Assembly (NCBI GenBank): GCA_964545915.1 | Contig: CAZJHQ010000013.1 | Location: 1,572 to 65,571, forward strand | Direction of reading: 5' to 3' | Length of the DNA stretch: 64,000 nucleotides | From: an uncultured Candidatus Kuenenia sp. | Lineage (GTDB): Bacteria; Planctomycetota; Planctomycetia; Pirellulales; UBA1268 | Part shown: positions 1-64,000 of the stretch, one piece after another | Position numbering within the stretch: position 1 is the first letter of the stretch | How the letters are laid out: each line of letters opens with the position of its first letter | Made by a program: the position numbers and the translations under genes | The notes under the pieces: model-generated | Databases searched by the model: none | What the model saw: the letters and a program-made list of their open reading frames with translations, nothing else | What the model was told of the DNA's origin: nothing

Positions 1-109
1 TTCGCCCACCATGCACGAGCGGCGCCGCACCACGGCCGAACGACGCTGGTGACTGATATCCTTCGCGACGCGGAGTCGACTGCCGGCCAGCCGGACGCGA
101 ACCGGTTGT

Positions 110-541
110 TCAGCCCACGATCTCGGTGAACTCACCGGCGTTGTCAGCGAACGTCTTCACCGGCACGTCGAACCGATGGAGCAGCGTCAAAATCAGGTCG
201 CCGAGCGGCCGCTCGGCCGGCTGCCGCAGGAAGCGGTCGTACTTCGCCCAGTTGGCGATGTCATCATGCGACAGCGCGTGGTGGCCTTTCCCCAGGCCGA
301 GGATGATCGGAAAACGCTCACAGACGCCGACGCCGTCCTCGGCGCTGATCTGGTAGGGCGCCACCCGCGTCGTGTCCGTTTCGAACGCCAGCACGATGAG
401 GTCGAACATCGTGCGGATGAAATCCGCCGGGCCATCGGGCGACACCTCGAGGTTGAGGCGGTCGGCGTCGACCTTGGGCAGCGGCTTGTCGATCCACGCT
501 TCGGCCCGCGTGAGACGGCTCTCCACCTCCGCACGACGCAT
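110..541 (-). pseudogene. Remnant of a DUF1552-family protein (C-terminal part, internally deleted, frameshifted upstream)
   Basis: Motifs 'EVESRL..AEAWIDKPLP', 'MFDLIVLAFETDTTRV' and 'LLHRFDVPVKTFADNAGE' are typical of planctomycete DUF1552. The usual segment between KYDRFL and the terminal PL..L..TLL motif is missing, and there is no credible upstream frame. Confidence 0.55.
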
Positions 542-680
542 TGGATCTGCGGAACGCCAGGCCTTTGTCTTTCTGATCCGGTTGCGGGAAAAAACCGAAC
601 GGCCATGATCAGCACCGGCCGCCAGTTCCGGATCGAGACGGTCGATCCGCAGATCCGACTCCGCCGTGTGGCCGCTGGCG

Positions 681-1802
681 TCACGCCAGCTTTTCGAGCC
701 TCGTCACGCGACCGGTTTCCACCCACTCCGCAACGAAGATGTCGCCCGCCGGTGAGAAGCAGGCGTCGTGCGGATGCACGAACTGGCCGTCGAGCCACTT
801 GTCGGGTTGCTTCCGCAGGTCCTTGATCTCCGCCAAGCGCTCCGGCGCCCTCCCCAACCGGACCACCGGCTGGTTCTTGTCGTCGAGGATGGTCACGCAG
901 GCCTTCAGTTCAGGCACCAGCATCAAACCGCCGAGCGTGTCGATGTTGGCCGGCAGGCCGAAGCCCGAGATCGTCTCCTGATAGGTGCCGTCGAGGCCGA
1001 AGACCTGCAGCGTGTCGTGGGCCCGGTCGGTGATCACGATCGTCGGCTCTCGGCCCGGCCGCCGGTCGACCCACAGGCCGTGGGGCGTGTGAAACGTGCC
1101 CTTGCCGTCACCCGCGCCGCCAAAGCAGCTCACCCACTTCGCGTCCTTGTCGTAGCGGTGGATGCGGAACGACCCATAGCCGTCGGCGAGCAGAAAGCCG
1201 CCGTCGTCGAGGAAGGCGAAGTTCGTGGGCAGGAAGCCCTGGCGGCTCCAGTTCCGCGTCGTCGAGAGGTCCTCGCCGGGGGCGTAACCACCCGCCTCCA
1301 TCGGGGCCTTGCGAAACCAAACGATCTCGCCGTCGAGCGTGAGCTTGGCGAACGACTTCACCTGCTGGTAGCCGCAGACGTAGAGGAACTCGCCGGCGGC
1401 CTCCTTCCGCACCTCGATGCCGTGGCCGCCCCCCTGGAACTGGGCACCGAAGGCCCGTACGAACTTCCCCGCGGGATCGAACACGAAGATCGCGGGATGG
1501 TCTTTTTTCTCCTTGCGCCCCTCGTGGATGACGTACAGGTTGCCGGCGGCGTCGAGGGCCACGCCGTGCGTCGTCTGCCAGGTGAAGCGGTCGGGCAGCT
1601 GCGGGAAGTGGTGACGGACACGGTAGCGGTGCGCCCCCTCACCCACGATCGTCTCGGCCGCGAGTCGCCGGGAGCGGGCGACGGCCGGGGTGGTGGCGAT
1701 GGCGAGCGTGGTCGCGGCGGCGGCCGCAAAACCGCGACGCGAGAGACGGGGGAAAAGGCGGGCTGTGTCGGCCACGAAAACATCCGTTGGGATAAGGGGC
1801 AT
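681..1802 (-). CDS. NHL-repeat beta-propeller protein (PAL-like), probable Tat substrate
   Basis: NHL repeats (THGVALD, FLPTNFAF, FHTPHGLW, HPHDACF) and SRRGF twin-arginine motif. ATG at 1802 overlaps the upstream stop (TGATG). Confidence 0.8.
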   Translation of the reverse strand: MPLIPTDVFVADTARLFPRLSRRGFAAAAATTLAIATTPAVARSRRLAAETIVGEGAHRYRVRHHFPQLPDRFTWQTTHGVALDAAGNLYVIHEGRKEKKDHPAIFVFDPAGKFVRAFGAQFQGGGHGIEVRKEAAGEFLYVCGYQQVKSFAKLTLDGEIVWFRKAPMEAGGYAPGEDLSTTRNWSRQGFLPTNFAFLDDGGFLLADGYGSFRIHRYDKDAKWVSCFGGAGDGKGTFHTPHGLWVDRRPGREPTIVITDRAHDTLQVFGLDGTYQETISGFGLPANIDTLGGLMLVPELKACVTILDDKNQPVVRLGRAPERLAEIKDLRKQPDKWLDGQFVHPHDACFSPAGDIFVAEWVETGRVTRLEKLA

Positions 1803-2869
1803 CAGCTGGCCGCGGCCAGCCCGCGGACGTCGGCGAGGAGCGTGTCGATATCGGCGTCGGTCGTCGCCCAGGAGCACATGAAGCGGCAGCCGCCGGAGCC
1901 GATGAAGTCGTAAAACCGCCAGCCACGGGCCCGGAGGGCGGCCGCGAGCGACTCGGGCAGGCGGGCGAAGACGGCGTTGGCCTCGCGGCTGCCGAGAACC
2001 TCGACACCGGCGATCCCACGCAGCCCGGCCTCGAGCCGTGCCGCGGCCGCGTTGGCCCGCCGGGCATTGGCCAGCCAGGCGCCGTTCTCGAGGAGGCCGA
2101 CCCAGGGGGCCGTGAGATACCGCATCTTGGAAGCGAGCTGCCCAGCCTGCTTGCAGCGGTAGGCGAACTCCTCGGCGAGATCCTTGCGGAAGAACACGAC
2201 CGCATCGCCCACGCCCATGCCGTTCTTCGTACCACCCAGGCAGAGCACGTCGACGCCCGCCTCCCAGGTGAGCTGCCGTGGCGGCGCGTCGAGCGCCGCC
2301 ACGGCGTTGGCGAACCGGGCGCCGTCCATGTGCAGCCGCAGGCCGTGCCGCCGGCAGGCGTCGTGAATCCCCGCCAGTTCGTCGAGCGAGTAGACGGTGG
2401 AGAGTTCCGTAGCCTGCGTGACACTCACGACCCGGGGCTTGGGGTAGTGGATGTCCTGCCGCCGCTCGACCGCGTGCGTGATGCCCCCGGGCGTCAGCTT
2501 GCCGCGATCACCGGAGAGCAGCAGGAGCTTGGTGCCATTGGAGAAAAACTCCGGCGCCCCGCACTCGTCGGTCTCCACATGGGACAGCTCATGGCACAGG
2601 ATCGCGTGGTACGACTGGCACATGGCCGCGATCGCCAGGGAGTTGGCCGCCGTGCCGTTGAAGACGAAGAACACGTCGGCTGGATATTCGAAGAACTCAC
2701 GAATCAGGTCGCAGGCCCGGGTCGTCCACGGGTCGTTGCCGTAACTGGCGACACAGCCGGCGTTGGCCACCTCGAGCGCCCGCCAGGCCTCGGGGCAGAA
2801 ACCCGACGTGTTGTCGCTGGCGAATTGGCAGCCGGGGACGGCGGTCGCCGTCGTGGCCACGGGTGTCAT
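1802..2869 (-). CDS. ltaE: Low-specificity L-threonine aldolase
   Basis: FASDN, FVFNGTAAN, LHMDGARFANA and PLP-lysine GGTKNG motifs. Confidence 0.9.
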   Translation of the reverse strand: MTPVATTATAVPGCQFASDNTSGFCPEAWRALEVANAGCVASYGNDPWTTRACDLIREFFEYPADVFFVFNGTAANSLAIAAMCQSYHAILCHELSHVETDECGAPEFFSNGTKLLLLSGDRGKLTPGGITHAVERRQDIHYPKPRVVSVTQATELSTVYSLDELAGIHDACRRHGLRLHMDGARFANAVAALDAPPRQLTWEAGVDVLCLGGTKNGMGVGDAVVFFRKDLAEEFAYRCKQAGQLASKMRYLTAPWVGLLENGAWLANARRANAAAARLEAGLRGIAGVEVLGSREANAVFARLPESLAAALRARGWRFYDFIGSGGCRFMCSWATTDADIDTLLADVRGLAAAS

Positions 2870-3046
2870 GGGGCAGTCCTCGGTACGCATGCCATCACGA
2901 TACCCGGTTTGGGCGGCGAGCGGGTTTCCGAGAGCCGCAGATTCGGCCGCGGCCTCACCTGCTCGACAGTTGACGGCAACGAATGCGTGTCATACAACCG
3001 CCATCAGAACATTTGTACACATTTCACCCCCGCCCTGCCAGTCACC

Positions 3047-4183
3047 ATGCCCCCCTCCGCCTCCGCCGCACGGATCCGCGACCACGTCCGTCTCGCCTGC
3101 CTGCCAGGCGTGGGATCGCGCACCCGCCACGACCTGCTCGCCCACTTTGGTTCGCCGGAGGCCATCCTGGCCGCCTCTCCCCGCGAACTCGCCGCCGTGC
3201 CCGGCGTGGGCCGGAAGATCGCCAAGACCATTCCAAGCATGGCCGATACCGCGGCGGCCGACGCGGTGCTCGCCCTGTGCCGCGATCGCGGCGTGGAGAT
3301 GCTGGTGGAGGGCGGCGCCGGCTATCCGCCCCTGCTGGGCCGGATCTCCGACCCACCCGGGCTACTGTTCGCACGTGGGTCGATCGAGCCCTGCGACTCC
3401 CTGGCGATCGCCATCGTCGGCTCGCGTCATGCGACGGCCTACGGCCGCCGGGTCGCCTGGCAGCTCGCCGGCGGGCTCGCCCGGGCGGGATACACGATCG
3501 TCAGCGGCCTGGCGCGGGGCATCGACGCCGCCGCCCATCGCGGCGCGCTCGACGCGGGCGGCCGTACCCTCGCCGTGCTCGGCAGCGGCGTGCTCAACAT
3601 CTATCCGCCGGAACACGCCGATCTCGCGGTCGAAGTGATGGCCCACGGCGCCCTGCTGGGCGAGGCTCCGCCGCTGGCGTTCCCCCAGCCGGGCTGCTTT
3701 CCCCAGCGCAATCGGATCGTGTCGGGCCTGTCCTTGGGGGTGATCGTCGTCGAGGCCGCGGAGCGATCCGGCGCCCTGATCACCGCGCGGCTGGCCGGGG
3801 AACAGGGCCGGGAAGTGTTTGCCGTGCCCGGGCCAATCGACGCGCGGCTGTCTCGAGGCTGCCACCAACTGATCAGGGACGGCGCCCGGCTCGTGCAGGG
3901 CATCGACGACGTGCTCGACGAACTCGGCCCCCTGTGCGAAGCGACGCAGGCGGCCGACGGCCGCCGGGTGCACGCGCCGGCCGAACTGCGGCTCGACGAC
4001 GTCGAGCGGCAGGTGCTCGCCGCGTTCGACGGCGAAGCGGACGGGGCGACCCGCGCGGCGGCGATCGACGACGTGGTCGCGGCCAGCGGCTTGGCCACGT
4101 CGCAGGTTCTGGCAACGCTCGGCGTGCTGGAGATGCGTCGCATCCTGCGGCGGCTGCCGGGCAACCGTGTCGAGCGGATGTGA
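3047..4183 (+). CDS. dprA: DNA-processing protein DprA
   Basis: IAIVGSR, IVSGLARGIDAAAH, FPQRNRIVSGLS, SGALITA and C-terminal winged helix. Confidence 0.95.
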   Translation: MPPSASAARIRDHVRLACLPGVGSRTRHDLLAHFGSPEAILAASPRELAAVPGVGRKIAKTIPSMADTAAADAVLALCRDRGVEMLVEGGAGYPPLLGRISDPPGLLFARGSIEPCDSLAIAIVGSRHATAYGRRVAWQLAGGLARAGYTIVSGLARGIDAAAHRGALDAGGRTLAVLGSGVLNIYPPEHADLAVEVMAHGALLGEAPPLAFPQPGCFPQRNRIVSGLSLGVIVVEAAERSGALITARLAGEQGREVFAVPGPIDARLSRGCHQLIRDGARLVQGIDDVLDELGPLCEATQAADGRRVHAPAELRLDDVERQVLAAFDGEADGATRAAAIDDVVAASGLATSQVLATLGVLEMRRILRRLPGNRVERM

Positions 4184-4294
4184 CGGCGGACCAGCGTGTG
4201 TCTCCCGGGCGGGTTGGGATGTCAGACGCGGCTCACGATGGGCGTGTGGGTGCTCGGCTTCTCCATTCCGACGGCGGCGCGTACAATCCGCCGC

Positions 4295-5420
4295 ATGGAC
4301 ACAGCACTCTTCCACCGCGCCGAAGCGATCCGGGCCCGCCTGCTCCAGCTGCGGGACTCCCTTTGACTGGGAGGGACGCAAGCAATCCGCCGCGCGGCTC
4401 GAAGGCGCCATGGGCGAGGCCGACTTCTGGAGCAATTCAGAGAAGGCCCAGGCCACGGTCGCGGAGCTGAAGACGGTCAACACGGTGCTCAAGCCGCTCG
4501 ATGAAGCGCTCGCCGTGGGCCGAGATCTCGAGGCGCTCGAGGAACTGGCCCGCGAGGACGAGTCGCTTGAAGGGGAGTTGGCGGCCGAGGCAGATCGCCT
4601 GACGAGGCTGGTCGACGCCCTGGAACTCGCCTCGCTCCTTTCCGGGCCGCACGACGCCAGCGACGCCCTGGTTTCGATCCATGCCCGTGACGGCGGCACC
4701 GACGCCAATGACTGGGCCGAGATGCTCCTGCGGATGTACTCGGCCTGGGCTTCGAAGCACGACTACACGGTGGAGCTGCTCGACCGTCAGGACGATGCCG
4801 TCGCCGGCATCCAGAGCGCCACCGTGGCGATCAAGGGGCCGTGGGCCTACGGCTATCTCAAGGGCGAGACCGGCATCCACCGGCTGGTGCGGATCAGCCC
4901 CTTCAACTCCGAAGGCAAGCGGCAGACGAGCTTCGCGGCGGTGGACGTGGCCCCGGAGATCGCGGATGACGACACCGAGGTGGAGATCAAGGACGAGGAC
5001 ATCCGCGAGGACGTGTTCCGGGCCAGCGGCGCCGGCGGCCAGCACGTCAACAAGACCTCCAGCGCCATCCGCCTCACCCACTTCCCCACCGGCATCGTCG
5101 TGCAATGCCAGAGCGAGCGCAGCCAGCACAAGAACCGGGCCACGGCGATCAAGATGCTGCGGGCCCGCATCGCCAGGCTTCAGGAAGAGAAGCGGGAGGC
5201 CGAGCAGCTCGCCCGCTACAAGCAACAGCCGAAAACCGGCTTCGGATCGCAGATTCGCAACTACTTCCTGCACCCCGACCAGCGGGTCAAGGATCAGCGA
5301 ACGGGCCACTACGTCGGCAATTTCCAAAGCGTGCTCGACGGCAACCTGGACGGCTTCTTCGACGCCTACCTGCGGTGGAAGGCCTCCGGGTCGGCCCCTG
5401 AGGCCGGCGGCGACGAATGA
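4295..5420 (+). CDS. prfB: Peptide chain release factor 2 (programmed +1 frameshift)
   Basis: ATG 4295 is in frame with CTT-TGA at 4361-4366. The +1 frame continues into RF2 with SPF and GGQ motifs (RISPFNSEGKRQTSF, GAGGQHVN). Confidence 0.95.
4351..4367 (+). promoter_or_regulatory. RF2 autoregulatory +1 frameshift site CTTTGAC
   Basis: gcgggactcc-CTT-TGA-C at codon 23, the canonical prfB slippery site with an upstream GGGA SD-like element. Confidence 0.9.
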
Positions 5421-5469
5421 TCCGCCGCTGGACGGCCGTTGGGGCCGGGGATACGATCATGGGTCCCAT

Positions 5470-5593
5470 CTGTCCGTGGAAAAAGCCCTCCAGGGCCTTT
5501 TTTCACATTGGCCGAGCGGTGGAAAAGCCAAGGTTTTCCACGCTCGGCTGGCGCCGCATCCTGCGGCGGCAGACGTGTGCCACAGTCTGCTAG
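5470..5593. repeat. MITE/REP-like palindromic element, copy 1 of 3
   Basis: Shares GTGGAAAAAGCC..GGCCTTTTT and CGCATCCTGC..GGCAGAC..CCACAG with 24397-24520 and 48957-49111. Confidence 0.75.
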
Positions 5594-5620
5594 CGCCCGA
5601 GTAGAACCGTAAGGATCCCC

Positions 5621-5842
5621 ATGGCGGAAAAAGAACAGGCCCTCGAAGTGGAAGGGGTCGTCACTCAGGCCCTCGCCAACACGCGGTTCCGCGTGCAGAT
5701 CACGGGCGGCCACATCGTCAACGCCCACGTCGCCGGTCGGATGCGAAAGAACTTCATTCGCATCGTGCCGGGCGACAAAGTGAAGGTCGAACTCTCCCCC
5801 TACGACCTCACCAAGGGCCGAATCACGTTCCGCGAGCGGTGA
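5621..5842 (+). CDS. infA: Translation initiation factor IF-1
   Basis: 73 aa with [24 protein letters not shown] and [13 protein letters not shown]. Confidence 0.97.
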
Positions 5843-5850
5843 TTGCTGGC

Positions 5851-5927
5851 TTCACGGCTGCACGGCCATCCATGGCCCGTGCAGCCTTGGCCCGCCGTGG
5901 TCGCAGCCAAGGTGCGACCAGCCGGGC
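5851..5927. repeat. REP-like hairpin (GCCATCCATGGC family), copy 1
   Basis: About 77 bp, near-identical to 12139-12215, directly after the infA stop. Confidence 0.8.
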
Positions 5928-5989
5928 GTTGGCTCGCCCTCCTGGCGAGCCTCGCCGTAAGCGCGGCCCTTTGGGCCTGGCACTCACAC

Positions 5990-6015
5990 AAAAAGCCCCC
6001 GGCGGAAGCCGGGGG
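5990..6015 (-). terminator. Intrinsic terminator (minus strand)
   Basis: 8-bp GC stem CCCCCGGC/GCCGGGGG with a 4-nt loop, followed by TTTTT on the minus strand. Confidence 0.7.
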
Positions 6016-6200
6016 ACTCCGGGTGGCATGCCTTCCCGCGTGCCATGCGGTGCAGGTTCGAGCCGGGGAATCACGTGCCGTCGTGCGGGGTGAATGACGG
6101 GGTGGTCTTCAAGCCCGGAGTCCCCGGGCTCCCGCCCGGGGCTTCTCGGGCCGGTGACGGGACCGATCCCTTGTTCACGGGTCGGCAAAACACGATTCGC
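5990..6200 (-). ncRNA. Candidate structured small RNA (possibly 6S-like)
   Basis: Minus-strand TTGACA (6228-6233) and TGGAAT (6207-6212) with a short 15-nt spacer, internal hairpins, a terminator and no credible ORF. Short motifs recall 6S RNA (CCGAGAAGCC, CGACGGCAC, TCGAACC). Confidence 0.4.
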
Positions 6201-6266
6201 AGCCGGATTCCAGCAGCGACGATGCTCTGTCAAGCCACTCAGCGCACCATCCATAGGCGCACGCTC

Positions 6267-6337
6267 AGGGAATACGCGCCGCCTCACCGGAAACATGGCC
6301 GCATTCCCTCGGCTCACGCCTCGGGCTTCAAGGGCAC
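6267..6337. repeat. REP-like repeat family B (AGGGAAT..CCGGAAACATGGCCGCATTCCCTCGGCTCACGCCTCGGGCTTCAAGG)
   Basis: The same core occurs at about 12380-12450, 12774-12820 and 13149-13195. Confidence 0.8.
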
Positions 6338-6489
6338 AGGAGCGGAACTCCGGAGCAACGACGACGCCCTCTCCTGGAGCCGCGGCTTCCGACCTTCAAA
6401 TCCGGCATGTGGCTCCACCATCCGCATTCGCAAGCCTGGAGGCGTGCGCCACTGTAGCGGCGGTCTCCGACCATCGGTTTTGGCAGCCG

Positions 6490-9063
6490 CTATGCCGACT
6501 CTTCGGGCGGCGACGCATCGCTCGGCGGCTCGGTCGCATCCTTCGACTCGAAGAACTGCTTCAGGTCGCCGAAGGTCCGCAGCGGCTCCTTGCCCGTCTT
6601 CATGGCCTTCGTGAGCGGCTTCGGGGGACCGCTCGGGCCGCTGGCCACGTACGTCCGCGGTCCCTGCTCCCGTGCCGGGCGCGACCGCTGCTGGCCGCGG
6701 CCCCCAGCCGGCCGGGGTGGCCGCGGCGGTCGCTCGCCCCCCTGTCCGCCGCCCGCCGGCGCGGGCCGCTGTTCATGAGCCGCCGCGTCTTTGGGTTCCT
6801 GTCCGCCGCGAGCCTTGCGCGACTCCTGGCGTTCCTTGGCCTGCCGCTGCCGTTCCCGTTCAGCCGGGGCGATCATCGTCAGCGCCACCCGGCGCCGAGC
6901 CTTGTCGAGTTCCAGCACCCAGACCGGCACGATCTGGCCGACGCTCACGACATCGTGCGGATCCCGGACGAAGCGGCTCGACAACTGGCTGATGTGCACC
7001 AGACCGCTGTCGTGCAGACCGATATCGACGAAGGCGCCGAAGTCGACGACGTTGAGCACGGCCCCGAGCAGCTCCATGCCGACTTCGAGATCCTCGAGCT
7101 TCAACACGCCCTTCTTGAAGAACGGCTTCGGAAGATCGTCGCGCGGGTCACGGCCGGGCCGCTTGAGCTGCTCCACGATGTCGGCCAGCAGCAGCCGGCC
7201 CACCCCGAGCTCGTCGGCCAGGGCCACGAGGTCCAGGGCTGCGGCCCGCTCGGCGATCGCCTCGGCCTGCTGGCGGTTGGCCAGGTCGGCGGGGCCGCCG
7301 CCGATCCGCTCCAGCACCCGCTGGGCGACCGCGTAGCTCTCGGGGTGGATCCAGGTCGCGTCGAGCGGGTTGGCGCCCGCGGCAATCTTGAGAAACCCGA
7401 CCGCCTGCACGAACGCCGCCTCACCGAAGCCCGGCACCTCCAGAAACTGCTGCCGCGACGTGAACGGACCGTTCTTCGTCCGCCATTCGTGGATGTTCCG
7501 CGCCGTCGCCTGATTCAATCCCGACACGTACCGGAGCAGGGCCGGGCTGGCGGTGTTCGCGTCGACGCCGACGTAGTTCACGCAGCTCTCGACCACCTGG
7601 TCGAGCGAGGCGTGCAGATGCCGGGCCTTGACGTCGTGCTGGTAGAGGCCGACGCCGATGTTGGCCGGCTCGATCTTCACCAGTTCCGACAGCGGATCCT
7701 GCAGCCGGCGGCCGATCGAGATCGCACCGCGAACGGCAGCCTCGTGCTGGGGCAGCTCCTCGCGGCCGAAGGCGCTCGTCGAGTAGACGCTCGCCCCCGC
7801 CTCGTTGACGATCACATAGGCGACGTCGAGCGCCCGGAGCTCCCCCGCCACGAGTTCGGCCACGAGCGATTCGGTCTCGCGGCCGGCCGTGCCGTTGCCG
7901 ATGGCAATCACCGTGCAGGCATGGGCGTTGACCAGTTCCACGATCCGGCGGGCGGCCGCGGCCCGTTTCTCCGGCTTGCCGATGATGTGGAGCACGGCGT
8001 GCTCCAGCGGCGTGCCGCACTCATCGAGGGCGACCGCCTTGCAGCCGCTCTTGAATCCGGGATCGAGCGCCAGCACGCGGCGGCCGGTCACGGGGGACTG
8101 GAGGAGCAGGTTGCGCAGGTTGCGGGCGAAGACCTCGACGGCATGGGCCTCGCAAAACTCGGTCATTTCCCTGCGGATCTCGCGTTCCAGGCTCGGCAGC
8201 ACCAGTCTGGCGAGCGAGTCGCGGCAGCAGTTGCGCAGGAAATCGGCGTGCGGATGACCCGCGGGCACGAGCAGTTCCTCCGCGGCGGCCTGCAGCTCTT
8301 CCTGTGGGCCCTCCACGCGGACCTTGAGCAGTTTCGCCCGCTCGCCGCGGTTGATCGCCAGGACGCGGTGCGGCGGCACCCGCTGGATGTGCTCCGCATA
8401 GTCGAAATAGTCGCGGTAGTGCTTCTCGTCCTTGGTGAGGGCCTTGCCCGTGGTTTCCACGCGCTGGCTCTTGAGCTGCGCCGTGCGGTGCAGGATCGCC
8501 CGCAACCGCTGCCGCAGATCCGCCCGTGCGCTGAACTCCTCCGCGATGATGTGGCCGACACCGAGCAAGACATCGGCGATGGCGGGAACCTGGGCGTCGG
8601 CATCGACGAAGTCGGCCGCCCGCGCATCCAGAGCGCCGACCGCCGGATCCCCGCCGACGATCTCGCGGGCCAGCGGTCCGAGCTTGCGCTGCCGGGCCAC
8701 CTCCGCCAGGGAGAGCTTCCGCGGCTTGAACGGCAGGTAGAGGTCCTCCAGCTGCTTCGGGCTCTCGGCCGCGGCGATCGCCGTCTCCAGTTCGGGGGTC
8801 AGCCGCCCCTGGCCCTGCACCGTCCGCAGGATGGTCTGCTTGCGATCGGCCAGTTGCCGCGCCTTGCCGAGAGCCGCGGCGATCCGCCGCACGTCCTCCT
8901 CGTCGAGGCCGCCGGTCTGGTCCCGGCGATACCGCGTGATGAACGGGATCGTGTTGCCGGCGTCCAACAGGAGCGCCGTCGCCTCCACCCGCGCGACGGG
9001 CATGCCGAGGCGGTGGGCGATCCGCCCCAGGTCGATGACCGCAGTGATCGCTGTCGATCCCAT
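6490..9063 (-). CDS. tex: Tex/YhgF RNA-binding transcriptional accessory protein
   Basis: GNTIPFITRYR, LALDPGFKSGCK (YqgF-like), IGVGLYQHD, HhH and S1 domain (NVVDFGAFVDIG). Confidence 0.93.
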   Translation of the reverse strand: MGSTAITAVIDLGRIAHRLGMPVARVEATALLLDAGNTIPFITRYRRDQTGGLDEEDVRRIAAALGKARQLADRKQTILRTVQGQGRLTPELETAIAAAESPKQLEDLYLPFKPRKLSLAEVARQRKLGPLAREIVGGDPAVGALDARAADFVDADAQVPAIADVLLGVGHIIAEEFSARADLRQRLRAILHRTAQLKSQRVETTGKALTKDEKHYRDYFDYAEHIQRVPPHRVLAINRGERAKLLKVRVEGPQEELQAAAEELLVPAGHPHADFLRNCCRDSLARLVLPSLEREIRREMTEFCEAHAVEVFARNLRNLLLQSPVTGRRVLALDPGFKSGCKAVALDECGTPLEHAVLHIIGKPEKRAAAARRIVELVNAHACTVIAIGNGTAGRETESLVAELVAGELRALDVAYVIVNEAGASVYSTSAFGREELPQHEAAVRGAISIGRRLQDPLSELVKIEPANIGVGLYQHDVKARHLHASLDQVVESCVNYVGVDANTASPALLRYVSGLNQATARNIHEWRTKNGPFTSRQQFLEVPGFGEAAFVQAVGFLKIAAGANPLDATWIHPESYAVAQRVLERIGGGPADLANRQQAEAIAERAAALDLVALADELGVGRLLLADIVEQLKRPGRDPRDDLPKPFFKKGVLKLEDLEVGMELLGAVLNVVDFGAFVDIGLHDSGLVHISQLSSRFVRDPHDVVSVGQIVPVWVLELDKARRRVALTMIAPAERERQRQAKERQESRKARGGQEPKDAAAHEQRPAPAGGGQGGERPPRPPRPAGGRGQQRSRPAREQGPRTYVASGPSGPPKPLTKAMKTGKEPLRTFGDLKQFFESKDATEPPSDASPPEESA

Positions 9064-9507
9064 CCGTCTCGCGAGCCGGCGGCCATGAACCCCGCCACCG
9101 ATCCGCGCAGTTCTCCTCCGCAATCCCCCGTCCGCGCGACTGTGCGGGCAAACGGCGGGATCTGGATCATTTCCATGAATCTAGGGGGATGCGTGAACGG
9201 GTGTCAAACGCCCGCCTCGGGACGTCGGCCGGCCCATCGGCGCCCAGCTTGCCTCGCTTCTCCCGTTCCGCATGGCGCAAGCCGCGCGCCTGGCCTTGAC
9301 TCCCCTGCGCCAAGTCGCCTATTTCCCGCCCTTCGTGCCCGCGGCCGGCTCGCCGGCGGCGGGCACGCGGATCCCGTCCCAACCGCCACATTCCCCTCCA
9401 GCGGATCGGTCGATCATGACGATCACGAAACCCGAAGGATGACCCGCCGGACGCGCGATGATCGCGCCGCCCGCACGGCAGCAGCGCCCCCTGGAGTTCC
9501 AGCCACG

Positions 9508-10791
9508 ATGATCCGCCAGACGACGACCTCCGCCAGCCCCGCCCCAGCCACCTCGGCGCCCGAGGAAGCCTTGCTGCCGTCCGTGCCGCTCCTGGCCCTC
9601 GACCGGCAGCACGCGGCGCTGCGGGAGCAGATCCGGGCGGCGATCGACCGCGTGGTGGACTCCGGACGATTCGTCCTCGGTCCCGACGTGAACGACCTCG
9701 AGGCGGAACTGGCCCGGGCGCTCGACGTGCCCCATGTCATCTCCTGCGCGTCCGGCAGCGACGCCCTGCTGTTGGCGCTGATGGCGCTCGGCGTCGGCGC
9801 CGGCGACGAGGTGGTCGTGCCGAGCTACACGTTCTTCGCCACCGCCAGCGCCGTGACCCGCCTGGGCGCGGTGCCGATCTTCGCCGACATCGATCCCCAG
9901 ACGTACCTCGTCGATCCGATTGACGTGGAGCGGAAGATCAGCCGCCGTTGCAAGGCCATCGTCCCGGTTCACCTCTTCGGCCGGACGGCCGACATGGACG
10001 CCCTGCTGCCGATCGCGAAGCGAGCCGGCGTGCCCGTGGTGGAGGACGCCGCACAGTCGATCCTCTCCACCTGGCACGGCCGCTGCTCCGGGGCCCTCGG
10101 CGACGTGGGCTGTTTCAGCTTCTATCCCACGAAGAACCTCGGTGGCATCGGCGACGGCGGTTTTCTGACGACGACCCGTGACGACATCGCCAAGTCGCTC
10201 AAGCTGCTTCGCGTCCACGGGATGGAGCCGCGGTATTACCACCAGCTGATCGGGATCAACAGCCGACTCGATTCGATCCAGGCGGCGGTCCTGCGGGTCA
10301 AGCTGCCGCACCTCGACGCCTGGTCCACCGCTCGGCAGGTCAACGCCGCGCGGTACGGCGAACTGTTCGCCGCCGCCGATCTCGCCGGCTGCGTCACGGT
10401 GCCCGGAGAGGAGCCGCGCGGCCGGCACGTGTGGAATCAATACGTCGTTCGCATCGCCGCCGGCCAGCGCGATGCGCTGCGTGCCCACCTCGCCGCCCAC
10501 GGGGTCGGCAGCGAGATCTACTATCCCGTGCCGCTCCACGTGCAGCAGTGCTTCGAGCACCTGGGATGGCGGACGGGCGATCTGCCGCACACCGAGCAGG
10601 CGGCGACGGAAACCCTGGCCCTGCCGATCTTCCCCGAACTGACGGCCGCCGAGCAGCGGACCGTCGTCGCCCGGATCGCGGAGTTCTTCCACGCCTCCCG
10701 ACCGGCGGCGACCATCCCCGCCACCGAAACGCTTCGCGGTCCGCACTTCCTCCGCCGCGCCGTGGGCAAGGCCGACGAAGTCCGTTCCTGA
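9508..10791 (+). CDS. DegT/DnrJ/EryC1/StrS PLP-dependent aminotransferase
   Basis: CASGSDAL, PSYTFFATA, VEDAAQS and SFYPTKNLG. GGAG precedes ATG 9508; the start is uncertain. Confidence 0.9.
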   Translation: MIRQTTTSASPAPATSAPEEALLPSVPLLALDRQHAALREQIRAAIDRVVDSGRFVLGPDVNDLEAELARALDVPHVISCASGSDALLLALMALGVGAGDEVVVPSYTFFATASAVTRLGAVPIFADIDPQTYLVDPIDVERKISRRCKAIVPVHLFGRTADMDALLPIAKRAGVPVVEDAAQSILSTWHGRCSGALGDVGCFSFYPTKNLGGIGDGGFLTTTRDDIAKSLKLLRVHGMEPRYYHQLIGINSRLDSIQAAVLRVKLPHLDAWSTARQVNAARYGELFAAADLAGCVTVPGEEPRGRHVWNQYVVRIAAGQRDALRAHLAAHGVGSEIYYPVPLHVQQCFEHLGWRTGDLPHTEQAATETLALPIFPELTAAEQRTVVARIAEFFHASRPAATIPATETLRGPHFLRRAVGKADEVRS

Positions 10792-10810
10792 ACGCTCCGC
10801 AAACGGCCCG

Positions 10811-10918
10811 TCAGGCGTCCTTGTCCGGATCGAAACGGCGGCTCGGGCGACAGACGATGAAGGTGCCCAGGGCGATGAGCAGGCCCATCAGCAGGTAGGC
10901 CAGAAGGTATTTCGACAT
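10811..10918 (-). CDS. 35-aa small membrane protein (MSKYLLAYLLMGLLIALGTFIVCRPSRRFDPDKDA)
   Basis: Clean ATG..TGA frame with one hydrophobic helix and a basic RPSRR tail. It fills the gap between degT and top6A and is below the ORF-track cutoff. Confidence 0.55.
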   Translation of the reverse strand: MSKYLLAYLLMGLLIALGTFIVCRPSRRFDPDKDA

Positions 10919-10994
10919 GCGTGCGGCCCGCGGACGGGGAGGGTAGGATGCTGGCCGGTTTCGGCCCCGCACCCGCCCGACACTCTATCCGAAG

Positions 10995-12137
10995 ATGGCC
11001 CCGAAGACGAAACGCATGCCCAAGGCGGCGGCCGGCACACTGCCGCCGGTCGATCGCAAGACCCGCTCGCTGATCATCGAGCTGGCCGACCAGGTGGCCG
11101 CCGCCGCCGACAAGCGCCGCGACCCACACCTCGACATCCCCACCCGCAGCCTCTCGAACGTCCGCTTCAACAAGGCGCGGAAGATCATCGAGATGGGGGG
11201 CCAGACCAACCGGCGGCAGCTCTTCAACCTGGCGCAGGCCAAGAGCTACATGCAGACCCTGCTCGTGGCCACCGGCTGCAAGCAGCTCATCGACCAGCAG
11301 AAGACCACCAGCATCCGCGGTCTCTACTACCTGCTCAAGCACACGATCGAGGGCACCCGCGAGGAGACGTTCGCCACGCAGGAGGAGTGCGACCCGATCA
11401 TCGAGGACCTCGAGGTCACGCTGGAGAGCCTCCGCGAGGAACTGCACGTCTACGCCAGCAACCGTGGCGGCATGGTGGGGCCGATCACGCTCATCGACTC
11501 GGGCGACGAGATCGACTGCTCGCGCATGGGATCGGGCGGCTACTCGATTCCGTCGATCGTCGAGGCCGACATCGTCAAGTTCAAATCCTGCGACGCGAAG
11601 TTCATCCTCCACGTCGAGAAGGACACGGTCTGGCGGCGGTTCAACGAGGACAAGTTCTGGCGGAAGCACCAGTGCCTGCTCACGCATGGCGGCGGCCAGC
11701 CTCCCCGGGGCGTCCGCCGCATGCTCTACCGGCTCCACAACGAGCTCAAACTGCCCGTCTACTGTCTGCTCGACAACGATCCCTGGGGCTACTACATCTA
11801 CTCGGTGCTCAAGCAGGGCTCGATCAACCTGGCCTACGAGTCGAAGCGGATGGCCATCCCCGAGGCCCGCTTCCTCGGCATCCGCTCCCGCGACTACCAG
11901 CGGTGCAAGCTCTCCCCGAGCGTGCAGATCGCCCTCAACGACACCGACATCAAGCGGGCCAAGCAGATCGCGGCCTACCCGTGGTTCGCGGGCAAGAAGG
12001 CCTGGCAGAAGGAGATCGAGACCATGCTCGCCAACGGCTTCAAGCTGGAGGTGGAGTCGCTGATCTCGAAGGACATCAGCTACGTGACCGACACGTACAC
12101 GCCCGAGCGGCTCTCGGAGGCCGACTGGCTGGATTGA
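10995..12137 (+). CDS. top6A: DNA topoisomerase VI subunit A (Spo11/Top6A family)
   Basis: SIRGLYY catalytic Tyr motif, and TOPRIM motifs ILHVEKDTV and LDNDPWG. Confidence 0.9.
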   Translation: MAPKTKRMPKAAAGTLPPVDRKTRSLIIELADQVAAAADKRRDPHLDIPTRSLSNVRFNKARKIIEMGGQTNRRQLFNLAQAKSYMQTLLVATGCKQLIDQQKTTSIRGLYYLLKHTIEGTREETFATQEECDPIIEDLEVTLESLREELHVYASNRGGMVGPITLIDSGDEIDCSRMGSGGYSIPSIVEADIVKFKSCDAKFILHVEKDTVWRRFNEDKFWRKHQCLLTHGGGQPPRGVRRMLYRLHNELKLPVYCLLDNDPWGYYIYSVLKQGSINLAYESKRMAIPEARFLGIRSRDYQRCKLSPSVQIALNDTDIKRAKQIAAYPWFAGKKAWQKEIETMLANGFKLEVESLISKDISYVTDTYTPERLSEADWLD

Positions 12138-12138
12138 A

Positions 12139-12215
12139 TTCACGCCTGCGGGGCCATCCATGGCCCCCGCAGGCTTGGCCCGGCGTGGTCGCAGCCAAGG
12201 TGCGACCAGCCGGGC
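12139..12215. repeat. REP-like hairpin (GCCATCCATGGC family), copy 2
   Basis: Matches 5851-5927 with compensatory stem changes; lies directly after the top6A stop. Confidence 0.8.
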
Positions 12216-12399
12216 AGGCGGTCGCACCTCCGGGCGACCGTGCCGCCGCGGAGCGGCGGCTCGACGACGCTTCGATCCGAGCCGCATTGGGCCGCAGCAC
12301 GCAGCGCGGCCTGCGGCCGCTGCGTGCGAGTCATCCGCGCACATCACGCCCGCTGCTAGGAAGCCCGAAGCGGAAGCTGAGGGAATACGCGGCGCCTTT

Positions 12400-13260
12400 C
12401 CGGAAACATGGCCGCATTCCCTCGGCTCACGCCTCGGGCTTCAAGGGCACCAAGGCGGAACCAAAAAAGAACAAAACAACCAACCACCGTCGTGACCCGC
12501 TGCCAGAAATCACGAAACGCAAAACAGCTCACGCTCGAGCCTCGCCCACGAACGGCTCCTGCACGCCAACCGTCAGGGCGGGGTTGCCCATGCCCCAGGA
12601 GCCGGCGTGGCTGACCAGCGGAGGCATGGATGCCGAAGCGCAGGCAGCCTCGAGAGAGCGGTGGCCACGATGGCCACCGCGAACGTCCGGCGATGGGGCG
12701 TGGGCAGCCCCGACCAGCGCCACGCATGAGGTTCACGTATGCTGCGTACGCTGCGGAAAGACGCGTCGCCTCACCGGAAACATGGCCGCATTCCCTCGGC
12801 TCACGCCTCGGGCTTCAAGGACACCAGGGCGGAACCAAAGAAGAACAAAACAACCAACGACCGTCGTGACCCGCTACCGGGAAAGCTTGAAGCGCCATGC
12901 GGCTCACGCTCGAGCCTCGCCCACGAATGGCTCCTGCACGCCAACGGTCAGGGCGGGGTTGCCCATGCCCCAGGAGCCGGCGTGGCTGACCAGCGGAGGC
13001 ATGGATGCCGAAGCGCAGGCAGCCTCGAGAGAGCGGTGGCCACGATGGCCACCGCGAACGTCCGGCGATGGGGCGTGGGCAGCCCCGACCAGCGCCACGC
13101 ATGAGGTTCACGTATGCTGCGTACGCTGCGGAAAGACGCGTCGCCTCACCGGAAACATGGCCGCATTCCCTCGGCTCACGCCTCGGGCTTCAAGGACACC
13201 AGGGCGGAACCAAAGAAGAACAAAACAACCAACGACCGTCGTGACCCGCTGCCGGGAAGC
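12400..13260. repeat. Tandem direct repeat, ~375-bp unit, ~2.3 copies
   Basis: The anchor ATGGCCGCATTCCC recurs at 12408, 12782 and 13157 (spacing 374/375). Identical translated fragments are offset by 375. Confidence 0.9.
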
Positions 13261-13277
13261 ACGAGGCGCAATACCGC

Positions 13278-14114
13278 TCACGCCTCCTCGCGGAGCAGCG
13301 GCGGGGGCTCCTCGAAGTCCTCGAGTTCCGGCGGGAGCTGCAGCTGCCGCATCGTCTCGTCGGTCTTCCGCATGCCCTCGGCCACCTCGTCCACCCGCTG
13401 GGCGATGTCGCTCACGTCACGCTTCGCCACGGAACCCTCCGCGAGGGCGGCGATCTTGGCCTCCAGCCGCTCGACCTCCGCTCCCACCACGTCGAGCTTC
13501 CGCCGCGCCTCCTCGATGTTGGCCAGCCGCTCGCGGCTCGTCTTCAGGTGGTCCTCGAGGGCCGCCCGCATCTGCGCATCCCCCTCCGCCGGCAGCCGCG
13601 CCAGCCGCCGCTCCAGGTCGGCGATCCGCGCCCGGATCGAGCCGTCGTCGGTGTGGTCGAGGAACTCGGAAAGATTGGCGGCCCCCCAGATCATCCGCAG
13701 ATAGCCCCACAGCAGCCTGTCCAGCGACTCGAGCGTGCCACCGTCGGGCCCGCGGGCGTCCGGCCCCCGCATGCTGCCGGCCAGTTCCAGCAGCTTCAGG
13801 CAATGGTCGCGGAGCTGGTCGAACCGGGCGAGCAGCGGCCGCGGCAGCCGCTTGCGAATCCGCTCGTAGGCCTCGCGGGCGCCGACGGCCTCGGCGGCAC
13901 GGCGGGCCTTGGCGCCCTGGGCCTCGACAGCGCTGCGGAACCGATCGTTGGCGAGCATGCTCGCCAGGTAGAAGACCTCGGCGGCGACCACCAAGGGCAG
14001 GACCACGCCGGGAAACCCGCTGATGAACGCCGCCGCGACGCCGCCACCGAAGAGGAGCAGGTTCCACTTCGTGGTGAAGGCGGTCTTCAGGTAGGCACCA
14101 AAACGCTCGAACAC
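13278..14114 (-). CDS. Membrane-anchored coiled-coil protein of unknown function (last gene of the PspA/AAA/ABC operon)
   Basis: Two N-terminal TM segments followed by a long charged helical region. The GTG start overlaps the upstream TAG. Confidence 0.8.
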   Translation of the reverse strand: MFERFGAYLKTAFTTKWNLLLFGGGVAAAFISGFPGVVLPLVVAAEVFYLASMLANDRFRSAVEAQGAKARRAAEAVGAREAYERIRKRLPRPLLARFDQLRDHCLKLLELAGSMRGPDARGPDGGTLESLDRLLWGYLRMIWGAANLSEFLDHTDDGSIRARIADLERRLARLPAEGDAQMRAALEDHLKTSRERLANIEEARRKLDVVGAEVERLEAKIAALAEGSVAKRDVSDIAQRVDEVAEGMRKTDETMRQLQLPPELEDFEEPPPLLREEA

Positions 14115-15013
14115 TAGCGGAGGGCTCCATCAGGCCGCTTGGCGGCCGCCTCGACCTGCTCGATCCGGGCGTGCAGGGCGTTGACGTGCTCGTGGAACCA
14201 GGGCTCCGACTGGGTTTCACGGGCGGGAGCCGAGGCGGCCGGCATGCGGATCTCCTCGGCGATCCGCCCCGGCGTGGTCGCCATCACGAACACGCGGTCA
14301 CCCAGATACACCGCCTCCTCCACCGAGTGCGTCACGAACAGCACGGTCGCCTGCACCTCCCGCCACAGCTTCACCAGCAGGTCCTGCATGTCGAGCCGCG
14401 TCGCCGGATCGAGGGCCCCGAAGGGCTCGTCCATGAGGATCACCCGCGGCCGCAGGATGAGCGTGCGGGCGATCGCCACCCGCTGCCGCATGCCGCCGGA
14501 GAGCTCGTGCGGATACTTCGTCGCGTCACGCCGCGGGTCGAGGCCGACCTTGGCCACCCATTCGCGGGCCTCGGCCTCCCGCTGCCGGCGGGGCACACCG
14601 TGGCACTCGAGGCCGAAGGCGACGTTGTCGAGCACGGTGCGGTTGTCGAAGCTCGTGTAGTCCTGGAACACCATGCCGCGGTCGGCCCCCGGCCCGACGA
14701 CCTCGCGGCCCAGCACCTTCACCGTGCCGCTCGTCGGGGGGTGCTGCGGCCCGAGGCCGGCGACGAGCCGGAGCACCGTGCTCTTGCCGCAGCCGCTGGG
14801 GCCCAGGAACGAGGAGATCTCGCCGTGGTCGGCCACGTCGGGGATCGTGAAGCTCACATCCGAGATCGCCACGGACTCCCGCGGCGTGCCCTGGCCGTAG
14901 ATCTTGGTCACATTCCGGAACTCGACGGCCGCCGGCCGATCGGTCGCCGCGCCGGGCACGACCGCGGGAGCCGGCTCCGCGGCTGGCTGCGGTGCTGGCG
15001 TCTGCTCGCTCAT
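14114..15013 (-). CDS. ABC transporter ATP-binding protein (SsuB/TauB/CmpD-like)
   Basis: GPSGCGKST, LSGGMRQR, ILMDEPF and VTH motifs. Confidence 0.92.
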   Translation of the reverse strand: MSEQTPAPQPAAEPAPAVVPGAATDRPAAVEFRNVTKIYGQGTPRESVAISDVSFTIPDVADHGEISSFLGPSGCGKSTVLRLVAGLGPQHPPTSGTVKVLGREVVGPGADRGMVFQDYTSFDNRTVLDNVAFGLECHGVPRRQREAEAREWVAKVGLDPRRDATKYPHELSGGMRQRVAIARTLILRPRVILMDEPFGALDPATRLDMQDLLVKLWREVQATVLFVTHSVEEAVYLGDRVFVMATTPGRIAEEIRMPAASAPARETQSEPWFHEHVNALHARIEQVEAAAKRPDGALR

Positions 15014-15918
15014 GCCACGGCCTCCGCGGGGGCGGCCGCGCCGTGCAGCACGCGGCGCAGCAGCTTCGGCAGCCAGCCGCGGCCGCCGTAGCGATGGGGA
15101 AACAGGTCGCACTGCAGCCACCACAACAGCCGGTCGATGGCGTAGGCGATCAGCGGGATGACCACGAGCACGATCAGGATCGGCTCCCGCTCCCCGCGCC
15201 GCTGCGAGACGTTGATCAGGTCGCCGAGCCCGCCGGTGTCACCGCCGAGCTTCACCACCTCGGCCAGCATCACGTAGCCGAAGGCGATGCCGAACAGCAG
15301 CCGCAGCGAGTTGAAGATCGCGGGCGCCGCCAGCGGGACGAGCACCTTGAGGATGATCTGCAGCCGCGAGGCCCCGAGGGTGCGGGCCGTGTCCACGTAC
15401 CGCTCGGGCACCTCCAGCACGGCCGCCGCCGTGTCACTCACCACGAAGGCCACGCTGGCGATGAACAGGAACATCACCTTCTGGAACTCACCGATTCCAA
15501 AAAAGAAGAACGTCAGGGGAATGAGGGCCGCCACGGGGATGTTGCGGCCGAAGATCGTGAGCGGGGCCACGAAGGCCCGCACGGCGGGAAAGCAGGCGGC
15601 CCACACGCCCAGCGGCACGCCGACGAGCCCGGCAAGCCCGAAGCCGAGCACGACCCGCTTGAGCGTCACGAGCGTGTTGGCCACGAGCCGCCGCTCGCCA
15701 AAGGCGGCCGGCACCGCGGAGAGCGTCTCCGCGGGGCTCGGCAGCGTGGCGGGGCTGATGAACCGGCTCTCCGCGTCACCGGCCGTGGCCACGAACCACA
15801 AGGCGGCGACGCTCGCCACGCACGTCAGCCCCCAGAGGAAGGCCGTGCCCGGCCCGGCCGCGCCGCGGAGCGGCCGGGCCGGCACCGACGGCGGCGCCGG
15901 GGCGGTCGCGGGCGTCAT
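15010..15918 (-). CDS. ABC transporter permease (SsuC/TauC-like)
   Basis: Multiple TM helices and an EAA-like loop (DTARTLGASRLQI); ATGA coupling at both ends. Confidence 0.9.
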   Translation of the reverse strand: MTPATAPAPPSVPARPLRGAAGPGTAFLWGLTCVASVAALWFVATAGDAESRFISPATLPSPAETLSAVPAAFGERRLVANTLVTLKRVVLGFGLAGLVGVPLGVWAACFPAVRAFVAPLTIFGRNIPVAALIPLTFFFFGIGEFQKVMFLFIASVAFVVSDTAAAVLEVPERYVDTARTLGASRLQIILKVLVPLAAPAIFNSLRLLFGIAFGYVMLAEVVKLGGDTGGLGDLINVSQRRGEREPILIVLVVIPLIAYAIDRLLWWLQCDLFPHRYGGRGWLPKLLRRVLHGAAAPAEAVA

Positions 15919-17675
15919 TCCTTCTCCGCAGCGTAGACCTTGATCTCCACCCGCCGGTTGAGCGCGTGGTTGTCGGGGTGGTCGTCATCCGCCGGGCGTT
16001 CCCAGCCGAGACCATCCACGGCGAAGCGGTTGTCGTCGAACTTGAACTTCCCGACGAGGGCGTCCTTCACGGCCCGGGCCCGCTGCAGCGAAAGCTCGCG
16101 GACCATCGCCGCGGGCACGGCGCCGCGCATCGAGGCGTCGGTGTGCCCTTCGACCACGATCCGGGCGTTGCCGAACTGCTTGGCGAGCATGCCCGCCTCG
16201 TCGAGCACCGCGTCGACGCGGGGATCGTATGGCTCCTCCGTGTCCTTGCCATCGACCTTGCGGATCACCTTCTTCCGCAGGTCGGCGCTGTTTGGGAAGA
16301 AGTGGATCACGATCGTGTTGGTGAGGATCTCCTCGTTCTCGGCCCGAATCTGCTGCACCGTCTTCGGCGCCACGGCGGCCGTGTACTCATCCTGCGTCTC
16401 GGCATATTTGGGCTCGGCCCCGAGCTTTTGGATCACGGAGAAGTCCATCACCTGATCGAAGGACACGGGGTTGTTCGCGATCGCCCCGATCCGTCGGTAG
16501 AGCATGTAGGCCTGCTTCCAGATCCGCTCGAAGTTGGCCGGGTTGTTGCGATTGAGAAAGAACTGGTAGTTCTCGGCCCAGTTCGTGGAGTGGGCGTCGC
16601 CGAGCATCGTCAGCGCATCGGTCGCCGGGATCGCGTACCCGTCGGCCATGAGCTGGGCGACCTGGGTGCGGGCGGTCTCCGTCTTGAGTTCGGTCATGGC
16701 GTCGAAGATCCCGCGGACGATGGCCTCGATCTTGTCGGGGTGGTCCTTGGCGAAGTCGGCCCGGGCGAACCAGACGTCGGCGATCAGACGGTTGGCCGTC
16801 TGCGTGGTGACGAGCATCCGGTTGCCCTTCGCCTCGGCGAGGTTGTAGATGTCGGGAGCCCAGGAGACGCAGCCGGCGAGGCTCTTGTCGCGGCTGAAGG
16901 CCGCCGCCGCCTCGAAGGCCGTGTTGACGTACACCATCTCCACGTCGGCCGGCTGGAGGCCGCCCGCCACGAGCATGTTGAGGGCGAAGAACTGGCTCGG
17001 CGAATTCTGGGCCATCACCAGCCTCTTGCCGGCCAGATCCTTGACCGTCTTGATCGATTCGCGGACGACGATCCCGTCGCCGCCGTTGGAGAAGTCGACC
17101 TGCTGGAAGACGCGGGGCATGATCCGCGAGTCCTTGGCGAAACTGTCGATGAACAGGGGGAGCATGTCGAGCGTGGCCCAGCCGATGTGCACCTCACCCG
17201 CCGCGTAGGCGTCGCGCATCTGCACGGGGTCGTCGATGAGCACGAGCTCCACCTTGAAAGGCTTGCCCCCGGCCGCCTGCCAGACCTTGCCCGGCTTGAA
17301 GCCGTTGTTGGCCCGGATGATCGGCGCCCAGCCGGCCCACACGTTGAGGGCGAACTTGACGGTCTCGTCCTGGAGCGGCTTGTAGCCGCTCACGCCCTTG
17401 ACCGGCGGCAGCCGCTCGGCCGGCTTGAACGTGTATTCCTTGACCGTCGTGGGCACGGAGACGTCAGGCGCCTCGGTCATGCCCTCGACGCCGCCGCCAT
17501 CACCGCCACCGCCGGCCGGCCCACCCCCCGCCATCGGCCGCTGCCCGCCGACGGCACCGGGCCGGCCGAATCCGAAGGGCTCGAGCATGCCGGCCCGCCA
17601 CGCGGAAAGCCCCACGAGGCCGAGGATCACGGCCCACACTGCCAGCCAGAAGGGAGCCTTGGGTTGACCAGCCAT
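15915..17675 (-). CDS. NMT1/THI5-like ABC solute-binding protein fused to a C-terminal OmpA-like domain
   Basis: N-terminal TM anchor, SBP motifs (WAGWAP, DFSNGGDGIV) and OmpA_C motifs (VEGHTD, LSLQRARAV, NRRVEI). Confidence 0.85.
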   Translation of the reverse strand: MAGQPKAPFWLAVWAVILGLVGLSAWRAGMLEPFGFGRPGAVGGQRPMAGGGPAGGGGDGGGVEGMTEAPDVSVPTTVKEYTFKPAERLPPVKGVSGYKPLQDETVKFALNVWAGWAPIIRANNGFKPGKVWQAAGGKPFKVELVLIDDPVQMRDAYAAGEVHIGWATLDMLPLFIDSFAKDSRIMPRVFQQVDFSNGGDGIVVRESIKTVKDLAGKRLVMAQNSPSQFFALNMLVAGGLQPADVEMVYVNTAFEAAAAFSRDKSLAGCVSWAPDIYNLAEAKGNRMLVTTQTANRLIADVWFARADFAKDHPDKIEAIVRGIFDAMTELKTETARTQVAQLMADGYAIPATDALTMLGDAHSTNWAENYQFFLNRNNPANFERIWKQAYMLYRRIGAIANNPVSFDQVMDFSVIQKLGAEPKYAETQDEYTAAVAPKTVQQIRAENEEILTNTIVIHFFPNSADLRKKVIRKVDGKDTEEPYDPRVDAVLDEAGMLAKQFGNARIVVEGHTDASMRGAVPAAMVRELSLQRARAVKDALVGKFKFDDNRFAVDGLGWERPADDDHPDNHALNRRVEIKVYAAEKE

Positions 17676-17738
17676 CGAGAAGCCTCGCGGAAAAGGGAAG
17701 GGTGCGATCGCGGACGGCGGCGCCGTCCCCGGGCGGCA

Positions 17739-18044
17739 TCAGCCGCGGAAGACGGTCTTGGGCCGCGCCTTGCCGGCCATGTGCAGCGCGTGCATCAGGT
17801 CGTAGGCCGTGACCTCACAGAGCAGCCGGGTGACCTTCTCGTGAGCCTCGGGCGAGAGCAGCGGCTCGACCTCCTTCATGAGATCGACCACCCGCTTCTC
17901 CTGAGCCGCGAGCTCCTTCGATTCGACCACCGCGTCGGAGATGGCGTCGATGAAGGAGTCGAGCTTGCGGGCGTACTCGGCGAGCAGCGGCGCCTCGGTG
18001 GCGTCGTCGAACCAGGGGGTCTTGCCTGCGGATGCCTGGGCCAT
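17739..18044 (-). CDS. Small acidic helical protein (101 aa) of unknown function
   Basis: Good codon usage and SD (AGGAG); operonic position between the AAA ATPase and the SBP. Confidence 0.8.
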   Translation of the reverse strand: MAQASAGKTPWFDDATEAPLLAEYARKLDSFIDAISDAVVESKELAAQEKRVVDLMKEVEPLLSPEAHEKVTRLLCEVTAYDLMHALHMAGKARPKTVFRG

Positions 18045-18102
18045 GGTGAAGTCTCCTGCGAGGGGTCTGGGAAACGGGCGGGGGCGGTCGGGCCGGCGGT
18101 CG

Positions 18103-19956
18103 TCAACTTCCGATCACTTCGCGGATCGCCGCGAGCCGCTCTTGCAGGTGGGACCGGCCGCCGGGCTGGCCCACCTTCTCCTTCCAATGGTCGGGGAGGA
18201 ACCGCTTCTCCGTGCATTCGAGCACGGCGGCGATCTCCTGCATCTCCTTCTCCAGGCCCTGCGCGGAAGGCATGAAGTCGTCGAGCGCGGCCTTCAGGTC
18301 CTCGGCCGTGATCATGGCGGGCGCCGGCTGGCCCGCGTCGGCGGCCCGGTCGAGGCCCTTGCGCCGCGCGGCGAGCACGATGCTCTCGATGTCGGCGCCG
18401 GACAGGCCGAGCGCAAGGTCCACCGGCCCCGGCAGGCCGGGAGCCAGCGGCACGCGACACTTCCGCGCCATCGCCGTGAACATGGCGTCGATCTCGGCCT
18501 GATCGTGCGGATAGAAGAGCGGGATGTGCACCTCCGCCCTCCCCTGCCGCTTGAGGTCGATCGGCAGCAGGTCGGGGCGGCTCGTGAGCAGCATCCACAC
18601 GATCTTGCCGCGGTAGCGGGTGTCGCCCATCTGCCGGGCGATCATCGAGAACACGCGGGCCGACGTGCCGGAATCACCCCCCTGCTCCCGGTTGCCGAGG
18701 GCCGCATCGGCCTCGTCGATGATCACGACGACGGGCCCGAGGCTGCGGAGGACGTCGAGGGCGTGCTCGAGATTGCCCTCCGTCTCACCCACATACTTGC
18801 TGCGGAAGTTCTTGAGCACCGCACACGGGATGCCGACCGAGCCGGCATAGCATTCGGCGATGAAACTCTTGCCGGTGCCGACCGGGCCGCAGATCAGGTA
18901 GCCCATCGGGGCGCTCTCGAACTGGCCACGCCGGATCGCCCGGGCATCGGCCTGGAGCCGGTCCTTGGCGGCCTCGTGGCCGGCGACGGCGTCGAGCGTG
19001 AGCCGCGGCTGGATGAACTCCACCAGCCCGTGGCACGACCGCTCGATGAGGTCCTTTTTCTTGGCGGCGAACTCCGGGCCGTCCGGAGGGCTGCCCTCCC
19101 GGGCGGAGAGGGCGATCACGGCCCGCAGGCTCTCGAGCGTCAGGCCAGCCGAGAGGGCGGCCGCCCGCTTCACCGCGTCGGTCCGCTCCGCCGGCATGCC
19201 CACGGCGGCGGCGGCGGCCAGGGCGAACCGCTCCCGCTCCGCCCCGTCGGGCAGGGGCACGTCGATCGCCGTCACCGCCGGATTTGCGACCAGCCGCGGA
19301 TGCATCTCGGCGAGCGCGTCGGTCAGCAGAACGACCGCCACGTTCACCCGCCGCAGCAAGGGATTGGTCGCCCACGCCAGGATTCTCACCAGCCGCCCGG
19401 CGCCGCCTCGGGCACCGGCCGCGGCGTCGCCCGCCGGCGCCAGATACTGCGCGTAGTCGAGCACCACGGCGATCCGCTTCCGCTGCTCCGGCGGGTCGAT
19501 GAGATTTCGCTCCAGGATCGCGTCGATCGCGGCGATCGCCTGGTCGGGATCGCGCGGCCAGTTTGCGGCGTTGCCCAGCCGCTCGGTGAGCCACTGGGCC
19601 ATCGTGCGCAGCCGCGTCGGGTCGGAGCCGGCCAGGGGGCGGAGGCCCTTGCCGACGTCGTAGCCAAGGACGACGTCCCAACGACCGAACATCTCCCGGG
19701 AGAGAAACTCGGGCACGGTGCCCCAGGCGTCGGCCGCCCCCTTGCCGTCGGCGGGCAGAGCCGCGACGGGCACGAGGTCGCGGACGTTTCCGTGCAGCAT
19801 GAAAACGCAACTCGTGCCGGAGAGATAGGCATCGCCCAGCCGCTCCGCCCATGCCGGACACCAGTCCGGAAGCGCCGCCGCGGCCGCGGCGGCCGGCACG
19901 GTGCCCAGCCCGGAGGCGGGGGGCGGGCTTGCTGACTGGGAGATCTGATTCGTCAC
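18103..19956 (-). CDS. AAA+ ATPase (degenerate N-terminal plus intact C-terminal AAA module)
   Basis: Walker A GPVGTGKS, Walker B VIIDEAD and SRH TSRPDLLPIDLKRQGR. The N-terminal half has MLHGNVRD and VVLDYAQY. Confidence 0.88.
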   Translation of the reverse strand: MTNQISQSASPPPASGLGTVPAAAAAAALPDWCPAWAERLGDAYLSGTSCVFMLHGNVRDLVPVAALPADGKGAADAWGTVPEFLSREMFGRWDVVLGYDVGKGLRPLAGSDPTRLRTMAQWLTERLGNAANWPRDPDQAIAAIDAILERNLIDPPEQRKRIAVVLDYAQYLAPAGDAAAGARGGAGRLVRILAWATNPLLRRVNVAVVLLTDALAEMHPRLVANPAVTAIDVPLPDGAERERFALAAAAAVGMPAERTDAVKRAAALSAGLTLESLRAVIALSAREGSPPDGPEFAAKKKDLIERSCHGLVEFIQPRLTLDAVAGHEAAKDRLQADARAIRRGQFESAPMGYLICGPVGTGKSFIAECYAGSVGIPCAVLKNFRSKYVGETEGNLEHALDVLRSLGPVVVIIDEADAALGNREQGGDSGTSARVFSMIARQMGDTRYRGKIVWMLLTSRPDLLPIDLKRQGRAEVHIPLFYPHDQAEIDAMFTAMARKCRVPLAPGLPGPVDLALGLSGADIESIVLAARRKGLDRAADAGQPAPAMITAEDLKAALDDFMPSAQGLEKEMQEIAAVLECTEKRFLPDHWKEKVGQPGGRSHLQERLAAIREVIGS

Positions 19957-19996
19957 GAGCGACTCACCGCAGGAGGGAAGCGGGCCACGAACCGCG

Positions 19997-20746
19997 TCAG
20001 CCCGCGGTTTGCCTGAGTCGGTCGGTCCCGAGTTCCTTGTCGTCGGCCTTCACGCCGGCGGTCTCCGGGGTGACCATCCCCATCTCGATCTCGAACTCGC
20101 GCAGGGCGTTGTCGGCCATCGCCTTCTCGACCGCCTCCTCGCGTTTGATGTCCTCGAGCCCTTCGCCCGACAGATCGGCGGCCACCCTGACCTTCGCCCG
20201 ATTGAGGCCGATCTTGTCCTGGATCACGTCCTCGATCTGGCCGAAGTCGGTGGTGATGTCGAAGTTGAAGCTCTGGGCAAGCTTGGCGAGCTCCGCCTCG
20301 GCCCGCGAGAGCTTCAGATCGGCGTCGTATTTGGCGATCTTGTTCTTGAGTTCCGAAAGCTTCTTGGTGGCGTGCTTCACCTTGGTGACATTGTTGTTGT
20401 AAGCGGTCTCGTGCATCTTGAGCTGGGACTCGTTCTCGGCGAGCTCCTTCTTCGCCTTTTGCAGCTCGAGGGCGAACTTCGACGCCGTCTCCCGTTCCCC
20501 CGCCTGGAGGTAGGCCTTGATGCGGGCCTCGAGCGAGGCGACGTGCTGCCGGTCACCATTCACCTGGCGGGTGACCCGCTCGACGAGGGCCCGGTACTGC
20601 TCCAGCCCCTCGCGGCCGTCCTTCATCTGATCGACGGCTTTGTCGTATTCATATTGCAGCTGGGCGATCGGATCGGCGGTCCAGAAGAAGTTGGCGATCT
20701 TGTTCATCTGGGCCGCGAGGGCCTTCCAGAGTTTCCCGAGGATCAT
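19997..20746 (-). CDS. PspA/IM30 (ESCRT-III-like) family protein
   Basis: N-terminal amphipathic helix, DPIAQLQYEY motif, long coiled coil and C-terminal ALREFE helix. Confidence 0.75.
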   Translation of the reverse strand: MILGKLWKALAAQMNKIANFFWTADPIAQLQYEYDKAVDQMKDGREGLEQYRALVERVTRQVNGDRQHVASLEARIKAYLQAGERETASKFALELQKAKKELAENESQLKMHETAYNNNVTKVKHATKKLSELKNKIAKYDADLKLSRAEAELAKLAQSFNFDITTDFGQIEDVIQDKIGLNRAKVRVAADLSGEGLEDIKREEAVEKAMADNALREFEIEMGMVTPETAGVKADDKELGTDRLRQTAG

Positions 20747-20894
20747 CGGCGGTTCTCCGTTGCGAAGGGGCCGGGTGGCCGGATGGCTGGCGGCGGATCT
20801 TTGGCGGATCTTTACAGTAAGGTTTGATACCGGTGCCGCCAGGGTCCGTCAAACGTCCCGCAGCATCCGCGTCACCCGCCGAAAGGAGGCCCCC

Positions 20895-22427
20895 GTGCCA
20901 CGTCCTTCCCGCCGTCGCTTCCTGGGCACGTCGACCCTGGCCGGAGCGGGCTATTTCGTGGCCGCCGGCAGCCGCCGGGCCTGGTCGCAGGCGGCCTCTG
21001 AGCGGCCCACGGTCGCCTGCATCGGCGTCGGCGGCAAGGGGGGCAGTGACGCCGACAACGCCGCGCTGTTCGGCGACGTGATCGCGATCTGCGACGTCGA
21101 CCGCAAGACGCTGGAGAGCAAGGGCAACGGCGAGAAGTTCAAGGCGGCCGAACGGTTCACCGACTATCGCGAACTGCTCGCGAAGCACGGAAAAAAGATC
21201 GACATCTGCGTCGTCAGCACCCCTGACCACATGCACGGCCCGATCACGCTCGACGCCATGCGGCTGGGGATCAGCTGCTACACCCAGAAGCCGCTCACCC
21301 GCACGATCTACGAGGCCCGCCTGCTGGCGCGGGTCGCCGCCGAGATGGCCGGCAAGGGGGTCTGCACCCAGATGGGCAACCAGGGCACGGCCCTGCCGTC
21401 GTCGCGGGAAGCGATCGCCCAGCTTCGCTCCGGCGTGCTCGGTCCGATCCGGGAGGTCTACGCCTGGTCGAATCGCCCCGTCTGGGCCCAGGGCCCCGGG
21501 CGGCGGATGAACCTGCGCAAGTACCAGGCGCAGGCGATGGCCGAGATCGAGGAGACGGAGGAGCCGGACGCCTCGGCCGAGGACGTCGCGGGGATCGTCG
21601 CCGAGTTCGTGAAGAAGAAGCGGCAGGAAATCGACAAGGCGCTCGGGCAGCTCGACTGGAAGGCCTGGCTGGGCGTGGCGCCGTTCCGGGAATACTGGCC
21701 CGGTCTGTACCACGCCTTCCAGCACCGCGGCTGGTGGGACTTCGGCACCGGCGCCCTGGGCGACATGGCCTGCCACATCCTCACCGTGCCCTTCGCCGCC
21801 TGCGGCCTCCGCGATCCGATTTCGGTGGTCGCCCGCACGACGGGCCATGATTTCGACAGCTTCCCGGCGAGTTCGGTGATCAAGTTCGAGTTCCCGGCGA
21901 CGGCCGAGCGGCCGGCGATCCCGTTCTGGTGGTACGACCGCAAGGGCAACAAGCCGCCGGCCGGGGTATTCGCGAAGTGGGGCATCGACAAGGTCGCCGA
22001 CAGGGGCGTGCTCGTGATCGGCGAGAAGGGAGCCTTCTATTCCAGCGACGACTACTGCGGGAAGTACGAACTCAAGGGCGTGGAGAAGGTGCAGGCCGAC
22101 TACGAGCCGGCCGAGGACACCGGCAAGGGCAACGACGCCAACAACATGTTCGAGTTGTTCCGCGCCAAGCAGGCGGGCGACCCGAAGATCGCCAGGTCGA
22201 ACTTCATCGACCGCGCCGGACCACTCACCGAGACGATCCTGCTGGGCAATCTCGCCGTCTGGACCGCCGCCCGGGGAGGCGAGGGAGGCGCGATGGGCGA
22301 CTGGGGCGAAAAGGTGGAGTGGAACGCCAAGAACCTGCAGGTCACGAACCTCGCCGCCCTCAAGACACGCCGCGTGGCCGATCTGGTCAAGCCCACGTAT
22401 CCCGCCGGCTACACGCTCGACACCTGA
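20895..22427 (+). CDS. Gfo/Idh/MocA oxidoreductase, Tat signal
   Basis: AAGGAGG SD with GTG start; SRRRFL, IGVGGKG, STPDHMH, YTQKPL and GDMACH motifs. Confidence 0.9.
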   Translation: MPRPSRRRFLGTSTLAGAGYFVAAGSRRAWSQAASERPTVACIGVGGKGGSDADNAALFGDVIAICDVDRKTLESKGNGEKFKAAERFTDYRELLAKHGKKIDICVVSTPDHMHGPITLDAMRLGISCYTQKPLTRTIYEARLLARVAAEMAGKGVCTQMGNQGTALPSSREAIAQLRSGVLGPIREVYAWSNRPVWAQGPGRRMNLRKYQAQAMAEIEETEEPDASAEDVAGIVAEFVKKKRQEIDKALGQLDWKAWLGVAPFREYWPGLYHAFQHRGWWDFGTGALGDMACHILTVPFAACGLRDPISVVARTTGHDFDSFPASSVIKFEFPATAERPAIPFWWYDRKGNKPPAGVFAKWGIDKVADRGVLVIGEKGAFYSSDDYCGKYELKGVEKVQADYEPAEDTGKGNDANNMFELFRAKQAGDPKIARSNFIDRAGPLTETILLGNLAVWTAARGGEGGAMGDWGEKVEWNAKNLQVTNLAALKTRRVADLVKPTYPAGYTLDT

Positions 22428-22663
22428 CATCCGGCTTTGGAGGCATCCATGCAGAGAATGAGTGCGGCGACGCTGTCGACGGGGCGGCTGTTCGTGGCGG
22501 CATGGCTGGGCTGCGCCGTCGCCTGCCCGCCGGCCGGAGACCGCCGCTCTTCGCCCCATCACAAGCCACGCGCCACCCCCGCGGGCTCTTCCGCGCAGGA
22601 CCTCCGGGAGGCCTGGGGGAAATGCGGCGTCTGAGGCGTTTACCGCCGCCGTGATCGGGGCCG

Positions 22664-24400
22664 TTGAGTTTAGGACCAAAGCCACGGCCGCAATGTGTCG
22701 ATTGTATGAGTCGAGTTGCTTGCGCCGACTGTAGCAGTCGGGGCGGCGGTCCCGATTTCGTCAACCAGGGCGACATTTTCAGCATGAATCGTGTGTTGTC
22801 TGGCCTGATCGCTGGTCGACCTCGGTGGCGCGGGGCGCGGGGGTCGGCGGCGGGATGGCTCCTTGCGGCCGTTGCCTGCGGTGCAGCTCTGGTGGCGCTC
22901 GAGAGGCCCGGGCATGGCATCGAGTTCGCGACACTGCTCGACGAAGCTGCCGACGAACCAGCCGCCATCGTCGGTCCCTCGGCACTCTTCGATCCGGATC
23001 TGCTGCTCGCCCAGCAGATCCAGGATCCGGCCATCGAGACCGTCGACGAGATGACCCGTCGCGGTAGCGGTGGCGGCAGCGGTGGCGGCGACAGGAGTTC
23101 CCTTGGCGAGCAGGTTCGCGAGCGGTGGGACAAGATCCGCGATCCGGCCATCGAGACGGTCGACGAGCAGACCCGCAAGAAGGACGACAAAGACAAAAAA
23201 GACGACAAGAAAGAAAAAAAGAAGAAGGAGTGGTACGACCGGATCAACATCCGCGGCTACACGCAGTTTCGCATCAACAGCGTGCTCTGGGACGACGAGG
23301 ATCTCGCGCCCCCATACCTGCCGGGCGACCGCTCGGTGGCGCCGCTCAACCACTTCTTCATCCGCCGCTGTCGACTGATCTTCTCCGGTGACCTGAGCGA
23401 TCGACTGTTCTTCTACATCCAGCCCGATCTGGCGGGCACCGTGCCGGGGGCCCCGGAAGGGGCGATCAACTATCTGCAGCTCCGGGACTGCTACGGCGAC
23501 GTGTATCTCACGACCAACAAGGTGCACCGGGCGCGGGTCGGTCTGTCGAAGATTCCCTACGGCTGGGAGAACATGCAGTCGAGCTCCAATCGCATTCCGC
23601 TCGACCGCAGTGACTCGATGAACAGCGCCGTGCTGGGCGAGCGGCAATTGGGCGTCATCTATTACTGGACGCCCGAGTACGCACAGGACCTCTACAAGGA
23701 GGTGCTCGACGAGGGCCTGAAGGGCTCGGGCAACTACGGCGTGTTCGGCATCGGCGTCTACAACGGGCAGGGCGTGTCGAAGGCCGAGGCCAACAACAAC
23801 ATGCACATGGTGATGCGGCTCAGCTCACCGTGGAAGATGCCGGGCGGGCAAATCATGGAAGCGGGGGTGCAGGCCTACACCGGCCGCTACTCGTCTTACA
23901 CCGGGCCGATCGTCACCACGACCGGCACCGTCACGCCCGTCATCGAGCCACCGAACGGCGTCGTCGACGAGCGGATCGGGGCCACGTTCGTCTACTACCC
24001 GCAGCCGCTCGGATTCGTCACCGAATGGAACACGGGCAACGGCCCGGAACTCGGCCCGGTGAACCCGCCGACCCGCCCGGTGATCTCCAGCCAGCCGTTG
24101 TCGGGCGGCTACATCCTCGTGAACTACAAGATCGACAGCGAGAAATACGGCACGATTTTCCCCTACTTCCGCTGGCAGACCTATCGCGGCGGCTATCTCT
24201 GGGAACGCAACTCCCCGGCCACCTACCAGGGCAACTTCAACCTGGGCATGGAGTGGCAATTCACGCCCCAGATGGAGCTCACCTGGGAATACGCCTGGGT
24301 GAACCAGACGAACACCGGCTCCAACTACAAGATCATCAATGGCCAATTCGCCCAGTTCCAGGGCGACCTGCTCCGCTTCCAGTTCCAGATCAACTACTAG
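22664..24400 (+). CDS. Outer-membrane porin (OprO/OprP-like); start uncertain
   Basis: NIRGYTQFR, FFIRRCRLIFSG, YIQPD, GLSKIPYGWEN..SS.NR..LDRS and terminal FQFQINY. Confidence 0.75.
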   Translation: MSLGPKPRPQCVDCMSRVACADCSSRGGGPDFVNQGDIFSMNRVLSGLIAGRPRWRGARGSAAGWLLAAVACGAALVALERPGHGIEFATLLDEAADEPAAIVGPSALFDPDLLLAQQIQDPAIETVDEMTRRGSGGGSGGGDRSSLGEQVRERWDKIRDPAIETVDEQTRKKDDKDKKDDKKEKKKKEWYDRINIRGYTQFRINSVLWDDEDLAPPYLPGDRSVAPLNHFFIRRCRLIFSGDLSDRLFFYIQPDLAGTVPGAPEGAINYLQLRDCYGDVYLTTNKVHRARVGLSKIPYGWENMQSSSNRIPLDRSDSMNSAVLGERQLGVIYYWTPEYAQDLYKEVLDEGLKGSGNYGVFGIGVYNGQGVSKAEANNNMHMVMRLSSPWKMPGGQIMEAGVQAYTGRYSSYTGPIVTTTGTVTPVIEPPNGVVDERIGATFVYYPQPLGFVTEWNTGNGPELGPVNPPTRPVISSQPLSGGYILVNYKIDSEKYGTIFPYFRWQTYRGGYLWERNSPATYQGNFNLGMEWQFTPQMELTWEYAWVNQTNTGSNYKIINGQFAQFQGDLLRFQFQINY

Positions 24401-24520
24401 TTGTCCGTGGAAAAAGCCCTCCGTGGCCTTTTTCCACTTGATCGACCGCAGGAAACGCCGAGGGTTTCCTGGGTCGATGGCCATCGCATCCTGCTCGGGC
24501 AGACTTTTTCCACAGCCTAA
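24397..24520. repeat. MITE/REP-like palindromic element, copy 2
   Basis: Terminal inverted repeats CCGTGGAAAAAG...CTTTTTCCACAG; begins at the porin stop codon. Confidence 0.75.
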
Positions 24521-24634
24521 TGGCTGGCGAAGTCTGCCGCCGCTGGATGCGGCGACAGCTGCCCACCCGGTACACTACCGGTTCAGCGCCGATCGGCGCA
24601 TGAATCCCCCGCAGCCTGGTACGGAGACGCCCCC

Positions 24635-25972
24635 ATGTGGCCCGCCGCCTTGCGTCAGCGATGGCCGAGACCGCTCGTTGTCGCCCTCGCCGTCGCTGCA
24701 AGCATGCACGGCGCTGCCAGCGGCGAGAACTGGCCCCAGTGGCGGGGCCCAAGGGGCGACGGCATCTCGCAGGCGAAGGGCCTGCCGGCCACATGGTCGA
24801 AGTCGAAGAACGTCGCCTGGCGGACGCCGCTTCCAGGCCGCGCCGGCGCCACGCCGTGCGTCTGGGACGACCGCATCTACCTGACGAGCAACGAGGGGGA
24901 CGATCTCGTGCTCCTCTGCGTGGCGGCGGGCGACGGGAAGATTCTCTGGAAGAGAAAGGTGGCCGGCGGCAATCGGGACGCCCGCTCGGGCGAGGGCAAC
25001 TCCGCCTCCCCTTCCCCGTCCACCGACGGCAAACACGTCTGGGTTTTCTTCAGCACGGGCGTGCTCGCCTGCTATTCGCGGGAAGGCGCCGAGGTCTGGA
25101 AGTTCGACGTGGCCGACCGATTCGGCAGGATCGACATCCAGTTCGGGATGACCTCGACTCCGGTGCTCGACGGCGACGCCCTCTACCTCCAGCTCATCCA
25201 CGGCGCGATGAAGCTCGGCGACCAGACCCGCACGGGCAAGGTGGTCAAGCTCGACAAGGCGACCGGCCGGACGATCTGGGAGGTCGATCGCGTCACCGAC
25301 GCGCAGTTCGAGTGCAAGCACTCCTACGCCTCTCCCGTCCTCTACCGCCATGACGGCCGCGAGTTCCTCGTCGTGCATGGGGCCGACTGCACGACCGGCC
25401 ACGCGCTCGACGATGGCCGCGAGCTGTGGCGGTTCGGGGGGCTCAACGGCCCCACCGTCACCAATCCCAAGGCCAACGACAACACGTTCCGATTCGTCTC
25501 CTCCCCGGCGATCGCCCCGGGCACGATCGTGATCCCCACGGCCAAAGGAGGCCCGACGGTCGCGATCCGCGTGAACGACGAACTGCAGGGAGACTGCTCC
25601 ACGAAGCCGGCGGTCGTCCGTTGGGTCAACCCGCTCACGCCCGACGTGAGCATCCCGCTCATCGCCGACGGACTCGTCTACCTCTTGCACAAGGATGGCA
25701 AGCTGCAGTGCGTGGACCTCGAGACGGGCAAGGATGTCTACGTCCAGCGGACCCATACCGGGCAGCACCGCACCAGCCCGCTGCTTGTCGAGGGGCGGAT
25801 CTCCTTCGGGTCCAACGACGGATGGATTTCGGTAGTCAAGGCCGGCCGCGAGTTCGAGCTGCTCGACTCCGTCGATCTCGGCGGCGAAGCCGTCACCGCC
25901 TCGCTTTTCGTCGCCAACGGCACGCTTTACGTGCGGAGCTACGAGGCGCTCTATGCCATCCGGCAGGAGTGA
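24635..25972 (+). CDS. PQQ-like beta-propeller repeat protein (BamB-like, planctomycete type)
   Basis: Signal peptide, ENWPQWRGPRGDG, ASPSPSTDG and SYASPV repeats. Confidence 0.88.
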   Translation: MWPAALRQRWPRPLVVALAVAASMHGAASGENWPQWRGPRGDGISQAKGLPATWSKSKNVAWRTPLPGRAGATPCVWDDRIYLTSNEGDDLVLLCVAAGDGKILWKRKVAGGNRDARSGEGNSASPSPSTDGKHVWVFFSTGVLACYSREGAEVWKFDVADRFGRIDIQFGMTSTPVLDGDALYLQLIHGAMKLGDQTRTGKVVKLDKATGRTIWEVDRVTDAQFECKHSYASPVLYRHDGREFLVVHGADCTTGHALDDGRELWRFGGLNGPTVTNPKANDNTFRFVSSPAIAPGTIVIPTAKGGPTVAIRVNDELQGDCSTKPAVVRWVNPLTPDVSIPLIADGLVYLLHKDGKLQCVDLETGKDVYVQRTHTGQHRTSPLLVEGRISFGSNDGWISVVKAGREFELLDSVDLGGEAVTASLFVANGTLYVRSYEALYAIRQE

Positions 25973-26567
25973 CCCCGCGGGCGTCTGGCTTTCTTCCCTC
26001 GACGCGGCGACTGCCTGGCGACGCATCGCCGACTCGCTCGCCGCCGCGGCCGGCTCGTCACGCCACCCTTTCCATCTGCTCTCGTTGGCGACCGTGAACG
26101 CCGACGGAGCGGCCGAGGCGAGAACGGTCGTGCTCCGCGGCTTTGATGAACCGAAACGGGAGGTTCGGTTCCATACCGACGCCCGCAGCGGCAAGGCGGC
26201 GGCCATCCGCCGTGACGCCCGCGTTAGCCTCCACTGGTATGCCCCCGAAATGAAGCTCCAGATCCGGATTCCCGCGACCGCGTCGATCCACCATGCCGAT
26301 GACATCGCGCTGCACGCCTGGCGGGCCTCACCGCCGATGAGCCGCGCCTGCTACACGGCGGCCCATGCCCCGGGAGAGCCACTGGCGTCGTTTCCCGCGG
26401 CTCCATCGGCACCGGCCGCAGGCGACGACACCGGGCTCGCGAACTTCTGCGTCGTGCGGTGCCGTTTCGACTCGGTCGAACTGCTCACCCTCCACGCCGC
26501 GGGCCACGAGCGGGTGCGAATCGACGTCGCCTCAACCCCCGTCACATGGACGATTCTCGCCCCTTGA
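25953..26567 (+). CDS. Pyridoxamine 5'-phosphate oxidase-family FMN-binding protein
   Basis: ARTVVLR, FHTDARSGK and QIRI motifs. Confidence 0.8.
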   Translation: MPSGRSDPAGVWLSSLDAATAWRRIADSLAAAAGSSRHPFHLLSLATVNADGAAEARTVVLRGFDEPKREVRFHTDARSGKAAAIRRDARVSLHWYAPEMKLQIRIPATASIHHADDIALHAWRASPPMSRACYTAAHAPGEPLASFPAAPSAPAAGDDTGLANFCVVRCRFDSVELLTLHAAGHERVRIDVASTPVTWTILAP

Positions 26568-26599
26568 GGCAGCTCGATGCTGCACGCCTGGGGAGCCGG

Positions 26600-26829
26600 T
26601 TGGCGATCACTGCCGCGTGGGTCGAGCCCTTCAAGCGGTTCACGGCCAACCTGCAGTGGTAACTCATGGCGGTGGCCTGCGGCAGCCGCAGCTTTCTTGA
26701 GACTTCGGACAAAATCTCGGCGCCCGTCAGCGTCGGATGTCGCTCGCGGTAAAGTTCCACGATGGCCTCGCCGACGCCGCGGGATGCCACCGCTCCAAGC
26801 ACCACGTTGGCATCGAGGACGACCTTCAA
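26600..26829 (-). pseudogene. Degraded PIN-domain toxin (TTG start, truncated/deleted)
   Basis: LKVVLDANVVLGAVASRG..AEILSEV is the N-terminus of a PIN family; no intact C-terminus follows. The 3' boundary is approximate. Confidence 0.55.
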
Positions 26830-27044
26830 GAACGGGCCGTGAACAAGCCTTCGTCGGCGAGCAGTCCCTGCACCTCGACGCAGGGGCGAACCTTTCTGCG
26901 GATTCCCCGAAACCGCTCGCCGGTTAAGTGCCGGGACAGTAGGCAAATCCGCCACGCCGGCCCCCCACCGACAATAAGGTGACGGCGCAGCGTGTCTTCG
27001 CGAACAGTGTCCAGGCATTCGCGGAGCCGAGGCCGAACGGGCAC
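26826..27044 (-). pseudogene. Degraded CopG/RHH-type antitoxin upstream of the PIN remnant
   Basis: C-terminus RFRGIRRKVRPCVEVQGLLADEGLF resembles antitoxins paired with this PIN family; TTGA overlap with the toxin start. Confidence 0.45.
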
Positions 27045-27315
27045 CGGGAAAATCAGGATCGCGTGGACGGCGAGATTCCCAAGACCGTTGACGCTGGCGA
27101 GCCTGGCAGGCCTCCTCGCCGCGAGAGACTCTGGCGGGGGGCAAGCCCTCGGCCCCGACCGGCCACGACGGCGGGCGGGCTGGCCGGCCTGGAAAAGCGA
27201 CCTTGGTTTTTCGGCCGCGAAAACGGTCCGTTGCCCGTGATCGGCCTGGCGCTCGCTTTACAGGATAGAGAACCGCATGGTGCGAGACTCACTATCCAAG
27301 AAGGAGCAGGCGATC

Positions 27316-28326
27316 ATGGGCGGCATTGCAACGACTTCCCTGGACTCGGCGGCCAGGCCGGGGCGGCTTTTGGACCGGATTCGGCACGCGGCACGGTTGC
27401 GGCATTTGGCGACCAGCACCGAGAAGGCCTACGTGCACTGGGCGAAGCGGTTCGTGCTTTTTCACGGCCGCAGGCATCCGCAGGACATGGCTGAACCAGA
27501 GGTCAACGCCTTCCTGACACACCTGGCCGTCCACGAGCACGTCGCGGCTTCGACGCAGAACCAGGCCTTGGCGGCATTGCTTTTCCTGTACGCGAAAGTT
27601 CTCGGCCGGCCTCTGGAGCGCATGGAAGGCATCGTCCGTGCAAAACGGCCCAAGCGGCTGCCGGCCGTCCTCACGCCAGACGAGGTGCGTCGTGTTCTGG
27701 AATGCATGACCGGGGAGCACTGGCTGGTGGCCATGCTGCTGTACGGCGCCGGGCTGCGGCTCCTTGAGGCCCTACGATTGCGGGTCAAGGACATCGACAT
27801 GACGCACAACGTCCTCACGATCCGGGAGGCCAAAGGCAACAAGGACCGGGTCACCGTGCTTCCCTCCTGCCTGCGGGATCCGCTCGGCCGGCATCTCCAG
27901 CACCGTAGGCGGCAGCACGTGGCGGAGGTTGAAGCCGGTCGGGGCCGCGTGATGCTGCCCAAAGCCTTCGCGCGCAAGCATCCGAATGCCGAACTGGACT
28001 GGGCCTGGCAATGGGTGTTCACCGGCAAGAGTGACTTTCGTGACCGTGAAACGGGCCGCTTTTACCGCCATCACATCCACGAGACGGTGATTCAGCGGGC
28101 GGTTCGCGAGGCAGTGATCCGCGCGGGAGTCGAGCGGCGGGCGACCTGCCATACGCTGCGACACTCGTTCGCGACCCATCTCCTCCAGGATGGGGCCGAC
28201 ATCCGCACGGTGCAGGATCTCCTGGGCCACAACGACGTGAAGACGACGATGATCTACACGCACGTGCTCAACCGCGGAGGCGTGTCTGTTCGCAGCCCGG
28301 CGGACCGATTGGGGCTGGGGCAATGA
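27316..28326 (+). CDS. intI: Integron integrase
   Basis: [36 protein letters not shown] and [12 protein letters not shown], plus the IntI-specific insert [32 protein letters not shown]. Confidence 0.95.
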
Positions 28327-28559
28327 CAGCCGCCACTGCGGCTCGGGGGGCCGAGGCGTCGAGGGTGGCGTTTCGCACCGCCGTCAGCGGTGGTTGTGGC
28401 CCCCATCCGCAGCAACTCGCGCACCTGGCTTTTGCCCAGCCTGCCAAGGGTGATTATCCAGCGGATAAAACGCGTAATGCGGCAACGCGCTGCTTGGCTT
28501 TGCGTCGCAAGTCCTGCCGCGGCAAGATGATAGTTGCGGCACGAAGAAGTGGCCGCCGA

Positions 28560-28613
28560 GCGTTATCCAGCGGCAACCGAGTTTATACGGAACCGTAGAA
28601 TTACAAGTTAGGC
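28560..28613 (+). other. Putative attI site
   Basis: GTTAGGC (28607-28613) lies just before the first cassette ORF and is complementary to that cassette's R'' GCCTAAC. Nearby are the palindrome TACGGAACCGTA and the direct repeat TTATCCAGCGG. Confidence 0.7.
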
Positions 28614-28616
28614 GTC

Positions 28617-28910
28617 ATGAGCACTCCTGCCATTGAGATTCGTCCGTGGAGAGAGTGCCCGTTCACACGCGGCAGGCAGTATCGCGTCCGCCAGAGCTTC
28701 GCCGCATTGCGTGACTCCTTCACCGCCGGTGACATTCTCACCTTCGATTCCGACGCCTGGTCTCGATACGATGGCATTACTGGTTATTTTTTCCGACAAC
28801 CGTGCCGAGAGCGGCTGCGTGTGTGGGACATTGATGACGATGCAGACATCCAGATATGGAGAGAGCTTTTTGAGGAGCTGTCAGACACATTCACCCACAA
28901 CAACGCCTAA
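28617..28910 (+). CDS. Gene cassette 1: hypothetical protein (97 aa)
   Basis: The ORF fills the space between GTTAGGC and GCCTAAC; its stop lies inside the R'' box. Confidence 0.8.
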   Translation: MSTPAIEIRPWRECPFTRGRQYRVRQSFAALRDSFTAGDILTFDSDAWSRYDGITGYFFRQPCRERLRVWDIDDDADIQIWRELFEELSDTFTHNNA

Positions 28911-29245
28911 CCTTCTAAGGATTTGAGTTCGCGAAGCCGAACCTCAAATCCTCTGTTCAAGAAGCCCGGTGCCCCTGCGAGTGAGCCGCAGCGCTAGGGT
29001 AACGGTGGGCAGCGGAGCTGCCGCTAGAGTGTCACGGAGAGCGTGACGGCCGCCCGCTGGTGCTGATCGGCCTTGGCGACTGGGCTTTGAAGCCGTGCAG
29101 CGGGCTGACGGAGTGGTGTTGTGTGCGCGTCGCCGCGCACCGGCAGCGTTGAAAACCATGATGAGCGCGTACCGCGTCCGAGTCGCGACGAGCGCGATGA
29201 AAGACGGGAACGGTGATGACGGCGTGGCGCACTGGTGGCATCCGG

Positions 29246-30349
29246 TCAGCTCGTGTCGTGGATGGCAGAGGCGCGTTTGGGGAAGATGGCGACGACCCGC
29301 AGTTGTCCGCCGCACTCGCAGCAGCGTCGCGCCGGGAGGACGGGGGTGTCGGCAGCGGTCGTGGCGAGCAGCAGGAACTGTTCGCCGTTATTGAGCGTGA
29401 CGAGCCAGCGGACGGCTTCGATCGATATGGGGGCGTGTGCTCCCAGGAACCCGTAGTGCCGCACCTTCTGAAAGCCGCTTGGCAATACATGCTGAAGGAA
29501 GCGGCGGATGAACTCCATGGCATGGAGGGTCATCCTCCGCCAGCGGTTGGATCCGCTCCTGCGGTAGTAGAACGTGACCGTGTGGTCGTCGCAGGCGACG
29601 ATGCGGTGATCGCTGATGCCGACGCGGAACACGTAGGTCGCCAGATACTTCAGCGACATGCGGCCGTCGCCGACGGCTTTTGAGTGGACGACCCAGGCCC
29701 GTTTCCAGGCGGCCGGATCGACTTGCTCGAGCAGACCCGCCTTGCGGAGTTCCTCGCGGAACTTGGCCCGAAACAGGATCGACAACGCCTTGACCGGCAG
29801 GAAGAACGCCGGTCCGGAAGCGATCCAGGAGTTGCCATCAGCGGCGACGGCTCCGCCGGGCACGACGTAGTGGACGTGAGGGTGGTAGCCGAGGGTGCGA
29901 TCCCAGGTGTGGAGCACGCCGAAGAAGCCGGGCTGAGCGTCGCCGAGGAATCGCTTGTCGGCGGCGAGGGCCTGGATGGCCTTGCTCGACGCGTGGAAGA
30001 GAGCGGCGTAGACGGCGCGAGGGTTGCCCCGCGCCAGGCACCTCAGCTCGGAGGGCAGCGTGAACGTGAGCAGAAAATACGGGCAGGGCAGCAGGCGCGA
30101 AGTCTGTTTCTCGAGCCAGGCCCTGGTCTTCTCCTGCTGGCATGTCGGACAGTGCCGGTTGCCGCAGGATCGTCCCATGACATGGCTGCCGCCGCAGGTG
30201 GTGCAGGCGTACTGCACCTTCCCCAGCGCTCCGGTCCGGCAGGCACGGATGGCGCCGAGCACCTGGCGATGCAGGGGCGGCATCCGCGTGCCGAACCGGT
30301 CGAGATACTCCCCGCCATGCCGCCGCAGCACCTCGGCGACGGTCGGCAT
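29246..30349 (-). CDS. IS91-family Y2/HUH transposase with Zn-binding N-terminus
   Basis: CTTCG..SCGNRHCPTC, HTW..YHPHVH (HUH), YLATY (Y2) and FLQHVLP.GFQKVRHYG. Confidence 0.92.
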   Translation of the reverse strand: MPTVAEVLRRHGGEYLDRFGTRMPPLHRQVLGAIRACRTGALGKVQYACTTCGGSHVMGRSCGNRHCPTCQQEKTRAWLEKQTSRLLPCPYFLLTFTLPSELRCLARGNPRAVYAALFHASSKAIQALAADKRFLGDAQPGFFGVLHTWDRTLGYHPHVHYVVPGGAVAADGNSWIASGPAFFLPVKALSILFRAKFREELRKAGLLEQVDPAAWKRAWVVHSKAVGDGRMSLKYLATYVFRVGISDHRIVACDDHTVTFYYRRSGSNRWRRMTLHAMEFIRRFLQHVLPSGFQKVRHYGFLGAHAPISIEAVRWLVTLNNGEQFLLLATTAADTPVLPARRCCECGGQLRVVAIFPKRASAIHDTS

Positions 30350-30356
30350 GGCGCTA

Positions 30357-31235
30357 TTACTGCATGATCCGCTCGATGGCTTCGCGGGCGAGTTCCTGCC
30401 CGGTGGACGTGAGGTGCAGGTAGATCATGGTCGTCTGCAGGGAGCTGTGGCCCAGGTACTGCTGGATGAGCCGCAGGTTGACGCCCGCTTCGAGCAGATG
30501 GGTCGCGTAGCTGTGCCGCAGGGTGTGGACGCAGACTGACTTGCGGAAGCCGAGCTGCGCGACGACCTGCCGCATCGCCCCTTGCACGCTGCTGGCGGCC
30601 ATCGGGCTGGTCGCGGTGGACGCGTGTACGCGTCCCCGACCGAGGGCGGGAAACAAGAGCCGCGGATGGCGATGGGTGGCCCAATGCGCACGCAACGTCG
30701 CGAGCGTGCGGGCTGGCAGCGGGACGAACCGATCCTTGGCCCCCTTGCCACGGTGCACGTGGACGAGCATGCGGGCACTGTCGATGTCGCCCAGCTCCAG
30801 GGCCAGCCCTTCCTGAAGCCTCAGGCCTAGCGAGTAGACGGTCCAGAGGAAGGCACGGTTGTGCGGGGTGCGGACGGCGTCGAGCAGCCGATGCACCTCG
30901 TCGACGGTCAGCACGTCGGGCAGCGTCTTCTGCTTGGGGACGCGGAGCTTGAGGAGCGTGGCCCAGTCCCGCGGCACGCAGTGGGTGTAGAAGAACTTGA
31001 TGCCGCTGTGGGCGATCTTGAGGGCGCTGGGAGAGAACCGGCGGTCGTTCTTGAGGTACAGGAAGTAGTCGCGGACCTGCGGCTCGGTGAGCCGGTCCGG
31101 GCACTGGCGGTAGTGGTCCGCCAGCTTTCGCACGGCACGGACATAGGCTTCCTGGGTGCGTTCGCTGCGGCCTGCGAGCTGGAGGTCCTGGATCATCCGC
31201 TGACGCAGCGCGGTCGTGGGGCGAGGAGCGATCAT
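30357..31235 (-). CDS. Tyrosine recombinase (SAM-like N-terminus) carried by the IS91-like element
   Basis: YSLGLRLQE, GKGAKDR, HTLRHSYATHLL and LGHSSLQTTMIY. Confidence 0.92.
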   Translation of the reverse strand: MIAPRPTTALRQRMIQDLQLAGRSERTQEAYVRAVRKLADHYRQCPDRLTEPQVRDYFLYLKNDRRFSPSALKIAHSGIKFFYTHCVPRDWATLLKLRVPKQKTLPDVLTVDEVHRLLDAVRTPHNRAFLWTVYSLGLRLQEGLALELGDIDSARMLVHVHRGKGAKDRFVPLPARTLATLRAHWATHRHPRLLFPALGRGRVHASTATSPMAASSVQGAMRQVVAQLGFRKSVCVHTLRHSYATHLLEAGVNLRLIQQYLGHSSLQTTMIYLHLTSTGQELAREAIERIMQ

Positions 31236-31324
31236 CGTGAAAACCTTTCGCAAAGGAGGAAGAAAAACCCTTGCGAGCGACGATGATTGCGGCGATGGCA
31301 CGTGGCCACCGAGGCCGGTCACGC

Positions 31325-31353
31325 CTGAAAGGCCGGGGCGATCCGGCTACAAT
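31325..31353 (+). promoter_or_regulatory. Putative outward-facing sigma70 promoter at the terIS end (also at 34689-34717)
   Basis: CTGAAA-17 nt-TACAAT, pointing out of the element into the next cassette. Confidence 0.55.
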
Positions 31354-31389
31354 GAGCGGGCTGAAAGCAGCCTGCCGCGGAGCGGCTTA

Positions 31390-31478
31390 CTTGAACCACC
31401 CGATGCAATGGACTCGCGGCAGCGTCCAGCGGGATGGATAATTCCGTGGTCGCGAGCCATTGATCGGGGCCGTTCGCT
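31390..31478 (+). other. attC1 (R'' rebuilt from the IS end; original R'' GCCTAAC at 28905-28911)
   Basis: GAAC-caccc-GAT[G]CAATGG[A]CTCGCG...CGCGAGCCATTGATC..GTTCGCT forms an imperfect hairpin with two extrahelical bases. Confidence 0.85.
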
Positions 31479-31485
31479 CATAACC

Positions 31486-32253
31486 ATGACAACATTCGAT
31501 CCGCAGAACGCCTTTGAGCAGTCGCTGGAGAAGGCGGCAACCGATCCGTCGCATCGACCGCAGTTCTATCGGGACTTGACCGCTGCTGAGTTCTTCATTG
31601 TCCAGCCCACCCCTCCCGCAGGGCGCAGCGGGCGTCGCGTCACGGAAGCACAGGAATCCATCAAAGTCGGTCAAATCGAGTGGAACGGGAAGAGCTTTAT
31701 CCCAGTTTTCTCGTCTCTAAAGCGACTGGAAGCAGGGCTGACTGAACCGGCTGGGTTTCTGGCCATCAACGCGATGGAGTTCATGAAGATCACCAAGGGA
31801 GCAAACCTTCTGCTGAACCCTGGCGCGGCGTTCGGTAAGGAATTGCCCGCGGAGGAGATTTCATCGATTCTCGACGGAACGATATGGGAGCCATCGGAGC
31901 GTGTGGAGACGAAGGAGGAAGAACAAGTCCTGATCGGCCAGCCCGCGCGTTACCCTGAAGAATTGGTTGCCGCTCTAGCGCGCTATTTCAGTACCCGGAA
32001 GTCGGTGCGACGTGCATTCATCGCTATGTACTTCAACCCGAAGCGCGATGAGAAGCCCCACACACTTATCGCGATTGAAGTCACCGGCGAATGGGAGCCA
32101 GTGGTAGCAGGAGCGGGAATGATTGCTCGCGAAGTCTCTGTCCCCGACCCACCCGTCGACTTCATGCAGATTTCGGGAAGGGGTGGTATCGAGGAGCACT
32201 TCACAAAGGGCGGCCAGCCGTTCTATCGCCGTAAGTTTCTTGGGATGTTTTAG
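31486..32253 (+). CDS. sseB: Gene cassette 2: SseB-family protein (enhanced serine sensitivity)
   Basis: IPVFSSL..L, NPG..FGKEL..EEI and the C-terminal SseB_C-like VLIGQP..YP.EL. Flanked by GTTCGCT and AGCGAAC. Confidence 0.8.
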   Translation: MTTFDPQNAFEQSLEKAATDPSHRPQFYRDLTAAEFFIVQPTPPAGRSGRRVTEAQESIKVGQIEWNGKSFIPVFSSLKRLEAGLTEPAGFLAINAMEFMKITKGANLLLNPGAAFGKELPAEEISSILDGTIWEPSERVETKEEEQVLIGQPARYPEELVAALARYFSTRKSVRRAFIAMYFNPKRDEKPHTLIAIEVTGEWEPVVAGAGMIAREVSVPDPPVDFMQISGRGGIEEHFTKGGQPFYRRKFLGMF

Positions 32254-32609
32254 CCGAGTGCCAGGAAGAGCGAACCTTCTAAGGATTTGAGTTCGCGAAG
32301 CCGAACCTCAAATCCTCTGTTCAAGAAGCCCGGTGCCCCTGCGAGTGAGCCGCAGCGCTAGGGTAACGGTGGGCAGCGGAGCTGCCGCTAGAGTGTCACG
32401 GAGAGCGTGACGGCCGCCCGCTGGTGCTGATCGGCCTTGGCGACTGGGCTTTGAAGCCGTGCAGCGGGCTGACGGAGTGGTGTTGTGTGCGCGTCGCCGC
32501 GCACCGGCAGCGTTGAAAACCATGATGAGCGCGTACCGCGTCCGAGTCGCGACGAGCGCGATGAAAGACGGGAACGGTGATGACGGCGTGGCGCACTGGT
32601 GGCATCCGG

Positions 32610-33713
32610 TCAGCTCGTGTCGTGGATGGCAGAGGCGCGTTTGGGGAAGATGGCGACGACCCGCAGTTGTCCGCCGCACTCGCAGCAGCGTCGCGCCGGG
32701 AGGACGGGGGTGTCGGCAGCGGTCGTGGCGAGCAGCAGGAACTGTTCGCCGTTATTGAGCGTGACGAGCCAGCGGACGGCTTCGATCGATATGGGGGCGT
32801 GTGCTCCCAGGAACCCGTAGTGCCGCACCTTCTGAAAGCCGCTTGGCAATACATGCTGAAGGAAGCGGCGGATGAACTCCATGGCATGGAGGGTCATCCT
32901 CCGCCAGCGGTTGGATCCGCTCCTGCGGTAGTAGAACGTGACCGTGTGGTCGTCGCAGGCGACGATGCGGTGATCGCTGATGCCGACGCGGAACACGTAG
33001 GTCGCCAGATACTTCAGCGACATGCGGCCGTCGCCGACGGCTTTTGAGTGGACGACCCAGGCCCGTTTCCAGGCGGCCGGATCGACTTGCTCGAGCAGAC
33101 CCGCCTTGCGGAGTTCCTCGCGGAACTTGGCCCGAAACAGGATCGACAACGCCTTGACCGGCAGGAAGAACGCCGGTCCGGAAGCGATCCAGGAGTTGCC
33201 ATCAGCGGCGACGGCTCCGCCGGGCACGACGTAGTGGACGTGAGGGTGGTAGCCGAGGGTGCGATCCCAGGTGTGGAGCACGCCGAAGAAGCCGGGCTGA
33301 GCGTCGCCGAGGAATCGCTTGTCGGCGGCGAGGGCCTGGATGGCCTTGCTCGACGCGTGGAAGAGAGCGGCGTAGACGGCGCGAGGGTTGCCCCGCGCCA
33401 GGCACCTCAGCTCGGAGGGCAGCGTGAACGTGAGCAGAAAATACGGGCAGGGCAGCAGGCGCGAAGTCTGTTTCTCGAGCCAGGCCCTGGTCTTCTCCTG
33501 CTGGCATGTCGGACAGTGCCGGTTGCCGCAGGATCGTCCCATGACATGGCTGCCGCCGCAGGTGGTGCAGGCGTACTGCACCTTCCCCAGCGCTCCGGTC
33601 CGGCAGGCACGGATGGCGCCGAGCACCTGGCGATGCAGGGGCGGCATCCGCGTGCCGAACCGGTCGAGATACTCCCCGCCATGCCGCCGCAGCACCTCGG
33701 CGACGGTCGGCAT
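32610..33713 (-). CDS. IS91-family Y2/HUH transposase (copy 2)
   Basis: Identical protein to 29246-30349. Confidence 0.92.
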   Translation of the reverse strand: MPTVAEVLRRHGGEYLDRFGTRMPPLHRQVLGAIRACRTGALGKVQYACTTCGGSHVMGRSCGNRHCPTCQQEKTRAWLEKQTSRLLPCPYFLLTFTLPSELRCLARGNPRAVYAALFHASSKAIQALAADKRFLGDAQPGFFGVLHTWDRTLGYHPHVHYVVPGGAVAADGNSWIASGPAFFLPVKALSILFRAKFREELRKAGLLEQVDPAAWKRAWVVHSKAVGDGRMSLKYLATYVFRVGISDHRIVACDDHTVTFYYRRSGSNRWRRMTLHAMEFIRRFLQHVLPSGFQKVRHYGFLGAHAPISIEAVRWLVTLNNGEQFLLLATTAADTPVLPARRCCECGGQLRVVAIFPKRASAIHDTS

Positions 33714-33720
33714 GGCGCTA

Positions 33721-34599
33721 TTACTGCATGATCCGCTCGATGGCTTCGCGGGCGAGTTCCTGCCCGGTGGACGTGAGGTGCAGGTAGATCATGGTCGTCT
33801 GCAGGGAGCTGTGGCCCAGGTACTGCTGGATGAGCCGCAGGTTGACGCCCGCTTCGAGCAGATGGGTCGCGTAGCTGTGCCGCAGGGTGTGGACGCAGAC
33901 TGACTTGCGGAAGCCGAGCTGCGCGACGACCTGCCGCATCGCCCCTTGCACGCTGCTGGCGGCCATCGGGCTGGTCGCGGTGGACGCGTGTACGCGTCCC
34001 CGACCGAGGGCGGGAAACAAGAGCCGCGGATGGCGATGGGTGGCCCAATGCGCACGCAACGTCGCGAGCGTGCGGGCTGGCAGCGGGACGAACCGATCCT
34101 TGGCCCCCTTGCCACGGTGCACGTGGACGAGCATGCGGGCACTGTCGATGTCGCCCAGCTCCAGGGCCAGCCCTTCCTGAAGCCTCAGGCCTAGCGAGTA
34201 GACGGTCCAGAGGAAGGCACGGTTGTGCGGGGTGCGGACGGCGTCGAGCAGCCGATGCACCTCGTCGACGGTCAGCACGTCGGGCAGCGTCTTCTGCTTG
34301 GGGACGCGGAGCTTGAGGAGCGTGGCCCAGTCCCGCGGCACGCAGTGGGTGTAGAAGAACTTGATGCCGCTGTGGGCGATCTTGAGGGCGCTGGGAGAGA
34401 ACCGGCGGTCGTTCTTGAGGTACAGGAAGTAGTCGCGGACCTGCGGCTCGGTGAGCCGGTCCGGGCACTGGCGGTAGTGGTCCGCCAGCTTTCGCACGGC
34501 ACGGACATAGGCTTCCTGGGTGCGTTCGCTGCGGCCTGCGAGCTGGAGGTCCTGGATCATCCGCTGACGCAGCGCGGTCGTGGGGCGAGGAGCGATCAT
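33721..34599 (-). CDS. Tyrosine recombinase of the IS91-like element (copy 2)
   Basis: Identical protein to 30357-31235. Confidence 0.92.
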   Translation of the reverse strand: MIAPRPTTALRQRMIQDLQLAGRSERTQEAYVRAVRKLADHYRQCPDRLTEPQVRDYFLYLKNDRRFSPSALKIAHSGIKFFYTHCVPRDWATLLKLRVPKQKTLPDVLTVDEVHRLLDAVRTPHNRAFLWTVYSLGLRLQEGLALELGDIDSARMLVHVHRGKGAKDRFVPLPARTLATLRAHWATHRHPRLLFPALGRGRVHASTATSPMAASSVQGAMRQVVAQLGFRKSVCVHTLRHSYATHLLEAGVNLRLIQQYLGHSSLQTTMIYLHLTSTGQELAREAIERIMQ

Positions 34600-34753
34600 C
34601 GTGAAAACCTTTCGCAAAGGAGGAAGAAAAACCCTTGCGAGCGACGATGATTGCGGCGATGGCACGTGGCCACCGAGGCCGGTCACGCCTGAAAGGCCGG
34701 GGCGATCCGGCTACAATGAGCGGGCTGAAAGCAGCCTGCCGCGGAGCGGCTTA

Positions 34754-34841
34754 CTTGAACAAAGCGATGCAGCGGACTCGCGATAAAATCCGGCGGTGTG
34801 GTTCGTCCAAGGCTGCGAGCCGCTGATCGCGGCCGTTCGCA
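34754..34841 (+). other. attC2 (R'' rebuilt from the IS end; original R'' AGCGAAC at 32269-32275)
   Basis: GAAC-aaagc-GAT[G]CAGCGG[A]CTCGC...GCGAGCCGCTGATC..GTTCGCA. Confidence 0.85.
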
Positions 34842-34857
34842 GTTGCCGAGTTATTGC

Positions 34858-35286
34858 ATGCACTCCATCGCGACAATCATGCTCCTCATCGTCGCGGCCA
34901 TTCACGTGCTGCCCCTAATGGGAGCATTCGGTGAAAAGCATCTTTCCGGGCTGTACGGCATTTCTATCGCTGATCCGAACCTTGCCATATTGATGCGCCA
35001 CAGGGCGGTGCTCTTCGGCCTTCTCGGAGCATTTCTATTCGTCGCCGCTCTTGTTCCTCCCCTGCGACTCGCGGGCTTGGTTGCGGGTGCCGTCAGCGTG
35101 GGCTCATTCCTACTGCTTGCTTGGCACGTGGGTGGCTACAACGACCACCTGCGCAAAGTGTTTGCGACTGACGTGATTGCCGCTATGTGCCTCGCATGCG
35201 GACTGCTCGCCCATCTCGCGAACGGCAGTCTTGGCACAGCCAGCGTGTTGCCAGCCAATGTGCCCTCTGTGGTCGTCGAGGAGTAA
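34858..35286 (+). CDS. Gene cassette 3, ORF a: small multi-pass membrane protein
   Basis: Four hydrophobic segments and an LMRHRAVLFGLLG motif; starts just after GTTCGCA. Confidence 0.75.
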   Translation: MHSIATIMLLIVAAIHVLPLMGAFGEKHLSGLYGISIADPNLAILMRHRAVLFGLLGAFLFVAALVPPLRLAGLVAGAVSVGSFLLLAWHVGGYNDHLRKVFATDVIAAMCLACGLLAHLANGSLGTASVLPANVPSVVVEE

Positions 35287-35293
35287 CGCGACA

Positions 35294-35932
35294 ATGACTC
35301 CCCATGGACCACCATGCGGCGACGCCCCGACGGCGGAGGCTCCGCAGGCCGTGCCGACGAAAAAACGCATTCTCGCAATGCTCGCCAACCTTCGCGGGGA
35401 AGGTCTCGAACTCTGGCGACGCATGGAAGCGGAACGATTCTGGTCTCGGCACGATCGCAAGTGGTCGCCGGCAGACAATGTTCATCATCTCATGATCTCG
35501 ACGGCGCCGGTGACGCTGGCCTTGCGCATTCCGCGACTCATGCTTCGAGTATGCTTCGGTATGACACGCACGCCATCCCGAAACTGGGAGGCGTTGCGGT
35601 CTGCCTATCGTGACGGACTTGCGGCTGGGGCTACGGCTGGCCGCTATGCACCTCCTCGCAAAGCGGTTCCGGTCGAAGCGGCTGCCGACCAGGGTCGACT
35701 CGTCCTCCAGTGTGAGGGCACGGTTCTCAGGTTGGAGAAAGCAATTGAGCCCTGGCGCGAGCAGAATCTAGATCGCTATCGGCTGCCTCATCCTGTCTTG
35801 GGACGGGTGACGGTGCGGGAGATACTGATGTTCACGCTGTTTCACTTTGATCATCACCGCGAGATTGTGGCTCGGCGACTGGAAGCTTCCCGCCTGTCGG
35901 GTCTTGCCGAAAGGATTCCGACCAATGCTTGA
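35294..35932 (+). CDS. Gene cassette 3, ORF b: DinB-like protein
   Basis: WSPADNVHHL and HPVLGRVTVREILMFTLFHFDHH are a DinB_2-type His pattern. Followed by R'' TGCGAAC (35951-35957). Confidence 0.7.
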   Translation: MTPHGPPCGDAPTAEAPQAVPTKKRILAMLANLRGEGLELWRRMEAERFWSRHDRKWSPADNVHHLMISTAPVTLALRIPRLMLRVCFGMTRTPSRNWEALRSAYRDGLAAGATAGRYAPPRKAVPVEAAADQGRLVLQCEGTVLRLEKAIEPWREQNLDRYRLPHPVLGRVTVREILMFTLFHFDHHREIVARRLEASRLSGLAERIPTNA

Positions 35933-35958
35933 AGTCGTAGGGAAGCGCAATGCGAACC

Positions 35959-37524
35959 TCTCTATGGCCTCTGAAGTCAAGTAGGCGCACCGGTATCGTC
36001 GACCTCGAAACATTTTCATTTTTCCAGCCGATCTTCGGCTTTTTGTGTTTCGGGTTCGAGCGGGGCTGGCAGCGGGCCCTGACCGGTCGGCGACGCGGAA
36101 TCCTTCTTCATCGGGAGTCGGGCGTGCCAGGTGCGTCCTGACACGACCGCGCCAAACATCTCTCTGAGGCTCGGCCGCAGACCTGGGTGCCCGTGAGGTG
36201 TCACCCTGGGTGCGGTGCATGATCAGGCCTGTGTTCAGGCCCGGTCGCACGCAGGCGAGCCGCCGCCAGGCGGCGAGTCCTGCGTGAAGACCATGCGTCC
36301 TCGAAGTTCATCCGTTCGTTCCCAGCGGCTATTCAAAGCGTCGAGTGCGTGCTCGAGGCACGCCTCCGTTCAGGTCGGCTCGTGAGACCGGCGGTCGCGT
36401 GTGTATTGGGTCAGTGCTTCGTGCTCATCTCCCTGTGTGTGCTCGTGAATGGTGGCGGGCGCTGGCCGGTGGCTCTTCCAAGAAAGTGAGTCGGCGGTCT
36501 TCGGCACGGCACTGGGGCGGAAGGAGGTGGAGCCACAGGCTCCTCCTCCTTCGGGCGGTCAGGGGGGGTTCGTGTACCGTCTCTTCTGTAAATCACCGGT
36601 AGGGGCCTGACCGAGTCGAGCGTAGGAGACGAACTGCCCGATGTTCTCTAAGCGGTTCACGTCCCGGATCTCGTAGAGCATCACCAGCGACAGCACCTTG
36701 CCAACGCCGGTGATCGTCTGCAGCAGGTGCAGCCGCGCCGGGTCGTGCACCTTGGCGTGCTTGAGGACGTGGGTCTCGAGCCTGGCGATCGTCTCGTCGA
36801 GCTGCTTGATGACATCGATGTCGGCGTCCAGCATCACCTGCACGCTCGTGTCCTCGAAGGCGGACATGGCGATGCCCTCTCGCACTCTGTCCCGCCCCTT
36901 GCCGCTCGTGGTCGGCACGTTGTCCTGCGTGTGGGTGTTCTGCACGTGGGCGAGCAGTTCGGCCCGCCTGCGGACGAGCAGGGTCCGCCGCCGCAGCAGG
37001 TCGCGGGTGCCCCGCATCTCCTTGGGGTACACGTGCGCCAGTGGAAACGTGCCACCGCGCAGGAGCCTGGCGATCTTCTCGGAGTCGATGCGATCGTTCT
37101 TCGCCTTCCCGCCGTGGATCGCCTTCATGTACAGGGCGTGGCCGAGCACGAACTCGATTCCCTCCGCCCGGCACCAGTCGGCAAGCCAGTACCAGGAAAA
37201 CATGCACTCGGCCCCGACCACGAGGCTCGCCCGGTAGGGTGCCAGGGCCCGCTTCAGGGGATCGGGCTCGGCCCGCATGTTGCGGTGCAGGACGACGTTG
37301 CCTTGGTCGTCGAGGATGCAGACGTACATCTTGCTCGCGTGGAGATCGATGCCGCAGTAGAATCGCCGCTGTTCACGATAAAACCTCATCATGGCCCTCC
37401 TGCTGGTGCGTGACGGTGAGCCTCGTTGCCGACAACGCTTCGGCACAAATGACGCCGAGCCCCGAGCTCGTCACGGGTTTATAGGACTCCGTCGCCCCCA
37501 TGCAGGAGGCCATGATGAGCATCC
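35959..37524 (-). mobile_element. Defective IS110-family (IS1111-type) element inserted in attC3
   Basis: Subterminal inverted repeats ATGGCCTC (35964-35971) and GAGGCCAT (37506-37513), a long non-coding region 3' of tnp, and TTGACT near the right end. Confidence 0.8.
36559..37392 (-). pseudogene. IS110-family transposase, C-terminally truncated
   Basis: DEDD N-terminus (CGIDLH, VVGAE, KNDRIDS) and LLQTITGVG. It breaks at SYARL, where a foreign GQAPTGDLQ tail replaces the catalytic-Ser region. Confidence 0.8.
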
Positions 37525-37605
37525 AGGCGTTGGAGCAGACTCGCGATAGCGTCCTGCGGTATGGTGAGGTTGTTGGCTGCGAGCTGCTCAACTTTTTCGT
37601 TCCGT
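37525..37605 (+). other. attC3 remainder (R'' TGCGAAC separated by IS1111)
   Basis: aggc-GTT[G]GAGCAG[A]CTCGC...GCGAGCTGCTCAAC..GTTCCGT. Confidence 0.8.
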
Positions 37606-37622
37606 GAAATAAGTGACGCGTT

Positions 37623-45289: not shown

Positions 45290-47182
45290 ATGGGATTTCG
45301 CTCGCTCCAGGCATGTGTCGATGCGCTCGTCGCCGAGCGGAGGGCCGTCGTCGTCGAGCATCCAGTCGATCCCCACCTGGAGATCGCCGAGATCCAGCGG
45401 CGGCTGTTCCGGACAGGGGGTCCGGCCGTGCTCTTCACGCGGCCGCGGGGCACCGACTTTCCGGTGCTCGTCAACCTCTACGGCACCAAGGGGCGGATCG
45501 AGCGGATCTTCGCCGACACGCTCGACCGCGTGCGACGGCTGGTCGAGCTGAAGATCGATCCCACGGTCGCGTTGCGGAATCCCCTCCGCTACTGGCGGGC
45601 TCCGCTCGACGGGCTGACGACGCTGCCCAAGCGGGTGCGGACGGGCGCGGTGCTCGCGGGCAACATCCCGCTCTCGCGGCTGCCGCACGTGACCGGATGG
45701 CCGGGCGACGGCGGCCCGTTCGTCACGCTGCCCTGCGTCTACACCGAAGACCCCGACCATCCGGGCACGCGGCGGTCAAACCTCGGCATGTACCGGGTGC
45801 AACTCGCCGGCAACGACTATGCGGCCGACCGCGAGGTGGGCCTCCACTACCAGCTCCATCGCGGCATCGGCCTGCATCACGCCGCGGCCTTGCGCCGGGG
45901 CGAGCCCCTGAAGGTGAACGTGTTCGTCGGCGGCTCGCCGGCCCTGGCCGTCTCGGCGGTGATGCCGCTGCCCGAAGGTCTCTCCGAACTGACGTTCGCC
46001 GGCGCGCTCGCCGGGCACCGGATCCCGATGATCACCCGCCGCGATCGCCCCGCGATCTACGCCGACGCCGACTTCGTCATCGAGGGCACGGTGCTGCCCG
46101 GAGCGACGAAGCCCGAAGGACCGTTCGGCGACCACCTCGGCTACTACGCCCGCCGCCACGAGTTTCCGCTCATGCGGGTGGATCACGTCTGGCACCGCAC
46201 GGGGGCGATCTGGCCGGTGACCGTCGTCGGCCGGCCGCCCCAGGAGGACACCCTCTTCGGCTGGCTCGTCCACGAGCTCACCGGCCCCGTGATCCCCACC
46301 GTGCTGCCGGGCGTGTCGAGCGTCCATGCGGTCGACGCCTCGGGCGTGCATCCCCTCCTCCTCGCCGTGGGCAGCGAGCGGTACATGCCCTGGAAGTCCT
46401 CGGGCCGGCCCGCCGAACTGCTCACGCAGGCCGCCGCGATTCTCGGCCAGGGGCAGCTGTCGCTCGCCAAGTATCTGTTCATCGTCAACGGCGGCGACGC
46501 TCCCGGCCTCGACGCCCACGACATCCGGCCGTTCCTGGAATGGCTCCTCGCCCGGGCCGACTGGCGGCGCGACTGCCACTTCCACACCGAGACCACGATC
46601 GACACGCTCGACTACTCGGGCTCCGGCTTCAACACCGGCTCGAAGCTCGTGGTCGCCGCCCGCGGCCCGGCGATCCGCGATCTGCCGACCACCGTGCCGG
46701 CGGACGTGACGCTGCCGCCGGGCTTCAGCTACGCCCGCGTCTGCCTGCCGGGGGTCGTGGCGGTGGCCGGCCCGCGGATCGAGCCGCGGCCCTCGCTCGC
46801 CGCGGAGAGCGACGCGGCGATCTGGGCGCAGGCCGCCGCCGCGCCCTGGGCGGCCGACATGGAGCGGTTCTGCGCGGCCGTCGGCACCAATCATCCGCTA
46901 CGGGCGTTTCCGCTGGTCGTGGTCGTGGACGACGCCGCCTTCGCGGCCGCGAGCCTGGAAAACTTCCTCTGGCTCACGTTCACGCGGTCGAACCCCGCCG
47001 CCGACGTCCACGGCGTCGAGTCCTTCACGCACCACAAGCACTGGGGCTGCCGCGGGCCGCTGGTGATCGACGCCCGGCTGAAGCCGCACCACGCGCCCCC
47101 CTGCGAGGAAGATCCGGCCGTGTCCGCCCGCGTGGATGAACTGTGCCGCCGCGGCGGACCGCTGGCCGGCCTGGGGCTGTGA
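45290..47182 (+). CDS. UbiD-family decarboxylase
   Basis: NLGMYR, EGPFGDHLGYY, VVGRPPQED and TTIDTLDY. Confidence 0.9.
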   Translation: MGFRSLQACVDALVAERRAVVVEHPVDPHLEIAEIQRRLFRTGGPAVLFTRPRGTDFPVLVNLYGTKGRIERIFADTLDRVRRLVELKIDPTVALRNPLRYWRAPLDGLTTLPKRVRTGAVLAGNIPLSRLPHVTGWPGDGGPFVTLPCVYTEDPDHPGTRRSNLGMYRVQLAGNDYAADREVGLHYQLHRGIGLHHAAALRRGEPLKVNVFVGGSPALAVSAVMPLPEGLSELTFAGALAGHRIPMITRRDRPAIYADADFVIEGTVLPGATKPEGPFGDHLGYYARRHEFPLMRVDHVWHRTGAIWPVTVVGRPPQEDTLFGWLVHELTGPVIPTVLPGVSSVHAVDASGVHPLLLAVGSERYMPWKSSGRPAELLTQAAAILGQGQLSLAKYLFIVNGGDAPGLDAHDIRPFLEWLLARADWRRDCHFHTETTIDTLDYSGSGFNTGSKLVVAARGPAIRDLPTTVPADVTLPPGFSYARVCLPGVVAVAGPRIEPRPSLAAESDAAIWAQAAAAPWAADMERFCAAVGTNHPLRAFPLVVVVDDAAFAAASLENFLWLTFTRSNPAADVHGVESFTHHKHWGCRGPLVIDARLKPHHAPPCEEDPAVSARVDELCRRGGPLAGLGL

Positions 47183-47199
47183 CGGGTACGCTCCGCGGC

Positions 47200-48909
47200 A
47201 TGGCCGACGCACCGCCCGCGAGCCGCCGCCCCCGCTGGTACCAGGACCTCCGCTGGATCATGGCCGGGCTCATGCTCGTCGTCGTGTCGACGACGCTCTA
47301 CGGGCTCTTCGGGCCCGACGCGCCGATCGTCGTGTCGCCCGCAACGACCGTGATTACGGAACCGCTGGCGGCCGACGGCCTGCCCGACTACGCGGCCCAC
47401 GTGCTCGCCCGAGCCGGCCGCGGTACGCCCCCGGACGACAACGCCGCCGTGCCGCTCCTCATGGCCCTCTGGCCGCTGAAGTTCGACGAAGCCGATCTGC
47501 CGGCCGTCTGCCAGGAACTCGGAATCGACGTGCCGTCTCCGCCGCCGGACGCGTTTCAGGCCGATGCCCTCAGCAGAGATACCGGGATCAGGGCGGCCAT
47601 CGAAAGCATCCTGGCCGACCGCGTTCCCGCAGAGGCGACATCCATCACGCCCTTCGACGTGATCGACGCCGCCGGCAAGCACCCCTGGCGGGCCGCCGAC
47701 CTGCCGGCACTCGACGCCTGGCTCGCGGCGCACGCTGGTCGGCTCGACCTCCTGCGCGAGGCATCTCGGCGACCGCGACTCTATCTTCCCAACCCGACGT
47801 TGCTCCGCGGCAACCGCGACTCCGTCCTGTCCTCCGGTCTGCACCTGGGCCGACCGCTGCGGCAGGCCGTAACCGTCCTCCAACTGCGGGCGATGGGGCA
47901 CCTGGGCCACGGCCGGCCGACCGAGGCGTGGCGCGATATCCTGGCCATGCACCGTCTCGCCCGGCTGGCCGCGGCGGCGGACGGCGGCTCGGTCCTGAGC
48001 CGGCTGATTACGGTGGTCTTTTCGGGGGCCGCCTGCGCGGCGACGCTGCAACTGCTCGACGCGCCGGGGCTGCCGGCCGAAGTCGCGGCGACGATCAGCC
48101 AGGACCTGGAGGCCCTGCCGCCGTTCCCGCCCCATGCGCAGATGATCGCGCTGGATCGGCTCGGTTCCGCCGCCTTTGTCATCCATGTATGCACCGCGCC
48201 GCGGGGCAAGCGGCGGGAGCACTTCGAGCATGTGGTCGAAGTGATGGATGACATCTTTGCCGCCACCAGCCTCGACGGCAACGTGATTCTCGAGGACGTC
48301 AACGCCGCGTACGCCGCCCTGGAGCAGGCCCTGCGCGTGCCCGGCTGGCAGGACCGTGAGCGGGAACTCGTTCGGCTGGATGCCGGACGGCAGGCTGCCG
48401 TTTCCGGCCTGGGCCCGGCCGCGAAACTCGCCGACACCTGCCGGCTGCTGCTCAACCGCGGCGCCCGCAGTGGGCGAATCGCACGTCGTTTGAATGCCGT
48501 GCTGTGTCCTTGGATGGCCTCAGCCGATGCCACCGTCACTCGCTACGAGGCCCTCTTCGAACTCACCCGCGTGGCGGCGGCCCTGGCGGCCTGCCGCGCT
48601 GCCGCCGGCGCAGCGACCACGTATCCCGAACGGCTCGACGATCTCGTGCCCCGGTATCTTGACCGACTGCCGACCGATCCTTTCTCGGGCGGGCCGTTCG
48701 TCTACGAGCGCCGCGGCGTCGGATACCTGCTCTACAGCATCGGCCAGAACGGCCGCGACGACGGCGGCACGGACTATTCCACGCCGATCGTCGCGGGCGA
48801 GTGGGCGGAGGAGTCGCCGCACCTCGGCGACGCGAAGACGACCGACGTCGTCGTTCGTCTGCCGCTGTCCGGCAGCCCGATCCTCGAACGGCTTCGCGCT
48901 CGGCCCTGA
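47200..48909 (+). CDS. Membrane-anchored hypothetical protein with pilin-G-like C-terminal motif
   Basis: N-terminal TM; TTVITEPL..DGLPDY; C-terminal YPERLDDLVP..PTDPFSG..LYSIGQNGRDDGG. Confidence 0.7.
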   Translation: MADAPPASRRPRWYQDLRWIMAGLMLVVVSTTLYGLFGPDAPIVVSPATTVITEPLAADGLPDYAAHVLARAGRGTPPDDNAAVPLLMALWPLKFDEADLPAVCQELGIDVPSPPPDAFQADALSRDTGIRAAIESILADRVPAEATSITPFDVIDAAGKHPWRAADLPALDAWLAAHAGRLDLLREASRRPRLYLPNPTLLRGNRDSVLSSGLHLGRPLRQAVTVLQLRAMGHLGHGRPTEAWRDILAMHRLARLAAAADGGSVLSRLITVVFSGAACAATLQLLDAPGLPAEVAATISQDLEALPPFPPHAQMIALDRLGSAAFVIHVCTAPRGKRREHFEHVVEVMDDIFAATSLDGNVILEDVNAAYAALEQALRVPGWQDRERELVRLDAGRQAAVSGLGPAAKLADTCRLLLNRGARSGRIARRLNAVLCPWMASADATVTRYEALFELTRVAAALAACRAAAGAATTYPERLDDLVPRYLDRLPTDPFSGGPFVYERRGVGYLLYSIGQNGRDDGGTDYSTPIVAGEWAEESPHLGDAKTTDVVVRLPLSGSPILERLRARP

Positions 48910-48956
48910 CTGAACCTCCACACCCGCAGCCGGTGCTCCACCAAAGTCGAAACCGC

Positions 48957-49111
48957 TATAGCTGCCTGTGGAAAAAGCCATCCATGGCCTTTTTCCACTT
49001 GAGCGACCGCAGGATTCGCAAACCGAAGGCGCAGCCGAGGCAACGCCGAGGGTTTCCTGGGTCGCTGGCCGTCGCATCCTGCTCGGGCAAACTTGTTCCA
49101 CAGTCTGCTAG
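48957..49111. repeat. MITE/REP-like palindromic element, copy 3 (with a ~30-bp internal insertion)
   Basis: CTGTGGAAAAAGCCATCCATGGCCTTTTTCCAC ... TTCCACAGTCTGCTAG. Confidence 0.75.
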
Positions 49112-49683
49112 CCGGAAAGCTCATCCGGTTCAGCGAGAATCTCGGCGAGCAGGGTCTTCAGGCCCAGGAGGCCCGCGAGGCGATCGAGTTCGGGACGTTC
49201 CGCCGCCGGCATGAGCCGCACGATCTGCCGCAGATCACGGCGGCTCTTGTGGCTTCCCTTCGCCGCCCACGCCAGTTTCGACGCCGCGGCGTCGGGTCTC
49301 GACACCACCGGGAGCGACAGGCCCTCGAAGACCTCGAGGTGGATCGAGCGGTCCAATTCCCCCGGAATCATTTCCCGCGGGTAGACGTCGATCTTCAGCG
49401 CTTCCTGCAGGTCGAAGAGCTGAAACATCGACCGGTCAGCGACGGCCCTGCGCACGGCGTCGGTATCGAGTAGGAAGCCGGCCTCCGTGGCGGCGGCCAG
49501 GAAGGCATCGAGGCAGCGGGCCAGCGCCGGGTTGTCGACCACGAGATCGATATCCTGCGTCATCCGCGGCTCGCCGTAGGCCACGCTCGTAATGCCGCCG
49601 GTGAGATGAAACCGCACGGCGTGACGGGTCAGGATGGCGAGCAGCCGCGACAGCGTGTCACGAAAGATCTCAGCCGGATACAT
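49108..49683 (-). CDS. Nucleotidyltransferase-fold protein, putative toxin
   Basis: LTGG..SVAYGEPRMTQDIDLVV (polbeta-like GG..DxD), SKLAW and SRRDL. Confidence 0.7.
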   Translation of the reverse strand: MYPAEIFRDTLSRLLAILTRHAVRFHLTGGITSVAYGEPRMTQDIDLVVDNPALARCLDAFLAAATEAGFLLDTDAVRRAVADRSMFQLFDLQEALKIDVYPREMIPGELDRSIHLEVFEGLSLPVVSRPDAAASKLAWAAKGSHKSRRDLRQIVRLMPAAERPELDRLAGLLGLKTLLAEILAEPDELSG

Positions 49684-49921
49684 GATCGAGCATCCGCTGG
49701 ATCAGACGCCGCGACGCAGCATCGGCGCCGTACAGCCGCATCGCCGTCTCCCACTTCAACTGCTCCGCCGACAGGCCGCCCTGACGGGCGCGGATCTCGC
49801 GGCGAATCAGGTCGCGAGCCCAGAGGAACATCGCGGCGGCCCGGGCGACTCGGGCGTGCGCGGGGAGCGCATCCTGGGCGGCACGGAACCGGGCCTCGAC
49901 ACTCGGGTCTGCCATGTCCAT
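49670..49921 (-). CDS. Small helical protein, putative antitoxin partner
   Basis: 83 aa; its end overlaps the start of the NTase gene. Confidence 0.55.
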   Translation of the reverse strand: MDMADPSVEARFRAAQDALPAHARVARAAAMFLWARDLIRREIRARQGGLSAEQLKWETAMRLYGADAASRRLIQRMLDHVSG

Positions 49922-49965
49922 ACCGGCATCGTACCGTGCCGTGGACACAGCCCGCCACGGAGGGG

Positions 49966-50358
49966 TCAGGCCGTGATGCTGGCGATGCGGATCTTCGTGG
50001 CCAGCGAGCGGTGGCCCGTGCGGCGGCGGTAGTTCTTCCGCCGCTTGAACTTCTGCACGTAGATCTTCTCGCCCTGCACGAGGCCCAACACCTCGGCCTT
50101 CACTTTGGCGCCCTTGACCTTCGGCTTGCCGAGCGTGAGCCGGCCGGCCTGGCTCACGGCCAGCACGTCGTCGAACACGACCTCGCTGCCCGCCGGTACC
50201 GGCGTGCCGTCATCCTGGTGACGGAAGTCGATCTCCAGCTCCTGCCCCTCGCGGACCATGTACTGCCGGCCGCCGTCGACGACGATGGCGTATGCGTGGC
50301 CCGCGCCCTGCATCGAGGCGGCGGAGGAGGCGGTGGTGTCGGGGGCGGCCTTGGCCAT
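49966..50358 (-). CDS. rplU: 50S ribosomal protein L21
   Basis: YAIVVDGGRQYMV and FKRRKNYRRRTGHR. Confidence 0.95.
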   Translation of the reverse strand: MAKAAPDTTASSAASMQGAGHAYAIVVDGGRQYMVREGQELEIDFRHQDDGTPVPAGSEVVFDDVLAVSQAGRLTLGKPKVKGAKVKAEVLGLVQGEKIYVQKFKRRKNYRRRTGHRSLATKIRIASITA

Positions 50359-50453
50359 GGCTGGAATCCGGTCGGGACAGGGGGAAAGGGAATGAAAAAC
50401 CGAGTCCCAGAGGATACCGACGCTCCCCGGCCCGGTCGAGAGGGCGAAAAATC

Positions 50454-52061
50454 CTACGGAAAGCGGATCGAACGGCCGTTGGAATCCCAGGCCTCGATGA
50501 CCAGGTGCTCCGGCGACACGCCGTCCTTCCCGTCGACGTGCAGCTGGATGTGGGTCTCGTCCTCGAACTGGGTGATCTCCCGCCGCTTGCGGTTGTTGAT
50601 CCAGGTCGCCACCTCGTCGTGCACCGTGACGTTGAGCCGGGCCACGTCGTCGCGGGTGGCGGAGAGCTGGAGCGTGCGCATCACCTCGATCGCCATGCTC
50701 TCGGCCGTCTTCACCGTGCCGGTGCCGCTGCAGGTGGGGCAGTCGCGGAAGATGCTCTTCCGCAGCGACGGCCGGATCCGCTGCCGCGTCATCTCCACCA
50801 GGCCGAAGGGGCTGGTCCGCAGGATCTTCGTCCGCGCCCTGTCCCGCTTCATGGCGTCGTGCAGCGCCTTCTCGACACCGCGGCGATACTTCTCCTTCCG
50901 CATGTCGATGAAGTCGTTGACGATCACGCCGCCGAGGTCGCGGAGCCGCAGCTGCCGCGCGATCTCCTTGGCGGCGATGAGATTCATCTGATAGGCGTTC
51001 TCCTCTGCGCTCTTCTCGGTGCGGAACGAGCCGGAGTTGACGTCGATCGCCACCAGGGCCTCGGTCTGGTCGATGACGATCGACCCGCCCCCCTTGAGCG
51101 GCACCTTCCGCTGATACATCTTCCCGATCTCTTCTTCCAGGCCGTAGCGGTGGAAGAGCGGCTCCTTGCCCTCGTAGAGCTGCAGCCGGGGCGCGTACTT
51201 CGGCATCACGAGTTCGAGGAACTCCTTGGCCCGCTCGTAGGCGGCCGGGTCGTCGATCAGGATCCGCCCCACGTCCTCCGTGAACATGTCACGGATCGTG
51301 CGGATGATCATGTCGCTCTCCTGGTAGATGTCGATCGGCGCGGAATACTTCCGCATCCGGCGCACGATGCTCTTCCAGAGATTGAGCAGGTAGGCCATGT
51401 CGCGGGCCATCTCCGACTTCGTCCGCTCGGTGCCCGCGGTGCGAACCACGAAGCCCACCCCCTTGGGCGGCTGCAGGTCGAGCATGATGTCGCGAAGCAC
51501 GCGCCGGTCGCGCTCGTCGTCGATTTTCTTGGAGATGCCCACGCGGCCCAGCGGGGGCATGAGCACGAGATATCGGCCGGGAATCGAGATGTAGGTGGAG
51601 AGCGTCGGCCCCTTGGTGCCGAAGCCCTCCTTGATGACCTGCACGAGCACCTCGTCACCGCGGCGGAGGATGTCCTGGATCGGCGGCTTGACCCGGGGGC
51701 GATCGCCGATCCGGGGCTTGCGGCGGGTGGCGGTGCGGCCGCCCGCGTCGGCCTCGGCCGGCTCGCCACCGCGGGACGGGGGCTCGACGTCGAAGGCCTT
51801 GTCGGGGTCGAGCCCGCCCTGGCGGTAGTACTGCGGCTCCACGTCACTGATGTGCAGGAACCCGTTGCGGCCGACGCCGAAGTCGACGAACGCGGCCTGG
51901 ATCGAGGGCTCGATGTTGACGATCCGCCCCTTGTAGATGTTGCCGACGAGGTTGTCCTGGCTGGTCCGCTCGACGTACAGCTCCTCCAGCAGGCCGTCCT
52001 CCATGATCGCGATCCGGCACTCCTCCGGCTGCGAGACGTTGATCAGCATTTCCTGTTTCAT
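50454..52061 (-). CDS. Rne/Rng family ribonuclease
   Basis: GNIYKGRIVNIEPSIQAAFVD, AIDVNSG, DLGGVIVNDFIDM and CPTCSGTG. Confidence 0.93.
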   Translation of the reverse strand: MKQEMLINVSQPEECRIAIMEDGLLEELYVERTSQDNLVGNIYKGRIVNIEPSIQAAFVDFGVGRNGFLHISDVEPQYYRQGGLDPDKAFDVEPPSRGGEPAEADAGGRTATRRKPRIGDRPRVKPPIQDILRRGDEVLVQVIKEGFGTKGPTLSTYISIPGRYLVLMPPLGRVGISKKIDDERDRRVLRDIMLDLQPPKGVGFVVRTAGTERTKSEMARDMAYLLNLWKSIVRRMRKYSAPIDIYQESDMIIRTIRDMFTEDVGRILIDDPAAYERAKEFLELVMPKYAPRLQLYEGKEPLFHRYGLEEEIGKMYQRKVPLKGGGSIVIDQTEALVAIDVNSGSFRTEKSAEENAYQMNLIAAKEIARQLRLRDLGGVIVNDFIDMRKEKYRRGVEKALHDAMKRDRARTKILRTSPFGLVEMTRQRIRPSLRKSIFRDCPTCSGTGTVKTAESMAIEVMRTLQLSATRDDVARLNVTVHDEVATWINNRKRREITQFEDETHIQLHVDGKDGVSPEHLVIEAWDSNGRSIRFP

Positions 52062-52093
52062 CGGTCGTTTCCCTTTCCTGGTTGTCGGCCGCC

Positions 52094-53833
52094 CTAGGCG
52101 ACCGTCTGGGCGAGCAGACGACGCATCTGGTCGCGCAGGTAGGCCTTGACCTCCCGCGCCCCGTCCATCGCCAGCGCCTTCTCGGCGATCACGCGGCAGT
52201 CGGCGACCGAAACGCTTCGGCACACCTGCTTCACCTCCGGGATGGCGCTGGCCGGCACGCTGAGCTGCCGGAGCCCCAACCCCAGAAGCAGCTGCGTGAA
52301 CATCACGCTGCCGCTCATCTGACCGCACACATTGGCCGGCACGCCGGCCTCCCGCGCCACGTCCAGCGAGCGGCGCAAGAGCCGCAGGACCGCCGGATCG
52401 CAGGCGTTGTACAGTTCCGCAACCTCCTTGTTGCCCCGGTCGACCGCCAGCGTGTACTGGATCAGGTCGTTGGTGCCGATGGAGACGAAGTCGACCTCCT
52501 TGATGAAGGCGTCGAGCATCATCACGGCGGCCGGCGTCTCCACCATCATCCCCACCGGCATCTTCGGATTGAACGCGATGCCGTGCTCGGCGAGATCCTC
52601 CATCACGTCGGCGAGCACCATCCGCGCCTGCCGCAGCTCCACGATCGTGGAGACGAGCGGAAACATCACCCGCACGTCGCCCAGCGCACTGGCCCGGAGG
52701 ATGGCCCGCAACTGAGTGCGGAAGATCGGCAGCTGCCGCAGCGAGAGGCGGATGCTCCGCAGGCCGAGGCAGGGGTTCCGCTCCTCCTCGGGCCGCGTCT
52801 CGGTGAGCATCTTGTCGGCGCCGAGGTCGAGCGTGCGGATCACCACCGGCCGACCGCCCATCGTCTCGACCACCGCGCGGTAGGCCGCAAAGTGGTCCTC
52901 CTCGGTCGGCTCCCGCTTGCTCGTGAGATACAGAAACTCCGTGCGGTACAGGCCGATGCCGTCGCAACCCCGGGCGAGACATTGCTCGGCCTCGTCGGGA
53001 AACTCGATGTTGCCGGTGATCTGCACGCGGACGCCGTCGGTCGTCTCCGCGGGCAGGTCACGGAGCGCGCCGAGCCGGGCGGCGACGCTCTTGGCGGCCT
53101 CGAGCTCCTGCCGATAGCGGGCGATCGTCTCCTCGTCGGGCTGGAGGATCACCACCCCCTGGTTGCCGTCGAGAATCACCGGCTCGCCGCCGGAGACGTC
53201 GGCCAGGAACGGCCCGACGCCCACCACGGCCGGAATCTCCAGCCCCTCGGCCACGATCGCCGTGTGGCTGCCGGGGCCGCCGAGCTCGGTGGCGAAGCCC
53301 TTCACCAGCCGGCGATCGAGATTGGCCGTCTCGCTGGGAGTGAGGTTGTGGGCCAGCACCACCACCGGCTGCGAGATCGAGGCCAGTGTCTCCCGCCGCT
53401 GGCCGAGGAGCGCCCGCAGCAGGCTCTTCTCGACGTCGTAGATGTCGTGGGCCCGCTGGGCGATGTGGTTGTCGAGGTTCTGGAACGCCTTGGCGTAGCG
53501 GCGGAGCGTGCGGCTCACGGCGTATTCGGGCCACCAGTTGCGATCGCGGACGGCGCTGGTGAGCTCCTGCTGCAACCGCTCGTCGTGGAGCATCGCCAGG
53601 TGGGCCTCGAAGATGGCCGCATACTGGTCACCGAGCTCGGAGCGGATCGCGTCGCGGTTCCGCTCGATCTCGCGGGTCGCCGCGGCGACGGCGGCGGCAA
53701 GCCGGGCCAGCTCCGTGTCGACGGCGCTCCGCTCCACGAACCGCCGCGGGATCCGGAACCCCTCGGCGTCGAGCACGAGCGCCTCGCCGATCGTGACGCC
53801 GGGCGAGACGGCGATTCCCTGGAGTTTCAGCAT
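52094..53833 (-). CDS. ptsI: PEP-protein phosphotransferase (PTS enzyme I)
   Basis: GSHTAIVA phospho-His, GIGLYRTEFLY, SIGTNDLIQY and VCGQM. Confidence 0.93.
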   Translation of the reverse strand: MLKLQGIAVSPGVTIGEALVLDAEGFRIPRRFVERSAVDTELARLAAAVAAATREIERNRDAIRSELGDQYAAIFEAHLAMLHDERLQQELTSAVRDRNWWPEYAVSRTLRRYAKAFQNLDNHIAQRAHDIYDVEKSLLRALLGQRRETLASISQPVVVLAHNLTPSETANLDRRLVKGFATELGGPGSHTAIVAEGLEIPAVVGVGPFLADVSGGEPVILDGNQGVVILQPDEETIARYRQELEAAKSVAARLGALRDLPAETTDGVRVQITGNIEFPDEAEQCLARGCDGIGLYRTEFLYLTSKREPTEEDHFAAYRAVVETMGGRPVVIRTLDLGADKMLTETRPEEERNPCLGLRSIRLSLRQLPIFRTQLRAILRASALGDVRVMFPLVSTIVELRQARMVLADVMEDLAEHGIAFNPKMPVGMMVETPAAVMMLDAFIKEVDFVSIGTNDLIQYTLAVDRGNKEVAELYNACDPAVLRLLRRSLDVAREAGVPANVCGQMSGSVMFTQLLLGLGLRQLSVPASAIPEVKQVCRSVSVADCRVIAEKALAMDGAREVKAYLRDQMRRLLAQTVA

Positions 53834-54044
53834 GGCGGGCGCCCCGCGTCCGCAGGCTGCGACGGCCGACCGGGGGATCGCGACAGCTCGCTGCCGTGGC
53901 CGACAGACCAGGGCGACAGCAGGCGTGCGATGCGGATCCCGGGGCCCGCGCCAAGCGGCGGTGAGCGGCTCCTCGTGTTGTGTGGTCGTTCATCGACCGC
54001 CGGCGACCGGGGGCCGTGGCCGGCCCCTGCCCGATCGCCGCCGG

Positions 54045-54353
54045 TCAGGATTCCTGTTCGTCTTGTTCGTTGAACCTGCGTTCGAAGAGACTGCCGATGG
54101 CCTCGAGCGCCTGCCGCGCGTCGGGCCCCGTCGCCTCCACCACCAGCCGCGTGCCCGCCTCGGCGGCGAGCGTGAGCACCTCGAGGATGCTCTTGCCGTC
54201 CGCCCGCTGGGCGTCGGCCACCAGCTCGATTCGTGACTGCCACTTCCGCGCCTCGCGGGCGAGCATGTCGGCCGGCCGGGCGTGCAAACCCTGGCTGTTG
54301 GCGACCACCACCTCCCGCGACAGCGTCTCCTGGCTCAGGGCTTCCCGACTCAT
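54045..54353 (-). CDS. ptsH: HPr phosphocarrier
   Basis: GLHARPA and DGKSILEVLTL. Confidence 0.93.
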   Translation of the reverse strand: MSREALSQETLSREVVVANSQGLHARPADMLAREARKWQSRIELVADAQRADGKSILEVLTLAAEAGTRLVVEATGPDARQALEAIGSLFERRFNEQDEQES

Positions 54354-54360
54354 CGCTTCC

Positions 54361-54837
54361 TCACGAGGCCACACCGTGACTGTCGGCCTCTTCCAGCAGG
54401 GCCTGAATCTCGACCGGCCCCTTGGCGGCCTTGAGCATCTTGCAGAACCCGTCGTCGCGCAACTGCCGTGAGATGTTCTCCAACGCCCGCAGGTGGTCGC
54501 CGGGACGATCCGGCGGCGACACCAGCAGGAAGAACAGATGCACGGGCTCGCCGTCGAGGCTCTCGAACTCGATCCCTGCGGGACTCACCGCCACCGTGCC
54601 CACCAGCCGGCTGACGCTCGGATGCTTCGTGTGGGGCACCGCTACGCCCCGACCGATCCCGGTGCTGCCGAGATCCTCGCGCTTCATGATCGCCTTGACG
54701 ATGCTCTCCAGGTCGCCGGCTGCGATCCGCCCTGCATCGACGAGAGCCTGCGCCATCTCGCGGATCACGCCTTCCTTCGAGGAGGCCGTGACCCGCGAGC
54801 GGATCGCATCGGTGGCGACAAAATCGGAGAACTTCAT
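54361..54837 (-). CDS. PTS EIIA (fructose/nitrogen-type) protein
   Basis: REDLGSTGIGRGVAVPH and HLRALENISR. Confidence 0.9.
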   Translation of the reverse strand: MKFSDFVATDAIRSRVTASSKEGVIREMAQALVDAGRIAAGDLESIVKAIMKREDLGSTGIGRGVAVPHTKHPSVSRLVGTVAVSPAGIEFESLDGEPVHLFFLLVSPPDRPGDHLRALENISRQLRDDGFCKMLKAAKGPVEIQALLEEADSHGVAS

Positions 54838-54875
54838 GCTGCGTGCCGTTCCGCGGAGGTGCGTGCGTTCGTGGG

Positions 54876-55196
54876 TCAGGAGTGGCGGTGCGACTGCACG
54901 TGCTTGTGGTCGCGGACCTTTTCCTTGTGCTTGCGAAGCTGCTGCTCCATCTTCTGCACCGCGCCGTCCACGCTCCGCCACAGCTGGGCGGCGTGCTCGT
55001 GGCTGACCAGGTCGTGGAAGTGCTCCGCCTTGGCGACGATCTCCACCGCCGGCAGGGAGGAATTGTGCAGATCGACGGTCACCTCCAGGGCGGTGAGGCG
55101 GTCGAAATACCGCTTCAGCCGCGACACCTTGGAGGCGATCTTCGACTGCGAGGCGGGGCTCAAGCTGCCATGACGGGCCGAAACGTTGATCTGCAC
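54876..55196 (-). CDS. hpf: Ribosome hibernation factor HPF/RaiA
   Basis: GTG start; QINVSARH, KVSRLKRYFD and KMEQQLRKHKEK. Confidence 0.85.
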   Translation of the reverse strand: MQINVSARHGSLSPASQSKIASKVSRLKRYFDRLTALEVTVDLHNSSLPAVEIVAKAEHFHDLVSHEHAAQLWRSVDGAVQKMEQQLRKHKEKVRDHKHVQSHRHS

Positions 55197-55393
55197 GCTG
55201 GAAAACCCCCTCGGTGCTGGGCAGTGGTGGGCTGCAGGTTGCGAAGCATGACGGAGGACACCCGACCCGCGGGCCGGGACCGGCAGGAGCCCGGACCGGC
55301 GGTCCGAGCACCTTGTCGGGCAGCATATCACCAGCCCGCAGGCAGCCACAAACGTGGGGCGTATTCACCGTGTCCGAGCGCGGAATCGCGGCA

Positions 55394-64000: not shown

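Follow-up and report, generated by a model that had tools for sequence, protein, structure and literature searches.

Results

An inverted-integrase integron with interrupted attC sites

The 64,000-nucleotide stretch that we analysed (hereafter the window) carries an integron in which insertion sequences lie within attC sites, the recombination sites by which bacteria collect and shuffle gene cassettes. The features of the locus are the following:

27277..28326, + strand: integron integrase gene intI (TIGR02249, 450 bits, cutoff 265; Pfam Phage_int_SAM_4 and Phage_integrase)
28617..28910, + strand: cassette 1 ORF, 97 aa, no Pfam family match; TAA stop within the R'' core
28905..28911, + strand: R'' core of attC1, GCCTAAC, identified from sequence, cut off from the rest of the site by copy 1
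28912..31396, - strand: IS91-family element with tyrosine recombinase (YR) gene, copy 1 (2485 bp), identical to copy 2
29246..30349, - strand: Y2 (HUH) transposase gene of copy 1, zinc-binding N-terminus (Pfam Zn_Tnp_IS91 and Y2_Tnp; NCBIfam IS91 family transposase, transpos_IS91, 369 bits, cutoff 125)
30357..31322, - strand: YR gene of copy 1, Xer/IntI-like (best families XerA and IntI, both below cutoff)
31397..31478, + strand: remainder of attC1 (spacer CACCC, L'', loop, L', R' GTTCGCT); model match 31390-31478, 88 bits, and motif match
31479..32275, + strand: cassette 2, SseB-like ORF ending at 32253 (Pfam SseB and SseB_C), R'' core AGCGAAC at 32269-32275
32276..34760, - strand: IS91-family element with YR gene, copy 2 (Y2 32610-33713; YR 33721-34686), identical to copy 1
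34761..34841, + strand: remainder of attC2; model match 34754-34841, 86.5 bits
35958..37523, - strand: IS1111-type (DEDD) insertion sequence (Pfam DEDD_Tnp_IS110 and Transposase_20; NCBIfam IS110 family)
38254..38343, + strand: intact attC4, the uninterrupted reference site; model match, 72.9 bits
38835..39429, - strand: second IS1111-type copy, internally deleted and truncated, after TCGAAC (repeat families D2 and D3)
39489..39543, - strand: solo oriIS "mini-element" (hairpin and start of IRR) with 95% identity to the oriIS end, joined to an attC L'' half at 39543-39560

The intI gene is oriented as the cassettes are, which is the arrangement of inverted-integrase integrons, and about five cassettes lie downstream, the first of them starting with GTTAGGC at ~28607. 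In alignment, its product shows the IntI-specific additional domain as an insertion of ~30 aa relative to the YR of the element. The attC sites form an array in one orientation, with R''/R' cores, an L''/L' stem and bulged bases. Four stretches, 31390-31478, 34754-34841, 37517-37605 and 38254-38343, match a covariance model for attC sites of the local type (E-values 1e-18 to 2e-25); as the model was partly built from interrupted sites, only matches at other loci and at uninterrupted sites are independent, and independent support for the integron therefore comes from the intact attC4 and the arrays found at other loci. With an integrase scoring 450 bits and four attC model matches, the host structure is a real integron.

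Two identical elements at the same position of two attC sites

Positions 28909-31396 and 32273-34760 are 100% identical across 2488 bp, which comprise the 2485-bp element and a common AAC; we give the shorter length because these first three nucleotides also belong to the target core. On the + strand (slashes mark the junctions) copy 1 reads ...AACGCCTAAC/CTTCTAAGG...CTTACTTGAAC/CACCCGATGCAATGG and copy 2 reads ...GAAGAGCGAAC/CTTCTAAGG...CTTGAAC/AAAGCGATGCAGCGG, with no direct repeat or target duplication at the junctions of either copy beyond the 3-nt AAC overlap. Each copy lies between the R'' core (GCCTAAC and AGCGAAC, respectively) and the 5-nt spacer of a separate attC, antisense to the cassettes; on the strand of the element genes, which is the attC bottom strand, the insertion point is immediately 5' of GTTRRRY. 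Exact alignment and junctions thus agree with an earlier note on this DNA, which had described two identical 2485-bp copies at one position in two different attC sites. When attC1 is rejoined in silico it takes an attC fold in which the R''/L'' arm has two bulged bases, and in the model match to the interrupted site the last seven nucleotides of the element (CTTGAAC) take the place of R''.

With both copies excised, the two strands of the window hold 524 GTT[AC] sites and about five attC R'' cores, so that two independent insertions at R'' would have a probability of about 1e-4 in this window alone. An assembly duplication, which the earlier note had named as an outcome that would undo its reading, is unlikely, since the arrangement of copy 1, cassette 2 and copy 2 recurs on an independent contig from a metagenome (L081, 98.5% identity to window positions 30209-33793).

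The 55-nt solo oriIS copy at 39489-39543, previously noted as a third footprint adjoining an attC half, proved to be real, being directly followed by the L'' motif CGATGCTATGAACTCGCG; the covariance model gave no match on the far half of this attC, which is degenerate. Mini-element units are also found in tandem beside full elements at other loci, they are bounded at IRR, and further loci show an altered left flank; these bounds and altered flanks may hint indirectly at rolling-circle transposition. Judging from the two 100% identical copies and from mini-elements bounded at IRR GTTC/CTTG sequences, the element appears to have been recently active.

The IS1111-type element at 35958-37523 occupies the same position between AAC and spacer, here in attC3 (R'' GCGAAC 35952-35957; remainder 37524-37605; model match 37517-37605). 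It combines a DEDD transposase, a long non-coding stretch downstream of tnp and an antisense insertion near the attC 5' end, the features of the IS1111-attC group.

Ends and proteins of the element

The oriIS end (28912-28967) contains a hairpin at 28919-28951 and the IRR GTTCAAGAAGCCC at 28955-28967, and the terIS end (31367-31396) contains the palindrome GCCGC-N3-GCGGC and the terminal CTTGAAC. We gathered homologues from genomes and metagenomes and numbered their loci from L001 on. The end motifs are conserved where the ends could be placed (~70 of the 153 loci counted), and the left end reads GTTCAAGTAAGCCGC-N3-5-GCGGC in most loci that include it. The residues H156-P-H158-x-H160 and Y235-x3-Y239 of the Y2 transposase do not vary among 21 homologues. 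The previous assignment to the IS91 type holds for those sequence features that were open to checking, namely a Y2 transposase, GTT(A/C) beside oriIS and the lack of duplication.

The YR scores 167 bits against the IntI family model (cutoff 265), in two stretches, and is 31% identical to the neighbouring IntI, with a gap of ~30 aa where the additional domain of the latter sits; all catalytic residues are present in this alignment. The solved structure closest to it by sequence is IntI4 on folded attC (2A3V, E 3.5e-30). In integron integrases, the additional domain reads the bulged bases of attC. The YR is not an integron integrase, as it lacks this domain and scores below the cutoff.

The junction of a circular form of the element is predicted to fold (dG -20 kcal/mol, z -5.6) such that an inner hairpin is enclosed by a 12-bp outer stem bearing one bulge. 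This fold is kept in 23 family members, with six pairs showing compensatory changes. Folding and compensatory substitutions within the family back both the oriIS hairpin and the base pairing between the element's two ends. Moreover, end trinucleotide, IRR and target co-vary, being GTT/GAAC/GTT in most lineages and ATT/GAAT/ATT in L029 and L049-L062.

Relatives are found at attC sites, in some lineages

Related Y2 transposases are abundant in metagenomes from the environment, numbering more than 7900. Within the close clade (relatives at 83-96% aa), 12 of the 14 distinct left flanks are attC bottom strands with the same cut, ending ...GCGAG(T)CCGCTG(C)AT-N5 at the junction. All 17 distinct right flanks of this clade begin with GTT, followed by A (9), C (7) or T (1), and the right-flank consensus over 83 distinct sites is GTT-A-(T/G)-G-C. 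The attC model match ends exactly at left junction +7, i.e. 7 nt inside the element, in 21 loci (L001, 4, 5, 21, 22, 24, 48, 50, 67, 78, 81, 83, 85, 87, 88, 93, 94, 95, 101, 102, 149), which come from Planctomycetota, Longimicrobium, Accumulibacter, delta-proteobacterial and Ca. Binatia MAGs. The element can lie inside an array, as in L088, where attC matches at 342, 915 and 1873 precede the insertion sequence and others follow at 5012, 5783 and 6724. The attC matches share the strand of the element genes in 85 of 89 cases, and the relatives at attC are always antisense to the cassettes.

At most loci a cassette ORF on the opposite strand stops 0-30 nt from the junction, often with a TAA within the core, and both bulged bases are on the arm adjoining the element. 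Read together, these ORF ends and the bulged-base arm indicate that the insertions are at R'' and not at R'. The flanks of homologues had been set beforehand as the test that could refute the proposal of attC homing made in the earlier note. The outcome spoke for that proposal: the homologues lie overwhelmingly at the R''/spacer boundary, as independent insertions at one fixed position and in one orientation in unrelated attC sites.

Other sub-lineages insert elsewhere, and attC homing is therefore a property of some lineages and not of the whole family. Sister lineages in Nitrospirota and Isosphaeraceae use other insertion sites and reach 9-12 dispersed copies per genome; no hairpin was detected upstream of their sites by a crude metric. 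Lineages whose targets are simple ATTC-like sites or otherwise not attC also have the YR gene. In L003/L090 and L089 the left flank is not an attC, yet a cassette R'' forms the right flank and an attC follows further downstream, and one genome has the same element twice, within an attC at L067 and outside attC at L064. A search for an empty site corresponding to any of the attC insertions found none.

Discussion

The position, orientation and recurrence of the insertions, the lack of target duplication and the conserved ends were observed directly. Our favoured explanation, which we consider probable, is that this is an active IS91-family insertion sequence carrying a tyrosine-recombinase gene, that its lineage inserts specifically between attC R'' and the 5-nt spacer, and that the Y2 transposase picks the folded target. 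The Y2/HUH transposase would mobilise the element as a single strand by rolling circle, as described for IS91, and would select on single-stranded folded DNA a stem-loop followed by 5-7 unpaired nucleotides and GTT. This layout, which reads AAC, 5-7 nt and stem-loop on the other strand, would be the same as at the element's own origin, so that a folded attC may mimic the oriIS end, and the circle junction of the element may itself take an attC-like shape. The recombinase would be accessory, for example in resolving or processing circular forms. The earlier note had tentatively attributed the specificity either to the folded attC strand or to the element's own recombinase; non-attC lineages carry a YR too, and the recombinase would therefore not be the specificity determinant, or at least does not explain it alone. 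Once inserted, the element provides a substitute R'' core with its terminal CTTGAAC, so that the downstream attC still looks complete, and cassette and element may stay mobilisable by IntI.

The shared 3-nt core and the lack of duplication are predicted by both Y2 and recombinase action, and sequence alone does not separate the two. Integration by the element's own YR is therefore a rival that we take seriously, although we judge it rather unlikely. The circular junction (IRR, hairpin, IRL) would fold like an attC and exchange one strand with the host's folded attC, at GTT on the R'' arm, with the Y2 only making circles, a reaction that would parallel the IntI-catalysed recombination of two attC sites except for its use of the opposite arm. 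That IntI4 is the closest solved relative of the YR by sequence keeps recombinase-driven integration plausible, and the full set of catalytic residues, the score against the IntI model and the attC-like layout of the junction fold also speak for it. Likewise, a GTT core at both junctions that co-varies with the target fits a recombination core, and the mini-element boundaries put the crossover within or 3' of the trinucleotide. However, the YR falls below the IntI cutoff and is devoid of the additional domain, the same gene is present in lineages at non-attC sites, a GTTC-like tetranucleotide and ori/ter palindromes typify the recombinase-free IS91, IS801 and IS1294, and a core of 3 nt is very short for a classical tyrosine recombinase. 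A related proposal, which we find doubtful, is that the element is a hybrid of insertion sequence and gene cassette, with its circular junction as a built-in attC mimic and an IntI-like recombinase exchanging a single strand with the R'' arm. If true, it would represent a second, integron-independent recombination system acting on attC hairpins, which might share descent with the origin of integron integrases or of attC sites.

True attC specificity could also be absent, with an ordinary GTTC-like IS91 target and attC copies surviving as harmless while others are purged. A tetranucleotide suffices for IS91 relatives, GTT is present in attC cores and some copies lie outside attC (L003, L089, L064); nevertheless, all attC insertions are at the same phosphodiester bond and in one orientation, at R'' and not at the equally GTT-bearing R', the window alone offers 524 GTT[AC] sites, the dispersed copies of the sister lineages show that other sites are tolerated, and the flank consensus reaches to GTTAKGC, which together make this explanation very improbable. 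Hardly credible at all is that a single old insertion was passively spread by IntI cassette movement or homologous recombination between attC sites, or that assembly merely duplicated the first copy. Such a history would fit the identity of the copies, the expectation that a cassette takes along any element placed between its ORF and its attC, and the chimeric flank combinations of some metagenome contigs (L093, L094, L095), but the two copies lie in cassettes, R'' cores, spacers and attC sequences that all differ, 14 left and 17 right flanks are distinct within the close clade, and an independent assembly holds the same two copies.

Among known systems, the element shares with canonical IS91, IS801 and IS1294 a Y2/HUH enzyme, the lack of duplication, the tetranucleotide and the oriIS and terIS palindromes. 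IS91-family elements are described (PMC13181058) as making no duplication, with oriIS adjoining a GTTC-like tetranucleotide and carrying a subterminal palindrome, and with a palindrome and GTTC at terIS; they form circular intermediates joining both ends and need only a tetranucleotide as target. Unlike these, our element has a second gene, its two ends pair in a 12-bp stem, and its target has grown from 4 nt to a stem-loop plus GTTAKGC, confined to the R'' boundary of attC. ISfinder also lists IS91-family members with an upstream integrase-like ORF, including ISShvi3, ISSod25, ISAzo26 and others, and we found related YR and IS91 pairs annotated on Vibrio, Photobacterium, Myroides and Clostridium plasmids. 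ISShvi3 has been reported "adjacent to an attC site" in a Shewanella integron (PMC9229058). Elements of this type share the two-gene layout, but their proteins are only ~35-44% identical to those described here, and the searchable literature states no targeting rule for them.

Among elements associated with integrons, those of the IS1111-attC group (ISPa21, ISPst6, ISKpn4) insert near the attC 5' end and antisense to the cassettes (PMC3001079), as our element does, and the IS1111-type element in attC3 sits at the very same position; their DEDD transposase is guided by a seekRNA (PMC11187229), while ours is an HUH/Y2 enzyme with no known guide RNA. Group IIC-attC introns likewise enter the attC bottom strand opposite to cassette transcription, with the stem-loop as landmark (PMC3001079), but they are retroelements (ribozyme and reverse transcriptase) and not DNA transposons. 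ISCR elements of complex class 1 integrons and sul4 modules are also IS91-like rolling-circle elements beside integrons, and attC sites have been reported at the end of ISCR28 (PMC12772301); unlike our element, they are single-gene, known for mobilising adjacent DNA, and are not known to have a defined attC position or to home to attC arrays. We found no explicit description of IS91-type attC homing in the searchable literature. In this respect the earlier suggestion that no such targeting class had been described stands, but with the reservation that hints exist for ISShvi3 (PMC9229058) and ISCR28 (PMC12772301).

The same spot is used in two attC sites of the window and in relatives from many bacteria, and what we describe therefore looks like a third kind of attC parasite, mechanistically unrelated to the others and based on HUH/Y2 plus a tyrosine recombinase. 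To our knowledge, IS1111-attC insertion sequences and group IIC-attC introns are the only attC-homing classes known so far. That a third class lands on the same few nucleotides in the same orientation suggests that folded attC is a general landing pad for mobile DNA that depends on single strands. The target choice of IS91-type transposases is poorly understood, and the element would also offer a natural system for studying how these enzymes read DNA structure. Finally, since the insertions part cassette genes from their attC and supply a substitute core, they could alter the mobility and expression of cassettes in chromosomal integrons.

Results

The two copies of the element (28909-31396 and 32273-34760) are identical across 2488 bp of the window sequence; since the opening AAC is shared with the target core, the element itself measures 2485 bp. 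On the + strand, with junctions marked by a caret, copy 1 reads GCCTAAC^CTTCTAAGG...CTTACTTGAAC^CACCCGATGC and copy 2 AGCGAAC^CTTCTAAGG...CTTGAAC^AAAGCGATGC, and apart from the shared AAC neither is accompanied by a target duplication. The following features are relevant here:

30357-31322, minus strand: tyrosine recombinase gene (Phage_int_SAM_4 and Phage_integrase), one per copy
29246-30349, minus strand: Y2 transposase gene (Zn_Tnp_IS91 and Y2_Tnp; NCBIfam IS91 transposase, 369 bits, cutoff 125), one per copy
39489-39543: solo copy of the oriIS end (55 nt), 95% identical to that end and running directly into an attC L'' motif

Sequence identity and junctions agree with the claim of the earlier note that two identical elements occupy the same position in different attC sites without duplication, and the third oriIS footprint that it placed beside an attC half is the solo end listed last. 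The same note had regarded an assembly duplication of the second copy as fatal to its reading; an independent contig (L081) carries the same two-copy arrangement at 98.5% identity.

The host integron has its integrase gene at 27277-28326 (TIGR02249, 450 bits, cutoff 265), followed by the cassettes on the same strand, so that gene and cassettes point the same way, as in integrons of the inverted-integrase type. The window has four occurrences of the motif CGATGCAATGGACTCGCG, against 0.16 expected. A covariance model made from 12 attC sites of the window's type matched at 31390-31478, 34754-34841, 37517-37605 and 38254-38343. The first two matches take the last 7 nt of the element (CTTGAAC) as R'', and therefore a complete-looking attC remains downstream of each insertion. 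A further site, attC3, is split at the same position between AAC and spacer by an IS1111-type (DEDD transposase) element at 35958-37523. In the last cassette, TCGAAC is followed by a second IS1111-type copy (38835-39429) that is truncated and carries an internal deletion. Altogether, the IS91-type element is represented in the five-cassette array by two full copies and a solo oriIS remnant, and the IS1111-type element by two copies. In cassette 3 no attC separates the two ORFs, of which one has a DinB_2 domain, and the array decays beside a tRNA-His gene (40321-40395).

Recognition of attC sites was settled by the covariance model. A naive scan of the window for AAC...GTT with folding was drowned in noise at 68% GC, and Rfam returned one tRNA match and no attC-like match in the window. 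Constrained folding energy did not discriminate reconstituted sites from control GTT sites; closing-stem pair counts performed better, with at least 18 pairs in 4% of controls.

Relatives of the transposase number more than 7900 at E below 1e-20, and scans of genomes and of metagenomes together yielded 153 loci. At the approximately 70 loci with locatable ends, the left end is conserved as (G/A)TTCAAGTAAGCCGC-N3-5-GCGGCAG and the right end as GGGCTTCTTGAAC, a hairpin, 6-9 nt and then a flank beginning GTT. The close clade, at 83-96% amino acid identity, comes from freshwater metagenomes and from MAGs of Pirellulales and Verrucomicrobia. Of its 14 distinct left flanks, 12 are an attC bottom strand that reaches the junction with ...GCGAG(T)CCGCTG(C)AT-N5. 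In the two exceptions (L003/L090/L091 and L089) the right flank is still a cassette R'', with an attC further downstream. In 21 loci from several phyla the match to the attC model stopped exactly 7 nt into the element; 11 of these loci had not contributed to the model (L005, L021, L022, L024, L048, L050, L067, L078, L081, L101 and L149).

Arrays are present on both sides of the element, and 85 of 89 attC matches lie on the strand of its genes. At most loci a cassette ORF on the opposite strand ends 0-30 nt from the junction, often with its TAA within the core; the arm adjoining the element carries both bulged bases, and the right flanks of 83 distinct sites share the consensus GTTA(T/G)GC. On these three grounds we place the insertion at R'' and not at R'. 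By our own arithmetic, about 2% of the GTT sites are R'' cores in these sequences, which are centred on integrons; against this background, 12 of 14 insertions at R'' is far beyond chance, of the order of 1e-18. An intI gene was found beside the relatives at only two loci (L005 and L041), and therefore the array context was taken from attC matches. Among all sequences gathered, no empty versions of the attC targets were found, only repeats of non-attC targets.

Some metagenome contigs (L093, L094, L095, L089 and L102) pair one left flank with differing right flanks, and vice versa. Either chimeric assembly across the repeat or genuine recombination between copies of the element could account for these mixed pairings.

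Discussion

The hallmarks of the IS91 family (PMC13181058) are all present at the sequence level: a Y2/HUH enzyme, no duplication, a GTTC-like tetranucleotide and a palindrome at oriIS, and GTTC with a palindrome at terIS. Moreover, the HxH and YxxxY motifs of the transposase are invariant.

Along the gene strand, the element's right end has GAAC, then 3 nt, a hairpin, 7 nt and, past the junction, GTT. The layout of the attC bottom strand matches it, with AAC, then 6 nt, a long stem, 5 nt and, at the same point, GTT. If the two ends are joined to mimic a circle, the hairpin becomes enclosed in a 12-bp stem that IRR forms with IRL and that contains a single bulged base (dG -20 kcal/mol, z -5.6). 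This fold is retained across 23 family members, and 6 of its pairs show compensatory changes. Because the layouts match and the circle-junction fold is kept, we propose that the transposase may recognize a stem-loop followed by a short spacer and GTT in folded single strands, at the element's origin as well as at the target.

The main rival is that the element's own recombinase performs the integration. This enzyme aligns with all catalytic residues of IntI, and IntI4 is its closest solved relative by sequence; however, it does not carry the IntI additional domain, and it is also encoded in all the non-attC sister lineages considered below (Nitrospirota and Isosphaeraceae), so that its presence is insufficient to explain attC homing. 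The proposal of an attC-homing rolling-circle element is supported overall, with either the Y2 transposase or, less probably, the recombinase behind the specificity.

Mini-elements of about 50-55 nt, composed of an oriIS-type GAAC, hairpin, 6-9 nt and GTT, occur alone or in head-to-tail tandems beside full elements (window 39489-39543; right ends of L008-L010, L013, L017, L037, L044, L070 and L079). They resemble abortive or prematurely terminated products that have IRR as their boundary. They begin with GTT where the IRR of the full element has CTT, which places the crossover within or 3' of this trinucleotide.

Known attC parasites, the IS1111-attC elements (PMC3001079, PMC11187229) and group IIC-attC introns (PMC3001079), insert near the attC 5' end in antisense (PMC3001079, PMC11187229). 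Our element shares this placement and orientation, but its enzyme is unrelated; the IS1111-type element of the window even has the exact insertion position in common with it. Explicit reports that IS91-type elements target attC were absent from the searchable literature, which gave only hints, namely ISShvi3 "adjacent to an attC" (PMC9229058) and attC sites reported at the end of ISCR28 (PMC12772301).

Plasmid searches returned distant relatives only (at most 44% amino acid identity). One, on Vibrio furnissii plasmid pMT14 (L154; NZ_CP115190.1 160432-168358), has the recombinase and IS91-transposase pair at 39% amino acid identity and the same end architecture. Its right end adjoins GTTAGAT and then arr (rifampin ADP-ribosyltransferase), co-oriented with the element, an arrangement that differs from that of the window.

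The Nitrospirota MAG CAWGYL holds at least eight near-identical copies of a 50%-identical relative (L030-L036, L039), all in a conserved repeat of about 100 nt whose layout is not attC-like (left flank ...GATGGGGTATTTT...TTCAG^, right flank GTTGAAATT...GTTGCAA..TGGCAAC hairpin). Relatives in Isosphaeraceae/Planctomycetota MAGs (L011, L012, L014, L015, L020) lie beside tandem repeats containing GGGGTCAGA(C/T)C, and at L020 the 120-nt target also occurs uninterrupted about 200 bp away.

Sister lineages target other sites. One Nitrospirota genome has at least 12 copies with ATT at both ends, an IRR ending GAAT and dispersed ATTC-like targets; in a second, copies lie within a conserved repeat of about 100 nt, and Isosphaeraceae copies are placed in GGGGTCAGAYC tandem repeats. 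By a crude "hairpin just upstream" metric, usable for three groups, the Nitrospirota lineages seem to have no hairpin upstream. Given these other targets, we conclude that attC homing is a trait of some lineages scattered over the family.

Follow-up and report, generated by a model that had tools for sequence, protein, structure and literature searches.

How does an insertion sequence of about 2.5 kb come to lie inside an attC recombination site and leave beside it what looks like a complete attC, and can the integron integrase, IntI, still use that site? Both questions are raised by a 64-kb stretch of DNA (here called the window; GC ~0.68) that carries a chromosomal integron, in which two copies of an IS91-family element occupy attC sites of the cassette array (Table 1). 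An earlier note on this DNA proposed that the terIS end of the element brings in a new R'' AAC, so that the attC stays fully recombinogenic and IntI excises and re-integrates the gene and the IS as one cassette.

Table 1. Coordinates of the integron, its cassettes and the inserted elements in the window
Feature	Position	Strand	Description
intI	27277-28326	+	Integron integrase, apparently intact; TIGR02249 450 bits (cutoff 265), full-length; Pfam Phage_int_SAM_4 and Phage_integrase
attI core GTTAGGC	28607-28613	+	Crossover G↓TT at 28607/28608; cassette 1 begins here
Cassette 1 ORF	28617-28910	+	97 aa, no family; stop codon within R''
Left hybrid site	28905-28961	+	Host R'' GCCTAAC, IS CTTCT, IS hairpin (28917-28952), CT, GTTCAAG (28955-28961)
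IS91-family element, copy 1	28909-31396	-	2,485 bp plus a 3-nt triplet common to the target
tnpA	29246-30349	-	HUH Y2 transposase, IS91 family; NF033538 369 bits (cutoff 125); PF04986 and PF14319
int	30357-31235	-	Xer/IntI-like tyrosine recombinase of the element; PF13495 and PF00589
terIS-side end	31374-31396	+	Palindrome GCCGC-GGA-GCGGC, TTA, CTTGAAC; layout as in IS91 (PMC13181058)
Rebuilt attC 1	31390-31478	+	CTTGAAC, CACCC, L'' GATGCAATGG-A-CTCGCG...L', GGGGCC, R' GTTCGCT (31472-31478)
Cassette 2 ORF	31486-32253	+	SseB-like, 255 aa; PF07179 and PF14581
Cassette 2 R'' AGCGAAC	32269-32275	+	7/7 complementary to the cassette start GTTCGCT (31472-31478)
IS91-family element, copy 2	32273-34760	-	Identical to copy 1
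Rebuilt attC 2, chimera	34754-34841	+	CTTGAAC, AAAGC, L'' GATGCAGCGG-A-CTCGCG...L', GCGGCC, R' GTTCGCA (34835-34841)
IS110-family element	35958-37523		Same array; occupies the AAC/spacer boundary of an attC
Uninterrupted attC	38254-38343	+	ACGGAAC CACGC GATGCAATGG...GTTCGGC; reference geometry
Solo hairpin module	39489-39543	+	95% identical to that of the element; next come GTTCAAC, AACCC and the 5' half of an attC

The cassettes lie on the + strand, between attI and an array end near a tRNA-His gene (40321-40395). The attI core is complementary at 7/7 positions to R'' of cassette 1 (GCCTAAC, 28905-28911), and since R'' of cassette 2 is likewise 7/7 complementary to the start of its cassette, the boundaries of both cassettes are canonical. 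At least five alternative first cassettes follow attI in metagenome contigs. The array contains a single uninterrupted attC, which has the same geometry of AAC, 5 nt and L'' as the two rebuilt sites. The IS110-family element in the same array separates R'' from L'' and places no new AAC beside the spacer.

The two copies of the IS91-family element are direct repeats 3.4 kb apart with 100% identity over 2,488 bp; both are antisense to the cassettes and have AAC at each edge. They belong to the IS91 family by an HUH Y2 transposase with an N-terminal zinc-binding domain (PF14319, PF04986, NF033538) and by two different ends with subterminal palindromes and no terminal inverted repeats; the palindrome GCCGC-GGA-GCGGC adjoins the upstream end, and there is a conserved hairpin at the downstream end. 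What does not fit the family is insertion 3' of a GTTC/CTTG tetranucleotide without target duplication: the actual target is the AAC of R'' (GCCT, AGCG or GCGG followed by AAC), with a 3-nt redundancy, and CTTG/GTTC is confined to the terminal 7-mers of the element. The second gene, int, lies directly upstream of tnpA in the same orientation, and the pair is present at every locus inspected. Its product has the same two domains as the host IntI, to which it is 31% identical with a gap of ~35 aa at the IntI-specific additional domain, and it falls below the cutoff of the integron-integrase model (TIGR02249, 168 bits versus 265). The solo hairpin module near the end of the array has counterparts, tandem or solo, in loci L029, L033 and L085. 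We considered whether the module at 39489 is what remains of an original target for a smaller rolling-circle unit running from GTTC to CTTG, and rejected this because the hairpin accompanies the element (72-78% nucleotide identity) and the flanks diverge directly beyond its end.

The + strand of both IS copies terminates in CTTGAAC (31390-31396 and 34754-34760) and is followed at both sites by a 5-nt spacer (CACCC and AAAGC) before L'', just as the earlier note had read it. Each rebuilt site has an R'' ending in AAC, an R' starting with GTT, imperfect L''/L' repeats, a bottom strand with extrahelical bases, and two unpaired spacers (5 and 6 nt). The bottom-strand folding that the note had called for gives a predicted R box, bulge and L stem with two extrahelical bases; these are a T and a C bulged 6 nt apart on the 3' arm, the first of them being C where the usual base is G. 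The claim that the insertion leaves a complete attC stood as far as AAC/GTT, spacers, L box and loop are concerned, but not for the R''/R' complementarity, which is reduced from the usual ~7 nt to the 4 bp of GAAC/GTTC, whereas the native cassette 1 and 2 sites in circular form pair at 7/7 positions. Within the array, the R box of the rebuilt attC is predicted to pair over 4 bp with p ~0.83-0.85, compared to 3 bp and p ~0.67 for the pre-insertion array form of cassette 1, 6 bp and p ~1.0 for that of cassette 2, and p ~0.18 for the intact attC at 38254-38343; it is no worse than the first or the last of these, and hybrid sites of the array often have R-box pairing as short. The IntI cleavage point in R' is ~75 nt away from the IS insertion.

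Three attC sites are represented by both IS-free and occupied alleles. That of cassette 1 reads GCCTAAC-CACCC GATGCAATGG in locus L111, where cassette 1 follows another cassette and not attI, and its occupied form is window copy 1. The attC upstream of cassette 2 reads GGCGGAAC CACCC... when IS-free (L118) and CTTGAAC CACCC..., with the same body, when occupied (L116, L117 and L120). Cassette 2's own attC is AGCGAAC-CAGGC GTTGGAGCAG... in its IS-free form (with the GTTGGAG start), and the right junction of its occupied form, CTTGAAC CAGGC GTTGGAG, occurs in three metagenomes. The paired alleles show that insertion adds 2,485 bp without any loss and leaves two AACs where there was one. With these three cases and the same triplet at both junctions in 53 of 60 related copies, precise insertion into attC is beyond chance.

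Because AAC also stands at the left edge of the inserted block (28909-28911), the triplet is common to element and target, and the terIS end does not simply supply a new AAC. One Nitrospirota genome carries three copies that are identical over ~2,433 nt (~2.4 kb) except at the first base of the left triplet in L024; this variant base is the equivalent of the C in the AAC that adjoins the host spacer, and that C is therefore target-derived. Judged from these sequences, at least part of this AAC, and at minimum its C, comes from the host. Variants at the other junction (GAT, GTG, GGT and AAT) fit a crossover after the first base of the triplet (G↓TT in element sense, AA↓C on the + strand); support for this placement consists of one clean case and single-copy variants. 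We do not regard a plain 3-bp target duplication as enough to explain the junctions, because mixed triplets occur in L011, L024, L078, L071, L083 and L023b.

The site at 34754-34841 is a chimera, and its attC body is not that of cassette 2. Its body (34761-34841) is identical at 81/81 positions to an IS-free attC with R'' TGCGAAC in L092, where it belongs to a 76-aa cassette upstream of cassette 3, and the stretch between CTTGAA↓C and TGCGAA↓C is therefore missing from the window. To judge from the joint, the chimera at copy 2 would have arisen by either homologous recombination between two IS copies or an R''-side exchange. Two other joints, attI-TTGAAC and attI-TTAAAC (run X20), were considered as deletions of cassette 1 together with its IS and set aside; both continue into a different attC body.

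The element has many relatives. TnpA has >7,900 homologs, most of them on contigs of ~2.5 kb, as expected for a repeat, and we compared the ends in 80 genome loci and nine metagenome loci. Relatives with TnpA 46-89% identical occur in Planctomycetota, Nitrospirota, Desulfobacterota, Patescibacteria and others, and keep both terminal 7-mers and the hairpin. Their ends follow the forms NTT-CAAGTAAGCCGC... and ...CTTGAAC, 1-4 nt, hairpin, 4-7 nt, NTT; the terIS-side end (reverse complement NTTCAAGTAAGCCGC) and the motif CTTCTTGAAC before the terminal hairpin are nearly invariant across many phyla, down to 46% TnpA identity. The arms of the hairpin covary (GGATTTGAG/CTCAAATCC, GGATTGGAG/CTCCAATCC, GATAGAG/CTCTATC and GGTTTGA/TCAAACC), as taken from per-sequence stems; RNAalifold on a MAFFT alignment of the junctions gave the R-box stem only, because the hairpin columns are misaligned. 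In L009 the element is present as a head-to-tail or circle junction with a single GTT. A search of plasmids yielded as best matches entries only 41-44% identical, named 'IS91 family transposase', some with a neighboring integrase.

We looked for attC sites in the flanks of these relatives by constrained folding with a random-GTT control, as simple arm-matching missed even the window's own sites because of their bulged bases. Among distinct flanks, 28 of 63 fold as attC bottom strands ending ~5 nt before GTT, versus 12% of random GTT sites. In the attC-like flanks the bulged bases are without exception on the 3' arm, which places every insertion at the R'' end in antisense orientation. Roughly half of the sites that the relatives occupy do not resemble attC; among these are eight near-identical copies with ATT triplets in AT-rich DNA, with up to eight per genome. 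An ATT triplet coincides with a C to T change in CTTGAAC in three sequences; in three others C stands opposite A, and this C:A mismatch counts against covariation. Insertion at attC sites that leaves a complete-looking site is a general habit of a large group of elements, and one that is apparently undescribed: apart from one remark on ISShvi3 (PMC9229058), attC targeting by IS91-type elements went unmentioned in the literature that we searched.

Joining the two ends of the element gives CTTGAAC, CTTCT (5 nt), an imperfect hairpin, CT (2 nt) and GTTCAAG, a junction whose predicted fold has an R-box-like stem of 7 bp (p 0.85-0.98), AAC/GTT triplets, and bulges both at the spacers and in the stem. 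This mimic has a 5' spacer of 2 nt versus 5-6 nt, and one bulged base versus two. IS91 itself forms single-stranded circles, of which only the bottom-strand circle inserts (PMC13181058), and attC top strands that recombine do so with the crossover shifted to R'' (PMC2727003). Because of the junction fold, the junction in L009, the covariation of the triplets, the IntI-like Int, the circles of IS91 and the R'' crossover of attC top strands, we favor, with modest confidence, the reading that a mobile element mimicking attC inserts conservatively and in exact register, and that the rebuilt attC is the product on the right-hand side. The HUH transposase would make a single-stranded circle of the element, and the circle junction would fold into the attC mimic; strand exchange within the triplet (AA↓C on the + strand, G↓TT in element sense) between the folded junction and the R'' end of an attC would then be the mirror image of the cassette reaction, most likely performed by the element's own tyrosine recombinase. 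As this exchange with R'' would fall inside the triplet, both junctions would be hybrid attC-like sites, analogous to attL and attR. The rebuilt attC is thus best read as a by-product of the element's insertion mechanism.

The same junctions could be made by the transposase alone, with HUH-only rolling-circle transposition as in classical IS91 and some other role, such as resolution, for the tyrosine recombinase. The transposase would nick 3' of xAAC, 5 nt upstream of a hairpin (the layout of its own oriIS, which the attC top strand would mimic), and stop at the terIS GAAC. The transposase is a clear IS91-family member, and the terIS/oriIS layout, the subterminal palindromes and the flanking target signal beside oriIS all match IS91 (PMC13181058); the geometry of AAC, 5 nt and hairpin is common to the left end of the IS and attC, most junction variants fall where, under this model, the sequence would come from the target, and elements with an AAT terminus insert at AAT. 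Such a scheme (target xAAC, terIS GAAC, the 7-mer after the hairpin as guide) explains almost all junctions and fails only at L024, where a mutation would be needed exactly at the terminal base of an otherwise identical copy, and at the solo modules, which end in GTTCAA+C and are not predicted. Together with the known family targets, which are GTTC/CTTG (PMC13181058), and the co-conservation of Int with tnpA at every locus examined, these points lead us to think the HUH-only route improbable. A further idea is that the element is an integron cassette which the host IntI inserted backward through the top strand of attC. The element's sense strand is bounded by G↓TT and has an attC-like site at its 3' end, and top-strand events cross over in R'' (PMC2727003), but many copies, up to eight in a genome, lie at AT-rich non-attC sites, the element encodes a recombinase and a transposase of its own, and every insertion is at the R'' end, none in the R' orientation; we give this idea hardly any credence.

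What the favored by-product reading means for IntI is a separate matter. Formally, on the sequence, gene and IS now lie between two G↓TT crossover points. R''-L'' is essential to attC function and AAC/GTT are the sole conserved bases (PMC2727003), which makes activity of the rebuilt site plausible, and predicted folds that keep every conserved attC feature, with an R box within or above the range of the native array, likewise make IntI use and gene+IS cassettes plausible. IntI should probably still be able to fold and cut the site, with a weaker R box (4 bp here, and 3 bp in most hosts, where R' is GTTA...). Riding of the gene and IS as one cassette, as first proposed, also draws on the intact IntI, on the turnover of first-position cassettes in nature, on the attI-proximal position of the IS-bearing cassette 1 versus the internal position of its IS-free allele (L111), and on the contrast with the IS110-family element, which leaves R'' split from L''. 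However, new insertions at attI account equally well for the different positions of cassette 1, the AAC pre-existed (alleles in L111 and L118) and is host-derived in its C at least, the R box predicted for an excised gene1+IS circle is poor (p ~0.15), and the single rearrangement seen, at the flank of copy 2, is on the R'' side and is not the predicted R'-side excision. The left hybrid is a second attC-like site that could compete and separate gene from IS. Neither a circle nor a relocated gene+IS unit was found in assembled contigs or unitigs; in the Logan contigs of eight metagenomes (unitigs, in which absence is weak evidence), we found no circle, R'-type skip or go-back junction for cassettes 1 and 2, and no IS-free allele of either. 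The full riding model strikes us as doubtful, and the idea that the arrangement exists so that the IS can ride is not upheld, as identical junctions are also found at non-attC targets and result from the attC-like junction of the element; that gene and IS could be excised together would plausibly follow from the mechanism and need not be an adaptation. The converse is that a weak R box and a competing IS hairpin disable the attC for IntI and fix the cassettes, so that later change is IS-driven. In all public contigs or unitigs with the window haplotype, cassettes 1 and 2 lead directly into the IS, although fixed linkage in a few related populations may just reflect recent insertion. R-box pairing of cassette 2 falls from 6-7 bp to 4 bp, but native hybrid R boxes of the array are no stronger, and AAC/GTT alone are conserved among attCs (PMC2727003). 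Copy 2 links the R'' of cassette 2 to the attC body of another cassette, with loss of the intervening stretch, and the two IS copies are perfect direct repeats. Such disabling seems rather unlikely to us, and so does the corollary that subsequent change is by homologous recombination between IS copies or by R''-side deletions.

Two groups of attC-specific elements resemble this one in where they insert. The IS1111-attC group (ISPa21, ISPst6 and ISKpn4, in the IS110/IS1111 families) is attC-specific near the 5' (R'') end, antisense, and has a circular intermediate (PMC3001079, PMC11187229). It has the target end and orientation in common with the IS91-type element, but uses a seekRNA-guided DEDD transposase and has neither an HUH transposase nor a tyrosine recombinase, whereas the IS91-type element has an HUH Y2 enzyme; the IS110-family copy here splits R'' from L'', while the site is left complete when the IS91-type element inserts. 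Group IIC-attC introns also insert near the attC 5' end, in the antisense strand, with recognition of the folded site (PMC3001079, PMC7923331), but unlike the IS91-type element they are retroelements (ribozyme and reverse transcriptase), with no AAC redundancy and no attC-like junction. Recombination of the attC top strand provides a third likeness: in VCR top strands without extrahelical bases, recombination shifts its crossover to R'' (PMC2727003). The crossover in the R'' AAC and the inverted insert are alike; however, that reaction is a rare side reaction of IntI, whereas the element here has a regular, orientation-specific mode and a recombinase of its own.

Within its own family, the element resembles IS91, IS801, IS1294 and ISCR in its transposase family (NF033538), in having terIS upstream and oriIS downstream of tnpA, and in its subterminal palindromes. 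IS91 inserts without classical target duplication, via single-stranded circles, and needs a flanking target signal at oriIS (PMC13181058). These classical elements have the tetranucleotide target GTTC/CTTG and no recombinase gene, in contrast to the AAC of a structured attC as target, the complementary terminal 7-mers and the ever-present Xer/IntI-like gene of the element here. For ISShvi3, there is one remark on its position next to an attC (PMC9229058). Our literature search found no target, end or mechanism analysis of IS91-family members with an integrase ORF. We take the members listed in ISfinder with an upstream phage-integrase ORF to be ISShvi3, ISAzo26, ISSde12, ISWz1, ISMno23 and ISCARN110. 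This ISShvi3-like subgroup has the same two-gene architecture as our element, to which we liken it by architecture and not by sequence. Phages of the CTX-phi type use a folded single-stranded circle whose hairpin mimics a site, a Xer recombinase (XerCD) and one pair of strand exchanges. They offer an analogy only, and the recombinase here comes from a gene of the element itself.

The prevailing view is that integron arrays are remodeled almost solely by IntI at R'. The recognized attC-hunting parasites are the IS1111-attC elements and the group IIC-attC introns, and this element would be a third, with a different chemistry, in a group with thousands of copies in environmental bacteria. Its insertion leaves the attC formally intact, and the element may act on the R'' end itself. 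As a tentative suggestion, in which we have somewhat less than even confidence, these cross-phylum two-enzyme elements may be viewed as 'mirror-image cassettes', which would integrate at the R'' box via the strand and end that IntI does not use, and which would also delete or exchange cassettes from R'', amounting to a parasite-encoded second recombination system on arrays. If the rebuilt sites are functional, a 2.5-kb transposon can travel with cassettes; if they fail, cassettes are frozen by the element and later lost through the element's own recombination. In both cases the reading of cassette turnover in chromosomal integrons changes, and attC finders would call the rebuilt sites normal and overlook the insertion. 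The combination of an HUH transposase, a Xer/IntI-like recombinase and an attC-like junction provides a testable handle on the unexplained integrase ORF of the IS91 family.

The IS91-type element of this chromosomal integron encodes an HUH Y2 transposase and a Xer/IntI-like tyrosine recombinase. This element is active, and wild populations have polymorphic arrays. In contigs assembled from three metagenome runs (X10, X11, and X20), the right end of the element (31398) is also joined to CAGGC GTTGGAGCAG..., an attC of the cassette 2 type, and several further left flanks are found in the same runs. The depth of the element in the metagenome runs is 2-3 times that of its flanks; in three runs, cassette 2 has roughly double the abundance of cassette 1. 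In natural populations, the attI core GTTA(GGC) (28607-28613) leads into at least five different downstream sequences (runs X16, X19, and X20), so the first cassette differs among strains; cassette 1 reaches just a fraction of the attI depth, with 50 against 279-933 in X20, for example.

Two X20 contigs join 28609/28610 to 31393/31394, reading (with slashes in sequences marking joints or cut points) ...ACAAGTT/GAAC CACCC GATGCAATGG... and ...GTTA/AAC CACCC..., and beyond the joint both run into an attC body unlike that of the window. Either attI has recombined with the IS end C/TTGAAC, or an attC lacking an ORF lies directly behind attI.

The hairpin of the IS91-type element also occurs by itself at the end of the array, adjoining tRNA-His (40321-40395; table). 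After it come GTTCAAC, AACCC, and an attC represented by just its 5′ half. Single or tandem GAAC-hairpin-GTT modules likewise lie behind IS ends in the public loci L029, L033, and L085 (887-1002). Such solo and tandem modules could result from deletion between GTTCAA/G and CTTGAA/C, or from abortive transposition. In L009, a JGI contig of 2,462 bp in its entirety, the element's own right end (AATCCTCAGTAG/GTTCAAG) forms the left flank, and the hairpin loop is repeated in the right flank. The arrangement marks a copy joined head to tail, the junction of a circle, or one insertion nested in another. In another public locus (L047), one IS is similarly inserted at the GTT behind the hairpin of another copy.

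Features of the window
Feature	Position	Description
Solo hairpin module of the IS91-type element	39489-39543 (to about 39565)	50 nt, 95% identical, without the IS body
IS110-family element (NF033542, DEDD_Tnp_IS110), two copies	35958-37523; 38835-~39430	Antisense to cassettes
Intergenic repeat, three copies	5467-5597; 24398-24527; 48959-49115	About 130 nt, 64-87% identical
Two-gene cassette	37623-38096; 38093-38245	157-aa ORF; small overlapping downstream ORF

The same array carries an IS110-family element, one of whose two copies has an internal deletion and a truncation. Both are inserted at the boundary between the AAC of the attC R'' box and the spacer (TGCGAAC/.../CAGGC and GTCGAAC/...). 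Whereas the IS91-type element leaves an AAC adjoining the spacer, neither IS110-family copy does so. This element follows cassette 3 (34836-35957) in all 11 of 11 public contigs, and four different attCs are found upstream of that cassette.

Outside these elements, the window has a tandem array at 12370-13283 (period about 375 bp; units of 165-300 nt sharing 78-97% identity) that bears no relation to the integron; another, more distant copy lies at 6257-6421. The intergenic repeat contains a hairpin, GTGGAAAAAGCC...GGCCTTTTTCCAC, and is possibly terminator-like or REP-like in nature.

The 157-aa ORF of the two-gene cassette has no Pfam match, though it appears PIN-toxin-like by eye. The pair may constitute a toxin-antitoxin cassette, and if so, it would stabilise the array.
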